DNA of 28,759 nt, from contig JBJHCF010000056.1 of the NCBI GenBank assembly GCA_050506795.1, positions 1 through 28,759 on the forward strand, read 5' to 3'. The stretch's first letter is position 1; each line of letters opens with the position of its first letter. Shown one piece after another: positions 1 to 28,759 of this stretch. Made by a program: the position numbers and the translations under genes. The stretch comes from Opitutia bacterium. GTDB lineage: Bacteria; Verrucomicrobiota; Verrucomicrobiia; Opitutales; T3Sed10-336. The notes beneath the pieces are model-generated. The model searched no databases, was not told the DNA's origin, and saw only the letters and a list, made by a program, of their open reading frames with translations.

Positions 1-2
1 AG

Positions 3-2498
3 CGGGAGACGGATGCGTCGCTTGTCTTCTGGCGGGAGATCGGCGGCGAGTTCCTGCGCGCGGTCTGCCATCTGCCCGAGGGAACGGGCACGGACTTCAC
101 CTTGCCGACTCCGGATCCCGCCCGGATCGGCGAGTGGCTGCTCAATGCCCCGCCGATGCGTGGGGCGGAATACCTTTCCGCGGAAATTCTGGAGGAGGTG
201 TGGAAGCGCACGGCCGAGTGGACCCGCGCGCAAGTAAGTGAACACGGGAGAATCGCCGCGTTCCTGGAAAAGTATGCTCCCGCCTGGTCGCGGGTGGGAC
301 GGGTCACCGTTCACCTGGCGGAGAACAAAGGCGACGACGCCCACCCGTTCGCGTTCATGGCTTCCTACGCCTCGGGGCTGGGAACGTCCGGCCGCTTGCG
401 TCAACTCCCGCTCGGCAAGGCCCTCAAGGAGTATGCCGGCGCCAACAACAAGGCCGTGCTCCTGAGACTACTCGAACCGCTGCACCGCGCCTCGCAATCG
501 TGTCCCTTCATGGCCGATCTGGTCGAATCCGGCGACGTTTATCACCCGCTGGCCTGGACCCCTTCCGAGGCCCACACCTTCCTCCAATCCATTCCCCGCT
601 ACGAGGACGCCGGCCTGCTGGTTCGCCTGCCCGACTGGTGGCGCAAACGCGCCCGCCGGCCGAAGGTGACCGCCACCGTCGGCGATCGCTCCAAAGGCAA
701 GGTCGGCCTCGACGCCCTGCTCGATTTCAAGTTGGAGGTGATCGTCGACGGCGAGTCCCTCTCGCCGAAGGAGGTCGAGGAGCTGCTCCAGGGCGACGAC
801 GGACTGGTCCTTTTCCGCGGCCGGTGGATCGAGGTGGACCGCGAAAAACTGCGGGAAGCTCTCGCTCACTGGAAGGCGCTGGAAGCGGAGGGAAGTCTTT
901 CCTTCATCGAAGGGATGCGGCTGCTGGCGGGCGCGCCGGAGGATCTGAAAACGGCGGACGACCTCGAGGAGGAGCGGGAATGGGCCTTCGCCCAACCGGG
1001 AAAATGGTTCGCCGACACCCTTCGCCGTCTCTCCGATCCGGAGGCCGGAGAACCGCCCGCCGGCCTCCGCGCCACATTGCGTCCCTACCAGGCCCGGGGC
1101 CTCGAATGGCTCTGGTTTTGCGGGCGGACCGGAATCGGCGCCTGCCTCGCCGATGACATGGGTCTGGGAAAAACCGTCCAGGTCCTGGCCGCGCTCCTGC
1201 GCAAGCGGGAAACCGCTCCCGGCGAACCGCCCGCGCTCCTCGTCGTGCCCGCCTCGCTCATCGGCAACTGGAAGCGCGAGGCGGAGCGCTTCGCGCCCTC
1301 CCTTCGCCTCTTCATCGCCCACCGCTCCGAGACCCCGGAAGCGGATTTCACCGATCCCTCCCCCGCCCTCCTCGCCAAGGCGGACCTCGTCGTCACCACC
1401 TACGCGATGCTCCCGCGCCTTGCCTGGCCCGCGAAAACCCGCTGGAGTTGGATCATTCTCGACGAGGCACAGGCGATCAAAAACCCGAGCGCCCGCCAAA
1501 GTAAAACGGTGCGCAAGCTCGAAGCCCGCGCCCGTTTCGCCCTTACCGGCACGCCGGTCGAGAATCATTTGGGCGACCTCTGGTCGCTCTTCGATTTTAT
1601 CAATCCCGGCCTGCTCGGCACATCCTCTCGGTTCAAAGCCTTCGCGAAAAAACTGCGCGATCGAAACCACAACCACTACGCGCCGCTGCGCCGCCTCGTC
1701 GCCCCCTACATTCTCCGCCGCCTCAAAACCGACAAATCGGTCATCGCCGATCTTCCCGACAAGACCGAAATGAAAGTGTACTGCGGCCTCACCGCCGCCC
1801 AGGCGAAGCTCTACCAGCAAACCGCCCGGCAGCTTGAAAAGGAACTGGCATCGAGCGACGGCATAAAGCGGCGGGGACTTGTATTGGCGTACTTGATACG
1901 ATTCAAACAAATCTGCAATCACCCGGACCAGCTCACCAAATCCGGCGACTTCGCCGCCGGCGACAGCGCCAAATTCGCCCGACTCGCCGAACTTTGCGAG
2001 GAGATCGCATCACGCGGCGAGAAGCCCCTCGTCTTCACCCAGTTCCGGGAGATGACCGAACCGCTCGAAACGCACCTCGCCTCCGTCTTCGGACGGCCGG
2101 GGGCGATCCTCCACGGCGGCACTCCGGTCAAGGCGCGCTCCGGCCTGGTCGAGCGCTTCCAGCGCGACGATCCCGGCGCGCCCGCATTCATGGTTCTTTC
2201 CCTGAAAGCCGGCGGCACCGGGCTTAACCTCACCGCCGCCTCCCACGTCATCCATTTCGACCGCTGGTGGAACCCCGCCGTCGAAAACCAGGCCACCGAC
2301 CGCGCCTTCCGCATCGGCCAGCGCCGGAATGTGGTCGTGCATAAATTCATCACCTCGGGCACGCTCGAGGAAAAAATCGACGCCCTCATCACCGAGAAGC
2401 AGGAAACCGCGGACGCCATTCTCAGCGACGGCGCGGAAAAAGCGCTCACCGAGATGAACGACGACGAACTCCTCGACTTTATCCGTCTCAGCCTCTAG
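3..2498 (+). CDS. SNF2/SWI2-family helicase-like ATPase (5'-truncated by window edge)
   Basis: Motifs LADDMGLGKT (I), DEAQ (II), LTGTPVEN (III), LSLKAGGTGLNL (V) and QATDRAFRIGQ (VI). The frame is open upstream of 102 back to base 3 (RETDASLVFW...), so the true start is probably outside the window. Confidence 0.95.
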   Translation, partial: RETDASLVFWREIGGEFLRAVCHLPEGTGTDFTLPTPDPARIGEWLLNAPPMRGAEYLSAEILEEVWKRTAEWTRAQVSEHGRIAAFLEKYAPAWSRVGRVTVHLAENKGDDAHPFAFMASYASGLGTSGRLRQLPLGKALKEYAGANNKAVLLRLLEPLHRASQSCPFMADLVESGDVYHPLAWTPSEAHTFLQSIPRYEDAGLLVRLPDWWRKRARRPKVTATVGDRSKGKVGLDALLDFKLEVIVDGESLSPKEVEELLQGDDGLVLFRGRWIEVDREKLREALAHWKALEAEGSLSFIEGMRLLAGAPEDLKTADDLEEEREWAFAQPGKWFADTLRRLSDPEAGEPPAGLRATLRPYQARGLEWLWFCGRTGIGACLADDMGLGKTVQVLAALLRKRETAPGEPPALLVVPASLIGNWKREAERFAPSLRLFIAHRSETPEADFTDPSPALLAKADLVVTTYAMLPRLAWPAKTRWSWIILDEAQAIKNPSARQSKTVRKLEARARFALTGTPVENHLGDLWSLFDFINPGLLGTSSRFKAFAKKLRDRNHNHYAPLRRLVAPYILRRLKTDKSVIADLPDKTEMKVYCGLTAAQAKLYQQTARQLEKELASSDGIKRRGLVLAYLIRFKQICNHPDQLTKSGDFAAGDSAKFARLAELCEEIASRGEKPLVFTQFREMTEPLETHLASVFGRPGAILHGGTPVKARSGLVERFQRDDPGAPAFMVLSLKAGGTGLNLTAASHVIHFDRWWNPAVENQATDRAFRIGQRRNVVVHKFITSGTLEEKIDALITEKQETADAILSDGAEKALTEMNDDELLDFIRLSL

Positions 2499-2544
2499 CC
2501 AAAATTCCGAGTCATGAAATTCAAGTCCAAACCGGTCCCCCGTC

Positions 2545-2573
2545 CTTCGCTGCTTGAGCGCAGCGGGCGTAAG
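2545..2573. repeat. Partial right-type copy of the GxxExxY-flanking repeat
   Basis: cttcgctgcttgagcgcagcgggcgtaag; its core matches the copies at 2707-2748 and 3208-3249. Confidence 0.85.
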
Positions 2574-2595
2574 TCCTTATCCGCAAAAAAGTGAA

Positions 2596-2748
2596 CTCAC
2601 GCCGAGCAGCGAAGCAGCCAAGGGGGTAAAAACAACCTCTCCACAACCAGGGCGATCCCATAAATGAAAGCACATAAGATCATGTACAATCCCTCGTTTC
2701 AAAATTCCTCTGCTGCTTTGCTGCTTGAGCGCAGCGGGCGTGAGAACC
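2596..2748. repeat. Inverted repeat pair (REPIN-like) upstream of GxxExxY gene
   Basis: Left arm ctcacgccgagcagcgaagcagccaagg (2596-2623). Right arm cctctgctgctttgctgcttgagcgcagcgggcgtgagaacc (2707-2748) is approximately its reverse complement plus a 10-nt insert (gagcgcagcg). Confidence 0.85.
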
Positions 2749-2761
2749 AACCAAGAACATC

Positions 2762-3187
2762 ATGACTGAAAACGAAATCGGCAAAGAAGTGGTGGATGCC
2801 ACCATCAAAGTTCACAACTCCCTCGGACCGGGTCTTTTGGAAACGGTTTACGAAGCAGTCCTTGCCCGCGAGCTGACCGCGCGCGGATTTGACGTTGCGA
2901 GACAAGTGCCGGTGCCTATCAAATATGGGGGCGTTCAGTTTGACGAGGCCTTCCGAGCCGACCTGATCGTCAACGATAAAGTCATTCTCGAACTTAAGTC
3001 CGTTGAGAGTCTCGCCAAGGTTCACTATAAACAGGTTTTCACCTACCTGAAACTGAGGGGCAACACGCTGGGTTATCTCCTGAACTTCGGAGCCGGGCTG
3101 ATGAAAGATGGCATCGCCAGAATTGTTTGCGGCTTGGAGGAAAACATCTCACGCCAAGCAGCGAAACAGCCAACAAATGAGGCATGA
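2762..3187 (+). CDS. GxxExxY family protein (PD-(D/E)XK nuclease fold)
   Basis: GPGLLETVY signature, RADLIV...LELKSV catalytic-type motif, QVFTYLK and GYLLNFG. Confidence 0.93.
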   Translation: MTENEIGKEVVDATIKVHNSLGPGLLETVYEAVLARELTARGFDVARQVPVPIKYGGVQFDEAFRADLIVNDKVILELKSVESLAKVHYKQVFTYLKLRGNTLGYLLNFGAGLMKDGIARIVCGLEENISRQAAKQPTNEA

Positions 3188-3249
3188 GTTCGCATCCCAT
3201 CTTCCTTCCTTTGCTGCTCTGCTGCTTGAGCGCAGCGGGTGTGAGAACC
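3147..3249. repeat. Inverted repeat pair (REPIN-like) overlapping the 3' end of GxxExxY gene
   Basis: Left arm tctcacgccaagcagcgaaacagccaa (3147-3173) and right arm cctttgctgctctgctgcttgagcgcagcgggtgtgagaacc (3208-3249). A further stub ctcacgccaa lies at 3267-3276. Confidence 0.85.
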
Positions 3250-3295
3250 CATTCACAGGAACGAGCCTCACGCCAATCATAATTTCAATTCACTC

Positions 3296-4531
3296 ATGAG
3301 CTGGTTCTACCGACCCTACGTCTCCGTCGCCGAGCGCAAAGCGAAGGCTCTCAAGAAAGTCGCCGCCATGAAAAAGAAAGGCCAAACGGTAGAACCCGTG
3401 ACGGCCGCCACGCCGCGCGGCAAAATGGCTCTGAGCTTTTGGGGCGAGGCCTGGTGCGACCACCTCGAATCCTACAGCGACTTCGCCAACCGCCTTCCGC
3501 GCGGCCGCACTTACCTGCGCAACGGGTCCGTCCTCCACCTCGGCATCGACAGCGGCCGGGTCGAAGCCCTGGTCATGGGCTCGGAACTGTACAAACAGAC
3601 CGTTCGCATCGCCCCCCTCCCGAAGCCCAAATGGAACGCCCTGAAAAGACGCTGCCAGGGGAAAATCGGCTCCCTGGTCGAACTGTTGCAAGGCAAGATC
3701 TCGGGCGAGATCATGAGGATCGTCACCGACCGGAAGAACGGTCTGTTTCCCGGTCCCAGGGAAATCAAGTTGAGCTGTTCCTGCCCCGATTGGGCGGGCC
3801 TGTGCAAACACCTCGCCGCCATCCTCTACGGAGTCGGCGCCCGGCTCGACGACGCCCCCGAGCTGCTCTTCAAACTGCGCGGTGTCGATCACAACGAACT
3901 CATTCAAGCGGACGCCTCCGCCCTCGCCGAGACCGGACGTCCCTCCGCCGGCCGGCGCACCCTGGCGCCCGCGTCCCTCGGCGACGTCTTCGGCATCGAC
4001 CTGGACGATGAGGAAGCGGAAACGCCGCCGGTGCCCCCGCTCGCGAAGAAGCCCCGAAAAACCACCGGGAAGACACCGCGCAAGAAAAGCGCTCCCGCCG
4101 ATTCGGTCGCGAAAAAGGCAAAGGCCCGAACGACCAAAAAACCGGCGAAGAAATCAATTTCAACGGACGATCTCGATCGCCGGCGACAAAAGATTCTCCG
4201 AGAGTTGGATAGGCTGCTTGCCGCGACCAGGAAAAAGCCGCGCAAGAAAAAAGCAGCTCTGAAGAAACCGCCCCGCCAACGTCAGGCCGTGAAGGAAAAA
4301 GCGACTCCCGCCAAACAAAATGCCACGAAAAAGGTCGCACCCTTCAAACCCACCGCCGCCGCCGTGCGCAAGCTTCGCGAAGACCTCGGCCTCTCCCGCG
4401 CCGCCTTCTCCAAACGTCTCCGCGTTTCTCCCCAGACCGTCGCCAACTGGGAAGGCACGTCCGGCCCCATCAACCCGCAATTCCGAAGTCTGGCTGCACT
4501 GCGCGCGCTTCACCGCAAGACCCGCGAATAA
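3296..4531 (+). CDS. SWIM zinc-finger protein with Lys/Ala/Pro-rich linker and C-terminal XRE-type HTH
   Basis: NRLPRGRTY and CSCPDWAGLCKH (SWIM CxC...CxH); basic low-complexity segment; C-terminal VRKLREDLGLSRAAFSKRLRVSPQTVANWE helix-turn-helix. Confidence 0.9.
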   Translation: MSWFYRPYVSVAERKAKALKKVAAMKKKGQTVEPVTAATPRGKMALSFWGEAWCDHLESYSDFANRLPRGRTYLRNGSVLHLGIDSGRVEALVMGSELYKQTVRIAPLPKPKWNALKRRCQGKIGSLVELLQGKISGEIMRIVTDRKNGLFPGPREIKLSCSCPDWAGLCKHLAAILYGVGARLDDAPELLFKLRGVDHNELIQADASALAETGRPSAGRRTLAPASLGDVFGIDLDDEEAETPPVPPLAKKPRKTTGKTPRKKSAPADSVAKKAKARTTKKPAKKSISTDDLDRRRQKILRELDRLLAATRKKPRKKKAALKKPPRQRQAVKEKATPAKQNATKKVAPFKPTAAAVRKLREDLGLSRAAFSKRLRVSPQTVANWEGTSGPINPQFRSLAALRALHRKTRE

Positions 4532-4594
4532 TGACCAAAATTCCTTTCGCCTCCGGTCGTTGCCTAACCGCAACCCGAATAATTCGATGACGAC

Positions 4595-5962
4595 ATGACC
4601 ACCGACGAATATCACGAGCTTAAGAAGGTGCTCTCGCGAATCGATGCGGACACCTTGGCGAGTTTCATCGTGGATCTCGCCGTTCAGAATGAAACCGTCG
4701 CGGAGGCGACGGTGCTGCTGTCGCAGCGCGGGAACCCGGAGGCGTGTTTCAAGGCGATCAAGGCGCGCATTTCGGGGTTGCGGCGGGGCAAGCGTTTCTA
4801 CCACTACCGTGAGGCGGGGTATTTGGAACAAAAGATTCATGTGATTCTCGAAGCCATCGAACGGGATCTGCTTCCGATCGCCCCGCAACGGGCCATGGAG
4901 GCGGTCGGCGAGCTAATTCGGTCGGACGCCGCCGTGATGGAACGGGTGGATGATTCTTCAGGGGGAATGGGAATGGTTTTCCGGAAAGCCTGCGAGCTTT
5001 TTGCCATTGCCGCCGAAGCGGCCGGTAAACCGGCGGAGGCGGAGTCGTGGTTTTTTCGGTTGGCGGAAGAAAATGACTACGGAGTGCGCGACGCACTCTT
5101 CGACTACGTTCCACGTATTCTTGGAAAGGAAAGCCTGGAACGTTTAATCGCAGATTGGCGCGAATCGATTGCCGGAAAGGATTTCAAGGAAGCCTTTACA
5201 GAAGCGATACGTTTGAGTCAGACGGCGAAAGCCATGGGAGATCCCGAGCTTTTCGAAGAGGCGAAGCTTTGCGGAGAAACGCCGGAGTCGTATCCCGCGA
5301 TCGCCCTCGATGTGGCGCGCTTCTACCTCGAATGCGGTCGGCCTGATGAGGCGCTCGCGAAGGTGCCCGCATCGGAAAACCTTCGAAGTCATTGGGGATT
5401 CGACGAACTGCTGGTGGAAATCTACCGGGCGCTGGGCGATGAATCCGCTCAGGCGGAAATTCACTTTCGTCAGTTCGAAATGTTGGCGAGCGCAAAGGAA
5501 GCGCGGAACTATCTTCAGACGATACCTCAAAGCCGACAAGAAGCCGAACGGCAGCGGTTGGAGAGGATGGTGTCGGAAGGTGAATACCGTCCAATGGTCA
5601 AGGCCCGCTTTTTCACCGCGATGGGTAAACCGGCGATCGCGGCTTCGATCATCGAAGAAAATGCCGAATCCTTCAGCGAAACGTACTACTCGTTGACGGA
5701 GCTCGCCAAACCGCTCGCCAAGCTCCATCCACGCGCGGCCACCCTTCTCTATCGCGAAGCGGTGGAACAGACCCTGGCTGAAGGAAAGTCAAAAAACTAC
5801 CGCCACGCCGTTCGCTACATCCGGCAACTCGAAAAACTCGCTGAAGCCGTGAAAAATTGGAGCGCCATTCCCAACCATGACGCATGGCTTGACGGAATTC
5901 GCTCCCGGCATGCCCGCAAGTCGGCATTCTGGAAGGCGATGGGCGAGGCGTGTTCTAATTGA
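4595..5962 (+). CDS. All-helical hypothetical protein (DUF6880-like)
   Basis: 455-aa ORF with ISGLRRGKRF, ERVDDSSGGMG and C-terminal YRHAVRY...IRSRHARKSAFW, recalled from this family. The family label is from memory. Confidence 0.7.
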   Translation: MTTDEYHELKKVLSRIDADTLASFIVDLAVQNETVAEATVLLSQRGNPEACFKAIKARISGLRRGKRFYHYREAGYLEQKIHVILEAIERDLLPIAPQRAMEAVGELIRSDAAVMERVDDSSGGMGMVFRKACELFAIAAEAAGKPAEAESWFFRLAEENDYGVRDALFDYVPRILGKESLERLIADWRESIAGKDFKEAFTEAIRLSQTAKAMGDPELFEEAKLCGETPESYPAIALDVARFYLECGRPDEALAKVPASENLRSHWGFDELLVEIYRALGDESAQAEIHFRQFEMLASAKEARNYLQTIPQSRQEAERQRLERMVSEGEYRPMVKARFFTAMGKPAIAASIIEENAESFSETYYSLTELAKPLAKLHPRAATLLYREAVEQTLAEGKSKNYRHAVRYIRQLEKLAEAVKNWSAIPNHDAWLDGIRSRHARKSAFWKAMGEACSN

Positions 5963-5975
5963 ATCCGTTGCACCC

Positions 5976-6212
5976 TCATTCGTTCTCCGTTTCGTTCCTG
6001 GCACGGAAAATCCCCACGGCCACAAGCTCGTCGTTTTCGTCCAACTCGATCAACAACGGGAGTTTTTTCAGAACGGATTTCGGCAGTTCGAAAACAAACG
6101 CACCCGACGGCGGCCGCTCGCCCCGCTTTCTCTTTTTAAGCCGAAGGCGAATTTGCGATTCGCTTAACGAGCATTCCACGCCGTCCTCCTCCACATCGAC
6201 CAGGCGCTGCAC
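5976..6212 (-). CDS. Possible small hypothetical protein or gene remnant
   Basis: 78-aa ORF with protein-like composition filling the gap before the REP at 6240; GTG start, no clear RBS. Confidence 0.3.
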   Translation of the reverse strand: MQRLVDVEEDGVECSLSESQIRLRLKKRKRGERPPSGAFVFELPKSVLKKLPLLIELDENDELVAVGIFRARNETENE

Positions 6213-6239
6213 CGGTCGCCATCACACTCCCGACGCCGA

Positions 6240-6267
6240 CGGCCGGGGCGGAGCCCGGCCCTCCAGG
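6240..6267 (-). repeat. GGAG-type REP element
   Basis: Minus strand cctGGAG-ggccggg-ctccgc-cccggcc-g. Confidence 0.8.
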
Positions 6268-6284
6268 AAAGATGCCATCCCACG

Positions 6285-6312
6285 CCCCTCACCCCTCACC
6301 CCTCACCCTTGA
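6285..6312 (+). repeat. Heptamer tandem repeat (cccctca)x3 plus one degenerate unit
   Basis: cccctca cccctca cccctca cccttga, running into TTGACA at 6309. Confidence 0.85.
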
Positions 6313-6349
6313 CACCCGTACCATTTGAATTTATTTATTATCTCAAATG
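6309..6349 (+). promoter_or_regulatory. Putative promoter and operator of the Xre-RES operon
   Basis: TTGACA at 6309-6314, AT-rich -10 region at 6331-6341, and inverted repeat CATTTGA-N14-TCAAATG (6322-6349) that includes the ATG. Confidence 0.6.
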
Positions 6350-6814
6350 AAACAAACGCCCCAACATGCATCCCTGGTCGCCGAGCCCGAAGCGCTTTAC
6401 GGACGAACTTTCGGGAATAAATCGCCCAAGGCACAAGAGCGATTTCGGGCCGACAGCTTGGTCGACCGCATCCGCGCGGGGTTGCCGGTCTCCGAGTTCG
6501 ACACCCTGCGTGGCCTCCTGCAAATCCCGGCGGAAGAATTGTCCGGGTACCTGAACCTCTCGCGCAGCACCCTGATGCGGCGCCGAAGGAGCGGGAGACT
6601 GGCGCCAGACGAGTCCGACCGCGTCATTCGTTATGCCCGACTCTTCGGCATGGCCGCGGACGTACTGGGCGGACACGACGAAGCCCGAGCCTGGCTTCGC
6701 CAACCCGCCCGGGCTCTCGGCGGGACCGTTCCCCTGGATTTCGCGCAAACCGAAGCCGGCGCGCGGGAGGTGGAGAACATCCTCGGACGGATCGAGTCCG
6801 GAGTGTACGCGTGA
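6347..6814 (+). CDS. Xre/MbcA/ParS-type antitoxin
   Basis: HTH (LNLSRSTLMRRR), LAPDESDRVIR, ARAWLRQPARALGGTVPLD and terminal LGRIESGVYA; stop overlaps the toxin start (GTGA). Confidence 0.93.
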   Translation: MKQTPQHASLVAEPEALYGRTFGNKSPKAQERFRADSLVDRIRAGLPVSEFDTLRGLLQIPAEELSGYLNLSRSTLMRRRRSGRLAPDESDRVIRYARLFGMAADVLGGHDEARAWLRQPARALGGTVPLDFAQTEAGAREVENILGRIESGVYA

Positions 6815-7302
6815 CCGTAACAATCTGGCGCCTGGTCAAAGCCCGGCACGCGGGACAAGCCTTCGACGGCGAAGGCGCCCGGCGTTACGGAGGTCGTTGG
6901 AACTCACCCGGCACCCCAATGGTGTACGCCTCCGAAAGCCGCGCCCTCGCCGCCCTCGAACTCCTGGTCCATGTTCCGGCGAACCTCTTGTCGCAACCGT
7001 TTCGGTTTTTTCGAATCGACATTCCACCCCGGTTCATTCGCTCCCTCACCCCAGGTCCCTCGCCCCACGCCCCCCTCCCCTCCGGCTGGAACGCCCCACT
7101 GATCTCACCCGCAACCCAGGCGTTAGGAGACGAATGGATTGCCTCCGGCCGGAGCGTCGTGCTGCGGGTACCCAGCGCCGTCATCCCCGAAGAAAACAAC
7201 TATCTCATCAATCCCGCCCACCCAGATTTCAAAAAACTCGCAATCGCCGAACCGGAACCGTTCTCGTTCGACCCGAGGATCGCGGTAAAATCGAAACTGT
7301 GA
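6811..7302 (+). CDS. RES-domain toxin (NAD+-degrading/ADP-ribosylating class)
   Basis: FDGEGARRYGGRWNSPG, VYASES..LAALE, VPSAVIPEENNYLINPAHPDF. Confidence 0.93.
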   Translation: MTVTIWRLVKARHAGQAFDGEGARRYGGRWNSPGTPMVYASESRALAALELLVHVPANLLSQPFRFFRIDIPPRFIRSLTPGPSPHAPLPSGWNAPLISPATQALGDEWIASGRSVVLRVPSAVIPEENNYLINPAHPDFKKLAIAEPEPFSFDPRIAVKSKL

Positions 7303-7332
7303 ATCCATCCGGCTTGGGTTAGCGGTTTTCCG

Positions 7333-7355
7333 CGCGGAGGCGCAGGGGCGCAGAG
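7333..7355 (+). repeat. Lone arm of 8-nt-periodic repeat
   Basis: cgcggagg-cgcagggg-cgcagag, the same architecture as the arms at 7964 and 15133. Confidence 0.55.
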
Positions 7356-7437
7356 AACTGAATAGCCACCTGGAGAGAATGGTACAAGGTTAACGCGGTG
7401 GATCGAAGGAGCTTACCCTAATCGTATCGGTCGTTCC

Positions 7438-7563
7438 CCTGGAGGGCCATGCTCCGCCATGGCCGCAACGCGCAGGACGGCGACGGTGGCCGGTTCCGGT
7501 TTGGGCGCACCTTGTGGCCGGAACGCCGGTCCACGCGGCGGCGCGGGAGCGCCTCCCTCCAGG
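7438..7563. repeat. Inverted pair of GGAG-type REPs (REPIN)
   Basis: cctGGAGggccatgctccgccatggccg (7438-7465) and the opposite-strand copy cctGGAGggaggcgctcccgcgccgccg (7536-7563). Confidence 0.85.
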
Positions 7564-7569
7564 AAAGGG

Positions 7570-7797
7570 CAGCGCAAGGTGTCCGGCGTTGGGTTCCACC
7601 GCATACAATTGCCGCCTGCGGGTATTGTAAAAGGCCAACACCTTTTCCGGATCTCTCCGCCAGGCCTCCGGCGAGACCTCGCCTCCAGTTAGTTTCCGGT
7701 GGTATTCGGACGACACCGTAACCTCGTGCCGCGTAGTCGTGGAACCCGCGACCGTCACGGTATAGCGGTCCTCGCTGCTTTTCTCGACTTCGATCAT
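7570..7797 (-). pseudogene. Chimeric remnant: N-terminus of a small hypothetical protein fused in frame to an internal CobB/sirtuin fragment
   Basis: Residues 42-76 (SPEAWRRDPEKVLAFYNTRRRQLYAVEPNAGHLAL) resemble the CobB segment after the NAD-binding loop. Residues 1-41 are unrelated to sirtuins. Similarity ends 6 nt before the REP at 7563. Confidence 0.7.
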
Positions 7798-7963
7798 GGC
7801 TTTTTCCCCGGTTCCGTTCGGTCACGATACTGAAACGCAGTCACCCGAAAGGTCAACCTTGCCCTAGGAGGAACGGCAATCGGATAAGGCCATTGATCCA
7901 AGCCGCGCAGTCCTACCTTGGCAAGTATACCAAAACCACGCCCGGTTTAAACCGGTGAAGGTT

Positions 7964-8035
7964 CTCACACGGAGCCACGGAGCTCACGGAGGTGCGTCCT
8001 GTAAAAATCTCCGTGACTTTGTGGCTCCGTGTGAG
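7964..8035. repeat. Inverted repeat pair with 8-nt-periodic arms
   Basis: ctcacacggagccacggagctcacggag (7964-7991) and ctccgtgactttgtggctccgtgtgag (8009-8035). Confidence 0.85.
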
Positions 8036-8185
8036 TCCAATTTCCGTTGTATTTTTTTTGCTTCGTCAAACGATGAGCCGCCTTAACCGTGCCATTCGCC
8101 CCAGGAGTCTGTCGAGCTTCGCCGAGAGCTTCCTGAAACCAATACAAGCTCGCCACCGGCGGCGTTGCCAAAAAGAATCGCCGCC

Positions 8186-8602
8186 ATGGTTTACGGCAAA
8201 GAAATTCATCTCAGCACCAAGGGCTTTTCGGACATCCATGACGTGACCGCCGCGATCGGCGAGATCATCACCGCAAGCGGCATCCGCGACGGGCTGGTTT
8301 CGGTCACGTCGATCGGTTCCACGGCCTCGGTGACGACGATCGAATACGAGCCGGCGCTGGTCGAGGACTTCCGGGAGTTGCTGGAAAAACTCGCCCCCGT
8401 CGACCAACCCACCCGGCACGGCCGTACCTGGGGCGACGACAACGGGTTCTCCCACCTCCGCGCCTCCCTCATGGGCCCCGGCGTCACCTTGCCGCTCGTG
8501 GACGGACGCCTCTTACTCGGAACTTGGCAGCAGGTGGTGGTCGTCGATCACGACAACCGCCCCCGCGACCGCCGCATCCGTGTCCAGGTGGTGGGTGAGT
8601 AG
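8186..8602 (+). CDS. yjbQ: YjbQ/UPF0047 family protein (secondary thiamine-phosphate synthase family)
   Basis: GSTASVTTIEYEP, H..TWGDDNGFSHLRASLMGP, LLGTWQQ and DHDNRPRDR; ATG at 8186 preferred. Confidence 0.9.
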   Translation: MVYGKEIHLSTKGFSDIHDVTAAIGEIITASGIRDGLVSVTSIGSTASVTTIEYEPALVEDFRELLEKLAPVDQPTRHGRTWGDDNGFSHLRASLMGPGVTLPLVDGRLLLGTWQQVVVVDHDNRPRDRRIRVQVVGE

Positions 8603-8718
8603 GAATCCTGATAAATCAACCTCCTCGAACTCTTCGAACAGTTCTGGCACCGACTTTTCACCACGGCCGGTACACCCCCCCACGCAGTGGCCGGCTCAGA
8701 CCGCCAGCCTTTGTGCCC

Positions 8719-8770
8719 GAAAGAAGTTGACTCACACGGACCATGAAAGAAGTTGACTCACACGGACCAT
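8719..8770 (+). repeat. Perfect 26-bp tandem duplication
   Basis: gaaagaagttgactcacacggaccat at 8719-8744 and 8745-8770. Confidence 0.95.
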
Positions 8771-8780
8771 TCCAGATACT
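8752..8780 (+). promoter_or_regulatory. Putative sigma70 promoter
   Basis: TTGACT-N17-GATACT, ending 7 nt upstream of ATG 8788. Confidence 0.6.
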
Positions 8781-8787
8781 CACAATC

Positions 8788-9930
8788 ATGAAAGGTACAC
8801 CCCTGCTCCTTGTTATCCTGGCCTCGGTGACCCTTGCCCTTGTTGTGGGCGCCAGCCCCGATAATGACTATGATTTCACGGTCACCCACGGAGAAGCAAC
8901 CATAAGGGGGTACACGGGCCCGGGCGGAGATGTGGTAATCCCGTCCACCCTCGGGGGTTATCCGGTGGTCGCTATATCGAGGTACCGAGCGGGTGGTCCG
9001 GTATTCGGACCGAACGAAACCCTGACGAGCATCGTCATTCCCGACAGCGTCACCTCAATCGGAGCCTGGGCATTTGAAGGCAGCACGAGCCTGACCAGCA
9101 TTGAGATCCCCGACAGCGTCACTTTTATTGAAACAGGAGCCTTTACGGGATGCACGAGCCTCGCCACCATCAATGTCGATCCCGACAATTCCGACTTCAG
9201 CAGTATCTCAGGGGTTTTGTTTAACGCCGAACAAACAGTGCTCCATACCTATCCGGCGGGAAAAACCGATAGCGCTTATGAGATCCCCGACAGCGTCACT
9301 TCCATCGGAATCTGGGCCTTTTCGGGCTGCAAGAGCCTCACCAACGTAGAAATCCCCGACAGCGTCACTTCCATCGGACACCAAGCCTTTCAAGGTTGCA
9401 CCAACCTCGAACGCACCATCTTTAGAGGTAGCGCACCCTCAATCAGCTCCTTGGTCTTTGCCAACACCGCCCCGGATTTCGCCGTCTTTTACTTCGACGG
9501 GGCCGACGGCTTCACCTCGCCGACCTGGGAAGGCTATCCGGCAATGAATCTGGGCCAATCGCGTCCCTTCACTGAATGGCTTGTCGACTCAGAAGTTCTA
9601 TCGGCCCACTACACCGGCCCGGCAACCGACCTGAACAACGACGGCGTCAGCTTGTTGATGGCCTTTGCCCTGGACCAGGATCCCCGCAACAATTTGCGCG
9701 GCCATATGCCTCAGGCGGTGCATTCGAACGGCAACCTGAGCATGCATTTTTTCGGCGACCAACCCGGGATCAATTACACCGTGGAGGCCAGCACGGACCT
9801 GGTCGACTGGGACTCCGCCGGGGTCACTCTCTCCGAGCCCGACGCCGAAGGCAACCAGACCGCCATGGTCGATACGGAGGACCACGATACCCTCTTCCTC
9901 CGCCTCGTCGTTGCGGAGTCTTCCCCCTAA
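8788..9930 (+). CDS. Secreted BspA-type leucine-rich repeat (LRR_5) protein
   Basis: Signal peptide MKGTPLLLVILASVTLALVVG; repeated IPDSVTSIG..AF.GC..L units; C-terminal YTVEASTDLVDW...FLRL domain typical of verrucomicrobial exported proteins. Confidence 0.88.
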   Translation: MKGTPLLLVILASVTLALVVGASPDNDYDFTVTHGEATIRGYTGPGGDVVIPSTLGGYPVVAISRYRAGGPVFGPNETLTSIVIPDSVTSIGAWAFEGSTSLTSIEIPDSVTFIETGAFTGCTSLATINVDPDNSDFSSISGVLFNAEQTVLHTYPAGKTDSAYEIPDSVTSIGIWAFSGCKSLTNVEIPDSVTSIGHQAFQGCTNLERTIFRGSAPSISSLVFANTAPDFAVFYFDGADGFTSPTWEGYPAMNLGQSRPFTEWLVDSEVLSAHYTGPATDLNNDGVSLLMAFALDQDPRNNLRGHMPQAVHSNGNLSMHFFGDQPGINYTVEASTDLVDWDSAGVTLSEPDAEGNQTAMVDTEDHDTLFLRLVVAESSP

Positions 9931-9962
9931 TCCGGCGGAACCAGTACCAATCAGGAGTTACG

Positions 9963-10028
9963 TGGAGGGCAACGCTCCGCCGTTGCCGATTCGCCGATCC
10001 GGCGGCAACGGCGGAGCGTTGCCCTCCA
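9963..10028. repeat. Perfect 26-bp inverted GGAG-type REP doublet
   Basis: tggagggcaacgctccgccgttgccg, 14-nt spacer, cggcaacggcggagcgttgccctcca. Confidence 0.92.
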
Positions 10029-10177
10029 GAAAATCTTGCGCGATTTGCGCAAGATTTCAGAATTAAGGGACTAGAATTGTGCGGCTTTCACGGGGGTTAA
10101 TGCATCCGTTTATCACTTGAACGTTTCAAAATCTACGCTTGCACAACCCAATCCAGGAATCCTTATAATCATCACCC

Positions 10178-10894
10178 ATGTGGAGAAGCCCCGGATCCGA
10201 ACGAGGTGTTGGCAGGAAATACACGCCGCGCGAACTGTCCGCTCTGATCTATCCGCTCGACTTCGTGCTCGACGGGTTGAGGTTCCACTCGCCGGAGGAG
10301 GCAATGAACGAGTTGTCTCTTCACAAGTACGATCCGGACGAATTGATCTTCGGGTTCTACGAACTGTTCCAGTCGCTTTTGACCGATCTCCCGATCCCGA
10401 AGGACGAGCACCCCGGCTACCAGAAGGCGATGGTGGCCGAACTTCTGCAACAACTGTACGGTCTGGTGGAATCGGAGTGCCTTTGCGATGGGAACGATGA
10501 TCTCGATGACGAACCGGACCTCGCTTCCGACTCGGCTCGCCAGGCGGCGTGGACGAGTTACCTCGCCCTCTGCCATCGTCACGGATCGACCGAAAACCCG
10601 GCGGACCGGCTAGGCCTGGACATCGCGGATCCCGAGGCCCACCTCTCGCCGCGCCTGACCCGCGACGAATGGGAATCCCTGCTGGTGACCGGCGGTCTGT
10701 TCGACGCCCTTCTCTGGGACACCGACTGGCGCATGGAAATCATGCTCGACAAACCCGAATACGCCACCGAGGAAGTCCGGAAATTGTTGGGCTACGATCT
10801 TCACACTGTCCAACGCCTCGCCCCCAGCCCCACTCCCGAACAACTCGAAACCGCGACACGCTACCTGCGCGAGTTGGGACGGACGATCGAGTAG
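10178..10894 (+). CDS. Hypothetical acidic protein
   Basis: 238-aa ORF with protein-like composition (LLWDTDWRME); TATAAT at 10164-10169 lies 8 nt before the ATG. Confidence 0.7.
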   Translation: MWRSPGSERGVGRKYTPRELSALIYPLDFVLDGLRFHSPEEAMNELSLHKYDPDELIFGFYELFQSLLTDLPIPKDEHPGYQKAMVAELLQQLYGLVESECLCDGNDDLDDEPDLASDSARQAAWTSYLALCHRHGSTENPADRLGLDIADPEAHLSPRLTRDEWESLLVTGGLFDALLWDTDWRMEIMLDKPEYATEEVRKLLGYDLHTVQRLAPSPTPEQLETATRYLRELGRTIE

Positions 10895-10917
10895 GAAGCG
10901 CCCGCGCTCCTAACCGA

Positions 10918-10985
10918 GTGACACAGGCATTCCTGCCTGTGGTCCACATGATGCCGGTGGCCATGCCGGAGCATGGCCCTCCAGG
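10918..10985. repeat. Two REP-like palindromes between convergent genes
   Basis: gtga-cacaggca-ttcc-tgcctgtg (10918-10941) and minus-strand cctGGAG-ggccatg-ctccgg-catggcc (10958-10985). Confidence 0.75.
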
Positions 10986-11049
10986 GGATTTTCCGGATGC
11001 GATTCGGTCAATCCAAGACGGCTTCGGTCAAGCATCGTGCCTATGCGCA

Positions 11050-12723
11050 TCAGGCTTCGCTCAGGATCATTTCGCTGTTGGCGGCGCCGGGAGGAACCAT
11101 GGGGAAGACGTTTTCGCCGAGGTTCGCCGGAGCGTGGATCAGGCAGGGACCTGGTTCGCGCAATGCGGCTTCCAGCTTTTGGTCGGCATCGGGTTCGGTC
11201 ATGGAGAATCCCGGGATGCCGAAACTTTCGGCCAGGGACACGTAGTCGATCTGCCGCCGGAAGTTCACCGCGAGGTGACGCTTTCTATAGAAGAGGTGCT
11301 GCTGCTGATTGACCAGTCCGTAGCCGCGGTTGTCGAAAAGGACGAGTTTAATGTTTAAACCGTGCTCCTCCATGGTGGCGAGTTCCTGGACGTTCATGAG
11401 AAAACTTCCGTCGCCGGAGAAACAGATCACGGTCTTCTCCGGCGCCCGCAAAGCCGCCCCGATGGCGGCGGGGAGCCCGAAACCCATGGTTCCGAGTCCG
11501 CCCGAGGTCAGCCATTGACGCGGATTCCGAAACGGGAACGCCTGCGCGACCCGCATCTGGTGCTGGCCGACGTCGGTGGTGATGATGGCGTCCGCCCCGG
11601 CGGTTTCCCCGCAGTATCGGATCATCCCATACGAACGATGCGGATCCTCGATCCCGTCCATGCGCGAAGGGTGATCGGCCTTGAGACGTTCGATCGCCGC
11701 CCGCCACCCGGGGCGTTCGGCCGGCTCCAGGACCTCGCTCCAGGCCGAGAGGGCCGTGGCCGCGTCGGCGATCAGCGAAACCGTGGGCTTGCGGATCTTG
11801 CCGATTTCGCTGGCGTCGATATCGACGTGGATGACGGAGGCGTCCGGGCAAAACTTCGCGACCTTGCCGGTGGCGCGGTCGTCGAACCGAACCCCGACGG
11901 CGATCAGCAGATCGCACGCCTCCAGCGCGCGGTTGGTGTACGCCGCCCCGTGCATGCCGAGCATACCCAGATTGTTCGGATGATCCCACGGCAGGGTTCC
12001 CAAGCCCATGAGTGTGGTGGTGACCGGGATGTCGCAACGTTCACTGATTTCGAGCAGCGCCCCTTCCCCGCCGCTGCCGATCAAACCGCCGCCGACGTAA
12101 AAAATGGGGCGCCGGGCGTTACAGATCATTTCGACCGAACGTGCCAACACGGCCTTCGGCAATGTGGACGCCGTCTCCTCCGGAACACCCGGTTCGGGCC
12201 AGGTCTCAACGGGTGTCATGGCATTCTGGATATCCTTGGGGACATCGATCAGAACCGGACCAGGACGACCGGAGGCCGCCACCCGGAACGCCTCCGGAAT
12301 GACCTCCAACAATTCGCGAATGTCGCGAACCAGATAATTGTGCTTGGTGATCGGGACGCTGAGGCCGTAGGTATCGACCTCCTGAAACGCGTCGGTTCCG
12401 ATGAGTCCGAGCGGCACCTGACCGGTGATACAGACCAGCGGAACGCTGTCCATGCGGGCATCTGCGATGGCGGTCAACAAGTTGGTCACGCCGGGACCGG
12501 AGGTGGCAAAACACACCTCGGGTTTTCGCGAAACGCGCGCCATCCCCTGGGCGATAAAACCCGCGCCCTGTTCGTGCCGGGCGAGGACGTGACGAATCTG
12601 CCGGCTCTCGTAAAGGGCGTCGTAGATCGGAAGGTTCGCGCCGCCGGGAATGCCCGCGATGATGTCAACGCCCTGGCGTTCGAGAAGTTTGATGATGATT
12701 TCGGCTCCGCTGTATCCAGTCAT
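11050..12723 (-). CDS. ilvB: Acetolactate synthase large subunit (AHAS I-like)
   Basis: GIPGGANLP, ARHEQGAGFIAQGMAR, GTDAFQEVD, RFDDRATG, TDVGQHQM, SGGLGTMGFGLP, GDGSFLMN; start at ATG 12723 (MTGYSGAE). Confidence 0.95.
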   Translation of the reverse strand: MTGYSGAEIIIKLLERQGVDIIAGIPGGANLPIYDALYESRQIRHVLARHEQGAGFIAQGMARVSRKPEVCFATSGPGVTNLLTAIADARMDSVPLVCITGQVPLGLIGTDAFQEVDTYGLSVPITKHNYLVRDIRELLEVIPEAFRVAASGRPGPVLIDVPKDIQNAMTPVETWPEPGVPEETASTLPKAVLARSVEMICNARRPIFYVGGGLIGSGGEGALLEISERCDIPVTTTLMGLGTLPWDHPNNLGMLGMHGAAYTNRALEACDLLIAVGVRFDDRATGKVAKFCPDASVIHVDIDASEIGKIRKPTVSLIADAATALSAWSEVLEPAERPGWRAAIERLKADHPSRMDGIEDPHRSYGMIRYCGETAGADAIITTDVGQHQMRVAQAFPFRNPRQWLTSGGLGTMGFGLPAAIGAALRAPEKTVICFSGDGSFLMNVQELATMEEHGLNIKLVLFDNRGYGLVNQQQHLFYRKRHLAVNFRRQIDYVSLAESFGIPGFSMTEPDADQKLEAALREPGPCLIHAPANLGENVFPMVPPGAANSEMILSEA

Positions 12724-12761
12724 GGTGTGTTTTTCGTTTGGAAGCCGTTGCGACGGGACGC

Positions 12762-12795
12762 AAAAAAAGAACCCCGCCGCGCCGGCAGGGTTCTT
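12762..12795 (-). terminator. Attenuator terminator upstream of ilvB
   Basis: Minus strand AAGAACCCTGCCG-GCG-CGGCGGGGTTCTT followed by a T run. Confidence 0.9.
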
Positions 12796-12823
12796 GTGAT
12801 TAGGAAAATCTCGATTCAACCCA

Positions 12824-12928
12824 CTACCGCGCGACGTGCCCGAATACAAGGACCACGACAACTAGCACCAACCGCACCACGAGGTTGTGGATTGAAGTGT
12901 CAATGCGGTTGTACGACGTGCGACTCAT
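12824..12928 (-). CDS. ilvB leader peptide (ivbL-like attenuation peptide)
   Basis: Hand-translated MSRTSYNRIDTSIHNLVVRLVLVVVVLVFGHVAR*, with a Leu/Val codon run directly upstream of the terminator hairpin. Confidence 0.88.
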   Translation of the reverse strand: MSRTSYNRIDTSIHNLVVRLVLVVVVLVFGHVAR

Positions 12929-13220
12929 AGGTGAAGAATAACCTCAGGCACTTTGGTTGCGTAAAAAGTCATGTCTGTCAATCGCCAAATCGGAAAATTT
13001 ATCGACCCGGTACAATCTGTTGTTTCGCAAGCGGTTTTGTCATCATTTGGTAATCCTCTCTTCCAGAATTCCTCACCGTCACATCGCACCAAAAGGCAAA
13101 GCCGAGGGACTTTCAAGAATAAAAGATATTGTTTTCTTGTTTTATCTATGTGCAGTGCTACAAAGGAAATGATGTCGGTCTGAAACCGACGTGAAAACAC
13201 GATTCAAAGGAGCAAAACAA

Positions 13221-13577
13221 ATGTCAGCAACCACTTACCAAATCATCCCCAATCTCGCCGCACTGGCGGCGGAGCATTTACGGGAAGCCTCGCCGGACCG
13301 AAACATCCAGGGCCGCAAGGTGCATGCGGATTCCCATGTAAAAATCCTCATCCTCCCCTTCTGTGCCGGCCAGAGCCTGCCCCAGTGCGAGAGCCCGCAC
13401 GCCGGCACCCTGCAGGTGCTCAAGGGACGGGGCGAGGTCACCCTCGGGGGCGAAGCCCGAGCCGTGGAGGAAGGTGCGTTGATCGTGCTTCCGCCAAACC
13501 TGACCCATGGAGTCAAGGCCGATACGGAAATGGCCGTTCTCTTGCAGGTCTTTCTTCACCAGATTTCCGAACAATGA
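13221..13577 (+). CDS. Cupin domain protein
   Basis: AAGGAG RBS; F.AGQSLP...LQVLKGRGEVTLGG...G..IVLPPNLTHGVKA. Confidence 0.85.
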   Translation: MSATTYQIIPNLAALAAEHLREASPDRNIQGRKVHADSHVKILILPFCAGQSLPQCESPHAGTLQVLKGRGEVTLGGEARAVEEGALIVLPPNLTHGVKADTEMAVLLQVFLHQISEQ

Positions 13578-13885
13578 AGATCCTCCTGACCCTCATCGTT
13601 GCACTTCTGGCTTTCTCCGGAGCGAATCTCGCCTCCGATAACAAAAGCGAGAATGAAAAACCGTCCTCTTGGACCCTGATCACCGAAACGCCGGAGGAAG
13701 GATTTCAACTGGCCATTCGTCTCTCCCGCAAAGGCGTAACCGAAACCCAAACCGATCGAGACGTCCTTTTCACCGGGCGCGAAGAATACGCGAAGGATCC
13801 CGAAAGTCTGATCGCCGCCTCCCAGGTGATTGCGATCCATTTTCAGACCATCGCCCAGGCGAACGACTACTGGCGCGAAGACTGA
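13574..13885 (+). CDS. Hexameric tyrosine-coordinated heme protein (HTHP) with signal peptide
   Basis: TLITETPEEGFQLAIRLSR...TQ...R..YAKD...LIA.SQVIA.HFQTIAQANDYW matches HTHP; ATGA coupling with the cupin stop. Confidence 0.88.
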   Translation: MKILLTLIVALLAFSGANLASDNKSENEKPSSWTLITETPEEGFQLAIRLSRKGVTETQTDRDVLFTGREEYAKDPESLIAASQVIAIHFQTIAQANDYWRED

Positions 13886-13911
13886 TTCGCCCCTCGATTA
13901 TCAATTAGATG

Positions 13912-13938
13912 GCGGGCAGAATTGCCCGCGCTCCCAGG
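13912..13938 (-). repeat. REP-like palindrome (GGAG variant)
   Basis: Minus strand cctgGGAGc-gcgggca-attc-tgcccgc. Confidence 0.7.
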
Positions 13939-14011
13939 GGAGATTCAAGCCTAGCGGAAACGGTTCCCGACAACCATTTCCCAGGCGAGGATGCCAGGTT
14001 TGACCGCAGCT

Positions 14012-14188
14012 TCAGCTCAAATCGTCCTCACCGAACTCCGGGCAACAGGAGCCGCGGATTTGATAACATTCATCGCAAATGGGAATGTCGCCGATGAATT
14101 TGTCCGTGGGCAACCCGCAACGCACGCAGGGCGCTTCCGGCTGTCTATCGACCGGGCACTCCCCGGCCGGCTCTCCTTCGGAATTCAT
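14012..14188 (-). CDS. Small Cys-rich (zinc-finger-like) protein, 58 aa
   Basis: MNSEG...CVRC...ICDECY..RGSCCPEFGEDDLS: two CxxC motifs plus CC. Confidence 0.6.
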   Translation of the reverse strand: MNSEGEPAGECPVDRQPEAPCVRCGLPTDKFIGDIPICDECYQIRGSCCPEFGEDDLS

Positions 14189-14281
14189 TGGAAATAACTT
14201 TAAAGCCGTGTCCTCCCCCATGCAAATGGATAATGATGATCTCGGCTTGACGGAATAAGGCGCCGTGTGAAGAATACGTAT

Positions 14282-14533
14282 ATGAAGACTAAACTGACAC
14301 TGACGATCGACCGAAGCATCTCGCACCGGGCGAAGTCGCTGGCACGGCGACAGGGAAGCAGTCTTTCACAACTCGTTGAAAACCTTCTGGCCAACCAAAC
14401 CGAATCGCCTTCCCGATCCTCGGCAAATGAACCGTTCTCAAAGCGCTGGGAAGGGAAAATGAAAGTGTCCGACAGAAAGGATACCCGTTCCCGGATGCTG
14501 AAGAGGAAATATCGCATCGACGAACCGAACTAA
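14282..14533 (+). CDS. DUF6364-like ribbon-helix-helix antitoxin
   Basis: MKTKLTLTID....RAK.LARRQGSSLSQLVENLL; palindrome ATACGTAT (14274-14281) abuts the ATG; stop is 1 nt from the PIN gene. Confidence 0.85.
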   Translation: MKTKLTLTIDRSISHRAKSLARRQGSSLSQLVENLLANQTESPSRSSANEPFSKRWEGKMKVSDRKDTRSRMLKRKYRIDEPN

Positions 14534-14534
14534 G

Positions 14535-14927
14535 ATGCGCCTGTTTATCGACACCGACATCCTGCTGGACGTGCTCCTGAATCGGAGGCCCCATGTGGAA
14601 GCCAGCGGCAAAGTCATGGACTGGGCGGAGGCGAACCCCGGAATGGCAGCCGTCTCCTGGCACGGCCTGGCGAATCTTCACTATCTCAGCAAAATCGGGG
14701 CGGAGGACTTTATTGAGGATTTGATCGGATTCGCCGAAATCCCGGGGACCGGATCCGAGCACATGCGTCAGGCTCTCGACCTGCGGTTCAAAGACCTCGA
14801 GGATGCGATGCAGGTTGCCGCCGCCCTTTTGTTTGGCGCCCAGGTGATCGTGACGCGTAACACGCGTGACTTCAAAGACTCGCCGATTAAAGCCGTCACG
14901 CCGGAAGCTGCCCTGAAAGCAATTTGA
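14535..14927 (+). CDS. PIN-domain (VapC-like) toxin
   Basis: LFIDTDILLDVL, DLEDAMQVAAA, IVTRNTRDF. Confidence 0.9.
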   Translation: MRLFIDTDILLDVLLNRRPHVEASGKVMDWAEANPGMAAVSWHGLANLHYLSKIGAEDFIEDLIGFAEIPGTGSEHMRQALDLRFKDLEDAMQVAAALLFGAQVIVTRNTRDFKDSPIKAVTPEAALKAI

Positions 14928-15132
14928 CCACGTAGATTCACCTGGACCGCCCGGTAAAAAGGGCGCACGTTTTCTTTCGGGCAATATTTGTTTCGAACCC
15001 TTACCCCCCTACCGATCCTTCCGTCGACTCAAAAAACGCAAACTCAAGAAGTTTGCGGGGTTTGTGACCTTGCGTTCCCCGGTAACGCCTCATGTTATCC
15101 AGCGATACGAATCCTCAGACTAGGGATAACTG

Positions 15133-15211
15133 CACCGCAGAGGATGGAAGGTCGCAGAGAAGCGAAACAAAACCCGGATGCCTCCTCTGCGACCTTCCGT
15201 ACTCCGCGGTG
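15133..15211. repeat. Inverted repeat pair with 8/9-nt-periodic arms
   Basis: caccgcagaggatggaaggtcgcagag (15133-15159) and ctctgcgaccttccgtactccgcggtg (15185-15211). Confidence 0.85.
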
Positions 15212-15250
15212 TCCGGATCTTGCCTCAATAACAACAACTTTTCGGTGGTT

Positions 15251-15730
15251 CTACAGATTCATCCACCAAATGCGAAAATTCAGGAACCCGGCAAAAGCAA
15301 CCCAGAGCAGATAAGGCGTCATCAGGGCGCCGGCGATTATCGACCGGGAGTAAAAAGCCGCCGTGGTCAAGGCGATCAGGAGCCAAAGCAGAATCAGTTC
15401 CATGAGCGCAAGACCGGGGCTCTGAAGTCCGAAAAAGAGAACGGACCACAACGCGTTGAAGGGAAGATGGATCACCCAGAGCAACAACGGAACGCGCACG
15501 GAAGCACGCTCCCGTCGCAGCCAAACAAGCCAGGCTGCGATCCCCATGGCCGGGTAAAGCACCGACCAAACGGCGCCGATGAAACGCCCCGAAGGTGTCC
15601 AATCCGGTTTGGCCAGTTCCGCGTACCAGGAATCCACGGACGAACCGGTCGCCAGCCCGCCGATGAAGGCCGCGGCCAGAGGCAGAGCCAGAAAAACGAT
15701 CAGGCCGATAATATTGATAACAATCTTCAT
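15251..15730 (-). CDS. tspO: TspO/MBR tryptophan-rich sensory protein
   Basis: WYAELAKPDWTP, VWSVLY..MG.AAWLVW, NALWSVLFFG, PYLLWVAFA..LN; ATG at 15730. Confidence 0.92.
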   Translation of the reverse strand: MKIVINIIGLIVFLALPLAAAFIGGLATGSSVDSWYAELAKPDWTPSGRFIGAVWSVLYPAMGIAAWLVWLRRERASVRVPLLLWVIHLPFNALWSVLFFGLQSPGLALMELILLWLLIALTTAAFYSRSIIAGALMTPYLLWVAFAGFLNFRIWWMNL

Positions 15731-15851
15731 TGGTTTAAGTTTACTTCGGTCGGTATTGACCTTCGGTGACGGATGCGGTTCGAATGTGGCCTCGACGTTA
15801 CGCGTGTGGGATCTATCGTTCGAGACAAATGACCAAGCAAAAGGCCTTACC

Positions 15852-17159
15852 ATGAAACACACACCAAATTCATCTCTTTCCATCCTTCTGGTAATTTCTC
15901 TTTCTCTATTCTGCACGGATTCCACATCCCGGGAAAGCGATATTCCAACCAGTGCCGCAACAATAGCTATTGCCGGGAATGCCTTTCTGACGGAAGGAAA
16001 CTCCGGAATGATTACCCCAAACGGCCTGGCGGAATGGGGGGATCCGTCCAGTGTGTTCAGTGTGTTTGTAAAGCTTCACCAAGCTGCAGAGGCCACGGTA
16101 AAACTGCGCGCGAAAGCCGAGACGGGCCGGAGTTTGGTGTCCCTTGAGATTAATGGTGAAACAAGGCTATCCAATATTACTTCTCCAACCTTTGAACTTG
16201 TTTCATTTGGCGATTTCGAGCTTCCCGCCGGTGAGTATATTCAAATAAACCTTCGCGGTGTTGAAAAAGCCGGAACTGAGTTTGCAAATGTTACGGACCT
16301 GATTCTTGAAATACCCGCAGATGTGACCCTCTCTTATGTAAAAGACAATCATAACGGCCGTTACTACTGGGGCCGGCGCGGCCCATCGGTCCACCTGAGC
16401 TATGATACTCCTGAAAACACCGACCTGAAATGGTTTTATAGTGAACTAACGGTTCCCGATGCAAATGATCCGGCCGGATCATTTTATATGGCCAACGGTT
16501 TTGGCGAGGGATATTTCGGCATACAGGTCAATTCCGACACCGAACGACGGGTGCTTTTCTCAGTGTGGAGTCCCTATCAAACCGATAACCCCGCGGAAAT
16601 CCCGGAAGAACAGCGAATTCAGGTTCTCGCCAAAGGAGACGATGTCCAGGTTGGAGAATTTGGGAATGAAGGATCGGGCGGACAAAGTTTTCTCCGGTAC
16701 AACTGGTCGGCAGGGTCCACCTACCGATTCCTCAACAGCGTCGAACCCGACGGAGACGGCAACACGATCTACACCGCGTATTTTTATTCGCCCAATCAAC
16801 AGGAGTGGACATTGATCGCCCGGTTTTTGCGTCCAAAGACCAATACCTGGTACACTCGTCCTCACTCTTTCCTCGAAAGCTTCTTGTCCCAAAACGGCTT
16901 TAAGGGACGCAAAGGGTTTTATCACAATCAATGGGCCGCGGACACCGAAGGCAATTGGCATGAACTGACCCAGGCCACTTTCACCGGTGACGACATCGCG
17001 CGAGCCGGCTATCGGCTTGATTTTAACGGGGGTATTGAGGATGGAGTTTTCTTTATGGAGAACGGCGGCTTTTTCGTAGGTCAAACTCCTCTTGGTTCGA
17101 AGTTTGAACGGATGGAATCAGGACAGGAGCCGAATGTGGACTTGAACAATTTGCCTTGA
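15852..17159 (+). CDS. Exported DUF3472/DUF5077-like protein
   Basis: Signal peptide ending LSLFC; YWGRRGPSVHL, FYSELTVP, YMANGFGEGYFGIQVNS.TERRVLFSVWSP, FGNEGSGGQS. The family label is from memory. Confidence 0.8.
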   Translation: MKHTPNSSLSILLVISLSLFCTDSTSRESDIPTSAATIAIAGNAFLTEGNSGMITPNGLAEWGDPSSVFSVFVKLHQAAEATVKLRAKAETGRSLVSLEINGETRLSNITSPTFELVSFGDFELPAGEYIQINLRGVEKAGTEFANVTDLILEIPADVTLSYVKDNHNGRYYWGRRGPSVHLSYDTPENTDLKWFYSELTVPDANDPAGSFYMANGFGEGYFGIQVNSDTERRVLFSVWSPYQTDNPAEIPEEQRIQVLAKGDDVQVGEFGNEGSGGQSFLRYNWSAGSTYRFLNSVEPDGDGNTIYTAYFYSPNQQEWTLIARFLRPKTNTWYTRPHSFLESFLSQNGFKGRKGFYHNQWAADTEGNWHELTQATFTGDDIARAGYRLDFNGGIEDGVFFMENGGFFVGQTPLGSKFERMESGQEPNVDLNNLP

Positions 17160-17252
17160 GTGAGTTTGCGACAAAGGTGAATTTTGTTAAATAACCCTAC
17201 TTGACCATCACTCCCGGAATAAGGCACTACCGGTCATTCAATCTTATCTCCT

Positions 17253-18584
17253 ATGAAAGAAAAAAATCAAAACCGCCCGCGCGTGGTCGTTCTCGGTGCC
17301 GGATTCGGGGGCCTGGCGTTCTGCCGGCAAATGAAAGGCGCGGCGGCGGACATCACTCTCGTCGATCGCCAGAATCATCACCTCTTTCAACCGCTGCTTT
17401 ACCAGGTTGCCACCGCCGGACTGTCCTCGACGGAGATTGCGTATCCTGTCCGCAACATCTTCAAACGCCGTTCCGATCTCCGCGTGGTCATGGGCACGGT
17501 GGTCGATTTGGACTTGCGAAAGCGGCGGGTGATGCTGCGCCGCCAGGAACTGGAATACGATTACCTGGTCGTGGCGTTGGGCGGCGTGACGAGTTACTTC
17601 GGAAACGACGCGTGGGCGGCGCACGCGCCCGGCCTCAAGAACGTCACCGACGCGCTGCGGATTCGTCACCGCCTGCTCATGGCCTACGAACGCGCCGAAA
17701 CCGAAACCAACCCGGATCACCGGCGGCGGTACCTGACCGCTGTGGTGGTGGGCGGCGGGCCGACCGGGGTCGAGTTGGCGGGATCGTTCGCCGAACTTGC
17801 CCGGCGCGTTCTTCGTTCCGAATACCGGCACGCCTCCAAAATCGAACCGCGGATCCTCCTGCTGGAGGCCGGCCCCCGTATACTGCCGACCTTCTCCGAA
17901 CGCCTGTCACAAAGCGCGGAAAAGCAGTTGCGCAGCCTGGGCGTCGAAGTCCGGACCAACGCGCCGGTGACTCATATCGACGACGGAACCGTCGCCTTTG
18001 CCAACGAGAAGGTCGATGCCGAAACCGTGGTTTGGGCGGCGGGCGTTCAGGCCTCGCCCCTCGCCGCAAAACTCGGCGTGGACCTCGACCGGGCCGGACG
18101 CATCCCCGTGGAGCCGGATCTCCGCGTTCCCGGACACCCGGAAGTTTTCGCCATAGGCGACATCGTTCAACTGAACGACGCCAACGGCAAACGCGTGCCC
18201 GGCGTCGCCCCGGCAGCCATGCAGATGGGACGGCACGTCGCCAAAGTGATGCGGGAAGACCTGCGCAACGCCAAGCCGGCTCCGGGTAAGCCCTTCGCCT
18301 ACCTCGACAAAGGTTCGATGGCGACCATCGGCCGCTCGCGGGCGGTGGCGCAGGTCGGAAAATTCGAGCTCTCCGGTTTCCCCGCCTGGCTGGCCTGGTT
18401 GTTCATTCACCTGATGTTCCTGGTGGGTTTTCACAACAAGCTGTTCGTGTTCCTGGACTGGCTCTATGCCTACGCCACCTTCAATCGAGGCGCGCGCCTG
18501 ATCATCCGTTCGGATATCGACAATCTCCCACCCGACCAAAAGTACACCAAACCCAGCCAATCCCCCTTGATCCGGCACGATTGA
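17253..18584 (+). CDS. ndh: Type II NADH:quinone oxidoreductase-like FAD oxidoreductase
   Basis: GAGFGG, HLFQPLLYQVATAGL, GGGPTGVELAG, FAIGD, APAAMQMG, DKGSMATIGR. Confidence 0.9.
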   Translation: MKEKNQNRPRVVVLGAGFGGLAFCRQMKGAAADITLVDRQNHHLFQPLLYQVATAGLSSTEIAYPVRNIFKRRSDLRVVMGTVVDLDLRKRRVMLRRQELEYDYLVVALGGVTSYFGNDAWAAHAPGLKNVTDALRIRHRLLMAYERAETETNPDHRRRYLTAVVVGGGPTGVELAGSFAELARRVLRSEYRHASKIEPRILLLEAGPRILPTFSERLSQSAEKQLRSLGVEVRTNAPVTHIDDGTVAFANEKVDAETVVWAAGVQASPLAAKLGVDLDRAGRIPVEPDLRVPGHPEVFAIGDIVQLNDANGKRVPGVAPAAMQMGRHVAKVMREDLRNAKPAPGKPFAYLDKGSMATIGRSRAVAQVGKFELSGFPAWLAWLFIHLMFLVGFHNKLFVFLDWLYAYATFNRGARLIIRSDIDNLPPDQKYTKPSQSPLIRHD

Positions 18585-18623
18585 GATCGTGCAGCCCTCC
18601 TGACATCGAAATCAAGTGGAAGT

Positions 18624-19367
18624 CTACTTCACTTCAACGGAAGCCTCCTTGTCAAAGGGGTTGGTCCGCCTGGCCAGGCAAAACCGATGCGGATAATCGG
18701 TTCGCAGATGCTTCATGAAATCCATCCATTGGACGGTCAACAACGGGTAGACACGTTTAATGTCCTCGACCAGATGCCGGTAGTCCGCAGGCGGCAGGCT
18801 TTTGAGGTTGCCGCGATGCAGGAGTTCCTCCGTCAGGTGATACACGGCCCAGACCAGATCCGTGAAAGGCTCGTTCTCCTGAAGATTCGGATTCTGCAAC
18901 AGATCAAGAAGAAACGGCTTTTTCTCCAGCAAATAATCCTTCAGGGATTCAAGATCGCCGTTCGTCCCGTCCATGGCAGACTTATGTTTTTCGATGCTCC
19001 CCCGGATATTCAGAAACTCACGCTCGGACCAATCACTGGGTACGGCGAGACTACGGCTGATCCGATGAACGTGGGTGTCAAATGCCGCAAATCTACGCAA
19101 AAGTTCCGTGCCTGTTTCGCTGAAAAACGCTCCGATTAACATGTTGAGTTTGTTTCGCAGAGCCTTCCGTTCCCGGTGATGCAGGAGACGATGGATTACC
19201 AAGGTCACCAACAAGACCTCGAAAAAGACGAATCCCACGTCGCCGACAAAGTAGAGGAAGATGTGATGTACATCGCGGAATATCAAAAAATGGACGTAGT
19301 AAACGGCCGCGGCCAGCGCGATTAGAATGATCGCAAGCGTAACCTGCCAGCTGTTCTCTCGTTTCAT
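18624..19367 (-). CDS. Hypothetical membrane protein (two N-terminal TM helices, soluble helical C-terminus)
   Basis: Two hydrophobic stretches, then KLNMLIGAFFSETG, NPNLQENEPFTDLVWAVYHLTEEL and RTNPFD. Confidence 0.85.
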   Translation of the reverse strand: MKRENSWQVTLAIILIALAAAVYYVHFLIFRDVHHIFLYFVGDVGFVFFEVLLVTLVIHRLLHHRERKALRNKLNMLIGAFFSETGTELLRRFAAFDTHVHRISRSLAVPSDWSEREFLNIRGSIEKHKSAMDGTNGDLESLKDYLLEKKPFLLDLLQNPNLQENEPFTDLVWAVYHLTEELLHRGNLKSLPPADYRHLVEDIKRVYPLLTVQWMDFMKHLRTDYPHRFCLARRTNPFDKEASVEVK

Positions 19368-19756
19368 GCTTTAATCCTTCCGACCGAAAGAATCCGTGAA
19401 TTAGGGAAAAGACCGGGTACCGATCCGCCGCATGAATATGTTGGCTGACACCGCGTTAAACGGCAAGGCTTTTCGGTCGGCAAGCTCCCTGCTCTTCCCC
19501 GGTTACTGATGACGGGATCCGAACCCGGTGACTGATGGGCAGCGTTCCCTTGATGCCTCCCGCAGGGACAACACTTCGCTAAGTGTTAATTCAACGGCTG
19601 AACCCAAAGTGCCCGAACGTCGGAGAAACGTTGGAATCTCCACACTCCGATTTACCCGGATCAAGGTTTGGCGGGCCGGAGATCAATGTTGACCGTTGGT
19701 TCCTTCCAAACTGGGGCAGGCTCGGCGATACCGATACAAATGCGGTTCGACTATAT

Positions 19757-19784
19757 TTGACAGAACCCTGAGAAAACGTATCCT
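19757..19784 (+). promoter_or_regulatory. Putative sigma70 promoter of LOV kinase operon
   Basis: TTGACA-N16-TATCCT, ending 8 nt upstream of GTG 19793. Confidence 0.6.
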
Positions 19785-19792
19785 TCGTTTGC

Positions 19793-21226
19793 GTGACCAG
19801 GGAGCTTTCTTTTGAGCTGCTTTTTGAAACCGCGAATGATGCCCTTTTCATCGTCGACGCGGCTGACGGAGGCATCATCGAAGCCAATCCGCGTGCCGGT
19901 CAATACACCGGCATCGATCCTTCGGAGCTCCGACATGTCCCCTTTGCGGATCTGTTGGCACAACCCCTTCCCTGTCCGATCGCAGCACTCGATAAAAAGC
20001 CGCTCGAGATTGCCCTAAAGCGATCGGAGGCCGAACCTCTGCCGTGCGAGATCTCTGTTAGTACGGGCACCCGCTCCAGGCGTCCCGTAAACTTGATTTC
20101 ACTACGGGATACTTCCGAGAAAAGAAGGGCCATGGCTGACCTCCACCTGCGAAACGAAGCTATGGCAAGCGTTACTTCGGGAGTGACCATATGCGACGCC
20201 CGGAATTCCGATTGCCCACTGATCTACGTCAACCCAGGGTTCGAGCGAATCACCGGATATTCCGCCTCGGAATCAATCGGGCGAAACTGCCGGTTTCTCC
20301 AGGGTGAAGATCGCGACCAGGATGGGCTGACCGTGCTCCGCCGCGCCCTTGACAAAGGGCAACCCTGCAAAGTCCGCCTCCGCAATTACCGCAAGGATGG
20401 CGATCTGTTCTGGAACGAATTGCACATCTCCCCCGTGCACGACGATTACGGCAATCTGACCCACTTTGTCGGTATCCAAATCGATGTGACGGATCGTGTC
20501 CTTGACCGAAAAAGGCTAGAAGCCTCAGAAGAACTCAAAACCCGGTTCATCCGGATGGTCAGCCACGAGTTCCGGACGCCGATGACGGGCATTCGCGCGT
20601 CCTCCGGGTTCCTCCGGGAGTACGGCCCCGCAGTCTCCTTCGAAAAACGGGAACAACATTTTTTGAATATTGAGAAGGCTCTCGATCGCATGAACCGGCT
20701 CCTGGACGACGTCCTGTTTTCCAGCCGGAGCAGTGCAGGCCGGATCCCCTTCGAGCCGCAGCCGACAGATATAAATGAATTCTGCCAGGGATTGGTGGAG
20801 GAGGTGCACATCATCCAGGGAGCTAACCGCGTGGTCTTCACCTCCCGAATCCCGGACGGTACGACTTTCCTCATCGATCCGGCCCTGTTAAGTCATGTCC
20901 TTCACAATCTCCTGTCCAATTCGCTAAAGTATTCGCCACAGGACAAACCTGTTCGCTTCCGGGCCGACTCCCGGGAGGAACGACTGTTGTTGGTGGTTGA
21001 AGATGAGGGTATCGGAATTCCCCTCAAGGATCAGGAGCAGCTCTTCTCGCCCTTTCACCGCGCCTCCAATGTCGGAACGACCAAGGGTACCGGCCTGGGG
21101 CTCTACATCGCAAAGAGTTCCACCGAGTTGCATGGAGGCATCCTGCGCGTTTCTTCAGCACCGGGCCGCGGTACGTGCTTTGAAGTCAATCTCCCGGTTA
21201 CGGTGGTCGAAGGAAGAAAGCCGTGA
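19793..21226 (+). CDS. Soluble PAS-LOV histidine kinase (HisKA-HATPase)
   Basis: LOV motifs GRNCRFLQG, NYRKDG, FWNEL and GIQ; H-box SHEFRTP; NLLSNSLKYS, DEGIGIP, GTGLGL. Confidence 0.93.
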   Translation: MTRELSFELLFETANDALFIVDAADGGIIEANPRAGQYTGIDPSELRHVPFADLLAQPLPCPIAALDKKPLEIALKRSEAEPLPCEISVSTGTRSRRPVNLISLRDTSEKRRAMADLHLRNEAMASVTSGVTICDARNSDCPLIYVNPGFERITGYSASESIGRNCRFLQGEDRDQDGLTVLRRALDKGQPCKVRLRNYRKDGDLFWNELHISPVHDDYGNLTHFVGIQIDVTDRVLDRKRLEASEELKTRFIRMVSHEFRTPMTGIRASSGFLREYGPAVSFEKREQHFLNIEKALDRMNRLLDDVLFSSRSSAGRIPFEPQPTDINEFCQGLVEEVHIIQGANRVVFTSRIPDGTTFLIDPALLSHVLHNLLSNSLKYSPQDKPVRFRADSREERLLLVVEDEGIGIPLKDQEQLFSPFHRASNVGTTKGTGLGLYIAKSSTELHGGILRVSSAPGRGTCFEVNLPVTVVEGRKP

Positions 21227-21960
21227 CCCGGATTCTGGTCATAGAAGACGATGAACAGGTCCGCCTCCCTCTCGTGGACCTGCTGGAGATCAACGGGTTT
21301 GAAGTCGAGTCCGCTGAGAACGGCCTCGCCGGCATCCGACTTGCCCGAGCAAACCCACCGGATCTTATTATCTCCGACATCATGATGCCGGAAGTCGACG
21401 GTTACTCCGTGCTACAAGCCATGCAGAACAACCCGGAAACAGCAGTGATTCCGTTTCTTTTTCTCTCCGCCAAAACCAGCGCCTCAGATATGCGGGAAGG
21501 GCTCGGGCTCGGCGCGGACGACTACCTGATAAAGCCTTACCAGGGTCACGAACTTCTGGCTGCGATCCGGACGCGCCTGGAGAAGCACGAGCGCATCGCC
21601 AAGGCGGCAAACCGGCCGGCCGCCGAAAGCACCATCGACCACATCTTCATCAAAGACGGGGACAACTGCTGGTTCGTCGAATTCGACGACCTTCGCCTTA
21701 TCGAGAGCGAAGAGAACTTCGTCCGCCTCTTTTTCCACGCCGAAAAACCCTTGATTCATCGCACCCTGAACTCGATGGAGAAACGACTCCCTTCGAACCA
21801 ATTCTTCCGCGCCAATCGCCGTCAGATCATCAATCTCAAGTGGATACAGAACATCAAGCCCTGGTTCAACGGAGGCCTTCACCTTAAGATGAAAGACGGG
21901 AAGACCGTCGAAATGTCCCGGCGCGCCGCCCAGGAATTCAAGTCGAGAATGGGACTCTGA
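21223..21960 (+). CDS. Response regulator, REC plus LytTR DNA-binding domain
   Basis: IEDD, SDIMMP, LSAK, DDYLIKP; LytTR FIKDGD..WFV...FFRANR.QIINL..I...EMSRR; GTGA overlap with the kinase. Confidence 0.93.
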   Translation: MTRILVIEDDEQVRLPLVDLLEINGFEVESAENGLAGIRLARANPPDLIISDIMMPEVDGYSVLQAMQNNPETAVIPFLFLSAKTSASDMREGLGLGADDYLIKPYQGHELLAAIRTRLEKHERIAKAANRPAAESTIDHIFIKDGDNCWFVEFDDLRLIESEENFVRLFFHAEKPLIHRTLNSMEKRLPSNQFFRANRRQIINLKWIQNIKPWFNGGLHLKMKDGKTVEMSRRAAQEFKSRMGL

Positions 21961-22080
21961 CTTGGAATCCACAAGAGAAACGGCTCCGAGAACAGGATGG
22001 CGCTTCAGAACCGGGATTGCCCTATTCACGTTCGCCCATCTGAACAGTTACCGGGCCCGTAGCCTCTGAGGACTTGAGGC

Positions 22081-22150
22081 CGGCGCTTCCGATACCAAAA
22101 CGCCGCTCAACCTGAAAATTGACCGTTCGCAACGGAATTCCGCCACTCCC
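22081..22150 (+). promoter_or_regulatory. Candidate LytTR binding array upstream of fasciclin gene
   Basis: Imperfect direct repeats at exactly 20-nt period: cggcgctt (22081), cgccgctc (22101), gaccgttc (22121), cgccactc (22141). Confidence 0.5.
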
Positions 22151-22260
22151 GGAAAAAGCGCTGCTTAATGCAGGAAGCTATCGAAAATTTCCCCAGGACA
22201 TTCGACTAGGTGACACTCGGTCGCAAGTCGGTCTCAGAAAACACAAACCATCAACTTACT

Positions 22261-22785
22261 ATGAACAGCCTTAAAAAATTCGTCTACATCGCCCTCGCGG
22301 CCCTGATTATCGCACCTGCCACGATCTCCACCGCGGACGCTCAACGGGCCAAAGAACCCACCATCGTCGAGATCGCGCTCGACAACGAGGCATTCAGTAC
22401 GCTGGTCGCGGCGGTTGTGAAGGCCGATCTCGTCGGCACACTCGACGGACGACGCCAGTTCACAGTCTTCGCTCCCACCAACGACGCCTTCGATGCCGCC
22501 GCAGCAGCCCTGCTGGGGGAAGGTTCCACCGGCACGGATCTCGTCGAAACACTTGATGCAGGTACGCTGGCTGACATCCTGCTTTACCACGTCGTCCCGG
22601 GAAACCGTAGTTCCAACAGCGTCCTCCCGGCGAGGCAACTCCGCACTGTGAACGGCGGATTCCTCAAGATCGACGGTATTACCCTGGTCGGTAACGTAAC
22701 CTCAGCGGACCTGATCGTGGGTCTGGTGGACATCCCGGCGCGCAACGGTGTCATCCACGTCATTGACTTCGTTTTGCTACCTTAA
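22261..22785 (+). CDS. Secreted single-domain fasciclin (FAS1) protein
   Basis: Signal peptide; FSTLVAAV, FTVFAPTNDAF, ILLYHVVPG, NGVIHVIDFVLLP. Confidence 0.93.
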   Translation: MNSLKKFVYIALAALIIAPATISTADAQRAKEPTIVEIALDNEAFSTLVAAVVKADLVGTLDGRRQFTVFAPTNDAFDAAAAALLGEGSTGTDLVETLDAGTLADILLYHVVPGNRSSNSVLPARQLRTVNGGFLKIDGITLVGNVTSADLIVGLVDIPARNGVIHVIDFVLLP

Positions 22786-22809
22786 GAAAAACGTTCAAAC
22801 ATTCACTTG

Positions 22810-22836
22810 AAAGCCCGGCTTCGGCCGGGCTTTTTT
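22810..22836 (+). terminator. Rho-independent terminator
   Basis: aaagcccggc-ttcg-gccgggcttt followed by a T run. Confidence 0.92.
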
Positions 22837-23068
22837 CTGGAATGCCAGGACCTGTTCGCCCGCGGGCGCCATGTCTGAACGCCATCTAATCGCTCTCTGT
22901 TTAGATTTCAGCCGCTGCAGCCCCTGTCGAGCATCGCTTTCCACAAGAATCGCTTCAACTCCGACAATCAACGCGCGGCACTACCGGCATTCTCTCGCTA
23001 GACTGAGCCATCGACTCGCAATGAGTGATTGCAGGCAATTGACAGTCCGGAATGAAGAGGTTGTCGAC

Positions 23069-24559
23069 ATGAGAGCGCTCTTAATATATCCTGAGTTTCC
23101 AGCCACGTATTGGAGTTTTAAATACGCCATTCGTTTCCTCGGCAAACGATCCGCCTTTCCGCCCCTCGGTCTGCTAACGGTAGCCGCGATGCTTCCCCGG
23201 GAATGGGATCTCCGGCTTGTGGACATGAACGTTCGGCGATTGAAGCGGAAAGATATTGAATGGGCGGATATCGTTTTTGTGGGCGGCATGGTGGTCCAGA
23301 AGCAATCCGCCTTGAAGGTGATCGCCCGCGTCCGGTCCGCCGGCCTGCCGGTGGTGGCCGGGGGCCCCTTATTTACCTGCGAGCCGCAGTCGTTTACGGA
23401 AGTGGATCACCTGGTTCTCAACGAGGCGGAGGTGACCTTGCCGCGATTTCTGGCAGACTGGGAAGCGGGGAACCCCGGAAAAAGGTACGAGAGCACCGAG
23501 TATCCGTCCTTGGAGCATACCCCCGTCCCGCGATGGGATTTGATCGATATGCGGGATTATTCGTCCATGAGCCTGCAGTTTTCTCGCGGGTGCCCCTTTG
23601 ATTGTGACTTCTGCAACGTAACAGCCCTGCTCGGACATCAGCCGCGCCTTAAGACCACGGCGCAGATTCTGGCCGAACTGGATGCGATTTACGAGGCCGG
23701 ATGGCGGGGCTCGGTTTTCTTCGTGGACGACAATTTCATCGGCAACAAGCGGATTCTTCGCGAAGAGCTTCTTCCCGCCCTGGAATCCTGGCAGCATGGA
23801 AAACGAGGCATTCCGTTTTATACCGAGGCTTCGATTAACCTCGCGGACGACCCCATGCTGATGGCTTCCATGGTTCGGGCTGGGTTTGACACCGTGTTTG
23901 TCGGCATCGAAACGCCGAGCGCCGAAGGGCTCGCGGAATGCAACAAAGGGCAAAACCGCAACCGCGACCTACTGGAATGTGTTCACACCATCCAACGGGC
24001 GGGCCTGCAGGTGCAGGGTGGCTTCATCGTCGGCTTTGACAGCGACGGCCCGGATATCTTTCAGCGCCAGATTGATTTCATACAGCAGAGCGGCATCGTC
24101 ATGGCCATGGTCGGGCTGTTGCAGGCGCCGGTGGGCACGCGGCTCTATGCGCGATTGAGAAGAGAGAATCGGATCCTCGGAGACTCCGCCGGGGACAACA
24201 CGGCATTGACGACAAATATCATGCCCCGGATGAATCTCGAAGTTTTGCAGGAGGGGTACCGTCGAATTTTCGAGAACATTTACCTGCCCAAACCCTACTA
24301 TCGGCGAGTGATACGGTTTCTGCGCGAGTACCGACGTCCCGAAATCCGTCAGCATTTGCAGCTGGCCCATTTCCGCGCCTTTCTGCGTTCCGTGGTTCGG
24401 CTGGGAATCCTGGGCAGGGAGAGGTTTCAATTCTGGCGTCTTATCACCTGGACGCTATTGCGCCGGAAGGATCTGTTTCCCACCGCAGTGACCTTGGCCA
24501 TCATGGGATTTCATTTTCGCAAGGTTTACCAAAGCCAGTTGAGCCGGCGTCGGATCTGA
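23069..24559 (+). CDS. Cobalamin-binding radical SAM protein (DUF4070-type C-terminus)
   Basis: PPLGLLTVAAML, VAGGP, RGCPFDCDFC (CxxxCxxC), FFVDDNF, GFIVGFDSD; ATG at 23069. Confidence 0.9.
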   Translation: MRALLIYPEFPATYWSFKYAIRFLGKRSAFPPLGLLTVAAMLPREWDLRLVDMNVRRLKRKDIEWADIVFVGGMVVQKQSALKVIARVRSAGLPVVAGGPLFTCEPQSFTEVDHLVLNEAEVTLPRFLADWEAGNPGKRYESTEYPSLEHTPVPRWDLIDMRDYSSMSLQFSRGCPFDCDFCNVTALLGHQPRLKTTAQILAELDAIYEAGWRGSVFFVDDNFIGNKRILREELLPALESWQHGKRGIPFYTEASINLADDPMLMASMVRAGFDTVFVGIETPSAEGLAECNKGQNRNRDLLECVHTIQRAGLQVQGGFIVGFDSDGPDIFQRQIDFIQQSGIVMAMVGLLQAPVGTRLYARLRRENRILGDSAGDNTALTTNIMPRMNLEVLQEGYRRIFENIYLPKPYYRRVIRFLREYRRPEIRQHLQLAHFRAFLRSVVRLGILGRERFQFWRLITWTLLRRKDLFPTAVTLAIMGFHFRKVYQSQLSRRRI

Positions 24560-24740
24560 CCGTTCGGCGGATAATCGACGGTGTCATCGGAAGGAACCCG
24601 AATGAAACCCAAGGAGGCGGAGCGTGCCCAACCCGTTCCCCTTGAACGATCTGGCGCCGACCGCCAAAAACTCCCGGAAGGCCTGCCCGTTCGCAAGCGG
24701 ACTTCGGCGGACCGCGAGTACATCGCCCCGATTTTTTTCT

Positions 24741-24765
24741 GGAATAGATCGTCCGCCGGCTCGTC
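24741..24765 (+). promoter_or_regulatory. Putative ECF-type autoregulatory promoter
   Basis: T-tract then GGAAT-N16-CGTC, ending 9 nt upstream of the sigma factor ATG. Confidence 0.55.
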
Positions 24766-24774
24766 TTACCGTCA

Positions 24775-25317
24775 ATGAGTCAGGAGTCGGAATTCGCGAA
24801 TCTGGTGCGAGAGTGGTATGATCCGCTGTATCGTTTCGCGTACTCTTTGTGCGGGAGTCGGGACGACGCGCTCGACCTGACCCAAAACGCCTTCCTCAAG
24901 TGGGCCCGCAAAGGACACCTCCTGAAGAAGCGTCACCGAGTCAAAAGCTGGTTGTTTACCGTCCTCTACCGCGAGTTCCTGGATCAGGCGCGGCGCAGAA
25001 AGAAATTCCCCAATCTCGAACTCAAGGAGGAAATCCTGCCGGATTCCGAAACGGGACGGGCCCGCGACCGGTTCGATTCCCGGGCGGCGGTTGCCGCCCT
25101 CGCCCGCCTCGACGAGGATTTTCGGGCGCCACTGGCGCTCTTTTACTTTGAACATCATTCCTATGCCGAAATCGCCGAGGTGCTGGACATTCCGATCGGA
25201 ACGGTTATGTCACGCATCCGTCGCGGCAAAGACCGCTTGCGCCGGCACCTGCAGGGAAGTCGCGAGACCGGCGGGGGCGAAGTGGTCCCCTTTCCCAAAG
25301 AGCAATCACAGTCATGA
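24775..25317 (+). CDS. ECF RNA polymerase sigma factor
   Basis: LYRFAYSL...DALDLTQNAFLK, KSWLFTVLYR (region 2); SYAEIAEVLDIPIGTVMSRIRRGK (region 4). Confidence 0.93.
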   Translation: MSQESEFANLVREWYDPLYRFAYSLCGSRDDALDLTQNAFLKWARKGHLLKKRHRVKSWLFTVLYREFLDQARRRKKFPNLELKEEILPDSETGRARDRFDSRAAVAALARLDEDFRAPLALFYFEHHSYAEIAEVLDIPIGTVMSRIRRGKDRLRRHLQGSRETGGGEVVPFPKEQSQS

Positions 25318-26069
25318 ATAATAAGGAAGCACGTCAAATTCTGAGCGCGTACCGCCCGAGCGGCAGCGATGCGGGGGATCCACACATCCGGGAAGCCCTG
25401 GAACAGGCCCGCCGCGATCCGGAACTCGCGCGTTGGTTTGAGGAGGAAAGGCGTTTCGACGAGAAGATGGCCGAAGCGCTTCAAGGGATTTCCGTACCTG
25501 CCGAGGGGCGCACCAATACGCTGAATGCCGGGCGACTGGAAAACCGCGGAAGCATAAGGTTTCGGTCCTGGCTCGGCGGTCTGGCGGCGGCGGTGGTGCT
25601 CCTTGCCGGAATCGGCGCAGTTTATTGGACGGTGACACCCGACCGCAGTGCGGTCCGGATGGTGGAAAACACCGGGATCGACGGTTTTATCGAGATGGCG
25701 TCCGCGGCCATGCCCTTTTCTCACCGGGCGGACTCATTTGTCGATCTGCAAACGTGGCTTCAGCAACGCGGTTCTCCAGTCCCGGAGACGGTTCCCATGG
25801 CGCTGGCCGGGGCAGGGGCGCTGGGCTGCACCGTTTTCCAGGAGCCGGACGGCAGTGAAATCAGTCTCTTGTGCTTGCTGCGCGACGGGGAAGCGGTCCA
25901 CTTGTTTGTGATGCGGGCCGAGACTCCTTTGCTCGCCACTTTTCCCAGCAGGGAGTGGCAGACCAGGGAGGGATGGAACGCCTATGCCTGGGGAGAACAG
26001 GACCAAAGGTACCTGCTCATGAGCCGGGCGCCCCGGGAGGAAATGGAGAGATGGATCGATGAAGTCTGA
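25314..26069 (+). CDS. Putative single-pass anti-sigma factor
   Basis: ATGA-coupled to the ECF gene; cytoplasmic N-terminus, one TM helix (LAAAVVLLAGIGAVYW) and an extracytoplasmic domain with two Cys. Confidence 0.75.
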   Translation: MNNKEARQILSAYRPSGSDAGDPHIREALEQARRDPELARWFEEERRFDEKMAEALQGISVPAEGRTNTLNAGRLENRGSIRFRSWLGGLAAAVVLLAGIGAVYWTVTPDRSAVRMVENTGIDGFIEMASAAMPFSHRADSFVDLQTWLQQRGSPVPETVPMALAGAGALGCTVFQEPDGSEISLLCLLRDGEAVHLFVMRAETPLLATFPSREWQTREGWNAYAWGEQDQRYLLMSRAPREEMERWIDEV

Positions 26070-26072
26070 AAT

Positions 26073-26729
26073 ATGAATAGAATGAAAAAACATACCGTAG
26101 CATGCCGCCCGTGGATGCTCACCAAGGCTCTGGTTCTGAGCAGCCTCCTGGCCGGAATTCCGGCCATGGGCGACGCCGAAAACGAATGGAAGCAGGCGGG
26201 CGATGAGATCCCGGAGGCGGTGCTCAGAACCGCGGACAACGAACCTTTCACCCTCCGCGAGGCGGTCTCCGAACAACCGGCCTTGCTCATTTTTTATCGC
26301 GGCGGCTGGTGCCCGTTCTGCACCACACACCTGACCGAGGTGGCAGGAGTGGAGAAGGAGGTCCGGGAAATGGGGGTGCGGATTATCGGAATCAGCCCTG
26401 ACCGGCCCGGGAAAATAAAGGAGAGCGAGCAATCGGGCGATTTCGAGTATTTGCTATTGTCCGACAGCGACATGGAAGCGGCTCAGGGTTTCGGAATCGC
26501 CTTCCAGGTAGAGCCCGATCTGGTGCGGGTCTATAGAGAGAATCATGGCATTGATCTGGAGGCGGACTCCGGCCGGGACCACCACCTGCTCCCCCATCCC
26601 GCCGTGTTTATCATCGATACCGAGGGGGTCATCCGCTACGCTAATGTCAATCCAAACTACCGGGAGCGATTGTCCGGGGAAGAACTCATCGAAGCGGCGA
26701 AATCCGCGCTGGAAGCAACTCCTGAATAA
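26073..26729 (+). CDS. Exported peroxiredoxin-like (AhpC/TSA-type, thioredoxin fold) protein
   Basis: FYRGGWCPFC, GISPD, LLSD, LPHPAVFIID; hydrophobic leader. Start codon uncertain (26073, 26082 or 26115). Confidence 0.85.
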   Translation: MNRMKKHTVACRPWMLTKALVLSSLLAGIPAMGDAENEWKQAGDEIPEAVLRTADNEPFTLREAVSEQPALLIFYRGGWCPFCTTHLTEVAGVEKEVREMGVRIIGISPDRPGKIKESEQSGDFEYLLLSDSDMEAAQGFGIAFQVEPDLVRVYRENHGIDLEADSGRDHHLLPHPAVFIIDTEGVIRYANVNPNYRERLSGEELIEAAKSALEATPE

Positions 26730-26731
26730 TT

Positions 26732-27727
26732 ATGCCATTACAAACCGAGCAACCACCCTCCGCCAGTTCTCGCCTGGAAACGTTTCAGGCGACATTGGCG
26801 GAGCACGGCAAAGCATTGACCCGGTCCGCGCCGCGGGTCCTGCAGATCAATGTGGGAAAAATCTGCAACCTCACGTGCATCCACTGCCACGTGAACGCGG
26901 GCCCCAAACGCAAGGAGATCATGTCCGGTGAGACCGTCGACCGCATCCTGGCATGGCTGGAGGCAAATCCGATAGACACCGTGGACCTGACCGGCGGCGC
27001 GCCTGAAATGATACCCGACTTTCGGCGCCTGGTGGACCGGGTTCACGCCATGGGACTGAGTGTGATCGACCGCTCGAATCTGACCATTCTTCTCGAGCCG
27101 GGTTACGAGGATTTGCCCGAGTTTTTCGCCGAGCGCGGGACCGAGATCATCGCCTCCATGCCCTGTTACAGTCCCGACAACGTGACAAAACAGCGAGGCG
27201 AAGGTGTATTCGACGCCAGCATACAAGCCTTGCAACGGTTGAACGCTCTCGGTTACGGCCGGGAGGAAAGGCTCCCCTTGAATCTGGTGTACAATCCCCT
27301 CGGGGCCACTCTCCCGCCCGAACAGGAGGAACTGGAGGAGGATTACAAGCGGGAACTTAAGGTGCATTTCGATATCGATTTCCACCGTCTCTACACCATC
27401 ACCAACATTCCCATTTCACGCTTCGCCGCCTATCTCAAACACAATGGTCAGTTTGAAGACTACATGCGTTTGCTGGTGGAAAACTTCAACCCGGCTTCGG
27501 TCGACGGCCTGATGTGCCGGGACACGATCAACGTCGATTGGTTGGGCAACGTGTACGATTGTGATTTCAATCAGCAGATCGGGCTCACCCTCGGCAACCG
27601 GGCCGGTCCTTACAAACTCTGGGATCTCGATCTCGACACCTTTCGCAACCTGCCCATACGCACCGGCTCCCACTGTTTCGGCTGCACCGCCGGCCACGGA
27701 TCCAGTTGCGGCGGCGCCCTGGTGTGA
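26732..27727 (+). CDS. arsS: Arsenosugar-biosynthesis-type radical SAM protein (DUF3641 C-terminus)
   Basis: LQINVGKICNLTCIHCHVNAGP, DLTGGAPE, ASMPCY, LMCR..I.VDW.G.VYDCDFNQ, HCFGCTAGHGSSCGGAL. Confidence 0.85.
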   Translation: MPLQTEQPPSASSRLETFQATLAEHGKALTRSAPRVLQINVGKICNLTCIHCHVNAGPKRKEIMSGETVDRILAWLEANPIDTVDLTGGAPEMIPDFRRLVDRVHAMGLSVIDRSNLTILLEPGYEDLPEFFAERGTEIIASMPCYSPDNVTKQRGEGVFDASIQALQRLNALGYGREERLPLNLVYNPLGATLPPEQEELEEDYKRELKVHFDIDFHRLYTITNIPISRFAAYLKHNGQFEDYMRLLVENFNPASVDGLMCRDTINVDWLGNVYDCDFNQQIGLTLGNRAGPYKLWDLDLDTFRNLPIRTGSHCFGCTAGHGSSCGGALV

Positions 27728-27737
27728 TTGTTGCGAT

Positions 27738-28472
27738 ATGACGAAAAACCGATCCCGTGGCGAAACCACCGCTCCACGACTGTCGATTGTCATCCCCGCG
27801 CTGAACGAAGAAGCGCTCATCAGTGAGACGCTGAAACGCATCGACTGGGTTCCGAAGACGGAAGTCATCGTGGTGGACGGAGGCAGCACCGACGCAACCC
27901 GTAAAACCGCCGGAGCCGCGGGAGCCCGCGTCCTGCCGTCGAAACCGGGCCGGGCGGCGCAGATGAACGCCGGCGCGGCTGCCGCGCGAGGAGAGGTCCT
28001 GCTCTTTCTGCATGCGGACACGTGTTTGCCTCTTGAATACGGGGAACAGATTGAAGCGGTAATTGTTCAGCCAGGCGTGGTGGCCGGAGCGTTTCGCCTG
28101 GGATTCGATGACCCGCGTGCCAGCCTCCGCCTGGTGGCAGCCGGCGCGAATGCCCGGTCGCGATTCCGGCAGTTGCCTTACGGCGACCAGGCGCTTTTCG
28201 TGCGCAAAGACGTATTTGTCGAATCCGGAGGCTTTCGCGAGTTGCCCGTGATGGAAGACTACGAGTGGGTGCGGCGCCTCCGGCGCATCGGGCGCATTGG
28301 GCTGGCCCCCGGGCGTGTGACCTCGTCCGCCCGTCGATGGTTGCACCACGGCGTTTTTCGAACCACCATCACCCACCAACTCATGCTGTGGGGATGGAAA
28401 CTGGGTGTATCGCCCGAACGCCTGGCCCGCTGGCGTGCCAGGGAAAGGACAAAACGTAGCTCCGTGCTTTAG
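27738..28472 (+). CDS. GT2 glycosyltransferase, TIGR04283-like (arsS-associated)
   Basis: SIVIPALNE, VVDGGSTD, GRAAQMNAGA, LFLHADT, LPYGDQALF, VMEDYE, TSSARRW. Confidence 0.88.
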   Translation: MTKNRSRGETTAPRLSIVIPALNEEALISETLKRIDWVPKTEVIVVDGGSTDATRKTAGAAGARVLPSKPGRAAQMNAGAAAARGEVLLFLHADTCLPLEYGEQIEAVIVQPGVVAGAFRLGFDDPRASLRLVAAGANARSRFRQLPYGDQALFVRKDVFVESGGFRELPVMEDYEWVRRLRRIGRIGLAPGRVTSSARRWLHHGVFRTTITHQLMLWGWKLGVSPERLARWRARERTKRSSVL

Positions 28473-28530
28473 CCGGAGACTCTCCAGGCTTGGCATGTCC
28501 TTCATGCCTCTCGAACACGCCATTGACGCC

Positions 28531-28579
28531 CGCTTAAGCAGGGCGCTACAACTCTTCCCTGTAGCTCCATGCTTTAGCT
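28531..28579. repeat. Degenerate inverted GTAG-type REP-like pair
   Basis: Minus strand tgtagcgccctgcttaagcg (28531-28550) versus plus strand tgtagctccatgctttagct (28560-28579); 16/20 identical. Confidence 0.45.
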
Positions 28580-28632
28580 GACCCAACGGGGAAGGCTCAA
28601 ACCGCCCGGTTCGCGTTCGGACTGTCGCCGGC

Positions 28633-28759
28633 TGTCAGCGGTCACTTAAAACCAGCCACTAAAGAACGAATCAAAACCAGCCACCTTGAGTCAAACGGCG
28701 AGAAAGTTGCCGGTTTACCAAAACCGGGATTTTTTAGCCGGTCATGGCAAATCATCTCA
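28633..28759 (+). mobile_element. Left end of a probable IS21-family insertion sequence with start of istA
   Basis: Terminal TGTCAGCGG; internal direct repeats aaaaccagccac at 28648-28659 and 28673-28684; ATG at 28744 (MANHL...) running off the window. Confidence 0.75.

What the first reader, a model, noticed from the sequence alone, without database searches (positions are those of the whole stretch)
2545..3276. GxxExxY nuclease-like gene nested in its own inverted-repeat array, between SNF2 and SWIM genes: a candidate non-RAYT REPIN-like mobile system
Seen: six related repeat arms in alternating orientation surround the gene (R 2545, L 2596, R 2707, gene, L 3147, R 3208, L stub 3267). They form two long hairpins. 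Arms end in CTCAC/GTGAG and contain 8-nt subunits (gcagcgaa/gcagccaa); right arms carry an extra 10-nt insert. The gene's last codons read into an arm. Known: GxxExxY proteins have a PD-(D/E)XK fold and no established function; RAYT transposase genes are flanked in this way by the REPs they mobilise; SNF2 and SWIM genes are commonly adjacent. Inference: this ~730-bp unit is an insertion, and the GxxExxY protein may recognise, cut or propagate this repeat class, analogous to RAYT but with different chemistry.
Basis: partly seen in the sequence, partly recalled or inferred. Interest (0 to 1): 0.85.

Follow-up and report, generated by a model that had tools for sequence, protein, structure and literature searches.

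The report
Hairpin-armed GxxExxY nuclease cassette insertion
A small nuclease gene flanked by its own hairpin-forming repeats has been inserted exactly where two helicase-operon genes used to overlap, and it belongs to a widespread family of apparently selfish gene cassettes that I could not find described in print and whose way of moving is unknown.

Summary
Six arms (R 2544, L 2596, R 2707, L 3148, R 3208, L stub 3267) surround a 141-aa GxxExxY gene (TIGR04256, 135 bits).

The block 2518-3293 is an insertion:
- Three relatives have a bare SNF2-SWIM junction, two with an ATGA stop/start overlap. A fourth keeps a solo arm.
- Metagenome contigs show both empty and filled forms.
- GC is 52% against 63-65% in the flanking genes.

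This exact repeat occurs nowhere else in the genome, so this copy is not itself a dispersed REPIN family. The class is general:
- Inverted arms bracket the gene in 60 of 78 GxxExxY loci from many phyla, against 1 of 281 shifted controls.
- Arms consist of 3-4 units, 8-9 nt apart, with the core CRCNRAG.
- In 101 genomes of the order, 40 of 50 gene-carrying genomes have at least 4 such arms, against 1 of 51 without the gene.

The two arms of a cassette agree almost perfectly at the core positions, differ about 18% in the spacers, and show no G·U bias. That fits DNA-level protein sites better than RNA stems.

No call shows that the nuclease moves the cassette. A general target duplication, RAYT linkage and integron linkage all failed. 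This scan has noted the same class before, in at least 271 other genomes.

The parts
102..2498 (+). SNF2-family helicase gene, the upstream host gene. Its last codons differ from relatives with an empty junction: it ends IRLSL*, whereas G006 ends ...IRLDLNQTEKSV*.
   Evidence: PF00176 217.7 bits, PF12419, PF00271; junction comparison
2512..2517 (+). Left TCATGA word. It is the remnant of the old ATGA stop/start overlap and sits at the left edge of the insert.
   Evidence: The same word stands at 3294-3299. It may be a 4-6 bp target duplication, but related arrays in G016 carry tcATGAA in front of each arm, so it may instead be element sequence.
2518..3293 (+). The inserted block: a hairpin-armed GxxExxY cassette, 776 bp (782 bp with one TCATGA copy).
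   Evidence: Absent from G006:C108, G026:C93 and G038:C64. Absent from contigs in runs X1 and X4 that join 2489 to 3307. GC 51.9%.
2544..2573 (+). Arm R1 (long type, reverse orientation)
2596..2623 (+). Arm L1 (short type; units CGCCGAG, AGCGAAG, AGCCAAG). It pairs with R2 across an 83-nt loop.
2707..2744 (+). Arm R2 (long type, four units). It ends 17 nt before the start codon.
2762..3187 (+). GxxExxY gene, 141 aa, a minimal PD-(D/E)XK nuclease. Motif residues: G24, E27, Y30, D67, E77, K79, Q91, Y95.
   Evidence: TIGR04256 135.1 bits, PF13366 138.3 bits; conserved columns in 84 sequences; AF2 mean pLDDT 89.7; nearest folds Cas4 SSO0001 and the BpuSI nuclease domain, both Z 8.0
3148..3173 (+). 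Arm L2, which lies inside the last codons of the gene. It pairs with R3 across a 34-nt loop.
3208..3245 (+). Arm R3 (long type), 93% identical to R2 over 44 nt
3267..3279 (+). Arm L3, a 13-nt stub
   Evidence: (family D4)
3294..3299 (+). Right TCATGA word. It contains the SWIM start codon at 3296-3298.
3296..4531 (+). SWIM zinc-finger + HTH gene, the downstream host gene. In relatives with an empty junction it is translationally coupled to SNF2.
   Evidence: PF04434, PF01381; ATGA overlap in G006 and G026

Best explanation
The block 2518-3293 is a copy of a cross-phylum family of selfish gene cassettes. Each cassette consists of a roughly 125-aa PD-(D/E)XK nuclease gene (GxxExxY) that travels with inverted arms. 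The arms are built of 3-4 tandem units, 8-9 nt apart, with the core CRCNRAG. Here the core is the variant MGCSRAG, and the layout is hairpin-gene-hairpin.

Shown:
- The cassette was inserted into the overlapping stop/start (ATGA) of a translationally coupled SNF2-SWIM pair.
- Gene-plus-arms units recur at tight gene junctions in many phyla.
- They decay in place to gene-less hairpins.
- The arms occur almost only in genomes that carry the gene.
- Within a cassette the two arms keep the core letters nearly perfectly while the spacers drift, with no preference for G·U.

Inferred:
- The arms act in DNA as arrays of binding sites for a protein.
- That protein is most likely the cassette's own nuclease.
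- Its cuts at or near the arms let host repair or replication copy the cassette and its gene-less derivatives into new junctions. The relation would be like that of RAYT to REPINs, but with PD-(D/E)XK chemistry.

No strand-transfer activity is evident in so small a protein, so a cut-and-repair (homing-like) route is more plausible than true transposition.
For: Insertion:
- Empty junctions in G006 (95-97% and 88% nt identity in the flanks), G026 and G038; a solo L-like arm in G043.
- Empty-form contigs in runs X1 and X4. A filled form at 94% identity (47 differences in an 831-nt contig) in run X2.
- GC 51.9% against 62.6-64.8% in the flanks.

Family:
- Bracketing inverted repeats score at least 30 in 60 of 78 loci from 80 fetched (2 had flanks too short), against 1 of 281 shifted controls.
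- In this genome, 5 of 6 paralogs score at least 30, against 3 of 1000 random places.
- Each paralog has its own arm sequence within one host.

Arms as motif arrays:
- In 46 cassettes the arm-to-arm mismatches per unit position are 0/141, 8/141, 1/138, 24/130, 15/130, 1/130 and 0/130, against 104/563 in the spacers.
- Unit spacing is 8 nt (42 cases) or 9 nt (32 cases).

DNA rather than sense RNA: G·T 72 against A·C 66 on the sense strand, p = 0.67.

Gene-arm linkage:
- At least 4 triple-unit arms in 40 of 50 gene-carrying genomes against 1 of 51 without the gene; Spearman 0.79. Arms reach 673 in a genome with 3 genes.
- 112 arms in this genome and 0 in the reversed-sequence control; only 12 of them lie near a gene.

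Decay and turnover:
- In G001 the C7 cassette sits at the same site with a 279-nt internal deletion. Its ends lie in an arm unit (CACAAAG) and an in-gene CACGAAG.
- Gene-less units in the C48 and C12 arrays keep the start of the gene.
- A second insertion at an ATGA overlap: the C30:63076 hairpin, with an empty site in G002. A third at a 4-nt (tcgc) spacer.
- Different hairpin types occupy the same spacer in three genomes of one genus.

Enzyme: E27, D67, E77, K79, Q91 and Y95 are invariant or at least 90% conserved in 84 sequences.
Against: - No call shows binding or cleavage.
- This window's own arm variant is not dispersed.
- Arm type follows the protein tree only weakly: position 2 has 11 changes against 14.6 in shuffles (3 of 300 as low); positions 4-5 have 22 against 25.9 (5 of 300). 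That argues against tight protein-arm specificity. The tree is a quick one on about 120 residues.
- No general target duplication: direct repeats of at least 4 nt flank the arms in 9 of 60 loci (15%), against 7.3% in mismatched pairs. The TCATGA word here may be element sequence.
- About 25 of the gene-less hairpins in this genome sit at the centre of a roughly 300-bp TIR-bounded miniature element, which could spread them without the nuclease.
- Four-helix-bundle genes, which are not nucleases, have analogous arms (4 of 7 score at least 30). The architecture therefore does not need a nuclease.
- The wobble test had no positive control.
- The fold matches are generic: Z at most 8.
Confidence: 0.5

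Rival explanations
1. IVS-like RNA module. The arms work in the transcript. Long stems or flanking hairpins are cut by RNase III, or they shield the mRNA ends, so that a foreign gene can sit inside an operon. This is what happens with the stem-bounded ORF-carrying intervening sequences of 23S rRNA. On this reading the nuclease is cargo with some other role, and whatever moves the cassette is unrelated to it.
For: - The layout matches the IVS of Coxiella: an ORF enclosed by a 28-bp terminal stem that RNase III cuts, with origin unknown (PMC4990558; abstract and 12 searched passages read).
- The genome's 7 four-helix-bundle (TIGR02436, S23p-type) genes have periodic inverted arms. 4 of 7 score at least 30 and a fifth scores 27.
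- The cassette sits inside an operon, and no + strand terminator was found at 2400-3400.
- The hairpins fold stably as RNA.
Against: - No excess of G·U over A·C on the sense strand: 72 against 66.
- Arm mismatches avoid the core letters rather than being spread by pairing needs.
- The cassette is not in rRNA.
- No RNA data could be obtained.
- This reading does not explain why arms occur almost only where the gene occurs.
Confidence: 0.2
2. Passenger DNA. The gene and the hairpins are moved by other machinery: an IS transposase acting on outer TIRs, a RAYT/IS200-type Y1 enzyme, or an integron integrase that treats the hairpins as attC sites.
For: - 25 hairpins with 16-23-nt loops lie at the centre of a conserved element of about 300 bp with terminal inverted repeats (GAATGGCAC-TCGGTTAAGG...). 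One of them is in this window at 7968-8031.
- The genome has two integron integrases above the curated cut-off and 16 Y1_Tnp matches.
Against: - Only 1 of 16 Y1_Tnp matches has such arms within 1.5 kb.
- On the integrase contigs, C50 has no arms and C46 has one two-unit arm 6 kb away. The cassettes beside the C46 integrase have unrelated sequence.
- By eye I saw no TIR like that of the miniature element around the window's cassette (not searched for).
- Arms are tied to the gene across 101 genomes.
Confidence: 0.12
3. A host-beneficial small nuclease gene, for example in defence or repair. It is often exchanged between genomes, and its hairpins are only expression signals or hot spots for recombination. 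It sits beside a ZorD/DpdE-like SNF2 helicase because it works with that helicase.
For: - The SNF2 protein matches defence-type helicase models: DpdE 396.6 bits and ZorD 392 bits in PADLOC.
- The catalytic residues of the nuclease are conserved.
Against: - The SNF2-SWIM pair exists without the gene in 3 relatives, and the 3 with clean junctions carry no arms there.
- The other paralogs sit between unrelated housekeeping genes, by my reading gmd/fcl and exbB-type (recalled names, no family search run).
- The protein has no PADLOC or PHROGs family.
- Gene-less copies far outnumber genes.
Confidence: 0.08

Closest known systems
REP/REPIN elements with their RAYT (REP-associated tyrosine transposase) genes (Bertels and Rainey 2011, PMC3116915; abstract and outline seen)
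   Same: - Short repeats are arranged as inverted pairs that form hairpins.
- Gene-less copies are spread in extragenic space.
- A small enzyme gene is itself flanked by the repeats.
- The repeats are found where the gene is found.
   Different: - The enzyme is a PD-(D/E)XK nuclease, not a HUH/Y1 transposase. Only 1 of the genome's 16 Y1_Tnp matches has such arms nearby.
- The arms are arrays of 3-4 units of 8-9 nt with one core shared across phyla, not a species-specific palindrome.
- Genomes carry several paralogs (6 here), each with its own arm version.
- This window's arm version is not dispersed at all.
Intervening sequences (IVS) of bacterial 23S rRNA that carry an S23p / four-helix-bundle ORF (Coxiella IVS, PMC4990558; abstract and 12 searched passages read)
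   Same: - A small ORF is enclosed by terminal inverted repeats.
- Distribution is sporadic and looks horizontal.
- The origin is still unexplained.
- Four-helix-bundle genes of that type in this same genome carry analogous periodic arms.
   Different: - The cassette sits between protein genes, not in rRNA helix 25 or 45.
- The cargo is a nuclease.
- The arm units are 8-9 nt with a conserved core. The four-helix-bundle cassettes here have 7-nt units with no shared sequence.
- No sign of selection for RNA pairing was found.
MITEs and IS elements with terminal inverted repeats
   Same: - Inverted ends.
- Filled and empty sites.
- Gene-less miniature derivatives arising by internal deletion.
   Different: - There is no transposase.
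- There is no consistent target duplication: 15% against 7% in controls.
- The inserted DNA extends 14-37 nt beyond the arms.
Integron gene cassettes with attC hairpins
   Same: Promoterless small genes separated by imperfect hairpin-forming repeats. The hairpin-gene-hairpin layout is found here and at C48 and C61.
   Different: - The locus is not beside an integrase.
- C50 carries no arm; C46 carries one two-unit arm 6 kb from the integrase, and its cassettes look unrelated.
- In most loci the gene lies inside the hairpin: L-gene-R in 46 of 60.
Cas4 / RecB-type minimal PD-(D/E)XK nucleases
   Same: The best structural neighbours are SSO0001 (4ic1; Foldseek E 4.4e-4, VIA Z 8.0, 99 residues aligned) and Pcal_0546 (4r5q). 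The motif set is E...D...ExK...QxxxY.
   Different: - The protein is about 125 aa.
- No cysteine is conserved in 84 sequences, so it has no Fe-S cluster.
- There is no CRISPR context.
- The matches are at the level of a shared fold only.

Membership tests
GxxExxY protein (TIGR04256) / PDDEXK_3 (PF13366) | Score above the curated cut-off over the full profile | tested here: met
   135.1 bits (cut-off 35), profile positions 2-116 of 116; PF13366 138.3 bits (cut-off 22)
GxxExxY protein (TIGR04256) / PDDEXK_3 (PF13366) | GxxExxY motif and the PD-(D/E)XK catalytic residues | tested here: met
   G24, E27, Y30 and K79 are invariant; D67, E77, Q91 and Y95 are at least 90% conserved in 84 sequences. 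The restriction-endonuclease-like fold was recovered.
REPIN-RAYT system | The flanked gene encodes a HUH / Y1 (RAYT) transposase | tested here: not met
   The gene is PF13366, not PF01797. Of the genome's 16 PF01797 matches, 1 has such arms within 1.5 kb.
REPIN-RAYT system | Repeats arranged as inverted pairs that form hairpins | tested here: met
   L1-R2 -50.7 kcal/mol (z -3.3) and L2-R3 -37.1 (z -2.4). Genome-wide there are 45 adjacent L..R pairs against 11 R..L pairs.
REPIN-RAYT system | The same repeat is dispersed as many gene-less copies in the genome | tested here: not met
   The window's arm variant has 0 copies outside 2544-3279 at up to 4-5 mismatches. The sister type does meet this: 112 CRCNRA[GT] triple arms, of which 12 lie near genes.
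23S rRNA intervening sequence (IVS) | Located inside the 23S rRNA gene (helix 25 or 45) | tested here: not met
   The cassette lies between the SNF2 and SWIM protein genes. There is no Rfam match at 2400-3400.
23S rRNA intervening sequence (IVS) | An ORF enclosed by terminal inverted repeats that form one stem | tested here: inconclusive
   Here the gene lies between two hairpins, and the outer L1/R3 pair scores only 23. In 46 of 60 other loci the gene does lie inside an L...R stem.
23S rRNA intervening sequence (IVS) | Excision of the stem-loop from the RNA by RNase III | not testable with these tools
   This needs RNA end-mapping. The one run search returned no RNA run.
IS / MITE-type transposable element | A transposase gene, or ends that match an element with one | tested here: not met
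   The only ORF with a family match in the insert is the nuclease. By eye I saw no TIR like that of the genome's miniature element at the insert's ends (not searched for).
IS / MITE-type transposable element | A target-site duplication of fixed length | tested here: inconclusive
   TCATGA stands at both ends here, and TGA at both ends of a second insertion. Across 60 loci, repeats of at least 4 nt occur in 15% against 7.3% in controls. The word may belong to the element.
Integron gene cassette | An array next to an integron integrase, with attC sites | tested here: not met
   The two integrases are on contigs C46 and C50. C50 has no CRCNRAG arm; C46 has one two-unit arm about 6 kb from the integrase.
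Cas4 | Four conserved cysteines that hold an Fe-S cluster (recalled feature) | tested here: not met
   No cysteine is among the invariant or 90%-conserved columns of 84 sequences.

The most novel reading that the evidence does not exclude
GxxExxY cassettes are an undescribed class of autonomous selfish DNA. A 125-residue PD-(D/E)XK nuclease recognises arrays of a CRCNRAG heptamer in DNA. It drives the copying of itself and of gene-less hairpins into the tightest gene junctions of operons, preferentially the ATGA stop/start overlap. That overlap is duplicated, so both host genes keep their stop and start. The four-helix-bundle (S23p) cassettes, and hence the 23S rRNA intervening sequences, would be a sister class using the same architecture. 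That would explain elements whose origin has been open since 1990.
Probability: 0.3. Interest if true: 0.9.

Novelty: new variant of a known kind. Interest (0 to 1): 0.7.

Why it matters
GxxExxY proteins are a large family listed with unknown function. In the library searched, three papers mention the name. I read the mention in one of them, which is in passing, and the PD-(D/E)XK survey lists the family's function as 'Unknown'.

If the nuclease really mobilises its hairpin arms, this would be a mobile-element design with new chemistry, present in many phyla. It would account for a large share of the intergenic hairpin repeats in those genomes: up to 673 arms in one genome of this order.

It would also give a testable model for the unexplained ORF-carrying intervening sequences of 23S rRNA.

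Two practical points follow:
- Such cassettes split translationally coupled genes and add disordered tails to ORFs, which matters for annotation.
- A sequence-specific minimal nuclease with a modular 8-9-nt repeat target could be of use as a tool.

Tried and rejected
- Homodimer prediction of residues 1-124, two copies: verdict 'no answer', score 0.00. This says nothing either way.
- Sequencing runs: no RNA holder was listed, so expression and RNA processing could not be examined.
- PDB sequence search with a six-paralog profile: only T7 endonuclease I at E 0.25-0.65, which is not significant.
- Fold searches: a generic PD-(D/E)XK fold, best Z 8.0. They give no functional assignment.
- General target-site duplication: not supported.
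- Empty sites for the C7 and C61 cassettes. C7's flanking genes are not adjacent in most relatives. The C61 relatives are too diverged to place the boundaries.
- G006:C108 as a test of the window's 7968 hairpin: synteny ends after the SWIM gene.
- Integron and RAYT links: not supported.
- Rfam, PADLOC and PHROGs: nothing for the insert or its protein.
- Literature. 'GxxExxY' occurs in 3 papers; I read the mention in one, which is in passing. 'PDDEXK_3/PF13366/TIGR04256' occurs in 2 papers; the one I read lists the function as unknown. Six two-unit arm words occur in 0 papers. Subscription-only papers are not covered.
One literature query had an invalid term and I dropped it.
Full report
**What is at the locus.** The window is a whole 28.8-kb contig of a 4.9-Mb, 59% GC genome. 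A 141-codon ORF at 2762-3187 lies between an SNF2 helicase gene (102-2498) and a SWIM+HTH gene (3296-4531). It is a full-length GxxExxY protein: TIGR04256 at 135 bits and PF13366 at 138 bits.

- The R core recurs three times and the L arm twice, where 100 shuffles gave none.
- L arms are CTCA + CGCCGAG-C-AGCGAAG-C-AGCCAAG. R arms are the complement plus about 10 bases, which amount to a fourth unit and fold into a small hairpin of their own.
- L1-R2 and L2-R3 fold at -50.7 and -37.1 kcal/mol (z -3.3 and -2.4). R3-L3 is not better than chance.
- The ORF runs through L2. That tail (residues 125-141) is disordered in an otherwise confident model, mean pLDDT 89.7.
- On the generic inverted-repeat score I used for all loci, this locus reaches only 23, the 95th percentile of random places. 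The case for this locus therefore rests on the repetition of the arms and on the comparisons below.

**It is an insertion.** Four relatives have contigs that span the junction.
- In G006 (95-97% identical in SNF2, 88% in SWIM) and in G026, the SNF2 stop overlaps the SWIM start (ATGA) with nothing in between.
- G038 has a 20-nt spacer without arms.
- G043 has an 84-nt spacer that holds one L-like arm (CTCACGCCAGGCAGGCAG...). It shares the shortened SNF2 end (…RLSL*) with the window, so it looks like the scar of a lost cassette.

Contigs of public metagenomes laid on the locus show:
- the empty junction in the sample that may be the source (a relative; 8 differences in 101 nt) and in a soda-lake run;
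- the filled form at 94% identity in another soda-lake run;
- rearranged forms: one extra 171-nt unit, and L1 placed directly before the gene.

The insert has 51.9% GC against 62.6-64.8% in the flanking genes. TCATGA stands at both ends (2512-2517 and 3294-3299), so the old stop and the old start are both kept.

**Is the TCATGA word a target duplication?** I cannot settle this.
- Related arrays in G016 carry tcATGAA in front of each arm, so the word may belong to the element.
- Across 60 other cassettes, direct repeats of at least 4 nt next to the arms are only about twice as frequent as in mismatched controls: 15% against 7.3%.
- A second filled/empty pair in this genus (C30:63076 against G002) is again an insertion into an ATGA overlap with TGA on both sides. 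A third sits in a 4-nt (tcgc) spacer between stop and start.

**The class.** The genome has six GxxExxY paralogs. Each is flanked by inverted arms with its own sequence but the same build, and 5 of 6 score at least 30 against 3 of 1000 random places.

Of 80 loci fetched from many phyla, 78 had enough flank. 60 of those have a bracketing inverted repeat scoring at least 30, against 1 of 281 shifted controls in the same loci.

The arms are arrays of 3-4 units spaced 8 nt (42 cases) or 9 nt (32 cases), with the core CRCNRAG. In 46 cassettes:
- the two arms disagree at 0/141, 1/138, 1/130 and 0/130 of the C, C, A and G positions;
- they disagree at 8/141, 24/130 and 15/130 of positions 2, 4 and 5;
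- they disagree at 104/563 of the spacer positions.

Mismatches that would be G·U in the sense transcript (72) are no more common than A·C (66). The gene is nearly always in one orientation relative to the arms: 46 L-gene-R, 3 R-gene-L and 11 unclear.

I read this as arrays of protein-binding sites kept in DNA, not as stems kept for RNA pairing. I had no positive control for the wobble test.

**Layout here compared with the nearest homologs.** The window, C48 and C61 have the hairpin-gene-hairpin layout. In the nearest homologs (L029, G016) the long arm is the 5' arm, whereas in the window it is the 3' arm. The hairpins are therefore inverted relative to the gene.

**Gene and arms go together.** In 101 genomes of the order:
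- 40 of 50 with the gene have at least 4 triple-unit arms, against 1 of 51 without it;
- arm numbers reach 673 in a genome with 3 genes;
- kinship and genome size inflate the statistics, but the gene-less genomes I listed in my working as 2.5 Mb or larger (a hand tally from the size and count columns, not computed in any call) also lacked arms, with G097 the one exception.

This genome has 112 such arms and the reversed sequence has none. Only 12 lie near a gene.

**Decay to gene-less forms.**
- G001 has the C7 cassette at the same site with a 279-nt deletion running from an arm unit to an in-gene CACGAAG.
- The gene-less units of the C48 and C12 arrays keep the start of the gene.
- One spacer upstream of mnmG holds different hairpin types in three genomes of one genus.

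**What speaks against the simple REPIN-like reading.**
- The window's own arm variant is found nowhere else in the genome.
- Arm type follows the protein tree only weakly.
- About 25 hairpins ride at the centre of a roughly 300-bp TIR-bounded miniature element, one of them at 7968-8031 in this window.
- The genome's four-helix-bundle (S23p-type) genes have analogous arms built of 7-nt units. The architecture is therefore shared with a non-nuclease cargo, and with the intervening sequences of 23S rRNA (PMC4990558).
- Y1 transposases (1 of 16 near arms) and the two integron integrases (C50 without arms; one two-unit arm 6 kb away on C46) are not linked.

**The protein.** It is a minimal PD-(D/E)XK enzyme with conserved E27, D67, E77, K79, Q91 and Y95 and no conserved cysteine. 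Its nearest folds are Cas4 and restriction-type nuclease domains, at Z 8 or below, which assigns no function. It matches nothing in PADLOC or PHROGs.

**Literature.** The name GxxExxY occurs in three papers of the library; the one mention I read is in passing. The family is listed as 'Unknown' in the PD-(D/E)XK survey. No paper holds the arm words I searched.

**Verdict.** The insertion is shown, and membership of a cross-phylum family of hairpin-armed GxxExxY cassettes is shown. That the nuclease acts on the arms and moves the cassette is the best-supported inference, at about even odds. An IVS-like RNA role and hitch-hiking on other elements are the main rivals. This scan has noted the same class before, in at least 271 other genomes.
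- the clean empty, filled and scar series at one operon junction;
- the core-versus-spacer mismatch pattern;
- the absence of a G·U bias;
- the gene-arm association across 101 genomes;
- the negative tests for target duplication, RAYT and integron links.

Noticed in passing
window 7850-8150 (hairpin 7968-8031); 24 more copies in G000, e.g. C1:57437, C18:37341, C9:27741: A dispersed miniature element of about 300 bp. It has terminal inverted repeats (GAATGGCAC-TCGGTTAAGG... / ...CCTTAACCGAGT-GCCATTC) and carries a CACGGAG-type triple-unit hairpin with a 17-nt loop at its centre. Hairpins of this class can therefore spread as passengers.
   Followed up: partly
G000 C2:156836-157144, C12:78154-78465, C21:17176-17493, C25:57037-57354 (loci L022, L023, L025, L026): Four-helix-bundle genes (TIGR02436, the family of the 23S rRNA IVS ORF) are bracketed by inverted arms made of 7-nt units, with a different unit at each locus (CAGGAGT, GGCGGAT, GGGGCGA, AAAAGGT). 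4 of 7 score at least 30.
   Followed up: partly
G001:C20:700-1600 (L112) against G000 C7:96600-97400 (L018): The same cassette sits at the same site in a genome of the same genus, with a 279-nt internal deletion. The deletion's ends lie in an arm unit (CACAAAG) and in a CACGAAG inside the gene (the codons of the conserved H..Q).
   Followed up: yes
G000 C48:34413-36002, C25:33072-33874, C38:19-551 and 6727-6888, C62:14151-14417: Tandem arrays of [L arm - loop of 98-119 nt (two of about 250 nt on C25) - R arm - spacer of 91-93 nt]. The spacer keeps the leader and start codon of the GxxExxY gene. Only the C48 array still holds an intact gene. Several arrays end at contig ends.
   Followed up: partly
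G000 C9:52118-52244 and C9:54300-54900 against G001:C39 and G002:C253 (L122, L129-L131): The spacers on either side of the mnmG (gidA)-like gene (recalled name from its start sequence; no family search run) hold different hairpin types (CACGGAG, CACGAAG, CGCAGAG) in three genomes of one genus. This looks like turnover or replacement at one site.
   Followed up: partly
G000 C46:37144-38076 and C50:685-1620: Two integron integrase genes above the curated cut-off (412.7 and 382.2 bits) lie near contig ends. The cassette region beside C46 shows attC-like repeats unrelated to the CRCNRAG arms.
   Followed up: partly
window 6347-7302: An Xre/MbcA/ParS-type antitoxin gene (6347-6814) overlaps a RES-domain toxin gene (6811-7302). 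This is an ordinary toxin-antitoxin pair.
   Followed up: no
G043:C9:3139-3224 (L014): The SNF2-SWIM junction holds an 84-nt spacer with one L-like arm, and the SNF2 end is shortened in the same way as in the window. It is probably the scar of a lost cassette.
   Followed up: partly
window 4595-5962: A DUF6880 gene follows the SWIM gene. In G006 the synteny with the window ends after SWIM.
   Followed up: no
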